Part shown: positions 1 through 39,088 of the stretch, piece by piece | Numbering within the stretch: position 1 is the first letter of the stretch | Layout of the letters: every line of letters begins with the position of its first letter | From: a virus | Lineage: Duplodnaviria > Caudoviricetes | DNA: 39,088 nucleotides | Virus record (IMG/VR): IMGVR_UViG_3300030376_002948 | Span: 1 to 39,088 of that record | Direction: 5' to 3' (one strand) | The notes under the pieces: generated by a model | Told to the model about the DNA's origin: nothing | The model's database searches: none | The model's input: the letters and a program-made list of their open reading frames with translations, nothing else | Program-made: the position numbers and the translations under genes

Positions 1-351
1 ATCAATAATTTAGACCTCGACCAATCTGATAAAGATACACTATTAGATGCTTTATTAGACCTCGAAACTGTAACCGAAGCCGGAATGAAGAACCGTTCAG
101 TCGGCGCATTAACACTTCTCATAAGAAGGTTTGGTTCTGGTGCAGGTGCATCAGCTGGGGCAATGTTAGGTGGAGGTGTTGGTGCGGCAGTTGGCGCAAC
201 AGCTGTCCCAAAATCTTTTGAGGCTATTGCCCAGCGTATAGATAGCTTTCTAAAGCTTAACAGACCAAAAGTTCTCAAGAGAGTAGAGCAACGTCGTAAG
301 GCTGCGGAGCTAATAGGGCGTGATTATGGTAACACTCCAAAAGACCTAGCT
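1..351. repeat. Terminal direct repeat (copy 1); circular-assembly overlap
   Basis: 1-351 (atcaataatttagacc...gacctagct) matches 38736-39086. It falls inside one continuous ORF, so it is an assembly overlap rather than a packaging DTR. Confidence 0.93.
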
Positions 352-3300
352 GACCTCATACAAAGATTACTTGAACAGCAGGTAGCCGTTAACACAAAGC
401 AGGACAAACAGACTGTAGACCCAGAAGTACAAAAGCTTACTGACTATTTAAATGAAATAGGTGCGCCACGAGCTGGTGGATGGCTTGAGACTGTTAGGCA
501 ATATGTTCAGAAGGCTGTAGAAGGATTTGGAGTTGCGGTAACACAAGAAGATATACTTGCCACAATTGCACGACTTCAAGAAATAGGAATGTTAAGTCAG
601 GAAACAGCTGACGACCTTGCTCTTAATCGTGGTGGTCAAATTACCATTCCTAAATTGATGCAGTTGTTAACTGACGCAACACTTGCTTCTGTAAGAGAAC
701 GTGCAGGTATAAAGCCCGACCCTGAAGCTCAGGCAGATGCTAATGCGGCAGCGCAAAATGCTCAGTCACGACGAGACGCTAGAATACAACAAGGTATAGA
801 AGACAATCGCCGGGTTCTTGATGCATCCAAAACAGCCCTCGAAGCCAACAACAAAATACCAAAAGCAGATAAGGCTAAACTAAGTGTTGCTCTAGAAAAC
901 ATGAGGCTCGACCTTGGGCGTAACCCGGTTGAAGCCATACAGAATATTGTTAAAGACTTACGCAAAAGCGGTGTCGATGAAGCCTCTATTCAGGCTTACA
1001 TTCTGCCTTATGCAACTCGGGTCGCACAGCAACAACAACAGAATGATGTCGTTTTTTCTCAAGTAGACCCTATACCAGAAGTTGAGACTGCCCCTGCAAG
1101 TAATCCTAATCGTATATCCACTAGTCGCACTGAGGCGGCTAGAGACCCAATCGATAGTTTTAATGAAGAACGTCAGATTAGTGTTTCATTGTTTGAAGAT
1201 AACCCGACAGTATTTGACAAAATCTACAACAAGGTTCGTTCGACTGTTATCGGCATGGGTAAACTGGCTAAAGATAATAAACAATTCGCTATAGACTACA
1301 AAAACCATATCAAAGACAACCTTAGGTTTTTATATGAGCAGACTTTGCCGGAGTATCGTGAACGTGCAAAGCAGTGGTATGTTGGCGCAAACAAATTAGC
1401 TCAAGGTTTGGCAGACCAGTATAATTTAAAGTTAGAACAATCTGCGGCGGTTCTTGCCGCACTGTCACCTCAGCTTGATTGGTTCTTAAATTATGAGCTT
1501 GGTCGTCGAGTGATAGACATTCACGAAACCCAGCAAGATACAGTTTTTGAGGGTGCTGTTTGGGATGCCGCCCAAGACTATGTCAACGACATGAAAGACA
1601 AAACAAAAAGAAACAAAATAGATAAAGCTAACGCTCAAGATATTATTGATAGCGGTAAAGGTAAGCCACTTAGAGATTTAAACGCTATGGAGGCGGCATA
1701 TTTCATCCGTTTTTATAACGAAGTTAATCAAAATCAAGTCATAAACATCATTACACCTGAAGGCGATGTTGGTGATTTACAAATGAATGACGATGGAGTT
1801 ACACCAACTACAGGTGGTTGGAATAGTGGCTTCGCAATGATAGCTAAAGGCGTAAAGGTTTTAAGAGACCCATCACGTCTTACTATACATTATAGCCTCG
1901 GTGAGAAACACAAGGTCAGAAGTTTCTATAATAATATCTTAGACCCTAACTCTCTCATGGGTGATGTAACCATTGATACTCACGCAGTTGCGGCGGCATT
2001 GTTAAGACCTCTATCGGGCAACTCCTTACCAGTAGCACATAACTTTAAAGACGCAGGGACGAGTGCAGTACTTGGCGTTTTCGGTTCTTATGCCGTTTAT
2101 GCTGATGCCTACAGAGAGTTAGCTGATGAGCTTGGTATACTACCAAGAGAATTACAAAGCATAACATGGGAAGCGGCTCGTGGTTTGTTTCCTCAAAAGA
2201 AAAAACAAGACAAGACTTATCGTGACAACTTAGAGCAGATATGGCAAGATGTTGATAGCGGTAAAATTACAGCAGATGAAGCACGGAGTATAATTTATGA
2301 CACAGCCGGGGGCATTGACAGAGCAGACTGGGAAGACACCAAAACTCAGCCGGGAAATGCAGAGCGACCCAGTGATATCGTATCTAGTAGAGTACAACAA
2401 ACCCCTGACCCAACAGAATTACCTCTCACTAGGGTATCCGGGGATGGAGATGTCAGCGGAGTTGATGTCGAGCCTTCCGGCGTTCTTCGACGACCTACCG
2501 AAGAAGTAAACCAACAGCTGGAGTTAGACTTTGACGTCAATAGTATTCCCACCCCAACCACCACAGATGGTCAAGCGGCAAGAGAAATCAAAGAAAACCT
2601 TGAGGAAGCCGAAGCCCTCATCGAAATTGGTAAACCCGGAAGCATCTACGAAGACGGTATCAAAACCTACGACCAATTAAATGCATTACTAACAGCACTT
2701 AACCTTGCTAGTAACTTTCACGTCGTTGATAGTCGTGAAGACTTTGATAAGCTTGTCGATGCTTACGGTTCAAAGATTAATGAAGAAACCAGAGAAGGTA
2801 CAATGGGTGTTACCATTCAAAACCAAACAGATGGTTCAAAAGCTATTATAGTTATGAGACAGGGTCGTGGTGGCGATAGAATTCAAGATAGAGAATTTTT
2901 AACTATTCTTCATGAGATAGCTCACGCTATAGAATTCCAAAACAGATACCAAGGCAATGACCCACAAATCGGTTTTAGTAAACAGCCTGTTCTTAGACCG
3001 TATAACACAAGGTCGTTTGAAGGAAGTGCTACGCCGAACCAAAAATTAGCCTTTCACCCAATGTATGATGTAAGTCTAAGAGGACTACTAAATTCATATC
3101 TAAATTCTTTAGTACCTAGAGAAGTGAGTGTAAGTAGTAAGATATTAGAAACAGATACAGAAGCATTTAACAACGACCCAATAGTTAAAGAAATAAGACA
3201 AATACAAGCTGATGAAAACATAACTGTACCTGAGGGACAAAGCGGTAGAATTCGTCCGTTTCTTTCTGACAAAGATTACGGACAAGTTTACGATACAGCT

Positions 3301-3720
3301 GAAGCTATAGCGGCTACTCGTGGCGAAGAGCCTATATTAACAAGAGATGAGTTTTTAAGTGAAAAACGTCCTCTTATTACAAAACAAAGAGAAACTTATA
3401 CTGAGACCGCACCTGAATTTACTGTAGACCCTGTGTTGTTTTCTCTTGCTGAACCAAAGATAGCCAAAAAGAAATACCCGAATATCTACAAGTTTATTCA
3501 GGATGTGATGAACGGTAAAACTCCAGATGTTCTTAAAAATACAAGATTTAATAACATTAGAAGAGACACGAATATTAAGTTATACACTGCACCATTCTCA
3601 GTAATTCTAGCGGCGGTCTTATCTGCAATGGGTATGGCTGAGGACGAAGAAGAGATGCCGCCAGTAAGCCCTCCCAACAGAGGCGCACTCACGCCACAAC
3701 CCGGCGCACTATCAATCTAG
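1..3720 (+). CDS. C-terminal 1239 aa of a large internal virion/ejection (polyvalent) protein that starts at 37380
   Basis: Position 1 is in frame with the ORF-track ORF 85..3720 and with the ORF starting at ATG 37380 across the repeat. Contains WY..AAVLAALSPQ..KVRSFYNNI..VTIDTHA..QSITW and LHEIAH motifs. Last of three ejection-type genes before the terminase. Confidence 0.8.
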   Translation: MNNLDLDQSDKDTLLDALLDLETVTEAGMKNRSVGALTLLIRRFGSGAGASAGAMLGGGVGAAVGATAVPKSFEAIAQRIDSFLKLNRPKVLKRVEQRRKAAELIGRDYGNTPKDLADLIQRLLEQQVAVNTKQDKQTVDPEVQKLTDYLNEIGAPRAGGWLETVRQYVQKAVEGFGVAVTQEDILATIARLQEIGMLSQETADDLALNRGGQITIPKLMQLLTDATLASVRERAGIKPDPEAQADANAAAQNAQSRRDARIQQGIEDNRRVLDASKTALEANNKIPKADKAKLSVALENMRLDLGRNPVEAIQNIVKDLRKSGVDEASIQAYILPYATRVAQQQQQNDVVFSQVDPIPEVETAPASNPNRISTSRTEAARDPIDSFNEERQISVSLFEDNPTVFDKIYNKVRSTVIGMGKLAKDNKQFAIDYKNHIKDNLRFLYEQTLPEYRERAKQWYVGANKLAQGLADQYNLKLEQSAAVLAALSPQLDWFLNYELGRRVIDIHETQQDTVFEGAVWDAAQDYVNDMKDKTKRNKIDKANAQDIIDSGKGKPLRDLNAMEAAYFIRFYNEVNQNQVINIITPEGDVGDLQMNDDGVTPTTGGWNSGFAMIAKGVKVLRDPSRLTIHYSLGEKHKVRSFYNNILDPNSLMGDVTIDTHAVAAALLRPLSGNSLPVAHNFKDAGTSAVLGVFGSYAVYADAYRELADELGILPRELQSITWEAARGLFPQKKKQDKTYRDNLEQIWQDVDSGKITADEARSIIYDTAGGIDRADWEDTKTQPGNAERPSDIVSSRVQQTPDPTELPLTRVSGDGDVSGVDVEPSGVLRRPTEEVNQQLELDFDVNSIPTPTTTDGQAAREIKENLEEAEALIEIGKPGSIYEDGIKTYDQLNALLTALNLASNFHVVDSREDFDKLVDAYGSKINEETREGTMGVTIQNQTDGSKAIIVMRQGRGGDRIQDREFLTILHEIAHAIEFQNRYQGNDPQIGFSKQPVLRPYNTRSFEGSATPNQKLAFHPMYDVSLRGLLNSYLNSLVPREVSVSSKILETDTEAFNNDPIVKEIRQIQADENITVPEGQSGRIRPFLSDKDYGQVYDTAEAIAATRGEEPILTRDEFLSEKRPLITKQRETYTETAPEFTVDPVLFSLAEPKIAKKKYPNIYKFIQDVMNGKTPDVLKNTRFNNIRRDTNIKLYTAPFSVILAAVLSAMGMAEDEEEMPPVSPPNRGALTPQPGALSI

Positions 3721-3729
3721 GAGAAGCAC

Positions 3730-4107
3730 ATGCTTACCAAAGCATCCGACTTGGTTGTCTCGTACAGCCATATATCGGCTATTATTAATGACCAACATTT
3801 AACACCCGACCAGAAAACACTAATCCTGAAAGAAACACTTATCGACCTGCCAGCTGAACGACTTTGTACAGCTAAGAATACCCTGTCGATTATCAAGCAA
3901 CTTGTAGAGGATTATATTAATGAAAACTCAGCGAAAGAAGTCACCGCCGAAGAAGGCGAAGTTTCCGCAGAAAGCACCGAAGAACAATTACTTCAAAACG
4001 ATGATGGAGACACCGGAAGGTCGGGAGCTGAGAAAACAGTGGGCGAAGAAGCGCCGCAAAAACGCCGGGCGACCAAAAGGAACACCCGACGGATACAGAA
4101 AAGCTGA
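3730..4107 (+). CDS. Hypothetical protein overlapping TerS
   Basis: AGGAG SD upstream of ATG 3730; the 3' 188 nt overlap the TerS ORF in another frame. Confidence 0.6.
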   Translation: MLTKASDLVVSYSHISAIINDQHLTPDQKTLILKETLIDLPAERLCTAKNTLSIIKQLVEDYINENSAKEVTAEEGEVSAESTEEQLLQNDDGDTGRSGAEKTVGEEAPQKRRATKRNTRRIQKS

Positions 4108-4420
4108 AATTGAACCAATCAGGAAACAGGCAAAAAAGGATGCCGAGAGGATAGTAGAGATTATGACTGACAAGATGGATTTACCAGAGGACGAATATAG
4201 TCAGGAAGCCATGAAGACAGCTGTTGAAATCATGCGTGTCCCCGGAAGCCCGAGAGAAAGACTTTCTGCGGCACGGCTTGTTCTCGATTTCACAAAAGCC
4301 AAGCCAGCGTCAAAGGCTGAATTGAGCATATCAAAAGCTGAAGACTTTTTAAGTAGTCTTCTAGAAGAGGAAGAGCATGGACAAGAAGTTACGACAGGTC
4401 AGGAAGAAACTACTAACTGA
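3920..4420 (+). CDS. Putative terminase small subunit
   Basis: GAGG SD; basic N-terminus with GRPKG motif and a helical RERLSAARLVLD segment; immediately upstream of and overlapping TerL. Confidence 0.7.
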   Translation: MKTQRKKSPPKKAKFPQKAPKNNYFKTMMETPEGRELRKQWAKKRRKNAGRPKGTPDGYRKAEIEPIRKQAKKDAERIVEIMTDKMDLPEDEYSQEAMKTAVEIMRVPGSPRERLSAARLVLDFTKAKPASKAELSISKAEDFLSSLLEEEEHGQEVTTGQEETTN

Positions 4421-5948
4421 CTTTAGCTTCTACTCTAAAAGCGCACTTAAAATAAGAACAAAGTCGGGTGAGATAGCACCTCTTGCACTGAACGCCGCTC
4501 AGAAAATACTAGACGATGCGGTGCAAAAACAACTGCATACTGAAAAGAAGGTTCGAGTAATAATTCTAAAAGCTCGACAGCAGGGTCTGTCTACATATGT
4601 AGGCGGCTACCTGTACTTTTCTGTAAGCCAACAACCAGCTCGTAAGGCTATGGTTATTACTCACCACGCTGATAGTACTCGTGCGCTATTTGATATGACC
4701 AAAAGGTTTCACGAGCATTGCCCTGAAATACTAAAACCACACACCAAGTACTCATCTCGTCGAGAGATTACGTTTGACGTTTTGGATAGTGCCTATGTGG
4801 TTAGTACAGCTGGTGGCGACAGCATTGGTCGAGGCGAGACGCTTACACATGTCCACGCATCCGAGTTAGCGTTCTGGTCTAAAACTCAAGCCGAAGAAAA
4901 CTGGAATGGTCTCATTCAGGCAGTACCTAATGAACCCGGTACAGCGGTGTTTGTCGAAAGCACTGCTAATGGGGTGAACGGTCAGTTTTATGATTTGTGG
5001 AAGGGAGCTGTTGAAGGCACTAACGGATATGTTCCGGTCTTCATACCTTGGTTTACTGACCCTTCATACATTGAGGATGTACCCGACAACTTCGAGAGGT
5101 CACCCGAAGAAGAAGAGATATCAGAAAAGTATGACCTGAGTGATGCACAGCTGATGTTTCGTCGTCGTAAGATTGCTCAAAACGGAGCTGACTTATTTAA
5201 GCAGGAGTATCCGGCAGAGCCTGAGGAAGCATTCTTAACAACTGGTCGCCCGGTGTTTAACCCGGAGCAACTCACGGAGTGCCTTGGTGAAGTTCGTGAT
5301 ATGGATGAACGTCTAGCACTTGAAGGCGAGGACTGGGTAAACCATTCGAGAGGTGAGTTAACAACTTACATAGGTCACAGACCCGGCGAAAATTATGTAA
5401 TCGGAGCTGACGTTGCTATGGGTGTACGAGGTGGCGACTTTTCAGTTGCTCAGGTCTTAGACAGCAACAAGCGACAGGTCGCAACTTGGCGAGGTCAGGT
5501 ACATCCTGATTACTTTGCTGAGATTTTGTATGCCCTGGGTGAGTTTTATAATGATGCTTTTATCTGCGTCGAAAACAATGGTCACGGTATCTTAACGTGT
5601 ACACGGCTCGGCAAAGATATGGCTTACCCAAACTTTTACACCGAAGTCCAACACGACAAGCTTACTGACCGTGAGACTGTCAAGCTGGGTTTCTCAACAA
5701 CAGCAAAAACCAAACCAATGATTATTGACCAGCTCAGAGCATCAATGCGTGAAGAAGAGCTGGAGTTAAATGACAAAGTCACCATTCGTGAAATGCTTAC
5801 TTACATCGTTACTGAAAGCGGAGCGATGCAAGCTGACGGAGGGTGCTTTGATGATTGCGTCATGTCATTAGCCCTAGCGAATTACGTTCACGATGGTGCA
5901 TGGACACCAATTGAAAGCGGAGACGAATTTTATGTGGAAGTATTATAA
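4377..5948 (+). CDS. terL: Terminase large subunit
   Basis: Walker A-like LKARQQGLST, Walker B VHASE, coupling motif ESTANG, RNase H-like nuclease IGADVA...DDCVMS. Confidence 0.95.
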   Translation: MDKKLRQVRKKLLTDFSFYSKSALKIRTKSGEIAPLALNAAQKILDDAVQKQLHTEKKVRVIILKARQQGLSTYVGGYLYFSVSQQPARKAMVITHHADSTRALFDMTKRFHEHCPEILKPHTKYSSRREITFDVLDSAYVVSTAGGDSIGRGETLTHVHASELAFWSKTQAEENWNGLIQAVPNEPGTAVFVESTANGVNGQFYDLWKGAVEGTNGYVPVFIPWFTDPSYIEDVPDNFERSPEEEEISEKYDLSDAQLMFRRRKIAQNGADLFKQEYPAEPEEAFLTTGRPVFNPEQLTECLGEVRDMDERLALEGEDWVNHSRGELTTYIGHRPGENYVIGADVAMGVRGGDFSVAQVLDSNKRQVATWRGQVHPDYFAEILYALGEFYNDAFICVENNGHGILTCTRLGKDMAYPNFYTEVQHDKLTDRETVKLGFSTTAKTKPMIIDQLRASMREEELELNDKVTIREMLTYIVTESGAMQADGGCFDDCVMSLALANYVHDGAWTPIESGDEFYVEVL

Positions 5949-7940
5949 ATGAGTGAATACGAACCTCTCGACGATATGGATATCGTAAACCTTATCGACC
6001 AGAACATTGGAGTGTCGGTTGGTTACTACGACAGCGAACTATCGAACGAGCGAAAAGAAGTCGTTGATTATTATAATGCACACCTTCCTAAACCAGCTCA
6101 CGACGGCAACAGTAAATATTGCAGTATGGATGTTTACGATGCTGTCGAGGCGATGAAGGCGGCTTTGGTTGAGACGTTTAGTGGTGGAAACAAGATTGTT
6201 CGTTTTGCCGCAAGTTCTCCCGAAGATGTGCCTCTCGCCGAAATTGCCACAAGGTATACTGACTATGTTGCCTTTCAACAAAATGATTTATTTAGTGTTT
6301 TAAGCCAAGTTGTTCACGATGGTTTGACGGCTCGTGTTGGCATATGCAAAGTCTTCTGGGAGCAGAAAGAACGCAAGACTATGCAATACTTCGAGGACTT
6401 GTCCGAAGACGAAGTAAACGCATTACTTGCTGAAGATGACGTTGAGCTAATCGAAGAAGAAGTTGACGAGCTTGGTTTACGTTCCGGCTCAATCGAAGTC
6501 ACCAGCGATGCAAGTCAGGTAACCATCAAACCTGTTGCCCCCGAAGAATTTCTTATCGAGCCGCAAGCTAAAAGTTTAGAGGATGTCAACTTCTGTGCAT
6601 ACCGCACCAAGATGACAATCAGCGAACTTCTGGATATGGGCTACGACCCTGATGTGATTACTCGCATTGGTGACCACGAAGATGTGGACATGGACACCGA
6701 CCAAGAAGTATTGGCTCGTCACGAAGACGTTGGGCAGATAAGCAACGTAGACGTTGACGGATACCAAGAACAAGTCCGGGAGGTCATGGTGTACGAAGCG
6801 TACATCGTTATGGATGTTGAGGGGTTGGGCAAAGCCGAACTTTATCGTGTACTAAAAGCCGGAAACGCCGTACTGGAATTAGAACCAGTCAACCGGAAAC
6901 CATTCTGCAGTTTCGTTCCGCTCCCAATCCCTCACGCATTTCTTGGTTCAAACTTTGCCGACAAAGTCATTGCCACACAGAACGCTAGAACAGTTCTTAC
7001 GAGGTCGATACTTGACCACGCAATGATTACAAACAACCCACGATATACAGTGGTGAAGGGTGGGCTGACTAATCCACGAGAACTACTAGACAACCGTGTC
7101 GGCGGTATCGTCAACGTAAGCAGACCTGATGCAATCAACCCGATGCCTCAAGCTCCGTTAAACCCATTCATATTCCAAACCATCAAAATGTTAGATGAAG
7201 ATAAAGAGGACACGACTGGTGTTTCTCGTCTTTCACAAGGGTTAAATAAAGATGCACTTAGTCAACAAAATTCTGCTGCAATGGTCGAACAGCTTGCGAC
7301 AATGTCTATGCAACGTCAAAAGATTATTGCTCGAAATCTTGCCAACCAGTTTGTTAAACCTCTATTCCAAGAAATCTATACTCTTGTCGTTGAGAACGAA
7401 GAAGAAGACAAAATAATCGAGGTTGCCGGAAACTTCATACAGGTATCTACGTCGCAATGGCAGGAACGCCGGGACGTTATAGTCGAGCTGAAGCTTGGCT
7501 ACGGTGAGCAAGACCGTGAAGCTCAAAAGTACATGCAGTTGCACCAGATGTTTACTCAAGACCCCGGTCTTCAGCCAATGTACACACCACAAAACAAATA
7601 TGCTCTTGTTACGGATATGCTCGAGAAGTCAGGGATTATGAATGCCGCCGAGTATCTGACACCGCCCGACCAAATACAGCCACCTCAGCCAAGTGCTAAA
7701 GAGCAAATGGATATGCAGGTTACCGCCAAGACACTTGAGCTACAAGAAAGAAACACATCTGTAGCCGAGCAGAAAATGATGCTGGAAAGCCAAATCAAGC
7801 AAGCAGAATTACAATTAGATGCGCTCAAAGTACAAAACGACCAAGCGATTAAATCCGATAGTGTCGATTTAAAAGAGGAACAGTTCAAGCATAAGCAGCG
7901 CATTGACAATGAACGACTGTCCTTAGACCGAACCAAATAG
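5949..7940 (+). CDS. Portal protein
   Basis: 663 aa between TerL and scaffold; PEEFLIEP and acidic/Gln-rich C-terminal coiled coil typical of podovirus portals. Confidence 0.88.
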   Translation: MSEYEPLDDMDIVNLIDQNIGVSVGYYDSELSNERKEVVDYYNAHLPKPAHDGNSKYCSMDVYDAVEAMKAALVETFSGGNKIVRFAASSPEDVPLAEIATRYTDYVAFQQNDLFSVLSQVVHDGLTARVGICKVFWEQKERKTMQYFEDLSEDEVNALLAEDDVELIEEEVDELGLRSGSIEVTSDASQVTIKPVAPEEFLIEPQAKSLEDVNFCAYRTKMTISELLDMGYDPDVITRIGDHEDVDMDTDQEVLARHEDVGQISNVDVDGYQEQVREVMVYEAYIVMDVEGLGKAELYRVLKAGNAVLELEPVNRKPFCSFVPLPIPHAFLGSNFADKVIATQNARTVLTRSILDHAMITNNPRYTVVKGGLTNPRELLDNRVGGIVNVSRPDAINPMPQAPLNPFIFQTIKMLDEDKEDTTGVSRLSQGLNKDALSQQNSAAMVEQLATMSMQRQKIIARNLANQFVKPLFQEIYTLVVENEEEDKIIEVAGNFIQVSTSQWQERRDVIVELKLGYGEQDREAQKYMQLHQMFTQDPGLQPMYTPQNKYALVTDMLEKSGIMNAAEYLTPPDQIQPPQPSAKEQMDMQVTAKTLELQERNTSVAEQKMMLESQIKQAELQLDALKVQNDQAIKSDSVDLKEEQFKHKQRIDNERLSLDRTK

Positions 7941-7951
7941 GAGTGAAATAG

Positions 7952-8218
7952 GTGAGCGAACAAAACGAAGACCAACTTATCAATATTGGACTTGATGCTG
8001 AGAAGCTTCTCAACCACAAAGCGTTTAACAACGTGATTGACGGAATAGTACAAGGCACATTTCAGGCATTTGTTAATTCAAACCCTGAAGAGCCAGAAAT
8101 CCGTGAACGAAACTACAGTGCGTACCGTGCAGTAGTAGACATTGTGAATACTTTGAAGCAGCAGGTTTCAATAAAAGATGAAATAGAAAAGCGCAACAGC
8201 CGCCAAACGGAGGAGTAG
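7952..8218 (+). CDS. Small head-module protein
   Basis: GGAG SD and GTG start; located between portal and scaffold. Confidence 0.7.
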   Translation: MSEQNEDQLINIGLDAEKLLNHKAFNNVIDGIVQGTFQAFVNSNPEEPEIRERNYSAYRAVVDIVNTLKQQVSIKDEIEKRNSRQTEE

Positions 8219-8222
8219 CACC

Positions 8223-9272
8223 ATGAGTAACGTGCAAGATAATACCCCACCTGAAAGCCCTAAGCCTCTATCAGTATCAGAGGCAGGGGATGCCATTTTG
8301 TCCCGATGGGAGGACACTCCAGAAGAGGAGTTATCCGAAGTTGAACAAGAGGCGACACCCGAAGACAATCAAGAAGAGACTGAGATTGACCCGGGTGATG
8401 ATAGTGACGACAATCTAGACGAAGAAATCGTTGAAGATGATACAGACCCTGATGAAAATGACGAGGTCGAAGTCGAAGAGAATGATGACGAAGAAGATGA
8501 AGAAGCTGAAGTAATTACTGATGACGAACATCTCGTTGAGGTTCTCGTAGACGGAGAAGTCAAGAAGGCATCTGTTAAAGATTTAAAACGGCTTTATGGT
8601 CAAGAGGCATCACTAACTAAAAAGTCTCAGCAAACTGCAAAACAACGTAAAGAAGCTGATGAAGCACTTCAGAAGACTTCAGTTGTCATGCAGAGGCTAA
8701 TCGAGAAGGCACAAGAAGCCTACAAACCTTACGAGGACATCGACATGCTAGTAGCAAGTCAAGAGATGACCCGGGAGGATTTCGCTTCACTTCGTAAAGA
8801 AAGTAAACTTGCGAAGGACAACCTCGACTTTCTCACTCAAGAAGCTGAACAGTTCTACGGTGAAATTCAGGCACAGCATCAAGCCAATCTGAATGAAGCT
8901 GCGACAAATGCAGTAAAAGTATTGCGTGAGGATATACCTGACTGGTCGAATATTATGTATGACGAAATACGTCAGTATTCTGTTAGTGAGGGTTTACCCG
9001 AGCAAATGGTTAACACAATTGTTGACCCGGTTGTTATCAAGCTACTTAATAAAGCTCGTCTATATGACCAAGGCAAGAAAGTGGCTACAACAAAGAAAGC
9101 GAAAACAGTGACTAGAACTAAATCACTAAAAGCACGAAAGACACCTGAGAAGTCAGCTGATGTCGCCAAGCAAAAGCGAATAAAAGCTACTAAAGACAAT
9201 CTAAGAGCGTCAAAACGTGGAAACCACCTCGATGATATAGCCGATGCACTGATGGCACGTTGGGAGCAATAA
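8223..9272 (+). CDS. Capsid scaffolding protein
   Basis: Very acidic N-terminus, VLVDGEVKK...LKRLY...LTKKSQ motif, coiled coil, basic C-terminus; directly upstream of the capsid gene. Confidence 0.85.
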   Translation: MSNVQDNTPPESPKPLSVSEAGDAILSRWEDTPEEELSEVEQEATPEDNQEETEIDPGDDSDDNLDEEIVEDDTDPDENDEVEVEENDDEEDEEAEVITDDEHLVEVLVDGEVKKASVKDLKRLYGQEASLTKKSQQTAKQRKEADEALQKTSVVMQRLIEKAQEAYKPYEDIDMLVASQEMTREDFASLRKESKLAKDNLDFLTQEAEQFYGEIQAQHQANLNEAATNAVKVLREDIPDWSNIMYDEIRQYSVSEGLPEQMVNTIVDPVVIKLLNKARLYDQGKKVATTKKAKTVTRTKSLKARKTPEKSADVAKQKRIKATKDNLRASKRGNHLDDIADALMARWEQ

Positions 9273-9310
9273 CTTCAACTTAACTCAACTTAAAAAGGTG
9301 TTAAAATTTA

Positions 9311-10706
9311 ATGACAACTTATACTACATATGACCAAGTTGGATTGGCTGAAGATGTAAGTGATATTATCACTGACATTGGTAATGGTGTCCTTGTCGGG
9401 TAACCGACATGACAAACTGTGTGAATTCAGGGAACATCTCTAGCAGACAATCCTGAGCGAAGCCCCGGTATCTCCGGGGAACGTGCAACGACTATCCCAT
9501 TGGGAGTAGAGCCAAGCGGCTCGAAGCGCACAGCCCCTCATGACGAGGGTGAAGATATAGTCTCGTCCTGTAGGCGACTACAGGCTGGCAAATGATTGCC
9601 GGGCAGAGCCTAGCGAACTCTGTTGAAGAAACGCACACCAACCGACACTCCATTCAGCACTATGATTGGTTCAGAAACCTGTTCCGCTCGTGTGTTTGAA
9701 TTCCTTGAAGATAGCCTTGCCGCCGCCGCAGATAACAAAGCGGTTGAGGGTGCAGACCCAAGCATGGCTACTCTTTCTAACGCAACGTCCAGAACGAACA
9801 ACACCCAAATTCTGACTAAAGCGTTTCAAGTGTCCAAAACTGCTGACGCCGTTAAGACTTACGGCAGGGCAAAAGAAACTGCGTACCAATTAGGTAAAGC
9901 ACTTAAAGAAATTAAGCGTGACCTAGAACGTGCGTACATCGGTATAGACAACGCCGCTGTCACAGGTTCAAGTTCTGTGGCAAGAGAAATGGCAAGCGTC
10001 TCGACCCAAATATCGACAACCGTCGATGCCGGGTCAAATGCCACCGATGCCCTTACCGAAGCCAAACTACTTGAGCTGGGTGAAGACTGTTATGGTAACG
10101 GTTCTGACCCAAGCGTACTCATGATTAAACCGGGCGATGCTCAAATCGTTGCTGGTTTTGCCGCCTCATCAGGTCGCAATCGTGAGTTTGCTCAAACTCG
10201 TGAGCTGGTCAATGTGATTGACCTGTACGTTAACTAAACAAATCGGCATAGCGTACATTAAACCCTGTGAATTCAGGGGAAGCCTAAGTCCTTATGGATA
10301 TGGTAATCCTGAGCCAAGCCTTGCTTATGCAAGGAAGGTGCAACGACTATCCTTTTATGGAGTACACCCCGAGTGGGGTGGAAGCGCAGGGGTCTGCAAT
10401 AGCAGACATGATATAGTCTCATCTCATATCGAAAGTATGAGCGTTTTTTAACGACTTTGGTCTAACGAACCAAGGTAAAGATTTTGTTCGCCGTACGGAG
10501 AGTACAGCATTGTACTCAATCGTCACCAGCTTACGACACACGCATTTTTGATTGACCCAGCCATGTTTAAGGCAGTTGTGTTGCGTCCGTTTACACGCAC
10601 ACTTCTCGCTCAAACAGGTGACAGTGACAAACACTTTATCAGCTACGAAGGTTCAGTGAAACACATGAACTTTTCTGACAGTGGAATGATTACTGGTCTG
10701 TCATAA
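9311..10706 (+). CDS. Major capsid protein (SU10/DUF5309-like), spliced: join(9311..9378,9634..10230,10487..10706), 294 aa
   Basis: Exons of 68+597+220=885 nt give an open frame: MTTYTTYDQVGLAEDVSDIITDI-TPTDTPFSTMIG...LKEIKRDLE...VIDLYV-SPYGEYSIVLNRHQ...LRPF...GDSDK...GMITGLS*. AAGG SD upstream; position after scaffold. Confidence 0.92.
9379..9633 (+). mobile_element. Group I intron 1 (255 nt, no ORF, IA-like with P7.1/P7.2)
   Basis: P1: exon gacaU pairs with Gugtc (U-G at the 5' splice site). P3 ctgtgtg 9417-23/cgcacag 9527-33; P gaattcagggaa; Q aatcctgagc; R gtgcaacgactat; S aagatatagtc; P7 gactat 9490-95/atagtc 9557-62; terminal G 9633. Confidence 0.93.
10231..10486 (+). mobile_element. 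Group I intron 2 (256 nt, no ORF, IA-like with P7.1/P7.2)
   Basis: P1: exon tgtacgU pairs with Gcgtaca. P3 ccctgtg 10263-69/cgcaggg 10385-91; gaattcagggga; aatcctgagc; gtgcaacgactat; P7 gactat 10345-50/atagtc 10413-18; terminal G 10486. Confidence 0.93.
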
Positions 10707-10712
10707 GCCAAT

Positions 10713-10788
10713 GGAGTGGGGGAGCAGATAGGGTTCTGCTCTCCTTACCTGTCTCGCACCCCCACGCCTTTACTAAATAAGGAAAGCA
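10713..10788 (+). promoter_or_regulatory. Hairpin/pseudoknot after the capsid gene whose loop is complementary to the next RBS
   Basis: Stems 10713-22/10759-68 and 10726-32/10748-54. Loop TGCTCTCCTTA (10737-47) pairs 10/11 with TAAGGAAAGCA (10778-88). Confidence 0.6.
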
Positions 10789-11094
10789 ATGACTGATAAA
10801 ATTACTAAGTTTTACGACGTACAGACTGACTACATTCAGGATGGTGACAATCTGCAACGTAAGACTACACAACACTTACCGGACAAGTTTCTGAAAGACT
10901 TGCGCCAGACTTACGAAGACAGTCTTGACCAACGAGAAGGCGAATTCATGAAAGTTGCCTCTATCCCAGTTGCTGTCGCAGACAAGTGGATGCGTGAAGG
11001 CTTCAACATCTATCATGCATCAGGTAAAGAAATTCTTAAAAGATTAAGAGCTGAAAACCTAGACGCATTTATTACCACCAAAAAGTCTATCTAA
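10789..11094 (+). CDS. Conserved hypothetical head-module protein
   Basis: AAGGA SD; 101-aa ORF directly after the capsid gene. Confidence 0.75.
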   Translation: MTDKITKFYDVQTDYIQDGDNLQRKTTQHLPDKFLKDLRQTYEDSLDQREGEFMKVASIPVAVADKWMREGFNIYHASGKEILKRLRAENLDAFITTKKSI

Positions 11095-11339
11095 TGCCCA
11101 CAGCTAAAAAGTTCTCGAAGACAGTTCGTAATCCCAAGACAGGTCGTAAGAAGACTGTTCGTTATGGAGCTAAAGGTTACAGCATAGCTCCCGGTACAAA
11201 AAGAGGCGACAGCTATTGCGCTCGAAGTCTTGGTATCAAGAAGCGTCTTTCTAAGAAGAAGCAGAACGACCCAAACAGTCCTAACAACCTATCACGCCGC
11301 AAGTGGAAATGTAGCGGTGCTAAATCACGGAGAAAATGA
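11094..11339 (+). CDS. Small basic hypothetical protein
   Basis: Translationally coupled (TAATG); Lys/Arg-rich with SYCARS...RKWKC motif. Confidence 0.7.
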   Translation: MPTAKKFSKTVRNPKTGRKKTVRYGAKGYSIAPGTKRGDSYCARSLGIKKRLSKKKQNDPNSPNNLSRRKWKCSGAKSRRK

Positions 11340-11461
11340 TGCCAAACGTCAGAGGTAAGAAATTCCCTTACACCAAAAAAGGAATATCAGACGCTAAGAA
11401 ATCCCTAAGTAAAAAGGATAAAAAGCGTGTGATGACTAAGAAGAAACTTCGTAGGGGCTAA
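11336..11461 (+). CDS. Small basic protein, 41 aa (MMPNVRGKKFPYTKKG...), not in the ORF track
   Basis: ATGA overlap with the previous stop, GGAG SD, stop 2 nt before the next gene. Confidence 0.65.
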   Translation: MMPNVRGKKFPYTKKGISDAKKSLSKKDKKRVMTKKKLRRG

Positions 11462-11463
11462 CA

Positions 11464-12081
11464 GTGAATTACGGAGACCTGAAAACACACTTTAACAACG
11501 TCCTTAACAGGTCAGACATAACCACAAGCTTAACGACTACATTTATTGACCAGGGCATTGCTCGTATTCAACGTCAGCTCCGCACTCCCATGCAAGAGAA
11601 ACTGACAACTTACACAATCAGCTCACAAACAGCATTCGTAGAACTACCTAATGACTTCATAGAAATCATCAGTCTCTATTTTGACAACACTGAGATTAGT
11701 CGCATACCAATGTCTCGCTTCAGAGCATTAAATAAGAATACCTATGCAGGTACACCTCAGAGCTTCACCCGACAACAAGAGAAGCTCTTCTTGTATCCTC
11801 AGCCTTCCAGTGGCGAAGTCATTTTGTATTACTACGGCGAGTTCCCGGCGTTGTCCTCAGACACAGCTGAGAATGCTCTAACCAAAGTTGCTCCTGACCT
11901 AATTATCTACAGCGCATTGACTTATGCTTCAGATTATTATCTCGACGAGAGAGCCGCACAGTTCGAGCAAAAGTATCAAGGCTTCATGCTGGAGCTACAA
12001 GAGCAAGCAAATGACCAAGAAGTCAATGGCGGTACTCAGGTAATTCAACCGAGTGCCAGATACACCAGCTCGGGGGTATAA
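11464..12081 (+). CDS. Head-tail adaptor / tail tubular protein
   Basis: MNYGDLK...FIDQG...LPNDF...LYPQP...PDLIIY pattern of podovirus adaptors; located between capsid and fibre genes. Confidence 0.75.
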   Translation: MNYGDLKTHFNNVLNRSDITTSLTTTFIDQGIARIQRQLRTPMQEKLTTYTISSQTAFVELPNDFIEIISLYFDNTEISRIPMSRFRALNKNTYAGTPQSFTRQQEKLFLYPQPSSGEVILYYYGEFPALSSDTAENALTKVAPDLIIYSALTYASDYYLDERAAQFEQKYQGFMLELQEQANDQEVNGGTQVIQPSARYTSSGV

Positions 12082-14915
12082 TGTCAAAGACAAGTTTCTT
12101 TAAACAGTCCGGCACAAATAATGTCGGCACATCCGGCAATGACGCAACCGACCCAACTGAGATTGCAGACAGCGCATCCGATAGCTCGTTCTTTAAACAG
12201 AATGGTGTGAACTCAGAGGTCAACTCAAACTTAACACAGAGAGCAACAGATGCAGAAACAGCAAAGACTGCCGCTGAAGCGGCTCAAGCTAGTGCAGAGA
12301 CTGCGGCTACGAATGCGGCGGCTAGTGAAACTTCGGCACAATCGTCAGCTAACAATGCTTCAACCTCATCCTCTACAGCGTCTACGTCAGCTACCACGGC
12401 GACAACTAAAGCTAGTGAAGCGTCTGCATCTGCAAGTAATGCATCCTCGTCAGCTTCTGCGGCGGCTACGTCAGCTAGTAATGCGAGTACAAGTGAGACT
12501 AATTCGGCGACCAGTGCAACTTCAGCTTCCACTGCGGCTACCTCAGCGCAAACAGCACAAACAGCCGCCGAGGCTGCAAAGACTGCCGCAGAAACAGCAA
12601 AGACTGCGGCTGAGACAGCAAAGACTTCAGCAGAGACCGCTGAGACTAACTCGACTTCAGCGGCAACAAGTTCTTCAAATAGTGCGGCAACAGCGACGAC
12701 GCAAGCTTCAACTGCAACGACAAAGGCAGGTGAGGCGGCTACGTCAGCTACCAATGCGGCTACTTCAGCAGTTAACGCATCCACATCAGCTGCTGCTTCA
12801 AGTAACTCCGCATCGTCTGCGGCTTCAGCCCAAACAGCGGCAGAAGCGGCAAGGGACAGTGCGCTAACAGCTTTTGATAACTTTAATGATAGATACCTCG
12901 GCAGTAAGACATCCGACCCGACTGTAGACAACGACGGTAACGCTTTAGTTGGGGGCGCATTATACTTTGATAGTACCAACGGCATAGTGAAGGTCTACAC
13001 AGGTTCGGCGTGGGTTGCCGCCTACGCATCTACAGCTGGTACTTTGCTCGTAGCTAATAACCTTAGTGACGTTCAGTCTGCCGCAACCTCAAGGACAAAC
13101 TTAGGTCTATCCACAGTTGCCGCAACAGGTGCATACTCAGACCTGACTGGCAAGCCCTCGCTATTCGACGGAGCTTTTAGTTCCCTGTCGGGCAAGCCGA
13201 CAACAATATCAGGTTATGGCATAACGGATGCTTTTGATGGAGCTTTCAGTTCTCTGTCGGGCAAGCCTACGACTATCAGCGGTTATGGCATCACGGATAG
13301 TTTTAGTGGCGCATATAATGACCTGACCGGAAAGCCCACACTATTCGATGGAGCTTTCAGTAGTTTGTCAGGCAAACCAACTACGATTGCCGGGTATGGT
13401 ATAACGGATAGCTTACAACTCGGTACATCAGCGACGACAGCCTTAGCAGGTAACACCTCAATACCGTCAACCTTAACTGATTTAGGGATTTCTGACGGTT
13501 CAGTTAACCAAGTCTTGTCAACTAATGGGTCTGGTACGTTTACTTTCGTTAACCAATCTGCTGGTGGAGGTGGAGCTACTCAGGATGCCGATGGCGACAC
13601 CAAAATTCAGGTTGAAGAAACCACTGACGACGACACTATCCGTTTCGATACGGCTGGTAGTGAGAGGGCTATTATTGCGTCTGGTGGTGGAGTAGGTATT
13701 GCAACTACTGACTTAGGAACTGAAACTCTTACTATAAATAAGCTTTCCGGAAACACTTATGGGTCAATACAGCTAAGACGCTCAGACACTGTCAATACAA
13801 ACCAAGGCGGTATTCTGACGTTTGCTCAAAAAGACGATGCAAGTACTTCATGGTTGGGTATGGCTGGTTGGGATAATGGAACAGACCGAACGGTTTATCT
13901 TGGTGGTGGGGGCTGGGGCGAACAAGAAGCCACAGCAATAGTTCTTTATACAGGTTCTTACGATGCTGGCAGTGGTGGTGCGAGTGAAGCGGCTAGATTT
14001 AGTAGTACCTTTAATACATTCAGCAGGTCTACAACATTTGGCACTAGTACCAATATTTCAGACACTCACCAAATAGCTTTGTATAGAAGCGCAAACCCAT
14101 ATATTGCTTTTTACTCAGGCTCAACTACTTCCCGTGGTGGATACTTGCAGTATAAATCGGATTACTTTCTCTTTGGCGAAGTAAGCTATTCGCAATCTGC
14201 CGGAAGTTTTCGTGCGCCAATCTTTTACGACAGCGACAACACATCTTACTATACCAATGCGGGTGGTACTTCGTACATGGAGTACATAGGCCGCAGGTCA
14301 CATCATCGTGGTCATTTTGTTGGTGGTTATAATAACATTGGTTCTAATCAAACTAATTCAAACCCGATATATACAATTGGCTCTAGCTACAACCCAAACT
14401 CAACTACATTGGGTAACATGTATGGCATTGGCTTCTGTAAAAACAATGCGTCATTTATAAGTTTGTCAGGTGAAGGTACTGGATGGGGTTTGTATGTTGC
14501 CGCAGATGGCGATGCAAGAGTATGGATGAATGGGTCAACTGGAAGTTATTCGGGAACTGGAAACATCACGGCGTATGCTTCGGACAGACGATTAAAGACT
14601 AACATCAAGCCTATCGAAAACGCATTAGACAAACTGAATAAAATAAACGGAGTGACTTACGATTGGGTTGACGACATTACATCTGAGTATGGTTTTCACC
14701 CACAGTGCATGTCAGAGCATGGAGTAGTGGCGCAGGAAATCGCAGAAGTTCTGCCGGACGCAGTCGTAACTGCCCCATTCAATGGCTCTTACACAGAGAA
14801 GTGTGGAACAGACCACGACTTCAAAACTGTTCACAAAGAGAAGATTATTCCACTGCTTATCGAAGCTATCAAAGAACTCCAACAAGAAGTCAAAGAACTC
14901 AAAGGTGAAGCATGA
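12081..14915 (+). CDS. Tail fibre with C-terminal intramolecular chaperone (peptidase S74-like)
   Basis: Ala/Ser/Thr low-complexity shaft, NNLSDV..RTNLGL, 3x GYGITD repeats, YASDRRLKTNI autocleavage motif, terminal LIEAIKEL coiled coil. Confidence 0.88.
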   Translation: MSKTSFFKQSGTNNVGTSGNDATDPTEIADSASDSSFFKQNGVNSEVNSNLTQRATDAETAKTAAEAAQASAETAATNAAASETSAQSSANNASTSSSTASTSATTATTKASEASASASNASSSASAAATSASNASTSETNSATSATSASTAATSAQTAQTAAEAAKTAAETAKTAAETAKTSAETAETNSTSAATSSSNSAATATTQASTATTKAGEAATSATNAATSAVNASTSAAASSNSASSAASAQTAAEAARDSALTAFDNFNDRYLGSKTSDPTVDNDGNALVGGALYFDSTNGIVKVYTGSAWVAAYASTAGTLLVANNLSDVQSAATSRTNLGLSTVAATGAYSDLTGKPSLFDGAFSSLSGKPTTISGYGITDAFDGAFSSLSGKPTTISGYGITDSFSGAYNDLTGKPTLFDGAFSSLSGKPTTIAGYGITDSLQLGTSATTALAGNTSIPSTLTDLGISDGSVNQVLSTNGSGTFTFVNQSAGGGGATQDADGDTKIQVEETTDDDTIRFDTAGSERAIIASGGGVGIATTDLGTETLTINKLSGNTYGSIQLRRSDTVNTNQGGILTFAQKDDASTSWLGMAGWDNGTDRTVYLGGGGWGEQEATAIVLYTGSYDAGSGGASEAARFSSTFNTFSRSTTFGTSTNISDTHQIALYRSANPYIAFYSGSTTSRGGYLQYKSDYFLFGEVSYSQSAGSFRAPIFYDSDNTSYYTNAGGTSYMEYIGRRSHHRGHFVGGYNNIGSNQTNSNPIYTIGSSYNPNSTTLGNMYGIGFCKNNASFISLSGEGTGWGLYVAADGDARVWMNGSTGSYSGTGNITAYASDRRLKTNIKPIENALDKLNKINGVTYDWVDDITSEYGFHPQCMSEHGVVAQEIAEVLPDAVVTAPFNGSYTEKCGTDHDFKTVHKEKIIPLLIEAIKELQQEVKELKGEA
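13129..13411 (+). repeat. Imperfect coding tandem repeats in the tail fibre
   Basis: FDGAFSSLSGKPTTI(S/A)GYGITD occurs 3 times and GAY(S/N)DLTGKP twice. Confidence 0.85.
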
Positions 14916-15313
14916 GTGAAGTAGAAGATTTAGCTGATGGAGTATTCGCTGACCAAGACGAACTCGATGCATCTACCGATTGGTCACACCTCACTTTCAC
15001 TTGGTCTGTAACCGAATTGAAAACGTCAGCCAGTGGTGGTCACAGTCGAGCGGTTACACAAGTTTACTGGAGCAAGACAGGAACAGATAGCGAGGGGCGC
15101 AGTGGCGTATTCCGTGGTGCAACTCCGCTTTCTGCTGAAGGTGTTAGTGAAGCTGATTTCATAGACTTTGCGTCTTTACCGGAAGCAAACATCATTGGAT
15201 GGATTAAGACTGCGATTGCCGGAGACACTCATCCGAATGAGCGCATACAAATCCAGATTAGTGAAAGTTCTAATCCGGTGACGGATGAAGATTTACCTTG
15301 GGGGACTGACTGA
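14912..15313 (+). CDS. Tail-fibre-associated protein
   Basis: ATGA coupling to the fibre gene; TWSV...FIDFASL...IIGWIK...LPW pattern common downstream of marine phage fibres. Confidence 0.65.
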   Translation: MSEVEDLADGVFADQDELDASTDWSHLTFTWSVTELKTSASGGHSRAVTQVYWSKTGTDSEGRSGVFRGATPLSAEGVSEADFIDFASLPEANIIGWIKTAIAGDTHPNERIQIQISESSNPVTDEDLPWGTD

Positions 15314-15525
15314 TGGCACTACAAAGCTCAGGCGCAATAAGTATGTCGGACATAGCCGCAGAAATGGGCGGTAACCAGCCCCATTCCATATCGGAATATT
15401 ATCGTGGGGCCGGCCTAACCCAATCGGGCTTTTATGTAAAAGGTTCATTCGTAGCACTGAATACAGGTGTACCTACCTCTGGGACTATTTCCTTCTCAGA
15501 TTTCTATGGGGCAGATAATCTATAA
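15313..15525 (+). CDS. Small tail-tip/fibre-associated protein
   Basis: MALQSSGAISMSDI...SISEYY...SGTISFSDFYG motif typical of fibre-tip proteins; coupled start. Confidence 0.65.
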   Translation: MALQSSGAISMSDIAAEMGGNQPHSISEYYRGAGLTQSGFYVKGSFVALNTGVPTSGTISFSDFYGADNL

Positions 15526-16028
15526 TGGAAGCACGTTCAGTTAACAGTTACACAGAAGAACAACTGGACGCACTCTGGTCTGACTGCTCTTCACAAATCG
15601 TAGGCGGTACAATGCCTCACGATAACCACGACCATTGTAAATCTGAAGTCTTCAGTAGTATGAACCGACAACCAATTAAGATGGCTGTATCTGACGATGA
15701 CAATAAAGACATCAGTTATCTGACAGGTTACAAAACGGATGACGACCACTTTTATGTGGTGTCCGGCTTGCATGGTAATGACACTAGTGGTTCTAAAGGT
15801 TGGCTATACACGACACAATACTGGTCAACTATTCGCCAGTGGGTCGTCGATAATAATATGACAGCTTATTCAGGTGAGATGCTGAAAGATGAAAGTGCAT
15901 ACAACCACCTTATAAAGATTTCGGACTTGGGTGTTTACCCTAACGCAACTTTTAGCACCAGCAACATCCAGGAAATTAAATCTTTAGGATTTACGACTGT
16001 AGATATTTGTTTTCTTCACAACAATTAA
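15525..16028 (+). CDS. Hypothetical protein
   Basis: TAATG coupling; 167-aa ORF; no recognised motif. Confidence 0.7.
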   Translation: MEARSVNSYTEEQLDALWSDCSSQIVGGTMPHDNHDHCKSEVFSSMNRQPIKMAVSDDDNKDISYLTGYKTDDDHFYVVSGLHGNDTSGSKGWLYTTQYWSTIRQWVVDNNMTAYSGEMLKDESAYNHLIKISDLGVYPNATFSTSNIQEIKSLGFTTVDICFLHNN

Positions 16029-16040
16029 AGGTAATTAAAG

Positions 16041-16268
16041 ATGGACATAACGACACTGATTGACGTGTTAGTTGGTGTCGTACTGACCGGGTCGGCGTAC
16101 TTTATCGTCAGCCTACAAAAAGAGGTCAAGCGCATCGACATATTACTTAACCGAACACGAGAGGATTATGCGACCAAGTTTCAGGTGCGTGATGATATTG
16201 ATAGGGTAATGGAAGCTTTGCATAGAGTAGAAGACAAGCTTGACCGGGTGTTGACTGAGAAGAATTAG
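16041..16268 (+). CDS. Small membrane-anchored protein (lysis module)
   Basis: AAGG SD; N-terminal TM helix followed by a coiled coil. Confidence 0.7.
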   Translation: MDITTLIDVLVGVVLTGSAYFIVSLQKEVKRIDILLNRTREDYATKFQVRDDIDRVMEALHRVEDKLDRVLTEKN

Positions 16269-16702
16269 TGATAGACCCGGTCTCTATAACAGCTGCCTAC
16301 ACGGCTGTGAAGAAGGGGATTGAGGTAGGTAAAGACATAACCCAACTCATGTCTGAGATTGGTTCTCTATGGACAGCCATTGAAGAAGTTGAGACAGGTT
16401 ACCGTAAAGAAAAACAGAAGAAACAATCTGTCGAAGAAGAAGCTCTAGACCTGTTTGCCGCAAAGTGTGCAGCCAAGGATGCCGAAGAAAACCTCCGCAA
16501 TATTGTTATAGCCACCCGAGGTTTCAACGCATGGAATGACATGATGCGTATGCGTGTCGATTTACGAAAGAAGCGAAAAGCACTTGCGGCACAAAAAGCA
16601 CAAGAGAAGAAAGAATTATTAGAAACCATAATGATTATTGGAGCTGTTCTCGGAGCATCCATAATTATTTTAGTAACAGTATATTTGTTCACAAGGGGAT
16701 GA
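16268..16702 (+). CDS. Hypothetical protein with C-terminal TM helix
   Basis: MIDPVS start, coiled coil, hydrophobic C-terminus. Confidence 0.7.
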   Translation: MIDPVSITAAYTAVKKGIEVGKDITQLMSEIGSLWTAIEEVETGYRKEKQKKQSVEEEALDLFAAKCAAKDAEENLRNIVIATRGFNAWNDMMRMRVDLRKKRKALAAQKAQEKKELLETIMIIGAVLGASIIILVTVYLFTRG

Positions 16703-17121
16703 TTATAATGAACTATGAGCGCATCAAGAAACAGCTCATCGAACACGAAGGTTTGAAGCTAGAGCCATACAGATGCACAGCAGGTAAGTTAACGATTGGT
16801 GTCGGTCATAATCTTGACGACAAACCTATAAGTCGTGACGTTGCTATGTTGATGCTTCAGGATGACATAGACGACTGCATACAAGATTTACAGAAAAACA
16901 TCATGTGTTTTGATGCGTTGCCCCCACACGTTAAAGAGGCATTGATAAACTTATGTTTTAACATGGGCATCAATCGTCTGCTTCAGTTCAAAAAGACACT
17001 TAGTTATATAAGTACTCAGGACTACAACAAAGCCGCCGAAGAATTACTGGATAGTCGTTATGCGGCACAGGTCGGCAAAAGAGCCGTGGATGTGAGCAAC
17101 ATGATTAGAGGTAATAAATAA
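16699..17121 (+). CDS. Endolysin, GH24 (T4-type) lysozyme; start may be ATG 16708
   Basis: HEGLKLEPYRCTAGKLTIGVGHNL catalytic E-x8-C-x5-T pattern; FNMG; SRYAAQVGKRA. Confidence 0.92.
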   Translation: MIIMNYERIKKQLIEHEGLKLEPYRCTAGKLTIGVGHNLDDKPISRDVAMLMLQDDIDDCIQDLQKNIMCFDALPPHVKEALINLCFNMGINRLLQFKKTLSYISTQDYNKAAEELLDSRYAAQVGKRAVDVSNMIRGNK

Positions 17122-17516
17122 TGTTACAGTCTTTCATTGCTCCCATAGCTAACCTTGCCGGAACATTCATTAAAAACAGAGCTGAGAAGTCTTTGGCAAA
17201 GCATAAGCTTGAGCTGAATGTTCTGGAGAACAAGGCGAGGCTTGCACTTGCTGAACACGAAGCCAACTCAGATTGGGAGATGGCGCAGCTACAAGACAAA
17301 GATAAAATCTTACGTTGGTTCAGCTACACGATGTTCACCGCACCCATCGTAATTACTGTCGTCAATCCTGATTGGGGCAGACGTATATTTGAGAACCTTG
17401 AGTATGCACCTAGCTGGGTTGTCGAGGTTTGGATTGCGATGAATGGAGCTGTCTGGGGACTGTCTAGTCTCAAGAATGTTGTGCCTTCCGTCGTCGGCAG
17501 CATCCGTAAGAAGTAA
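17121..17516 (+). CDS. Putative holin
   Basis: Follows the endolysin; amphipathic N-terminus, two hydrophobic segments, basic C-terminal tail. Confidence 0.65.
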   Translation: MLQSFIAPIANLAGTFIKNRAEKSLAKHKLELNVLENKARLALAEHEANSDWEMAQLQDKDKILRWFSYTMFTAPIVITVVNPDWGRRIFENLEYAPSWVVEVWIAMNGAVWGLSSLKNVVPSVVGSIRKK

Positions 17517-17517
17517 T

Positions 17518-17552
17518 AAAAAAAACACTGGTTTAACCAATCGGTGTTTTTT
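17518..17552 (+). terminator. Intrinsic terminator ending the late operon
   Basis: aaaaaacactggtt / aatcggtgtttttt hairpin with A- and T-tracts, directly after the holin stop. Confidence 0.75.
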
Positions 17553-17570
17553 GTAAACGGATACTTGTAA

Positions 17571-17586
17571 TGTGACACAAATCACA
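17571..17586. promoter_or_regulatory. CRP-family box TGTGA-N6-TCACA
   Basis: TGTGA cacaaa TCACA exactly matches the CRP consensus; lies in the attP region. Confidence 0.4.
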
Positions 17587-17615
17587 CTACTAATAATGAC
17601 TGAGAGCTGACATCC

Positions 17616-17692
17616 GTAACCGTAGCTCAACTGGATAGAGCGACGGACTTCTAATCCGTAGGTTGCAGGTTCAAGTCCTGCCGGGGTCACCA
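17616..17692 (+). other. attP: tRNA-Arg(TCT)-derived sequence with mismatched acceptor stem
   Basis: D arm gctc/gagc, anticodon stem acgga/tccgt with TCT at 17650-52, T arm gcagg-ttcaagt-cctgc, CCA end. Acceptor 5' GTAACCG vs 3' CGGGGTC has 3 mismatches. Ends 49 nt before the integrase start. Confidence 0.8.
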
Positions 17693-17741
17693 TTAATTTG
17701 GTAAACGGATTTATAGCTCTCCCATTGTAAGGAGAGAGACT

Positions 17742-18563
17742 ATGGATATTACTTTTAAAGACTTTATCGACCAGCAGATACATCGTATGTGGGAGGGACG
17801 ACACCTAAAAGAGTGTCGGTCTAAGCTATCTAGATTTTGTAACTTCGAAGACTTTGGGTCTAAGGCACTAAACAGGTTCAAGCCAGCTGACATTGATATG
17901 TTCACTGACTACCTCATTGAGAAGGACTGTTCTAATGCTACCATCAATAGATACCTGAGCGCACTGAGCAGGGTATTTAGATTTGCAATACACCATCAAC
18001 TCATCGAGACAGCTCCCAATATTATGTGGAAGCGAGAGAACAAGGGAAGACCTCGTTACTTTAGTGTCGAAGAGATTGCACAGTTAAAAGATTTCTTTGC
18101 TGGTCATAAGCATTGGTACGTCGGCGAAATGTTAAACATCAGTCTTAACACCGGGATGCGTCGTGGTGAGATTTTGCAGATTGGTGACGAAGCTCATTGG
18201 GATAGTCAGTCTACAGCCATACTTTTGCCTAAGACTAAAAATGGTGACGACAGAGTAGTTCCACTTAACGAACAGGCGACACATTCAATTAAGAACCTTG
18301 ACGGTTGCCCCAAAAGATATTTCACGAACCGCACATTCTATGATGCGTGGGCAGAAGCTAAACATGAAATTGCGCCACATGATGAACATTTTGTGTTTCA
18401 TGTTGCACGTCATACTTGTGCAACGATGTTGGCGAACAACCAAAACGTCAACACTGTACTTATCGGTACAATTCTTGGTCATAGGTCTGAGGCTACAACT
18501 CGTAAATACATTCACTCCGACCAAGGTCGTCTTCATCAAATTCTTAACGAACTGAAGGTGTAG
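17742..18563 (+). CDS. int: Tyrosine integrase
   Basis: ATINRYLSAL, TGMRRGEI (R), KTKNG (K), HVARHT (HxxR), LGH, TRKY (Y); AGGAG SD. Confidence 0.95.
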   Translation: MDITFKDFIDQQIHRMWEGRHLKECRSKLSRFCNFEDFGSKALNRFKPADIDMFTDYLIEKDCSNATINRYLSALSRVFRFAIHHQLIETAPNIMWKRENKGRPRYFSVEEIAQLKDFFAGHKHWYVGEMLNISLNTGMRRGEILQIGDEAHWDSQSTAILLPKTKNGDDRVVPLNEQATHSIKNLDGCPKRYFTNRTFYDAWAEAKHEIAPHDEHFVFHVARHTCATMLANNQNVNTVLIGTILGHRSEATTRKYIHSDQGRLHQILNELKV

Positions 18564-18567
18564 TCAG

Positions 18568-18666
18568 ATGTTAACAGTATATGAGTGGATTAAGGATGCC
18601 TTGGCTTTTATATCTATAATAATCTACGGCTGGTTAATGTGGTTTTTTGTTCTGTTTGTTGGGTAA
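18568..18666 (+). CDS. 32-aa hydrophobic peptide (MLTVYEWIKDALAFISIIIYGWLMWFFVLFVG)
   Basis: AAGGTG SD upstream; single TM helix; below the ORF-track cutoff. Confidence 0.5.
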   Translation: MLTVYEWIKDALAFISIIIYGWLMWFFVLFVG

Positions 18667-18694
18667 TAATATTACAATTTTGGGTAATTTTAGG

Positions 18695-18714
18695 TTTTGT
18701 CCACCCCTTGGAGA
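18695..18714 (+). promoter_or_regulatory. Candidate phage RNA polymerase promoter
   Basis: ttttgtccaccccttggaga, 15/20 identical to 31140-31159; both are intergenic and upstream of + strand operons. Confidence 0.5.
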
Positions 18715-18765
18715 AGCAGTGGGTCAAATAATAGCGGAACGCAAAAGGTACATAAGGGGTAGCGA

Positions 18766-21252
18766 ATGAAGGGTTCAATATTTGAAGAACTACAGCGTGA
18801 AAACGAGATGTCTCAAAAGGGGCGCAGTAGGTTCACGATGCGTAACGACAGACTACAAAAGTCTAACCAGAATAACGCCCACAACCAAATAGAACTTGCG
18901 TTACCAAAAGTTTCTGAGGCAATTACCGAAGCTATCCTAAATAAGCTTAACGACGATAAGGGTGGTAGACCACCGCATTGGCTAGAGTACATTAGGGAAG
19001 TTGACGCTGACAAAGTTGCTTACATAGGTCTCAACTCATGCATGGATGCAGTCGGTCAAAACTCATCACTAACGAAGACCATAGTCACTATGGGTCGGTT
19101 CATAGAGCTTGAGATATTTGCTCAGGGATTACGACAGAGCGATGCTAAGGCGGCTCGTAGGATTGAAGAGAAAGTAACTAAAGACCACTCAAGTATGCGC
19201 CACAGGGTCAAGGCGGCTCGTATCATTGCCTCTCGTAATGGCTATGTTCAAGAGCCTTGGGCTGACGAGGTAAGAGCCAAAGTTGGAATGATGGTTTGGA
19301 ACTGTATCAGCTCGTCTGTAGACCTCTTTGAGATTTGGGAGACATCAGACCGCTCAGGTAAGACCATGCGTCGTATAGGCTTCACAGACACTCTTAGGGA
19401 TGCTTTGGATACGATGGACGCAAAGTTGGCTTGGGCTGAACCAATGTTCGAGCCGATGATTGTAAAGCCTAGAGATTGGACTTCGATTAGTGATGGTTGC
19501 TACTGGGAGACCGCTCTAAGCTCCCACATTGCTCTCGTTAGATATGCTTCCAAAAAACAGCTAGAGATTATTAAGCATGACCTAAATACCTCTCAGGGTC
19601 GTGCTGTGCCTTACATAGATGCCCTTAACAAAATACAGTCGAGTGCCTTCAAGATTAATCCTTACGTTCTCGATGCAGTAAAGTGGGCTTGGGAAGAGGG
19701 TAAGCAGTTCGGTAAGTTTCCCCGACGCAACTACTTAGACAAACCTAAGCGGTCTCAGGATTGGGCTAGTAAGTCTGATTACGAGAAGAAGGCTCACATA
19801 ATTAAGACTAGAGGTATTGTCGTCCGTAACAGGTCTGTCGATGGTAACCGGGCTGTTATGAAGTCTGACATCAATACAGCTGACTACCTCAGTCAGTATG
19901 ATGAATTCTATCTGCCTCACAACTTTGACTTCAGGGGCAGGGTGTATCCAATACCTCACTTTAATCACCACAGGGACGACCATATCAAGGCGATGTTTTT
20001 AATTGCCAACGGTAAGCCCTTGGGTGAGAGCGGATTAAGTTTTATAGCTCTACAGGTCGCCAACTCCGGTGACTTCGAGAAGGTAAGCAAGAAGTCATTC
20101 GATGACCGTCTGAAGTGGGTTACTGATAACGAGAGCAAGGTAATGGCTGTCGGTAAATGCTTCAAGGAAAGCTACGACATCTGGAGCAAAGCCGATTGTC
20201 CTTTTCAGTTCTTGGCGGCTTGTCGAGAGTATTACCTCGCATGTCAAATGGACAACCATGAGGATTACATCAGTGGTCTGCCAGTTGGTCTCGACGGAAC
20301 TAATTCTGGTATCCAGCATTATGCTGCGGCATCACGTTCAACAGATGATGGTGTTCTCGTAAATCTTATTCCCGGCGAAGCCCCAAGAGATATCTATCAG
20401 GCTGTAGCTGACCGTGTGAATGACCTCATTAAAGATTGTGATGAACCCGAAGCAAGGCTTTGGCGTGATTACGGCGTTGGTCGTAAGACTGTGAAACGTA
20501 ACGTAATGACTTTCGGTTATTCATCCGAACAGTATGGGTTCGCCAATCAGATTATGGAAGACCTGATGCGTCCTCTCCAAAACATGGTCATCAATAATGA
20601 GCTTGATAGACACCCATTTGGTGACGACGAAGGGTACAAGGCAAGTCAGTACTTAGCCAAGCAGAACTGGATAGCTGTTAATGAAGTTATCAAGTCAGCT
20701 TCAGAAGGCATGAAGTTCTTCAAGGAGCTGGCATCAACTTGCGCCCATAATGAGATAGCCATGCGTTGGACTACGCCTATCGGCTTTCCTGTCGTTCAAA
20801 GATACAACGACTGGGATTTAAAGAAGATTAAGCTATACCTACATGACCGTGAAGCAAAAGTGTACAAAAGATCTCAGGTATCAATCAGGTCAGACAAGGC
20901 TGTTAAAATTAACAAACGTAAAAGCAGGTCAGCGGTGTCTCCAAATATCATTCACTCGGCTGACAGCTGTCACTTGTTGATGACGGTTCGTCATGCGGCA
21001 ATGAAGGGTGTTAAGGATTTCTTCTTAATTCATGACAGCTTCGCTACTGTCCCGGGTGACACTTGGCTCATTTATGATGCCATCCGATATAGCTTCGTAA
21101 CCATGTATGAAGAGTGGTGTTTATACTCATCGATACTTGAAGAAGTTAAACAGCAGATACCTCTTAGTGCGGTTGATAAATTACCAGAAGTCCCGGCTAA
21201 GGGTGACCTCGACATTAACGTCGTCCTAAACAGCGAGTACTGCTTCTCGTAA
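18766..21252 (+). CDS. T7-like single-subunit DNA-directed RNA polymerase
   Basis: DFRGRVY, GLDGTNSGIQHY (motif A), RKTVKRNVMTFGY (motif B), PNIIHS, IHDSF (motif C), C-terminal YCFS. Confidence 0.97.
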   Translation: MKGSIFEELQRENEMSQKGRSRFTMRNDRLQKSNQNNAHNQIELALPKVSEAITEAILNKLNDDKGGRPPHWLEYIREVDADKVAYIGLNSCMDAVGQNSSLTKTIVTMGRFIELEIFAQGLRQSDAKAARRIEEKVTKDHSSMRHRVKAARIIASRNGYVQEPWADEVRAKVGMMVWNCISSSVDLFEIWETSDRSGKTMRRIGFTDTLRDALDTMDAKLAWAEPMFEPMIVKPRDWTSISDGCYWETALSSHIALVRYASKKQLEIIKHDLNTSQGRAVPYIDALNKIQSSAFKINPYVLDAVKWAWEEGKQFGKFPRRNYLDKPKRSQDWASKSDYEKKAHIIKTRGIVVRNRSVDGNRAVMKSDINTADYLSQYDEFYLPHNFDFRGRVYPIPHFNHHRDDHIKAMFLIANGKPLGESGLSFIALQVANSGDFEKVSKKSFDDRLKWVTDNESKVMAVGKCFKESYDIWSKADCPFQFLAACREYYLACQMDNHEDYISGLPVGLDGTNSGIQHYAAASRSTDDGVLVNLIPGEAPRDIYQAVADRVNDLIKDCDEPEARLWRDYGVGRKTVKRNVMTFGYSSEQYGFANQIMEDLMRPLQNMVINNELDRHPFGDDEGYKASQYLAKQNWIAVNEVIKSASEGMKFFKELASTCAHNEIAMRWTTPIGFPVVQRYNDWDLKKIKLYLHDREAKVYKRSQVSIRSDKAVKINKRKSRSAVSPNIIHSADSCHLLMTVRHAAMKGVKDFFLIHDSFATVPGDTWLIYDAIRYSFVTMYEEWCLYSSILEEVKQQIPLSAVDKLPEVPAKGDLDINVVLNSEYCFS

Positions 21253-21273
21253 CCAATAAAAGGTCAAATCATT

Positions 21274-21444
21274 ATGCACCCTCGTGAGAAAGCAATCGGG
21301 GAAGCTTTGTTGTGTATGCAACGTGGCTTACCCATGCCTAAGGAATTGTCTGAACGCCTTAAAGATTTAGACATCAATATCCATACATTACTCGAACAGG
21401 AGAGACAAAAAGATGGAAATCAAATACATATCCCCGATTGGTGA
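21274..21444 (+). CDS. 56-aa hypothetical protein (MHPREKAIGEALL...)
   Basis: AAGG SD; fills the gap between RNAP and SSB; not in the ORF track. Confidence 0.55.
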   Translation: MHPREKAIGEALLCMQRGLPMPKELSERLKDLDINIHTLLEQERQKDGNQIHIPDW

Positions 21445-21928
21445 GCTACTCTATCCGCACATCAATCGTGAAGACCCGAGCTATGGTCGTTATAAAACAG
21501 TATTCAAGCTGAGTGCTGACGAAGCTAAAGAGTTCATTGAGCATTGTCACAACTTAGCCAAGGATGAGTTTCGCACGACTGATGGTGTTCATCTTCCATA
21601 CAACATTGACGCTGAAGTTGGCACTGTTGAAATCAAATGTTCTTCAAAGTACCCACCTCAGATTGTGGATGACCAGGCTCAACCAATGGTCTTTGAGGAT
21701 GCGCCGGAAATCTACGGTGGCACAAAAGCCAAGCTTAAAATCAAGCTCAGATGTAATGACGTACCACCAAAGAAATACGTTTCTGCATACATGAGCGCAG
21801 TGCAAATCATTGAGCTTGCTTCTATCCCTACAGGTTTCGAAGCAGTAGAAGGTGTAAAAAGTGCCAAAGAAGAACAACAAGCAGAACCAGCGGCATCGGA
21901 CTTCGACAAGTACCAAGTCAGCGCATAG
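21413..21928 (+). CDS. T7 gp2.5-like ssDNA-binding protein
   Basis: SPIGELLYPHI...YK, IYGGT, AVQIIEL, acidic tail; located between RNAP and endonuclease. Confidence 0.8.
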   Translation: MEIKYISPIGELLYPHINREDPSYGRYKTVFKLSADEAKEFIEHCHNLAKDEFRTTDGVHLPYNIDAEVGTVEIKCSSKYPPQIVDDQAQPMVFEDAPEIYGGTKAKLKIKLRCNDVPPKKYVSAYMSAVQIIELASIPTGFEAVEGVKSAKEEQQAEPAASDFDKYQVSA

Positions 21929-22316
21929 GTTTAGGTCTAAATTTGAACACAAGATTGCCGAGCAGATTACCAATGGTGGACTGTCGGTAGAATACGAAAC
22001 AGATAAGATTGCCTATGTTGTACCCTCAAGACATTCGCAATACTGCCCCGACTTTAAGCTGCCCAAACCCGGCGGCTTTTTTTATGTCGAGGTCAAAGGT
22101 CGTTGGCTGGTCGAAGATAGACACAAGCATCTGCTTATCAAAGAACAGCATCCAGACCTAGACATCCGTTTCGTATTCCAAAACGCAAAGACAAAACTCT
22201 ACAAGGGTTCGCCTACAAGCTACTCCGACTACTGCGACAAGCATGGTTTCGTGTACGCCGATAAGCGTATCCCAGAGGATTGGCTTTGTTGCCTTAGCGA
22301 CATCCGCAAAGGCTAA
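21861..22316 (+). CDS. T7 gp3-like endonuclease I (Holliday junction resolvase)
   Basis: FRSKFE, YCPDF, EVKGRW, KHLLIKEQHPDLDIRFVF, IPEDW. Confidence 0.93.
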   Translation: MPKKNNKQNQRHRTSTSTKSAHRFRSKFEHKIAEQITNGGLSVEYETDKIAYVVPSRHSQYCPDFKLPKPGGFFYVEVKGRWLVEDRHKHLLIKEQHPDLDIRFVFQNAKTKLYKGSPTSYSDYCDKHGFVYADKRIPEDWLCCLSDIRKG

Positions 22317-22321
22317 GGAGA

Positions 22322-22381
22322 GACCCCTGCCAGCCTTCTCCCTCCTTTCTCGGGCTGGTGGGGGTTACTCATTTTGGAGAG
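22322..22381 (+). promoter_or_regulatory. 15-bp hairpin with pyrimidine anti-SD loop in the primase leader
   Basis: Stem 22322-36/22352-66; loop tctccctcctttctc; downstream SD GGAGAG at 22376-81. Confidence 0.5.
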
Positions 22382-22385
22382 CAAT

Positions 22386-23969
22386 ATGACAGAACACACA
22401 TCATCAGAATTATATAAAGCTTCCTGTGAAAACTGCGGAAGCTCAGACGGACTAGGAGTTTACGATGACGGACACACGCATTGCTACGTCTGTGGCACGA
22501 CGCAACAAAATAGCGCAACAGCTGTCCAGCTACCGATACAGACAAAGAAGAAAGAATTCAGACAAGCATTACTACCGTCCGAAGCTCAAGCACTCCCCCA
22601 TAGAAGAATAACAGAAGTTACATCCCGGAAGTTTGGTTATGGCGTAACGTCTATAAATAATAAGCTTCATGAGATTGCTAATCTTCGTAACAGCTCGGGT
22701 GCAATCGTTGCTCAGAAGATTAGGTCACCGGAAAAAGACTTCACCATAAAAGGTGACAGTAAGGACGCACAATTATTTGGGTCACATAACTGGTCGAGTG
22801 GTCGTCGTCTCATAATTACTGAAGGTGAGATTGATGCGATGTCAGTCTCACAAGTTCAGGACAATCGGTTTCCTTGTGTCAGTTTACCCAATGGCGCACC
22901 CTCAGCTCGCAAAGCTCTCCAACAACACTGGGAGTACATCGACAAGTTCGATGACGTTGTCTTGATGTTTGACCAAGACGAACCCGGGCGCAAGGCGGCT
23001 CAGGAGTGTGCTGAGGTTCTACCAGCTGGCAAGTGTCGTATTGCTTATTTGCCCCTAAAGGATGCAAACGATATGCTTGTCGCTGGTAGAACCAAAGAAT
23101 TAATTGAAGCCATCTTTCAGGCAAAGCCTTACAGACCTGATGGTATCAAGAGCGCATCCGATTGTTTGGATATTGTGCTTCAAGAAAATCAAGTCAGTGA
23201 TACCAAATATCCATATGAATTTCTTAACGACATCACAAAAGGTTTAAGACTTTCAGAGATGGTCACAGTCACCGCCGGGTCGGGTATGGGCAAGACCACA
23301 TTCGTTAGAGAGATTGCTCACAAGCTTCTCTCGGACAATAAACGTGTTGGTCTAATCATGCTCGAGGAGAGTGTTAAGAGAACACTGCTCGGACTGATTG
23401 GTATACAGCTCAATAAAAATATAACGGTTGACCGGACAGAGGTTGATGACGCTGATATCTCGTCAGCATTCAAATCTATGTTTAATGACGACAGTCTCCA
23501 GCTGTACGACCACTTCGGTAGTACTGATGTTGAGGTTGTAACCAATCGTATTCGTTACATGGTTCAGGCTCTCGAGGTTGAGTGGATTATCTTAGACCAC
23601 ATATCAATTCTTGTAAGCGGCTTGGCTACCCAAGACGAGCGCAAGTTAATCGACATGGCGATGACGAAGCTCAGGACAATCGTCCAAGAATTAAACATTG
23701 GGATGATTGTCGTGTCTCACCTCCGCCGCCCGGATGGTGACAAGGGTCATGAAGACGGAGCGCAGGTCAGGCTTAACCAGCTCAGGGGTTCACACTCAGT
23801 TGCACAGTTAAGCGACATCTGTTTGTCCCTCGAGAGAAACAAAGAATTACACGAAAGCATGAGACAGGTTCGGGTTTTGAAGAACCGATTTACAGGCGAG
23901 GTCGGTCTCGCTTGCACACTTCAGTATGACCGAGAAAAAGGTCGGCTTCGTGAAGTCAGGGATTTTTAA
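22386..23969 (+). CDS. T7 gp4-like primase-helicase
   Basis: Zn finger CENC..HCYVC, TOPRIM ITEGEIDA/MFDQD, Walker A AGSGMGKT, LDHI, LRGS, KNRFTG; ATG 22386 follows GGAGAG. Confidence 0.96.
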   Translation: MTEHTSSELYKASCENCGSSDGLGVYDDGHTHCYVCGTTQQNSATAVQLPIQTKKKEFRQALLPSEAQALPHRRITEVTSRKFGYGVTSINNKLHEIANLRNSSGAIVAQKIRSPEKDFTIKGDSKDAQLFGSHNWSSGRRLIITEGEIDAMSVSQVQDNRFPCVSLPNGAPSARKALQQHWEYIDKFDDVVLMFDQDEPGRKAAQECAEVLPAGKCRIAYLPLKDANDMLVAGRTKELIEAIFQAKPYRPDGIKSASDCLDIVLQENQVSDTKYPYEFLNDITKGLRLSEMVTVTAGSGMGKTTFVREIAHKLLSDNKRVGLIMLEESVKRTLLGLIGIQLNKNITVDRTEVDDADISSAFKSMFNDDSLQLYDHFGSTDVEVVTNRIRYMVQALEVEWIILDHISILVSGLATQDERKLIDMAMTKLRTIVQELNIGMIVVSHLRRPDGDKGHEDGAQVRLNQLRGSHSVAQLSDICLSLERNKELHESMRQVRVLKNRFTGEVGLACTLQYDREKGRLREVRDF

Positions 23970-23981
23970 TAGGAGAGAGTT

Positions 23982-24206
23982 ATGAGTGAATATAACGATG
24001 AGCGCAATGACAGAAAATATGCTGTCGTAGACATGATGGTTTGTGACAAGCCACAAGTTGTAACCTTAAAAATACCTATGAATGATTACAATGATATGGC
24101 TGAAGGTGATTTAGTTAATTACATTTCTGACTATAAAGTTGGATGGTCGTGGCAAGAAGACACCCTCACAAATGTTCTTGGTGTCACTTATACGGATGCA
24201 GATTAA
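23982..24206 (+). CDS. Hypothetical protein
   Basis: AGGAG SD; coupled to the polymerase start (TAATG). Confidence 0.7.
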   Translation: MSEYNDERNDRKYAVVDMMVCDKPQVVTLKIPMNDYNDMAEGDLVNYISDYKVGWSWQEDTLTNVLGVTYTDAD

Positions 24207-25954
24207 TGCGGCTCGTATTTGATTTAGAAACTGATGGTCTGCTTCCAGACCTGACGAGAATTCATTGTCTTGCAGTTAAGGATGTTGACACTGAAAAGGT
24301 TTACAGCTTTGAGCCAATTGATGTTGGTCATGGTATTCGTATGTTATCCGAAGCTGACGAGCTGATTGGTCACAACATTCTTTGTTTTGATATTCCGGCA
24401 ATCAATAAGGTGTTTCCTCACGTCGATATGTCAAAGCCTAAGCTGACTGATACACTGGTCTTGTCTCGTTTAATTCATTCTGACATGAGAGCAGAAGATT
24501 ACGAGTACCGTGCTTTGTTTCCGTCAAAGCTCGTGGGTAGTCACTCACTAAAGGCTTGGGGTGTTCGTATAGGTAATGACAAGGGCGACTTCGATGGTGG
24601 TGACTGGCAAACGTGGTCAGAAGAAATGCAGACCTATTGTGTTCAGGATGTTGAAGTCAGTTATGACTTATACAAACACCTTGACCCTGAAAACTTTAGT
24701 CACGATGCAGTAAAACTTGAACATGATGCGGCTCTTATCTGTGAGCGTATCGGCAACAATGGTTGGGTGTTTGATAACGATAAGGCTGTACAGCTTTACT
24801 CAAAACTCGTTGAGGAGCGAGACAGACTTGAAGTCGAGTTCTCACAACTATTTGAGCCGTGGCAGGTTGAGATACCATTTGTACCCAAGCGTGATAACAA
24901 GACCAAGGGTTATAAGAAGGGTGAACTGTTTACGAAAATTGAAGTCGTACACTTTAACCCGAATAGCCGTCAGCACATTGAACACTGTCTAAAGCGAAAG
25001 TACGACTGGAAGCCGTCACAACTTACTGATGGTGGTCGTGCAAAAATCGACGAGAAAACTTTAAATGCACTTGAGTACCCTGAAGCTAAAAAGCTTGCGA
25101 AGTTCTTCTTGTTACAGAAAAGACTAGGTCAGCTCAATGAGGGTCGGCAGGGTTGGATGCGTCTTGTTGATAAGGATGGCAGAATACGTCATCGATTAAA
25201 TCACAATGGCACATTAAGTGGTCGTGCATCTCATCAACGACCTAACCTCGCTCAAGTCCCGGCAACTCGTGCGCCCTGGGGTCAAGAGTGTAGGGAGCTG
25301 TTCACAGTTCCTGAAGGCTACAGTTTAGTCGGAGCTGACCTAAGTGGTTTAGAGCTTAGATGCTTGGCGCACTACATGGAAGATGACGGTGAGTACGCTA
25401 AACAAATTCTCGAAGGCGATGTTCACACAGCCAACCAAAATTCTGCCGGGTTAAAAACTCGTGACCAAGCCAAGACGTTTATCTATGCGCTTTTGTACGG
25501 TGCTGGTAATGAATTACTTGGGCAGGTCTCCGGCGGTAACTTTGCTTTAGGCAAAAGACTGAGAGACAACTTCGAGAAAGCTCAACCAGCTTATAAATTG
25601 TTGAGAGAGAAAACTATAGCTGTCAGCGAAAGCCGTGGTTATCTCCAAGGTCTTGACGGTAGAAGGCTTAGGGTCAGAAGCCCACATTCATCATTAAATT
25701 TATTACTTCAATCGTGTGGAGCAATCCTCTGTAAAAAATGGATGCAACTGGTTGATAGTCAGCTCGACGCTGACCAAGCCTACATCTGCGGCTGGATACA
25801 CGACGAATTGCAGATAGCAACCAAGAAGGGGTTTGAAGATTATGTCGGTAATATCACTAAACGAGTGGCGCAAGAAACAGGGGAATTCTACAAGTTTAAT
25901 CTGCCAGTCGAGGCTGAGTACCATGTTGGAGATACTTGGGCGACTACGCACTGA
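24206..25954 (+). CDS. T7-like family A DNA polymerase
   Basis: Exo motifs FDLET, GHNILCFD, YCVQDV; pol motifs ADLSGLELR, RDQAKTFIYALLYG, IHDE; start at ATG 24206 (MRLVFD). Confidence 0.96.
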   Translation: MRLVFDLETDGLLPDLTRIHCLAVKDVDTEKVYSFEPIDVGHGIRMLSEADELIGHNILCFDIPAINKVFPHVDMSKPKLTDTLVLSRLIHSDMRAEDYEYRALFPSKLVGSHSLKAWGVRIGNDKGDFDGGDWQTWSEEMQTYCVQDVEVSYDLYKHLDPENFSHDAVKLEHDAALICERIGNNGWVFDNDKAVQLYSKLVEERDRLEVEFSQLFEPWQVEIPFVPKRDNKTKGYKKGELFTKIEVVHFNPNSRQHIEHCLKRKYDWKPSQLTDGGRAKIDEKTLNALEYPEAKKLAKFFLLQKRLGQLNEGRQGWMRLVDKDGRIRHRLNHNGTLSGRASHQRPNLAQVPATRAPWGQECRELFTVPEGYSLVGADLSGLELRCLAHYMEDDGEYAKQILEGDVHTANQNSAGLKTRDQAKTFIYALLYGAGNELLGQVSGGNFALGKRLRDNFEKAQPAYKLLREKTIAVSESRGYLQGLDGRRLRVRSPHSSLNLLLQSCGAILCKKWMQLVDSQLDADQAYICGWIHDELQIATKKGFEDYVGNITKRVAQETGEFYKFNLPVEAEYHVGDTWATTH

Positions 25955-25979
25955 GTACCCAGAAGCTTACGCAATTCAG

Positions 25980-26243
25980 ATGGAGCATTTGTTTGCTCTT
26001 CTTGATGTGCTGTCTAGCGCAGCCAAAAAACCATTCACTGTCACCGGGCGCATTAGTCGAGAGAATGCTTTCACTGTTGCCTTGTGTGCAAGTGAAGGAT
26101 TGTTGACTACCAAACTCGATGAGAACGGTTTCAGCACAAACTATTCAACCAGCTGGCAGATAACCGAAGAAGGTCTTGAGTTTAAGGAGAACTTACATGG
26201 AATACTTAATGCAGAGCTTGACCGAACCAACCCTGTTGATTGA
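25980..26243 (+). CDS. Hypothetical protein (start uncertain)
   Basis: Fills the gap between polymerase and exonuclease; WQITEEG suggests a winged-helix-like end. Confidence 0.55.
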   Translation: MEHLFALLDVLSSAAKKPFTVTGRISRENAFTVALCASEGLLTTKLDENGFSTNYSTSWQITEEGLEFKENLHGILNAELDRTNPVD

Positions 26244-26958
26244 TGGTGACCTCTATTTATACAAAGCGGCTGCCGCATGTTACGAAGAGATTGAATGGGC
26301 TGAAGACCAGTGGACTACGATTACCAATCTTAACAAAGCTAAAGATATTGTCACATCCAACTTTACAAATTGGGCTGATAAGTTTGAAGCTAAGAAGATT
26401 ATTGTCTGTCTGACTGGAAGCCATAACTTTCGAAAACAAATCAGCGACACATATAAATCTAATCGTAAATCAAAACGTAAGCCTGAGGGCTTTGCGTCGT
26501 TTACCGGGTGGGCAATGAACACCTTCAGCTATTACAAGCATCCAGCTCTCGAGGCTGATGATGGTCTTGGGATTATAGCGACCATGCCGGGCAACGAAAA
26601 CACAATCATTATCAGTGACGACAAAGACATGTTGACTATACCAGCTAAAGTCTATCGTCCAGGTCAAGACCTGCTTGTTGATGTAACGTCAGACGAAGCA
26701 GATAAAAACTTTTACATGCAAACCCTTTCAGGGGATGCAGTAGATGGCTACCCGGGTATACCCGGCGTAGGCGCAAAGAAAGCCGAGACAATTCTCGGCG
26801 CACGACCAGCATGGTCGTTAGTAGAACAGGCTTACCTGAAACATGGCTTGTCAAAAGAAGACGCACTCCTAAACGCAAGACTTGCTCGAATACTCCGCTG
26901 GTCTGATTGGGATGCACAAAACAAATCCGTCAAGCTATGGACACCCGACAATGGGTAG
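26197..26958 (+). CDS. T7 gp6-like 5'-3' exonuclease
   Basis: LIDGD, NFRK..YKSNR, LEADD, DKDM, GDAVDGYPGIPGVG, ARLARIL; AAGGAG SD before ATG 26197. Confidence 0.93.
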   Translation: MEYLMQSLTEPTLLIDGDLYLYKAAAACYEEIEWAEDQWTTITNLNKAKDIVTSNFTNWADKFEAKKIIVCLTGSHNFRKQISDTYKSNRKSKRKPEGFASFTGWAMNTFSYYKHPALEADDGLGIIATMPGNENTIIISDDKDMLTIPAKVYRPGQDLLVDVTSDEADKNFYMQTLSGDAVDGYPGIPGVGAKKAETILGARPAWSLVEQAYLKHGLSKEDALLNARLARILRWSDWDAQNKSVKLWTPDNG

Positions 26959-27301
26959 ACGTGACAAAGAAATCGTACAGTGGGTAAGACAGGACAGGTT
27001 GAAGGTGGAGCAAGCAAAAGAAGCTAATAAAACCAATTCTAATGTAATTAAACCAAGCCATTACGAGCGTTGGGTTCGTGAGCCAGTAAACTTTATCATG
27101 CAGAATGATATCGAGTTTTGGAGAGGCAACATTGTTAAGTATGTCATGAGGGCTGGCTACAAACATCCAGAGGATGCCACGCCCGAACAAATTGTTGATG
27201 CCGAGATTGAGGATTTGAGAAAAGTAATCCGATACGCCGAGATGCGTATTAATCATTTAAAAGGCAAACTACCAAATGACATTTCGCAATCAATTCTCTG
27301 A
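26951..27301 (+). CDS. DUF3310 (T7 gp1.7-like) protein
   Basis: KPSHY...GNIVKYVMRAGYK...EDLRK...Y signature. Confidence 0.8.
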   Translation: MGRRDKEIVQWVRQDRLKVEQAKEANKTNSNVIKPSHYERWVREPVNFIMQNDIEFWRGNIVKYVMRAGYKHPEDATPEQIVDAEIEDLRKVIRYAEMRINHLKGKLPNDISQSIL

Positions 27302-28928
27302 AGATATCTTTAACTACAAATACAGACACGACGGATGTGAGACTTGGGCAGACTTAGCTGAGACACTTGTTCTCGATGTCTGTAACCAATATCTCCCCAA
27401 GGATGAAATCGACCAGCTGACAAAATATATCAGCGACATGAAGTTTATTCCGGGTGGTCGGTATCTATATTATGCAGGTCGTCCCAACAAATATTATAAC
27501 AACTGTTATCTTTTGAAGGCTGAAGAGGACACTCGTGAAGATTGGGCTAACCTCAGCTGGAAGGCTGAGAGCTGTCTAATGACAGGTGGTGGTATCGGCG
27601 CAGACTATTCAGTTTACAGACCAGCTGGTACAACAATCAGTCGAACTGGTGGTCAGGCTTCAGGGTCTGTGACCAAGATGAACATGATTAATGAGATTGG
27701 TCGCCGGGTCATGCAAGGTGGTAGTCGTCGGAGTGCAATCTACGCATCACTTAACTGGAAGCATGGAGACATCGACGATTTCTTGACCGCCAAGGATTGG
27801 CAGAACATGTCCGTAGGCAAAACAGGTCAAAGCTTGTGGGACATCAAACAGGATGACTTTAACTTTCCTGCGCCCCTCGATATGACAAACATATCTGTGA
27901 ATTACGATACTGAGTGGCTGTTAAATTACTGGAAGACTGGAGACATTGGTGACGTATTCCGTCGTAACGTCGAGCAAGCTCTGAGAACATCTGAGCCGGG
28001 CTTCAGCTTCAACTTCTTCGACAAAGAAAACGAAACACTTCGCAACGCATGTACTGAAGTTACATCCGAGGATGACAGTGATGTCTGTAACCTCGGTAGT
28101 CTAAACATGGGTCGAATTGAAACACTCGAGGAGTTTAAAGATGTTACGGAACTGGCAACTAAGTTTCTTATATGTGGCACACTCTCTGCAAAGCTTCCTT
28201 ATCAAAAGGTCTATGACGTTAGAGAAAAGAATAGACGACTTGGTCTCGGGCTTATGGGCATTCACGAGTGGCTTATCAAAAGAGGTGAGCGTTACGAAGT
28301 TACACCAGAGCTTCATAGATGGCTTCAGGTCTATAAGTCTTGCAGTGATTATACTTCCGTCCGTTATGCTAATGCTCTTGGTGTTTCTGTTCCTGTGGCT
28401 GTTCGGGCTATTGCTCCAACTGGGAGTATTGGTATCTTGGCTGGAACGTCCACAGGTGTCGAGCCAATCTTCGCAGTCGCCTACAAGCGACGATACTTAA
28501 AAAATGGCACTGAGTGGCACTACCAGTATGTCGTGGACAGTGCGGCTCAAGAGCTGATTGATTTGTATGGTGCGTCGCCGGACAAGATTGAAAGCGCACT
28601 TGACCTAGCCAGCGACCCCGAGCGTCGTATAAAGTTTCAGGCTGATGTTCAGGATTATGTTGACCAGTCGATTAGTTCGACAATTAATTTACCTGAGTGG
28701 AATTCACAACTTAATAACGCTGACACGGTTGACGGCTTTGCTCACCTTCTGGTTAAATACGCCCATAGGCTAAGAGGCTTCACTTGTTATGCTGATGGCA
28801 GCAGGGGAGGTCAGCCACTAACTCCGGTGGATTATAACTCAGCGCACAATAAACAAGGCGAAGAGTTTCTGGAAACCGCACACGACATTTGTGATGTGAC
28901 AGGTAAAGGTGGCTCTTGCGGCGTATAA
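27276..28928 (+). CDS. nrdJ: Class II (B12-dependent) ribonucleotide reductase
   Basis: PGGRYL, NNCY, GGSRRSA, NACTE (thiyl Cys), CNLGS, APTGS, terminal CxxxxxxGSC; no beta-subunit gene in the genome. Confidence 0.85.
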   Translation: MTFRNQFSEDIFNYKYRHDGCETWADLAETLVLDVCNQYLPKDEIDQLTKYISDMKFIPGGRYLYYAGRPNKYYNNCYLLKAEEDTREDWANLSWKAESCLMTGGGIGADYSVYRPAGTTISRTGGQASGSVTKMNMINEIGRRVMQGGSRRSAIYASLNWKHGDIDDFLTAKDWQNMSVGKTGQSLWDIKQDDFNFPAPLDMTNISVNYDTEWLLNYWKTGDIGDVFRRNVEQALRTSEPGFSFNFFDKENETLRNACTEVTSEDDSDVCNLGSLNMGRIETLEEFKDVTELATKFLICGTLSAKLPYQKVYDVREKNRRLGLGLMGIHEWLIKRGERYEVTPELHRWLQVYKSCSDYTSVRYANALGVSVPVAVRAIAPTGSIGILAGTSTGVEPIFAVAYKRRYLKNGTEWHYQYVVDSAAQELIDLYGASPDKIESALDLASDPERRIKFQADVQDYVDQSISSTINLPEWNSQLNNADTVDGFAHLLVKYAHRLRGFTCYADGSRGGQPLTPVDYNSAHNKQGEEFLETAHDICDVTGKGGSCGV

Positions 28929-28933
28929 AAGGA

Positions 28934-29005
28934 AAGTGAGGGTGTGTCCCATCCAGTCTCCACTAAAGTAGAGTACTAGGACATTCGCAGGTCACGCCCT
29001 CACTT
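28934..29005. terminator. Long hairpin between convergent operons
   Basis: aagtgagggtgtg 28934-46 / cacgccctcactt 28993-29005 with inner stems. Confidence 0.6.
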
Positions 29006-29097
29006 ACTGAATATATACTTTTGTGACACATTTTTAAAGTGAACAAATCAAGAACCACGTCAAGTATTCACAGTTTATGCGTCAACAAAAATTGACG

Positions 29098-29784
29098 TTA
29101 TATGTCAACACTCTCGAATATATACGAGGGCTTCATTGCAGTGGCGAGTATTGGTGTCGCCCAATCCAGCGGAATATCACGAACCTCAAAGTTCATGCCC
29201 GGATTAAAAAGAGTGAATAATCCATTCGGCTGTTTATAAGGTAACGTCAACACGATGTTAGTTTTCTCTCGATTACAGTCGGCTCTTTCGTAGCCATCTG
29301 CCACCTTGCAATAGCTAAAAGCTTGGTGGGCTTCGTCATGAATGTAGCCTTCTTTGATGGGTCTTACGTCAACCACGTCAACACTCTTTGTCATGAAGCT
29401 TAACATTCCGGTGTACTTCTCATTGCCTTCATGGATGAAAACACCATAATCTTTAGCCTTTTCGTAAGATGCGGTGTAAGCAAACCTTGGTTTGCCTGTC
29501 CATATTTCACGATAGAAAGATGTTCTGAAGGTTTCCTCTTTTGGTTCGTCAACCATCTTAGTAATGCCGATGATAGGCATCGGCTGCGCCGGGAAGAAGA
29601 TGTCCTGCGGTGGACACTTGAGTATCTCAGCGTACTCGAATGCATCATCAAACGTCATGCGTATTGCACCCGAGATATGACGAGACAAGGTCTCAGGCTT
29701 CACGCCCTTCATGTCAGCAATCTGCTTTTTAGACAGACCGGATGCTGCGATGACCTTAGCGAAATTTACTGGCTTCATACCCAT
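29098..29784 (-). CDS. XRE-family HTH regulator (putative lysogeny repressor)
   Basis: LSKKQIADMKGVKPETLSRHISG...AEILKC HTH, followed by a ~160-aa C-terminal domain. Confidence 0.8.
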   Translation of the reverse strand: MGMKPVNFAKVIAASGLSKKQIADMKGVKPETLSRHISGAIRMTFDDAFEYAEILKCPPQDIFFPAQPMPIIGITKMVDEPKEETFRTSFYREIWTGKPRFAYTASYEKAKDYGVFIHEGNEKYTGMLSFMTKSVDVVDVRPIKEGYIHDEAHQAFSYCKVADGYERADCNREKTNIVLTLPYKQPNGLFTLFNPGMNFEVRDIPLDWATPILATAMKPSYIFESVDI

Positions 29785-30176
29785 TAGTCTTCTCCCTCAT
29801 ATATTTCAACAATCTGCTCACCAGTTGAATTATCGAGGTACACAGTTTTGTTACCAATTTTTATGTAAGCTACCTTAGGTGAGCGCATATCAATTTGTAG
29901 ATTTGAACCATCGTCAATTTCTAGATGTTTCTCCTGCCACGCCTCAGAAGGCGCAAACGAAGCAACGTATCCGGTTCGTGTTTTCTTACCCAACTCCCAA
30001 GTCAAATCAGTGCCATCATTGAGTGCATCTTCAAATTCATTCACATAACTAAGCATTGGGTTATCGCTAGAATATGGTCGCACGTTCTCAACTTCTCTTT
30101 CGAAGTAATCGTTAAGCTCATTATTGAAAGCTTCGACAGCTTGGTCATAATCATTTTTAATCGTTACACTAAACAT
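29784..30176 (-). CDS. Hypothetical early protein
   Basis: GAGGAG SD; TAATG-coupled to the repressor; acidic. Confidence 0.75.
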   Translation of the reverse strand: MFSVTIKNDYDQAVEAFNNELNDYFEREVENVRPYSSDNPMLSYVNEFEDALNDGTDLTWELGKKTRTGYVASFAPSEAWQEKHLEIDDGSNLQIDMRSPKVAYIKIGNKTVYLDNSTGEQIVEIYEGED

Positions 30177-30203
30177 GTTCTTACTCCTCTCTACAGAGGC
30201 GAC

Positions 30204-30746
30204 TTACGCCGCCTCGAATTTGTTTGCTTGTGTGAAAACGTCAGCAAATTCATTCAGCAATTTGACTTGGTTTTCTTCGTCAGCACATATGAACGCTCTA
30301 GTAAGATGCTCTGCAAACTCGCCGTGGACACCACGCAAAAGCTGTTGAGTAGATATTGCATTCGGGCGCAAGGCATCTAGTCTGGCTTGCTCCAACCTTG
30401 CCTCTTTACGCTGATTTCTATTTTCATTATCAAGATGCATTTGTGCTAGCTTAAAATCACTTGGCTCAAAGCCAACAGCCTGTATAGGTATGTTCAATTC
30501 TAGTAACAATCGAACTGAAACCCAAACAAACGCACCAGTTTCATTTGGCTTGAACTCGAACATGTCTCTGCCGAACTCTGCCATTAAAGTATCTAGCTTT
30601 TGCTCAAACTTTTTTTGGCTAGTGCCTTTTGGTTTTACACAATCAAAAAATACAGTGTCTATGACTTGGTCGCCAAGCAAGTCGCTTTCGCAACTGTTGT
30701 TTAATAGTTTTAATAAATCGTTACTCATAATGTCTCTCTTTCTCAT
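30204..30746 (-). CDS. Hypothetical early protein (start may be 30728)
   Basis: 180-aa ORF in the minus-strand operon; C-terminal FAEHLTRAFICADEENQVKLLNEF segment. Confidence 0.75.
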   Translation of the reverse strand: MRKRDIMSNDLLKLLNNSCESDLLGDQVIDTVFFDCVKPKGTSQKKFEQKLDTLMAEFGRDMFEFKPNETGAFVWVSVRLLLELNIPIQAVGFEPSDFKLAQMHLDNENRNQRKEARLEQARLDALRPNAISTQQLLRGVHGEFAEHLTRAFICADEENQVKLLNEFADVFTQANKFEAA

Positions 30747-30753
30747 TAAATTC

Positions 30754-30816
30754 TGACCTGTCTCGTCAGCAATGCGAGGTCACTCACACTGGACACCCTC
30801 TCGGGTGTTTCGACTA
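30754..30816 (-). ncRNA. Type II hammerhead ribozyme; predicted cleavage between 30792 and 30791
   Basis: Minus strand reads GUC-GAAA-CACCC(GAGA)GGGUG-UC^CAGUGUGAG(UGAC)CUCGCAUUG-CUGACGA-GAC-AGGUCA: intact core, stems I-III, and a loop I/3' tail pseudoknot. Confidence 0.92.
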
Positions 30817-31044
30817 ATTTGTTGTGGTGTGTTGGTTTTCTGCGACGAATTCTGAAAGAGTTTGTATATCCTCATTCAAACACCCACAGATGTCTTTTAT
30901 TTGCTCGATGGTATCTTCATTGGGTGAAGCCTGAAAGTCACCCATTCTGTTCTTTAGAATGTCCCAAAAGCTATTCACAGTGGATACTAGTTCTTCGAAC
31001 TCTTCGTCAAATTCACGTTTCTTTTGTAGGTCTGTTTTAATCAT
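30814..31044 (-). CDS. Hypothetical early protein, first gene of the operon
   Basis: AAGGAG SD; acidic helical 76 aa; its TAG stop overlaps the 5' end of the ribozyme. Confidence 0.75.
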   Translation of the reverse strand: MIKTDLQKKREFDEEFEELVSTVNSFWDILKNRMGDFQASPNEDTIEQIKDICGCLNEDIQTLSEFVAENQHTTTN

Positions 31045-31074
31045 AGTTATTTCTCCTTCTCTCTAACTATATCT

Positions 31075-31105
31075 ATTATATAATACACTAGACGTAATAC
31101 GTCAA
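31075..31105 (-). promoter_or_regulatory. Sigma70-type early promoter overlapped by a 17-bp palindrome
   Basis: Minus strand TTGACG-17 nt-TATATAAT (TATAAT itself at 19 nt); palindrome TAGACGTAATACGTCAA at 31089-31105. Confidence 0.65.
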
Positions 31106-31139
31106 GTACCAATACACAATAAATCAATAATACTTCTAC

Positions 31140-31159
31140 TTTTGTCTACCCTTAGGGGG
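31140..31159 (+). promoter_or_regulatory. Candidate phage RNAP late promoter
   Basis: ttttgtctacccttaggggg resembles 18695-18714, ends in a G-run as T7-type starts do, and heads the late operon. Confidence 0.5.
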
Positions 31160-31573
31160 ATAACGCCTGTAATCACTATAGATTAATCAATTAGTTATGA
31201 TGTGTCACACACAAGCATATCGTGGAATAGCCATAGAAGCCTCTACAGCGTATCTGTCGTCAACTGGCTTGCATAGCTAAAGACAGCCAGGGATGAACTG
31301 TGGCGGTCTGTGGTGGGCTTTGGTGGTGCTTTGGTGGTATTTTTTATTTAAAATAGAAGCCCTCGAGCCAATAAAATTCAGAAAACACCAGCTGGTCGTT
31401 TAAATGTTCACGGATAATCTATCCGGTCACTTACGAACCCAATAAATACAACACATTAACATCCATAGACCAAAAACAGACCCCGGGTGGGTCTAAATAA
31501 CATTCGATTTCAAAAACGAGGCTTTGTTGGCTTGTTGTTGTTGTTGTCCGGCATCGTTAATGAGAGGTCTCCC

Positions 31574-31726
31574 ATGACAAAAAAGACATCCCCTAAGCCC
31601 ACGAACCCTAAGCTCTACTCTCGTGTCAAAAGCGAAGCCAAGAAGAAGTTCAAGGTCTATCCATCAGCGTATGCCAATGCTTGGCTCGTGCGTACCTACA
31701 AGAAACGTGGTGGAACATACAGATGA
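31574..31726 (+). CDS. Small basic protein (MTKKTSPKPTNPKLY...)
   Basis: GAGG SD before ATG 31574; PSAYANAWLV..YKKRGG motif. Confidence 0.7.
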   Translation: MTKKTSPKPTNPKLYSRVKSEAKKKFKVYPSAYANAWLVRTYKKRGGTYR

Positions 31727-31971
31727 GCCTAAATAAGTGGTTCAAGGAAGACTGGGTAGACATTGGCGCACCGAAAAAGGACGGTAAGTACCAATCCTGT
31801 GGTCGTAAAAAGGCATCCAAGAGCAAAACAGGGCGTGCGTACCCCAAATGTGTCCCCAAAGCCAAGGCTAGTCGTATGACAAAGGCTGAGAAGGCTTCAG
31901 CGGTGCGTAGGAAACGCTCAAAACGACAGGGATTAGGCGGTAAGCCGACCAATGTATCGACATTCACATAA
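31723..31971 (+). CDS. Small basic protein (MSLNKWFKEDWVD...YPKCVP)
   Basis: ATGA coupling; motif common in marine phage late genes. Confidence 0.7.
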   Translation: MSLNKWFKEDWVDIGAPKKDGKYQSCGRKKASKSKTGRAYPKCVPKAKASRMTKAEKASAVRRKRSKRQGLGGKPTNVSTFT

Positions 31972-31987
31972 TTAGGACTATTCAATC

Positions 31988-32674
31988 ATGGCATTAGAGA
32001 CAGCTTCATTCATCGATGGGTTGAATTCAAGCAACCCGGCGGCGACAGATGCCTTAGCACAGGCTGACGACCACCTTCGTCTAATCAAGGCTGCTATCAA
32101 GGCAACATTCCCGAATATCACAGGAGCTGTTACTCTTACCCAAGCTCAAATTAACGCACTAGCTGACACCGTTCCTGCGCCCTCGGGAACTAAAATGCTC
32201 TTTAGGCAATCCGCAGCTCCAAATCAGTGGGTTAAGGATACCACCGACGACAATGCGGCTATTCGGGTCGTGTCTGGGTCGGTCAGCAGTGGCGGCTCTA
32301 ATGGTTTTAGTAACTCATTCAATACTGACTTCACAATCTCAGGTACAACCGGGGGTTCTGGAACACTCAGCACGTCGGCAAGCACCACAGGCTCGACAAC
32401 ACTGTCTGTTAGTCAAATACCATCGCACAGCCACGACATCACCGAGGCGTTCACTAAGGAAGACAACAACTACAGCCCCGGTTCACAAAGACCGCTAAGA
32501 GAGAATTCAGTCAACCTCGGTAACTACACTATAACCACACAGACCACTGGCGGTGGTGGTGGTCACACTCACTCAATACCGTCTCTAGATATTCCCTCGC
32601 ACACTCATACATTCTCGGATACCCACAATTTTGATGTCAAGTACGTTGACGTGATTGTCTGTACCAAGAGCTAG
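31988..32674 (+). CDS. Tail/fibre collar-like structural protein
   Basis: DDHLRLIK, TTLSVSQIPSHSH, GGGHTH, HTHT metal-binding fibre motifs. Confidence 0.75.
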   Translation: MALETASFIDGLNSSNPAATDALAQADDHLRLIKAAIKATFPNITGAVTLTQAQINALADTVPAPSGTKMLFRQSAAPNQWVKDTTDDNAAIRVVSGSVSSGGSNGFSNSFNTDFTISGTTGGSGTLSTSASTTGSTTLSVSQIPSHSHDITEAFTKEDNNYSPGSQRPLRENSVNLGNYTITTQTTGGGGGHTHSIPSLDIPSHTHTFSDTHNFDVKYVDVIVCTKS

Positions 32675-32676
32675 AC

Positions 32677-32952
32677 ATGCAGATTGAAATAGAGAGCAAC
32701 TGTCCACTGGACGGTTTTAATGCGTGTAGGCAAACAAAATGCGGCTGGTTCGTAAAGCTCCGAGGCACTCATAACGGCTCTGAAATAGACGAATATGGTT
32801 GTGCTATGGCGTGGCTACCAATCCTGCTTGTGGAGAATGCCCAACAGTCTCGTCAGACCGGGGCGGCTGTGGAGAGCTTCAGAAACCAAGTCGATGATGC
32901 ACGGAAAGCATTAATGTCAGAACAGCCAGTCAAGATAACTTTAGAGGAATAA
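32677..32952 (+). CDS. Cys-rich hypothetical protein
   Basis: CPL..C....CGWF...GCAMAWLP..AAVESFRN; located in the late operon. Confidence 0.7.
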   Translation: MQIEIESNCPLDGFNACRQTKCGWFVKLRGTHNGSEIDEYGCAMAWLPILLVENAQQSRQTGAAVESFRNQVDDARKALMSEQPVKITLEE

Positions 32953-33042
32953 CATGGATTACTCGTTAACAGTAATAGGTTTAGCTTTAGTTATGACTAT
33001 ACTTCTCATGCACTCCCTCAATTAATCTAAGGAAACTAACCT

Positions 33043-34659
33043 ATGGCTATCATACCAATCCGTAATCTTGGAGATGCCGGAGTGGTCACAGATGTTAGTC
33101 CTTACAACTTACCACTAAGCGCATATTCAAAAGCAGTTAACGTCCGATTTGATGAAGGCAAGGTGCGTCGTTCTCCAATCTTTAGAACCGTACTAGCTTC
33201 TCTCGGATACAACCCACGTTTTGCTTTCGGCATAGTTCCATCAACCGGGTTCGATACCGCACTGGTCATTAGTAATGACTACGTCATTAAAGAGTACAGC
33301 AATGGTTCTTTAACAGACCGCTCGGGTTCGATATCAGCGTCGGATGACCCTCGACCATTTACTGGTACGACCCTTGCTGATGTCACTTATATTAACAGAC
33401 AGGACAGAGTGCCTGTGTTTCGTGCGCCAGCTGGTACAAACTTTGCTGACCTGACTAACTGGACAAGTAATCATAGATGCGTGTCTCTGAGAGCATTCGG
33501 CGACCAGTTGATTGCGCTGAATATGACTGAAGGCAGTTCAACATTCCCCAACCGGGTGCGCTTTAGTAACGTCGTTTTAGCTAACTCAATACCTGATAGC
33601 TGGGATGCCACCGACACTACAAAGTTGGCTGGCTTCGTTGACCTCGTCGAGCAGGACACCGCAATTGTTGATGGGTTGACGCTGGGTAGTAACTTTATCA
33701 TTTACACCAGCACTCAGGTCTGGCTCATGGATTTTGTAGGCGGCACGTTCCTATTCAATTTCAGGAAGCTGTTTACCGATGCCGGGGCTATCTCTCAGAA
33801 TTGTATCGTCGAGGTAGAAGGTAAGCACTACGTCTTTGACAACTTCGATATCTACGCCCACGACGGCACATCTAAGCAGTCAATTTGTGACGAGCGAGTA
33901 AAGAATTTTATCTTCACCGGGCTGAACCAAGCATCTAAGAATTTGTGCTTCGTACAACATAACCCAACTCTTAACGAGATTATGTTTTGTTACAAGTCCG
34001 GCGACGAGCTGGTGGCTTTCCCGAATGCAGAAAGATGTAACCGGGCGGCAGTGTTCAACTACAGAAAGAACACTTGGTCGTTCATGGATTTACCTAATGT
34101 GTCCTCGGCTACCATTATTAACCTCGACACTGTTGCTTCATATGCAACGGCTTCAACTTTAACATATGAGCTGGTAGGTGGTTCATACTATGACCAAGAA
34201 GATAGCTTCAATCGTCACGTCGTGATGGTCGGTCAGGATAATACCGCAGACGGATTGACCAGCGATAAAATTTACGGTCTCGACCTCAGTGACGACGGCT
34301 CTATTGGTTTCCAGCTGGATACCGAGGCGACTAAACGTGCAATTGTTGAGCGAGTGGGTATTGACCTCGATGAGACCCAAAGAGGCATTCGTGGTTACAA
34401 GGTAATCAACCGACTGTACCCCCAGGCTGACACCAAGAATTCAAACGACACCACGTTGACATTTGAGTTTGGTGCGTCCGACATACCAAGTGACAGCCCG
34501 ATTTATTCAACTTCCACAAGTTTTGATATGTCGTCTGACTACAAGATTGATAGTCGTGCAGCAGGTCGTTATCTATCTTATAAAGTTACAATCAGCGACC
34601 AAAAAGACTTCGAGCTTTCTGGGTTCGACCTTGACGTTACTGCAACTGGTAAACGCTGA
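33043..34659 (+). CDS. Tail nozzle / packaged-DNA stabilisation protein
   Basis: 538-aa beta-rich protein ending in GRYLSYK; precedes the ejection genes. Confidence 0.7.
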   Translation: MAIIPIRNLGDAGVVTDVSPYNLPLSAYSKAVNVRFDEGKVRRSPIFRTVLASLGYNPRFAFGIVPSTGFDTALVISNDYVIKEYSNGSLTDRSGSISASDDPRPFTGTTLADVTYINRQDRVPVFRAPAGTNFADLTNWTSNHRCVSLRAFGDQLIALNMTEGSSTFPNRVRFSNVVLANSIPDSWDATDTTKLAGFVDLVEQDTAIVDGLTLGSNFIIYTSTQVWLMDFVGGTFLFNFRKLFTDAGAISQNCIVEVEGKHYVFDNFDIYAHDGTSKQSICDERVKNFIFTGLNQASKNLCFVQHNPTLNEIMFCYKSGDELVAFPNAERCNRAAVFNYRKNTWSFMDLPNVSSATIINLDTVASYATASTLTYELVGGSYYDQEDSFNRHVVMVGQDNTADGLTSDKIYGLDLSDDGSIGFQLDTEATKRAIVERVGIDLDETQRGIRGYKVINRLYPQADTKNSNDTTLTFEFGASDIPSDSPIYSTSTSFDMSSDYKIDSRAAGRYLSYKVTISDQKDFELSGFDLDVTATGKR

Positions 34660-34937
34660 TGGCTATTAATAATAAAACGGATACGACAGCCACACCATAT
34701 GTCAGGGCGCAGTTCCCGGTATACGAAGAGGGTGTACGTCGTTACATCCAAGATGAACTACAGCGCATTGAGAATTCCCTTAGGTCTGCTAACGAGGCGA
34801 CAATTCAGGTTTCCGACAAGCCGCCGGATAACCCACTCAGGGGTATGGTGCGTTATGCAATAAGTCCTTGGGATGCACTTGGCAACGGCTACACTGGTTT
34901 AGTCGTTTACACTGGCAACGCATGGGCGCAGGTCTAG
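34659..34937 (+). CDS. Tail-associated hypothetical protein
   Basis: TGATG coupling; YIQDELQRIE...GMVRYA...VYTGNAW. Confidence 0.7.
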   Translation: MAINNKTDTTATPYVRAQFPVYEEGVRRYIQDELQRIENSLRSANEATIQVSDKPPDNPLRGMVRYAISPWDALGNGYTGLVVYTGNAWAQV

Positions 34938-34939
34938 CT

Positions 34940-35269
34940 ATGCTGTTCGATAGAATTCCTGTCGTCGATACTGACGACTACAATATTGAATTACAGCCAC
35001 ACATTAACGAAGCCGGGTTTCACATGGTGTTTATTCACTGTGATGTTAACTCGACGTGGACTAAATCACTCAAGAGAGAGCTAAAGCAGACGTTCAAAGA
35101 GCTATCCAGTCAGATGGATACGCCTATGTACGCAAACTGCGAAGTAAACGACGAAAAGCATAAAAAGTTTCTGAAGATTTTTAATTTCAAACCTCAGATA
35201 TTGGTTCAAGAGCCTGACAGCTCTGACGTTTACATTCTCTACAAACATACATCAATCGGAGTACACTAA
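34940..35269 (+). CDS. Hypothetical protein (GNAT/T7 gp13-like position)
   Basis: HCDV...KFLKIFNF pattern; precedes the ejection proteins. Confidence 0.55.
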   Translation: MLFDRIPVVDTDDYNIELQPHINEAGFHMVFIHCDVNSTWTKSLKRELKQTFKELSSQMDTPMYANCEVNDEKHKKFLKIFNFKPQILVQEPDSSDVYILYKHTSIGVH

Positions 35270-35270
35270 T

Positions 35271-36362
35271 ATGGGAATTGACCCGGTAACAGCCGCCATT
35301 GGTTCGACAATCGTCAGCGCAGGGCTTGGCTATAAAGGCGCAAAAGATGCAAAGAAAGCGCAGAAGGCGCAACTTAAAGCCCAAATGGAGGGCTTTAATC
35401 TCGCCAAGCCTTTTATTGAGGACACATATTCTGGCGGTCAAGATGCACTCAACACCGCCCTAGACACAGGTGTCTACCAAGGTCAACGCTACGCAGGTCT
35501 AGACCCATACAGCTTGAATGCGCTCAACTACATCTACGGCTTTGGTTCAGATAACATGGGTTTGCCAAATCAGATGATGGGCGACACGTCCGGCTTCACA
35601 CAAAACTATAATGACCTCTATAATCAAGCGGTTTCCGGTCAAACATTTAACGACGCAGTGGCTTACGCTAACAACCCAGACATATACCAACCACTCGTTG
35701 ACAGCGCATTAAGAGACAGCCGACGAATACTTACAGAAAACACTTTGCCGGGTATTAATGTTAGCGCATCGAGTTCTGGTAACACCAATTCGTCTCGTGC
35801 AGGTGTCGCAGAAGCGTTAGCTCAGAGAGCTTTTGATGACAGGTCAGCTGACACCACAGCTCGTATACAAGACAACTTGTTGACCAGAAGTCTTAACCAA
35901 TCAAATACCGACTTAACAAATGCTTATAATATTGCGAATTCACAGTCTACTGCATTCCAAAATGCTCTTAAAAACTCAGGCATACTTGCAGAGTACATGA
36001 ACAAAGCAGGATTGGGATATCAGCAAGATTTACAAAACTTTATTAACGCTGATATGGCAGGTTTCAATGAAGCTCGTGACTTCCCTCTCGATGCTTACAT
36101 TAAATACAACTCAGGCATTCTTGGTAACGCTCAATCACAATCACCACAAAATCCAACAGGCGTTACAGCCTCAACATTAGCAGGTGCTATAGGGGGCGCA
36201 CAAATGGGTTACGGTTTTGGTCAACAATTGCCGGAAATGTTCCCCGGAATGTTTGGCGGCGGCGGTGGCGGTAGTGTCAGCCCGAATTATTACCAAATCC
36301 CATCTAGCTATGGCAGTAATTTTGGTAGCGTTACCTATGAACCTATCAGTCTAGGAGGTTAG
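35271..36362 (+). CDS. Internal virion / ejection protein
   Basis: MGIDPVTAAIG hydrophobic N-terminus, Gln/Asn/Ala-rich, SSRAGVAE, Gly-rich C-terminus. Confidence 0.72.
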   Translation: MGIDPVTAAIGSTIVSAGLGYKGAKDAKKAQKAQLKAQMEGFNLAKPFIEDTYSGGQDALNTALDTGVYQGQRYAGLDPYSLNALNYIYGFGSDNMGLPNQMMGDTSGFTQNYNDLYNQAVSGQTFNDAVAYANNPDIYQPLVDSALRDSRRILTENTLPGINVSASSSGNTNSSRAGVAEALAQRAFDDRSADTTARIQDNLLTRSLNQSNTDLTNAYNIANSQSTAFQNALKNSGILAEYMNKAGLGYQQDLQNFINADMAGFNEARDFPLDAYIKYNSGILGNAQSQSPQNPTGVTASTLAGAIGGAQMGYGFGQQLPEMFPGMFGGGGGGSVSPNYYQIPSSYGSNFGSVTYEPISLGG

Positions 36363-36366
36363 TAGA

Positions 36367-37380
36367 ATGGCAGTTAATAATCCAATATTACAAGCTATGA
36401 TGCTTGAACAGTTAGGCATCGACACAGGTGCGCTCAATAATCCGGGCATGGGCTTAGGTGCTTTATCCATGACTGGTAACCGTCGTGGTTCACCAGCTTT
36501 TAGTCGTACCCCAACACGCAACGAAATGCTCATTCGAGCTGGTGGTGCTATGGTTGGAGCTTCACCTAAAGGTTTGCCAGCGGCTTTAGAGGCAGGTGCT
36601 AAGACTTATGGTTCTATTTTAGATGACACTCGTGACCGTCAGGCTACAGGCAACATGTTAGGTCTTCAAACTCTTGGCTTAAAGAAAAGGCAGAAGGGTG
36701 AAAACTACATCGATGGTACAGGTGCTATGTACAGAGAAATCTTTGACCCATTAGGTCAGAGTACATTCCAAAACATGACCACAGGTGAAACGGTAGCACA
36801 ACTACCACCCGGCTCAACTCGTGTATCTGATGCTGAAATTGATTATGCAAAGAAAGAAGACATCAAAGAATTTAATAAGTTTAGTGATGACATTGCCAAA
36901 GTTCCAGAAAAGTTAGCAATGCTTCAACGATACTTAGACGTTGGCTATGATGCGGCAGGTGTTAGTGTCTATAAACAACTAAGTAGACAACTCTCAAGAA
37001 GTTTTAATATTCCACTAGAAGATGTTGATGCATTAACAGAAATTGACAACATCAGAAGCAGAATGGTTCTCGAGTTGGCTAGAGAGTTGCTTGCAGGTCA
37101 GGGTCAGATTACCGAGGGTGAACGAGCAATCGCCGCAAGTGCCGCACAAGACCCCTACGCACAGACACCAGAAACATTTAAGAAGCTTGTTAACATTGCC
37201 TACGAACGTGAGCAAAGAAAACTCAAGCTATTCCAATTCCACCGAAATCAACTGCAAGACAACCCAAACAAGATGTTCCGTGAAAGTCGAACAGACTTTA
37301 ATTTAAATTTAGCTGAGAGTATGGCTAAAACATTAGAAGAACCACTTACTATAGATTTAGATAATAAAGATAATAACTAA
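36367..37380 (+). CDS. Internal virion / ejection protein
   Basis: GGAGG SD; GQGQITEGER motif; helical. Confidence 0.68.
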   Translation: MAVNNPILQAMMLEQLGIDTGALNNPGMGLGALSMTGNRRGSPAFSRTPTRNEMLIRAGGAMVGASPKGLPAALEAGAKTYGSILDDTRDRQATGNMLGLQTLGLKKRQKGENYIDGTGAMYREIFDPLGQSTFQNMTTGETVAQLPPGSTRVSDAEIDYAKKEDIKEFNKFSDDIAKVPEKLAMLQRYLDVGYDAAGVSVYKQLSRQLSRSFNIPLEDVDALTEIDNIRSRMVLELARELLAGQGQITEGERAIAASAAQDPYAQTPETFKKLVNIAYEREQRKLKLFQFHRNQLQDNPNKMFRESRTDFNLNLAESMAKTLEEPLTIDLDNKDNN

Positions 37381-39088
37381 TGGTCGATGTTACTGTGACC
37401 TATGGTGGTCAACAATATCTAGTTAACGTACCAGATACTTTTGGAACTTTACCACAAGAACAACAAAGAACCGATATTCAAACACTTTTAGGTAAACAAT
37501 ATCCGGGCTTGAATATCACTCCACCGCAGACACAACCAGTAGACACTAGTTTCGGCGGTGCGTTTAGATATGGCTTTGATATGCCGCTTGAAAACATAGC
37601 TGGTACTATGGAAGACTTCTTTGGTGTTGATGGTTCTTCTTTACGCAACGCTATAGAGACTAACCCTAACTATAGACCAGCGTCGGCTGATTTTATTAAC
37701 CCACCAGAAGATGCATTTACTGTTGGCGGTTATGCGCCCGGATATCTACCCAGAGCCGTTGCCGAACAGGCTGGTCAATTAGGTGCGGCTATGGGCTTAC
37801 GTCTTGCAGGTGCAGGTGCTGGCGGTGCAATAGGTACAGCTGTTGCTCCCGGTGCTGGCACAACTGCTGGCGCAGTGATAGGTGGATTTAGTTTACCAAC
37901 TATTTTTGAGGCAATGCAGATTGCTAGTCCTGTCCTAAGAGAACGTCTAAAAAATCAAGGCAAGACGATTGAAGAGGCTACCACTGACGATTATGTAATC
38001 GCTCTTTCTACAGCTGGTTTTACTGGTTTAGCTAATACTTTTGGTTTGCTTGGTGTCGGTAAAATTAAAGGCATTCTTACTGAGGCTGTTACTGAGGGTG
38101 GACAGAGTGTAATACAGCAAACTGGTGAGACCATAGCTACTGATAAAGGGCTGACCATTGACCCTAAACAGGCTGTTGGTGAAGGTATTATCGGCGGCGC
38201 AACTCGAGGTGCTTTAGATACAGGAATTAGCGGCGTTAAAACAGCCGCTCCGTTAACAGTTGACGCAGTAAAGTCTGGGGCATCCAAAACAGCCGACGCA
38301 GTAAAGGCTGGGGCAAATGTTATCACAGACCCTAAAGGGGCGTATCAAGATTTAAAAACAACAGTTAAAACTATACCCAACTACAGGTCAGTGAATGAGC
38401 TTAAAAATAACCCACGTCTAGCTGAAAGTGATGCTCGTGTCGCCGACATGTTCGATGCAGAAAAGCTTAAAATTAACGAGACTAGGCAAGGTACAGATGT
38501 TGCTGAAGATGTCGTCTTTAAAAACATACAAGACAGACTAAAGAATACATTTAAAGAAGTTAGCGAGGCTTTATTTAAAGCTAACAAAATCACAGGCGGC
38601 GACAAGAAAGTCTTTAACCAGATTGTTTCTCGTGCCGCAAAACATAACCGTGCATTAACTGCGCCGATTGATGAGACAACCGAGACTGATATTAATGAAG
38701 ACATCTCAGGTGGTTTTCAGAGTGATGTAGAATTCATCAATAATTTAGACCTCGACCAATCTGATAAAGATACACTATTAGATGCTTTATTAGACCTCGA
38801 AACTGTAACCGAAGCCGGAATGAAGAACCGTTCAGTCGGCGCATTAACACTTCTCATAAGAAGGTTTGGTTCTGGTGCAGGTGCATCAGCTGGGGCAATG
38901 TTAGGTGGAGGTGTTGGTGCGGCAGTTGGCGCAACAGCTGTCCCAAAATCTTTTGAGGCTATTGCCCAGCGTATAGATAGCTTTCTAAAGCTTAACAGAC
39001 CAAAAGTTCTCAAGAGAGTAGAGCAACGTCGTAAGGCTGCGGAGCTAATAGGGCGTGATTATGGTAACACTCCAAAAGACCTAGCTAA
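37380..39088 (+). CDS. N-terminal part of the ~1691-aa internal virion protein (continues at position 1)
   Basis: TAATG coupling at 37380 (MVDVTVTYGGQQY...). The frame is open to the window end and in phase at 38736 (= position 1). Gly/Ala-rich TM-like segments. Missing from the ORF track because it has no stop. Confidence 0.85.
   Translation, partial: MVDVTVTYGGQQYLVNVPDTFGTLPQEQQRTDIQTLLGKQYPGLNITPPQTQPVDTSFGGAFRYGFDMPLENIAGTMEDFFGVDGSSLRNAIETNPNYRPASADFINPPEDAFTVGGYAPGYLPRAVAEQAGQLGAAMGLRLAGAGAGGAIGTAVAPGAGTTAGAVIGGFSLPTIFEAMQIASPVLRERLKNQGKTIEEATTDDYVIALSTAGFTGLANTFGLLGVGKIKGILTEAVTEGGQSVIQQTGETIATDKGLTIDPKQAVGEGIIGGATRGALDTGISGVKTAAPLTVDAVKSGASKTADAVKAGANVITDPKGAYQDLKTTVKTIPNYRSVNELKNNPRLAESDARVADMFDAEKLKINETRQGTDVAEDVVFKNIQDRLKNTFKEVSEALFKANKITGGDKKVFNQIVSRAAKHNRALTAPIDETTETDINEDISGGFQSDVEFINNLDLDQSDKDTLLDALLDLETVTEAGMKNRSVGALTLLIRRFGSGAGASAGAMLGGGVGAAVGATAVPKSFEAIAQRIDSFLKLNRPKVLKRVEQRRKAAELIGRDYGNTPKDLA
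38736..39086. repeat. Terminal direct repeat (copy 2)
   Basis: Identical to 1-351. Confidence 0.93.

Follow-up and report, generated by a model that had tools for sequence, protein, structure and literature searches.

What are two short inserts without open reading frames doing in the major capsid gene of a marine phage, and how did they get there? We addressed this question for the virus record IMGVR_UViG_3300030376_002948, which formed our window at its whole length of 39,088 bases and is rated complete by CheckV. An earlier sequence-only reading of this DNA had interpreted the inserts as self-splicing group I introns that might make capsid output depend on GTP, Mg2+ or RNA folding. Our analysis agrees with that reading on what the inserts are and differs from it on what they do: we consider it probable that the two introns, which are ORF-less and predicted to be self-splicing, are mobile passengers that were moved between capsid alleles by DNA recombination, and not a regulatory switch.

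Results

A marine phage with an SU10-type head module

Profile scans identified an SU10-type portal, scaffold, capsid and adaptor in the genome, which also encodes a T7-like RNA polymerase, a primase-helicase, a DNA polymerase, an integrase beside a tRNA gene and a repressor-like gene. The SU10-type head module, the integrase and the repressor share the genome with a T7-like RNA polymerase and replication genes. The tRNA gene (17616-17689, + strand, 58.4 bits), whose anticodon reads UCU, lies directly before the integrase gene and may mark an attachment site. On the - strand, a type II hammerhead ribozyme match (30752-30815, 43.3 bits with a cut-off of 37) stops just ahead of the start of a leftward 180-aa ORF of unknown function (30204-30746).

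The runs that contain the virus are labelled as marine, seawater, aquatic or viral metagenomes. No cultured close relative was found among 50,697 phage records, the best identities being 40% for capsid exon 2, 29% for the portal and 32% for the RNA polymerase. Homologues at 51% and 39% identity sit in Ferrovibrionaceae and Thalassobaculaceae chromosomes; closer homologues lie on short contigs in metagenome bins, which are not reliable as host evidence.

Three exons join into one capsid reading frame

The capsid exons and the gene upstream of them are arranged as follows.

8223..9272, + strand: head scaffolding protein gene, upstream neighbour of the capsid gene (PHROG 9013 and 3927, E about 1e-21)
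9311..9378, + strand: capsid exon 1 (68 nt, 22 codons plus 2 nt), with the 3' end GACAU
9634..10230, + strand: capsid exon 2 (597 nt; Pfam SU10_MCP, E 5.8e-47; PDB 7z45 major head protein, E 2.3e-21)
10487..10706, + strand: capsid exon 3 with the stop codon (220 nt; Pfam SU10_MCP positions 221-291, E 3.9e-15)

The sequence-only reading had claimed that the genome holds no full capsid ORF and that the exons join into a 294-aa frame, and both statements stood up. Joined, the three exons give 294 codons and a stop codon, without an internal stop, and when the registers were slid by up to 6 nt, only the one listed here combined a 5' exon ending in U with an insert ending in G, at both inserts. The proposed kinship with SU10-type capsids was likewise recovered, exon 2 covering positions 22-220 and exon 3 positions 221-291 of the 292-position SU10_MCP model and exon 2 also matching 7z45; together with the portal-scaffold-capsid gene order, the profile match identifies the product as an SU10-type major capsid protein (PF17236). 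The joined gene is the only capsid match among the 45 window proteins scanned.

The spliced product is also colinear with uninterrupted homologues. Among the 120 homologues listed, 86 are 290-298 aa long, and 67 of those 86 align to it contiguously and gap-free. At junction 2 the commonest homologue residues are those of the window (51/86), while at junction 1 23/86 homologues are identical to the window and 25/86 show one T/S difference. Full-length capsid protein would require removal of both introns, in agreement with the earlier claim. The truncated 204-aa capsid that annotation pipelines were expected to report also exists: gene callers read exon 2 as a 204-aa ORF from TTG 9623, and this call is present in the protein database (P0001). 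Because both introns are in phase 2, skipping of exon 2 would stay in frame and leave a 95-aa product.

A block at CDS 360-480 (window about 9936-10016) is ~62% identical to close alleles that are otherwise 92-100% identical, and judging from this diverged block the capsid gene is a recombination mosaic.

Both inserts are group I introns

The features of the two inserts are listed below.

9379..9633, + strand: ORF-less group I intron 1 (255 nt), after CDS base 68 (Rfam, 81.5 bits)
9374-9378 with 9387-9391, + strand: P1 of intron 1 (U9378·G9387), from the local fold
9417-9423/9527-9533, + strand: P3 of intron 1
9427-9431/9452-9456, + strand: P4 of intron 1
9490-9494/9558-9562, + strand: P7 of intron 1
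Elsewhere in intron 1, + strand: P2, P6, P7.1, P7.2, P8, P9, P9.1 and P9.2; terminal G9633
9401..9403, + strand: in-frame stop in the P2 loop of intron 1; the predicted product of unspliced RNA is a 30-aa peptide with the tail VLVG
10231..10486, + strand: ORF-less group I intron 2 (256 nt), after CDS base 665 (Rfam, 79.1 bits)
10224-10230 with 10251-10257, + strand: P1 of intron 2 (U10230·G10251), from the local fold
10244-10247 with 10490-10493, + strand: predicted P10 of intron 2, by inspection, with matching changes in three lineages of the alignment
Elsewhere in intron 2, + strand: no P2; core as in intron 1; terminal G10486
10235..10237, + strand: in-frame stop in the P1 loop of intron 2; a retained intron 2 would give a 223-aa truncated capsid ending YVN

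The covariance model RF00028 matches the 39,088-base genome at two places only, 9369-9584 (81.5 bits) and 10201-10441 (79.1 bits), both above the gathering score of 50, and the Rfam scan found no aptamer-like extra domain or other match beside the introns. Local folds, which are short and beat shuffles by a modest margin only (z -1.3 to -2.2), place a U·G P1 at both 5' sites and yield P9, P9.1 and P9.2, whereas P2 forms in intron 1 alone. P1 of intron 2 is misplaced in Rfam's own alignment, and the helix drawn by the sequence-only reading is the correct one.

In an alignment of 24 introns, 95.9% of the core cells pair and 28 of the 45 pairs have changed on both sides; none of 500 shuffles reaches these values, and slid controls pair at 26-50%. 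P3, P4, P6 and P7 are 100% paired in the 24 sequences, each with compensatory changes, and P7.1 and P7.2, which lie between P7 and P3, covary at every pair. P8 aligned poorly in this set (57% paired), and one of five covariation measures, that of further pair types, was not above shuffles (209/500). We assigned the introns to class IA, as IA2 or IA3, because P7.1 and P7.2 are present.

Taken together, the scores, the U·G pair in P1, the terminal G, the covarying core and the restored reading frame confirm, at the level of sequence, that both inserts are group I introns, for which splicing is predicted. The alignment and folds thus bear out the splice pair, core, P7 and terminal G that had been described for each insert, the early stops lie at the positions given for them, and the longest stop-free frames (56 aa in intron 1 and 72 aa in intron 2) agree with the description of the introns as ORF-less. 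Among public sequences, introns of T4-like, T7-like, Bacillus and staphylococcal phages match best. Both introns also lie within an assembly made independently in a separate study, and DNA contigs from other studies comprise the two-intron form, a form that lacks intron 1 and an additional intron site at 9884.

Intron number and position vary among related capsid genes

Among the best 80 of the 507 IMG/VR loci found, 27 carry at least one intron insert, at CDS sites 56, 152, 665 or 673. For each of the 32 inserts in these loci, a U/G register is among those with the highest protein score; in 20 loci scanned, the Rfam cut-off was passed by 22/22 mapped inserts and by one partial insert in L023, and L020, cut by a contig end, gave no Rfam match. 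The rarity of capsid-gene introns that the sequence-only reading had implied is not upheld by this frequency, nor by the introns published for crAss-like phages (see below). The intron-less alleles that it had proposed as a comparison are common: 49 of 74 complete alleles, the window being one of the 74, have no mapped intron, including L065, whose alignment begins at residue 8 and which could conceal an intron.

The pooled loci contain 79 distinct introns at 14 called positions, and their length (236-320 nt) leaves no room for a nuclease. For tail and tree counts we kept 74 introns at ten sites within the 882-nt capsid gene and dropped five low-scoring junction calls (sites 143, 157, 325 and 668, and one at 75). 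Near-conspecific alleles have one intron (L001 and L002, site 665), two (window, sites 68 and 665) or three (L231, sites 68, 319 and 665), and the range among relatives is 0 to 4, the capsid genes of L084 and L252 having four. On a 61-allele capsid tree, which rests on a gene that itself recombines (the diverged block at CDS 360-480), the 8 carriers at site 56 need 8 changes, the 13 at site 665 need 8 and the 3 at site 673 need 3.

By insertion phase, the 79 mapped introns divide into 2 in phase 0, 22 in phase 1 and 55 in phase 2. Intron cores just ahead of the first aligned capsid residues of L249 (612-834) and L209 (2719-2942) suggest further sites in the first few capsid codons.

Introns have probably moved with short flanks between alleles

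At site 665, introns that are 93-95% alike occur in genes that are 70% alike, and their 24-nt flanks are 92-96% alike. Across nine pairs of a carrier and an intron-less sister, 43 of 108 bases (40%) within 6 nt of this site differ, compared with 6.8% elsewhere. For exon 1 we took as reference L001, the closest allele that is intron-less at site 68. The last 26 nt of the window's exon 1 have 1 mismatch to L230, a distant carrier of the same intron, and 7 to L001; the first 42 nt have 15 mismatches to L230 and 6 to L001. Near-identical introns in genes only ~70% alike, with swapped flanking bases, argue for DNA-level transfer of the intron together with short flanks, with the qualifications that flank sharing overstates co-transfer, since P1 and P10 pairing partly force the flank sequence, and that flank tracts alone do not separate intron gain from loss.

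Relationships between sites may record movement within the gene as well. Intron 1 (site 68) and the site-56 introns have a common guide and a common GACAU target, 12 nt apart, and the site-68 introns group with three site-56 introns (SH-aLRT 97), in a tree that is a quick search on 230 columns and for which core recombination could also yield this grouping. In the same tree the L254 introns (sites 75 and 259) are sisters and the site-673 introns nest among the site-56 introns. In another capsid family, comparison of L147 with L149 and L158 places two related introns a few codons apart near the end of the phrog_1357 capsid gene (around 1450-1500), possibly a second short-range site jump.

Our scans revealed no driver of this spread. 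The window introns (255 and 256 nt) contain no homing endonuclease, and no member of the homing-endonuclease families appeared among the 45 window proteins scanned, except for the gene of T7 endonuclease I, at its customary place among the replication genes. No free-standing endonuclease adjoins the capsid gene among its window neighbours. In 83 related loci, the gene clusters up to 3 kb from the capsid gene showed no apparent endonuclease and no extra gene that tracked with intron presence, the recurring clusters being the window's structural neighbours. Nuclease-bearing versions of the introns were absent from the 31 loci of a site-665 pattern scan, all of which have short introns. The corresponding site-56 scan, which could not detect a nuclease placed within the P1 loop, gave matches that were largely due to chance; those in capsid genes were all short.

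Related introns in virion genes of a motif sample mostly lack nucleases

A core motif built from these introns has an estimated ~1000 matches in IMG/VR, from which 124 loci were returned, 80 of them with flanks, reducing to 73 distinct loci. By PHROG and profile matches, the host genes are 39 capsid genes (six families), 3 tail sheath genes, 28 replication, transcription, nucleotide or ATPase genes and 3 unassigned genes, with four ATPase loci placed by near identity to L111 and the host genes of L118 and L160 assigned by eye. A nuclease ORF is present in 2/42 structural-gene loci as against 24/28 replication-type loci, the match in L107 being weak (Fisher p 1.6e-12, a value inflated by non-independence among the loci and by the bias of the motif towards capsid-type introns). 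The two structural-gene loci are L125 (1691-2167, endonuclease VII) and L160 (1925-2653, LAGLIDADG). This distribution, drawn from a biased sample, suggests that virion genes are a second large niche of phage introns, in which the same lineage mostly occurs without nucleases. Neither this wider pattern nor a survey of ORF-less capsid-gene introns came to light in the mostly non-subscription literature searched; the list of known split phage genes that accompanies PMC11878797 may include capsid cases.

Read-through of retained introns

When retained, all 74 family introns stop the reading frame within 45 nt, compared with 62/74 and 39/74 for the other two frames. The resulting tails end in AA in 17 of the 74, at six of the ten sites (152, 179, 259, 319, 347 and 673; for example in L074, L325, L254, L091, L084 and L030), and in 0/74 for each other frame. 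Such tails also occur in other capsid families (L087, L099, L117, L121, L125 and L133) and in none of 27 replication-type loci. An ssrA-like ending in AA is a signal for degradation by ClpXP. Such a tail is absent from both window introns, whose unspliced products end VLVG and YVN. A published report of natural degradation tails on intron read-through was not found in the mostly non-subscription literature searched.

Discussion

We propose that both introns would leave the capsid mRNA by established group I chemistry, in which free guanosine would attack at the U·G pair of P1 and the freed 5' exon would then attack after the terminal G, while the early stops within the introns would halt ribosomes on unspliced RNA. 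During co-infection by related phages, an intron may move together with exon sequence at its flanks, from a few bases up to about 25. New sites would arise rarely, likely where a short exon word matches the intron guide, and intron 1 at site 68 probably derives from the site-56 lineage, which has the same GACAU target 12 nt upstream. Spread might be driven by plain recombination with drift, or by a nuclease supplied from elsewhere.

The last possibility leads to collaborative homing in trans, in which a free-standing or borrowed endonuclease cuts intron-less alleles and an ORF-less intron spreads by interrupting the cut site. The short converted tracts that flank site 665 on either side, like the 5' tract at site 68, resemble co-conversion, the S-PM2 psbA intron with F-CphI provides a precedent (PMC5931967, PMC3984707), and two capsid-gene loci of other families, L125 and L160, do carry nucleases. 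However, we judge this account unlikely, given that no extra gene tracks with the introns within 3 kb in the 83 loci, that the 45 window proteins include no homing-endonuclease family beyond T7 endonuclease I, that 31/31 site-665 pattern-scan loci have short introns, and that ten or more sites would demand many nucleases. Many sites in one gene would be explained, and a nuclease made unnecessary, if excised introns reverse-spliced into the capsid mRNA, likely the most abundant late transcript, and were fixed by reverse transcription and recombination. The ten sites in an 882-nt gene, the target word and guide shared by sites 56 and 68, the sister introns of L254, the nesting of site-673 introns among those of site 56 and the dominance of capsid genes in the core-motif sample are all in line with such RNA-based spread. 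Yet reverse splicing brings no exon bases while the flanks of carriers differ from those of their sisters, so that allele-to-allele spread is left unexplained; in addition, no reverse transcriptase occurs among the window proteins scanned, and PMC3984707, which discusses both collaborative homing and reverse splicing, presents the pathway as proposed and not as directly shown. We therefore hold RNA-based spread to be doubtful as a general account, and favour reverse splicing, as a best guess, solely for the origin of new sites.

The sequence-only reading had raised the possibility that double splicing ties capsid output to GTP, Mg2+ or RNA folding, which as a regulatory device would benefit the phage; a GTP-sensing splicing switch has already been proposed as a hypothesis (PMC11878797, Discussion). 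The full-length protein does need both splices, near-conspecific contigs from several studies retain intron 2, and for the S-PM2 psbA intron splicing is reported to depend on conditions (PMC5931967). We nevertheless regard regulation as quite improbable because the introns are polymorphic among relatives: 49/74 alleles have no mapped intron, number and position vary even within near-conspecific phages, and presence at a given site is scattered over the capsid tree. With 0 to 4 introns among relatives, and no aptamer-like domain or other Rfam match beside the introns, the suggested dependence on GTP or Mg2+ finds no support. That the gene is dead or the inserts an assembly artefact is hardly credible, considering that this is the only capsid match among 45 proteins of a complete genome, that the exons are intact and the intron cores keep compensatory changes, and that the same inserts recur in independent assemblies. 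Transfer of mobile passengers between alleles by DNA recombination is the reading that we carry forward.

Several known systems resemble this locus in part. The introns of Twort orf142 are ORF-less. This tail-tube gene shows exon skipping (PMC11878797) and carries three similar group I introns (PMC3073962, where it is printed as orf182), and thus, like the window, has several group I introns in one virion-structure gene, exon 2 skipping being in frame here as well. Intron 2 also matches staphylococcal phage DNA at ~70%, in an unannotated gap just after a tail sheath and a short structural gene. Unlike in Twort, the introns of the window, for which splicing is predicted, lie in the major capsid gene of a marine phage that is podovirus-like, and their number is polymorphic among near-conspecifics. 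Capsid genes of crAss-like phages hold group I introns, one Zeta genome having the gene split into five fragments; those introns were found through encoded endonuclease domains, which 3/4 inserts encode (PMC7886860). The capsid gene is split in both groups, whereas here we find 79 introns of 236-320 nt, in another capsid family and habitat. In phage C72C1 (GenBank OQ984150; L226, 8530-9731), which has the same capsid family, the gene is split near codon 110-115 by one related 251-nt intron, the best blastn match to intron 2; in the record the head protein is annotated as two fragments, and the intron is missing from the annotation.

In core sequence, the window introns resemble the IA2-type introns of SPO1, Bastille, beta22 and T7-like phages, and they have P7.1, P7.2, P9.1 and P9.2; they are candidate members of IA2, a subgroup described as heterogeneous (PMC11878797) and as containing more than half of viral group I introns (PMC11835236). 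The IA2-type introns of those phages sit in DNA polymerase, thymidylate synthase, terminase and RNA polymerase genes and, in such replication and packaging genes, often carry HNH or endonuclease VII ORFs, whereas the window introns are ORF-less and lie in a capsid gene. The S-PM2 psbA intron (PMC5931967) is likewise ORF-less, has early stops and is widespread in marine phages, but has the free-standing F-CphI, and no adjacent nuclease gene was found at the window capsid gene. Short introns are also abundant in Jug phages, for which 2513 introns with a mean of about 206 nt are reported, with splicing support for 37/76 tested (PMC12880540).

Both the capsid location and the presence of multiple introns in a virion gene have precedents, and the value of our observations lies in the family-level pattern and in the question of nuclease-free spread. 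Most split phage genes are core DNA genes, and a 2025 paper asks why phage introns colonise mainly genes of core DNA metabolism (PMC11878797). More speculatively, we put forward as a tentative idea that capsid genes are a main, largely unannotated home of a nuclease-free group I lineage that would reach new sites when its introns reverse-splice into the late mRNA of highest abundance and would then pass between alleles by recombination, that many of these introns tag their unspliced products for destruction, and that intron 1 is a natural record of such a jump. Capsid genes serve as taxonomic markers, and split ones are mis-annotated as fragments, as in P0001 here and C72C1 in GenBank. For the question of nuclease-free spread, this capsid family provides at least ten sites, alleles matched for intron presence and absence, and small, easily assayed ribozymes; if the proposal is true, intron 1, which lies 12 nt from the site of the site-56 family at an identical target word, would allow RNA-based transposition of group I introns to be tested directly.

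Follow-up and report, generated by a model that had tools for sequence, protein, structure and literature searches.

A type II hammerhead motif with an intact core between two accessory genes of an uncultured T7-like phage

Results

The operon around the hammerhead

The window, i.e., the whole stretch of 39,088 nucleotides analysed here, belongs to a phage in which the gene for a T7-like RNA polymerase follows a tRNA and an integrase; its replication module is also T7-like, and its capsid module is of the SU10 type. A short operon on the minus strand lies between the replication and structural modules, and consists of gene 1, a hammerhead, gene 2, a GC-rich hairpin, gene 3 and a gene with a helix-turn-helix (HTH) motif. 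The features are listed below in minus-strand order. L134 is a related contig (the same contig as L135, L276, L325 and L344), and RBS denotes the ribosome-binding site.

31078-31106, minus strand: predicted host-type promoter, CTTGAC-N17-TTATAT (sequence; kept in relatives)
31105-31089, minus strand: operator-like palindrome TTGACGT-N3-ACGTCTA over the promoter -35 box (conserved in relatives)
30814-31044, minus strand: gene 1, 76 aa, acidic (17 D/E, 7 K/R), no family; the UAG stop shares a base with stem II, and an unrelated 109-aa gene takes its place in L134
30740-30826, minus strand: 87-nt island identical in L134, comprising the last gene-1 codons, the hammerhead and the start of the RBS stretch; the genes around it are non-homologous
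30754-30814, minus strand: type II hammerhead ribozyme with its pseudoknot tail, cut predicted at 30792/30791 (Rfam RF02276, sequence, covariation)
G30814-U-C30812 with G30762-A-C30760, minus strand: stem II (direct reading)
30811-30808, minus strand: G12-A13-A14-A15.1, GAAA (direct reading)
30808-30793, minus strand: stem III, A30808-U30793 plus CACCC 30807-30803 with GGGUG 30798-30794, loop GAGA 30802-30799 (direct reading)
30794-30792, minus strand: cleavage triplet GUC, C17 = 30792 (direct reading)
30770-30791, minus strand: region of stem I, in which 30791-30785 and 30776-30770 form 7 bp around a loop of 8 nt; a 9-bp hairpin is possible instead and vies with the pseudoknot (sequence, fold, covariation)
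30769-30763, minus strand: core CUGACGA (direct reading)
30754-30759, minus strand: 3' tail AGGUCA, complementary to loop I UGACCU at 30782-30777 (sequence, covariation)
30204-30728, minus strand: gene 2, 174 aa (180 aa from the ATG at 30746), no family
30196-30215, minus strand: GC-rich hairpin whose GUAA loop contains the stop codon of gene 2; a second junction element, seen twice behind other genes in L134
29784-30176, minus strand: gene 3, 130 aa, acidic, no family
29098-29784, minus strand: CI-like repressor gene, 228 aa, HTH and beta-rich C-terminal domain, last operon gene (Pfam HTH_3, predicted fold)
29092-29108, no strand assigned: second operator-like palindrome, at the repressor stop codon (pattern search, relatives)

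Genes 1, 2 and 3 matched no Pfam or PHROG family. In the Atlas search, gene 1 had helical look-alikes below the threshold and nothing better, and gene 2 had no usable match. Of the two possible starts of gene 2, 30728 is more probable than 30746. Homologs of gene 2 are found in the unrelated phages L001 (72%) and L002 (51%), both without a hammerhead, and therefore any benefit of the ribozyme should be modest. The GC-rich hairpin at the end of gene 2 is a second, non-catalytic junction element. Such hairpins, with the stop codon in the loop, end several unrelated accessory genes, with an RBS next, also at 4512 and 4772 in L134 and at about 3050 in L002. A terminator scan between the cut and the repressor gene gave one weak minus-strand match inside gene 2 (30475-30461), which is unconvincing.

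The last gene of the operon looks like a CI-like repressor gene, for which "repressor-like" is a fair description. The top Foldseek matches of the protein model (pLDDT 88) were a lambda/186 hybrid, lambda CI and 186 CI, with E values of 1e-5 to 3e-4 and TM-scores of 0.31-0.35, and a profile search of solved structures with the sequence gave no match. The downstream repressor proposed in an initial annotation of this DNA is consistent with the HTH_3 match, the CI-like predicted fold and the operator-like palindrome at both ends of the gene. Between the hammerhead cut and the repressor start downstream of it there are two genes and the hairpin, a distance of about 1 kb.

The predicted promoter at 31078-31106 was not listed by a consensus promoter scan. 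It was called because it is conserved in relatives and fits the alphaproteobacterial promoter consensus. Scanning with the promoter pattern gave three matches, two of which are unrelated chance matches and the third is the L134 contig. The operon would be "early" by virtue of this predicted host-type promoter, the sole ground for the term. The palindrome TTGACGT-N3-ACGTCAA is present in the window in two copies at one mismatch, against 0.025 expected, and the operator-like pair around the repressor gene suggests autoregulation of the whole operon. No copy was found before the integrase or RNA polymerase gene, even at three mismatches.

Identification and anatomy of the hammerhead

The locus carries a genuine, intact type II hammerhead motif, which is a new member of RF02276. 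The Rfam model Hammerhead_II (RF02276) matched positions 30752-30815 on the minus strand over its full length (1-66 of 66) with 43.3 bits, as compared with the gathering score of 37, and an E value of 9.3e-6, while the same search gave a match in none of 14 control genomes. An independent hammerhead descriptor detected one site in the 39,088-nt window and none in 40 shuffles. The fold z-score of the 86-nt hammerhead region was -3.61, and none of 200 shuffles folded equally well. All core nucleotides are consensus, with CUGANGA, GAAA and an NUH triplet present. Stems I and III each end in a loop and stem II is open, as in the type II layout. Six Watson-Crick pairs are possible between loop I and the 3' tail (the threshold was at least 4 bp) in the register of the family, and the pseudoknot is predicted to form.

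The initial annotation had read the class, stem II, GAAA, stem III, the GUC triplet and the CUGACGA core in the same way, and its cut site at 30792/30791 is correct as a prediction, C17 being 30792. It had also placed the ribozyme across the whole gap between genes 1 and 2. The overlap with gene 1 holds, in that the UAG stop (30816-30814) has its G in common with stem II, but the ribozyme occupies only 30814-30754, and a purine-rich, RBS-like stretch comes next before gene 2. Rfam and our own descriptor agree on one hammerhead in this phage genome, so that no gene is flanked by two or more copies as in a tandem array. Two group I introns were also detected by Rfam (81.5 and 79.1 bits; cut-off, 50), and the three ribozymes counted earlier in this genome were thus recovered. 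No further self-cleaving class was listed by Rfam in the genome (E <= 1) or in the relatives checked.

Stem I and the pseudoknot

A 9-bp stem I had been described together with the pseudoknot. The complementarity of UGACCU and AGGUCA was found as described, but not the length of the stem. Pairs 8 and 9 of the 9-bp stem (A30784-U30777 and G30783-C30778) occupy two of the six pseudoknot bases, and the 9-bp stem I and the 6-bp pseudoknot cannot coexist because C30778 and U30777 are needed by both. Covariation favours 7 bp. It was counted in 38 distinct members of the family whose stem-I region is likewise 22 nt long. Among these, pairs 1-6 of stem I form in 37-38 members, and pairs 7, 8 and 9 in 11, 18 and one, respectively. 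Pseudoknot columns 2-6 form in 32-38 of the 38, with compensatory G-C, C-G and A-U swaps, and the first column in 20. The search pattern had left the tail unfixed. The count was made without gaps, and a MAFFT alignment of 24 hammerheads was set aside because of misaligned loops. From this covariation, the catalytic form is likely to consist of a 7-bp stem I, an 8-nt loop and the pseudoknot, and the 9-bp stem I hairpin may be a resting or product form.

Both the minimum-energy and the centroid folds favour the 9-bp hairpin together with a CUGAC/GUCAG hairpin (GUCAG, 30757-30753) that buries the core; the minimum-energy fold of the 62-nt stretch has -26.1 kcal/mol. The folding program cannot score pseudoknots and ignores the stabilisation of the core. 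Because the core is buried in the minimum-energy fold, this copy of the hammerhead may be slow. Complementarity of the CUGAC/GUCAG type is present in 12 of 241 family members.

The hammerhead subfamily in viral DNA

For this hammerhead subfamily, the number of viral stretches that fit one narrow pattern is estimated at 1800 (5 of 64 parts scanned, with 130 loci returned). The distinct pattern matches numbered 146, of which 126 had clean stems and 121 also had enough flank. Of the 121 members, 53 could form a pseudoknot of 5 bp or more, as compared with a null mean of 7.3 and a maximum of 15 in 500 permutations. The upstream stop ends within -3 to 0 of stem II in 70 members, and the most frequent offset is 0 (31/121), the same as in the window. 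By the rule used, 11 members have no upstream ORF, and in four the upstream ORF that was chosen extends into the ribozyme or past it. A start codon with an RBS motif follows at a median distance of 25 nt and was found in 103 of the 121. Stop-codon overlap with a following RBS is therefore the norm for this hammerhead subfamily. The copy in the window is placed in this typical way, and its RBS and start codon come about 30 nt after it.

The genes directly behind 144 such hammerheads were taken from 160 pattern-match loci with full flanks and form a heterogeneous set. A PHROG match (E <= 1e-5) was obtained for 35, including 10 with a named function, i.e., SSB, antirepressor, RecE-like, RusA, anti-restriction, GroES, ATPase and terminase small subunit. 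None of the 144 matched a repressor family, which is a weak negative as 109 of them have no PHROG match at all. In a scan of the genome collection, 17 stretches carry the hammerhead pattern (pattern match only). Arrays of 4-6 type II hammerheads that punctuate series of small genes, including an anti-restriction gene, were seen in L060-L061, L216, L218, L231 and L260.

Accessibility of the RBS was 0.56 with the native and 0.55 with a swapped upstream sequence (p = 0.07, 73 members), and it was only slightly higher after cleavage (0.61 versus 0.56). A switch that releases the RBS upon cleavage, to which one fold had pointed, was rejected on these values and because pairing of the RBS was seen only with 60 nt of upstream context and not with 30 or 100, and was absent in L134. 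A circular RNA or an excised cassette was ruled out by the presence of a single ribozyme.

The locus in related phages

L134 has the same promoter and a repressor that is 88% identical, and both of its ribozyme-flanking genes are unrelated to genes 1 and 2 (no blastp match at E <= 1e-3). The longest exact runs between the window and L134 across 12 kb at 88-89% identity are 122, 100, 87 and 81 nt. Since the 87-nt island is only the third of these, its identity alone is no proof of selection or recent exchange, and exceptional identity as proof of recent transfer was dropped. In L133 (the same contig as L136 and L343) and in L322, the promoter and repressor are kept, a gene 3 homolog (70%) is the first operon gene, the hammerhead is absent (in L322 as judged by blastn and by eye) and the genes abut or overlap. 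The initial annotation had suggested that the hammerhead could replace processing by RNase III. In the close relatives that lack the hammerhead, these abutting or overlapping genes leave no room for a processing hairpin, so that no swap between a hammerhead and an RNase III site is seen and the suggestion is not supported.

A hammerhead was detected by Rfam in one of 20 loci with repressor homologs (32-89% identity); these loci are not all independent, L345-L348 being near copies. When only T7-like relatives at this locus are counted, the ribozyme is present in one of six (L344) and absent from L343, L322, L350, L351 and L353. The presence or absence of the hammerhead is independent of the repressor gene. 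The operator pair flanks the repressor gene in 16 of the 20 loci with up to two mismatches, by a search pattern derived partly from the very sequences counted. In 13 of the 16, the upstream operator lies 43-85 nt before the repressor start, which leaves no room for a ribozyme. The arrangement in the relatives indicates that the accessory genes and the ribozyme are insertions between the promoter and the gene of the repressor in a few strains. The promoter-RBS block recurs before yet another gene in L349. No close cultured relative was found, the best matches being 31.5% for the RNA polymerase and 29% for the portal; the repressor had no match, and the DNA matches were only short chance ones.

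Other elements of the phage genome

Two short group I introns without ORFs (Rfam, 9369-9584 and 10201-10441) appear to interrupt the major capsid gene at 9311-10706 (plus strand). Its three pieces are translated separately in the sequence: an N-terminal stub that begins at 9311, a piece with the SU10 capsid match (in 9623-10237) and a C-terminal piece that runs to 10706. No clear precedent for the split capsid gene was found by title in a literature search. In L136, a weak group I intron-like match at 1635-1784 (plus strand; 17 bits, E 4.8) has the GAUAUAGUC motif intact and may be due to chance.

Behind the 3' operator of the repressor, the stretch 28925-29070 (minus strand) contains a TTGAC(G/A)-type box with a LexA-type GT(T/A)C-N7-GTTC repeat, a long irregular hairpin and a U-rich tract. 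The TTGAC(G/A)/LexA-type box recurs at an offset of +723 to +741 in all five T7-like relatives with that flank (L343, L344, L350, L351 and L353; repressor identity, 43-89%). This element, a candidate SOS-controlled small RNA or terminator, had no Rfam match and no antisense target in the genome, and it may bear on lysogeny control more than the hammerhead does. In L345 and L349, a small Cro-like ORF, read by eye, appears in the slot behind the repressor.

The sequence TGTGACAC occurs three times, always between genes (17571-17586, 29022-29029 and 31202-31209), and the copy before the tRNA and integrase reads TGTGA-N6-TCACA, a CRP-type site. The tRNA itself (17616-17689, plus strand) lies directly before the integrase. 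Its anticodon is UCU (Arg) by eye, acceptor-stem positions are unpaired in the Rfam alignment, and it is possibly an attP-associated copy. No relatives of the integrase were found by the search. The motif TTTGTC(C/T)ACCC at 18696-18706 and 31141-31151 (plus strand), before the RNA polymerase gene and the structural module, is conserved in relatives and is a candidate promoter for the phage RNA polymerase, which would stand back to back with the leftward host-type promoter. A LexA-type box, GAAC-N7-GTAC, lies at 18737-18751 directly before the RNA polymerase start and hints that induction may be controlled elsewhere than in the hammerhead operon. Boxes of this type occur genome-wide at the level of chance (3 versus 3.05 expected). 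The box resembles the alphaproteobacterial LexA motif GTTC-N7-GTTC, as given in the accessible part of PMC8565304.

Discussion

The best reading of the locus is that of a portable gene-junction element, which likely processes the polycistronic mRNA of accessory genes as Perreault et al. proposed in 2011. In this phage the hammerhead would sit at a swappable junction of a variable accessory operon and, as we hold with moderate confidence, would be a constitutive mRNA cutter that places gene 1 and the downstream genes on separate RNAs. With the CI-like protein repressing its own operon, host RNA polymerase would start at about 31070 and transcribe leftward. While being made, the RNA would fold into stem II, a stem I of 7 bp and a pseudoknot of 6 bp, and it would then be cut at 30792/30791. 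The 5' piece, carrying gene 1, would end in the stem III hairpin with a 2',3'-cyclic phosphate, and the 3' piece would start with a fully paired 5'-OH hairpin just before the gene-2 RBS, about 60 nt ahead of the gene-2 start. Whichever gene lands behind the ribozyme would thereby get a standard, context-independent leader and its own decay rate; engineered ribozyme insulators provide the comparison for such a leader. On general grounds, a paired 5'-OH end would be expected to protect the downstream RNA from decay and to insulate its gene. The conserved block probably doubles as a recombination boundary for the exchange of accessory genes. The freed gene 1 and the base-paired 5'-OH end would follow from hammerhead chemistry, for which the cyclic phosphate and 5'-OH ends are established in the class according to the accessible part of a review (PMC6765202).

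It is unlikely that the block of stop, ribozyme and RBS is kept mainly as a homology anchor for gene swapping, with the hammerhead as a hitchhiker whose cleavage matters little. Such a DNA boundary would agree with the identical island between different flanking genes in L134, with the absence of the hammerhead from five of the six T7-like relatives at the same locus, and with the GUAA hairpin, which acts alike, and the promoter-RBS block that stands before another gene in L349. However, the pseudoknot is kept with compensatory changes; it would be superfluous in a pure DNA anchor and is needed for fast cleavage according to the accessible part of PMC3088659. Cleavage could otherwise be gated by translation. 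Stem II, GAAA and a portion of stem III would then lie under any ribosome that terminates at the stop of gene 1, and the RNA would be cut mainly when gene 1 is poorly translated, which would link mRNA processing to translation. The footprint of a ribosome extends about 12-15 nt past the stop codon, and the position of the stop within -3 to 0 of stem II in 70 of the 121 members, with only four upstream ORFs ending inside or beyond the ribozyme, is as gating would predict. On the other hand, short intergenic gaps are general in phages, the fixed G in the search pattern favours UAG at offset 0, and termination is brief relative to the lifetime of an mRNA, and we regard gating as distinctly improbable. 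A wider proposal, in which phage type II hammerheads are junction cassettes of stop, ribozyme and RBS that serve both as recombination boundaries and as translation-gated cutters, and in which such cassettes have here invaded the autoregulated leader of a CI-like repressor, is speculative and has a small chance of being right; strains with and without the ribozyme would then make up a natural experiment on the role of phage hammerheads.

The initial annotation had raised the idea that cleavage tunes the lysis-lysogeny decision; cleavage would then set the level of the CI-like repressor instead of RNase III processing. The repressor is indeed the last cistron behind the cut, on the 3' product, with no convincing terminator between, and the operator pair suggests whole-operon autoregulation, so that an altered stability of the 5' end could reach the repressor mRNA. 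But the two genes, the hairpin and about 1 kb separate the cut from the repressor gene, the hammerhead is absent at 19 of the 20 repressor loci, and among the 144 genes behind such hammerheads there is no match to a repressor family and one to an antirepressor. Furthermore, operators are lacking before the integrase and RNA polymerase genes, and autorepression should even out differences in mRNA stability. A role in the lysis-lysogeny decision is unlikely, given that the hammerhead is missing from most of the related phages that carry this repressor-like gene, and tuning of the repressor level as such has very little probability. That the window copy is practically inactive, trapped in the 9-bp and CUGAC/GUCAG hairpins, is very improbable, although the minimum-energy and centroid folds take this form, and 4 of 18 consensus candidates were inactive and a longer stem I cut the activity of one construct in the accessible part of PMC3088659. 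The core agrees with the consensus at every nucleotide, the pseudoknot keeps the register of the family, L134 has the same sequence, and the folding program is blind to both the pseudoknot and the core stabilisation. The constitutive cutter at a swappable junction, with the catalytic form described above, is thus the reading that we retain.

The value of the locus is modest and comparative, in that near-identical phages with and without the ribozyme, and different genes around an unchanged copy, allow a clean reporter experiment; direct testing is limited in an uncultured phage. According to the accessible part of a 2019 review (PMC6765202), the purpose of phage hammerheads is still undefined. 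A literature search with partial coverage (titles and the starts of abstracts) returned no paper on stop-codon overlap or on hammerheads controlling lysogeny.

The operon has counterparts in several known systems. The T7 early RNase III sites cut a polycistronic host-polymerase transcript at gene junctions by means of a host protein and a long double-stranded stem, leaving 5'-phosphate ends. In contrast to these sites, no long stems were seen in the hammerhead-free relatives of the window phage. Lambda CI and coliphage 186 CI (PDB 3bdn, 2fjr and 7jvt) resemble the window repressor by predicted fold, with an N-terminal HTH and a C-terminal beta domain, and paired palindromic operator-like sites lie around the window gene. 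The window repressor, however, has no sequence match to solved structures and low TM-scores, no autocleavage residues were recognised in it, and no operator stands before the lytic RNA polymerase gene. In the haloviruses HF1 and HF2, the "HHphage" hammerhead also immediately precedes a start codon, within an early phage transcript that is polycistronic, and a mapped 5' end matched the cut site, as described in the accessible part of PMC3088659. It differs in that its core is a variant, its virus is archaeal and a helicase follows it, whereas the window copy has the consensus core and is known from sequence alone.

The closest systems are the type II hammerheads of Perreault et al. (2011), and since this arrangement was already described there, the window locus is ordinary as an object. 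As presented in the accessible part of that paper (PMC3088659), type II hammerheads with a pseudoknot cluster around prophage genes of inconstant identity, they cleaved in vitro and in E. coli, and an mRNA-processing hypothesis was put forward. The window copy is like them in its open stem II, closed stems I and III, consensus core and pseudoknot, and in its intergenic position among small, variable genes of the temperate-phage type. It differs from them, as they appear there, in being a single copy and not a tandem array, so that no gene is released with both ends cut, and in its position in a phage with a T7-like RNA polymerase, between the promoter and the gene of a repressor. In addition, the strain-level comparison made here shows both neighbours swapped around an unchanged ribozyme.
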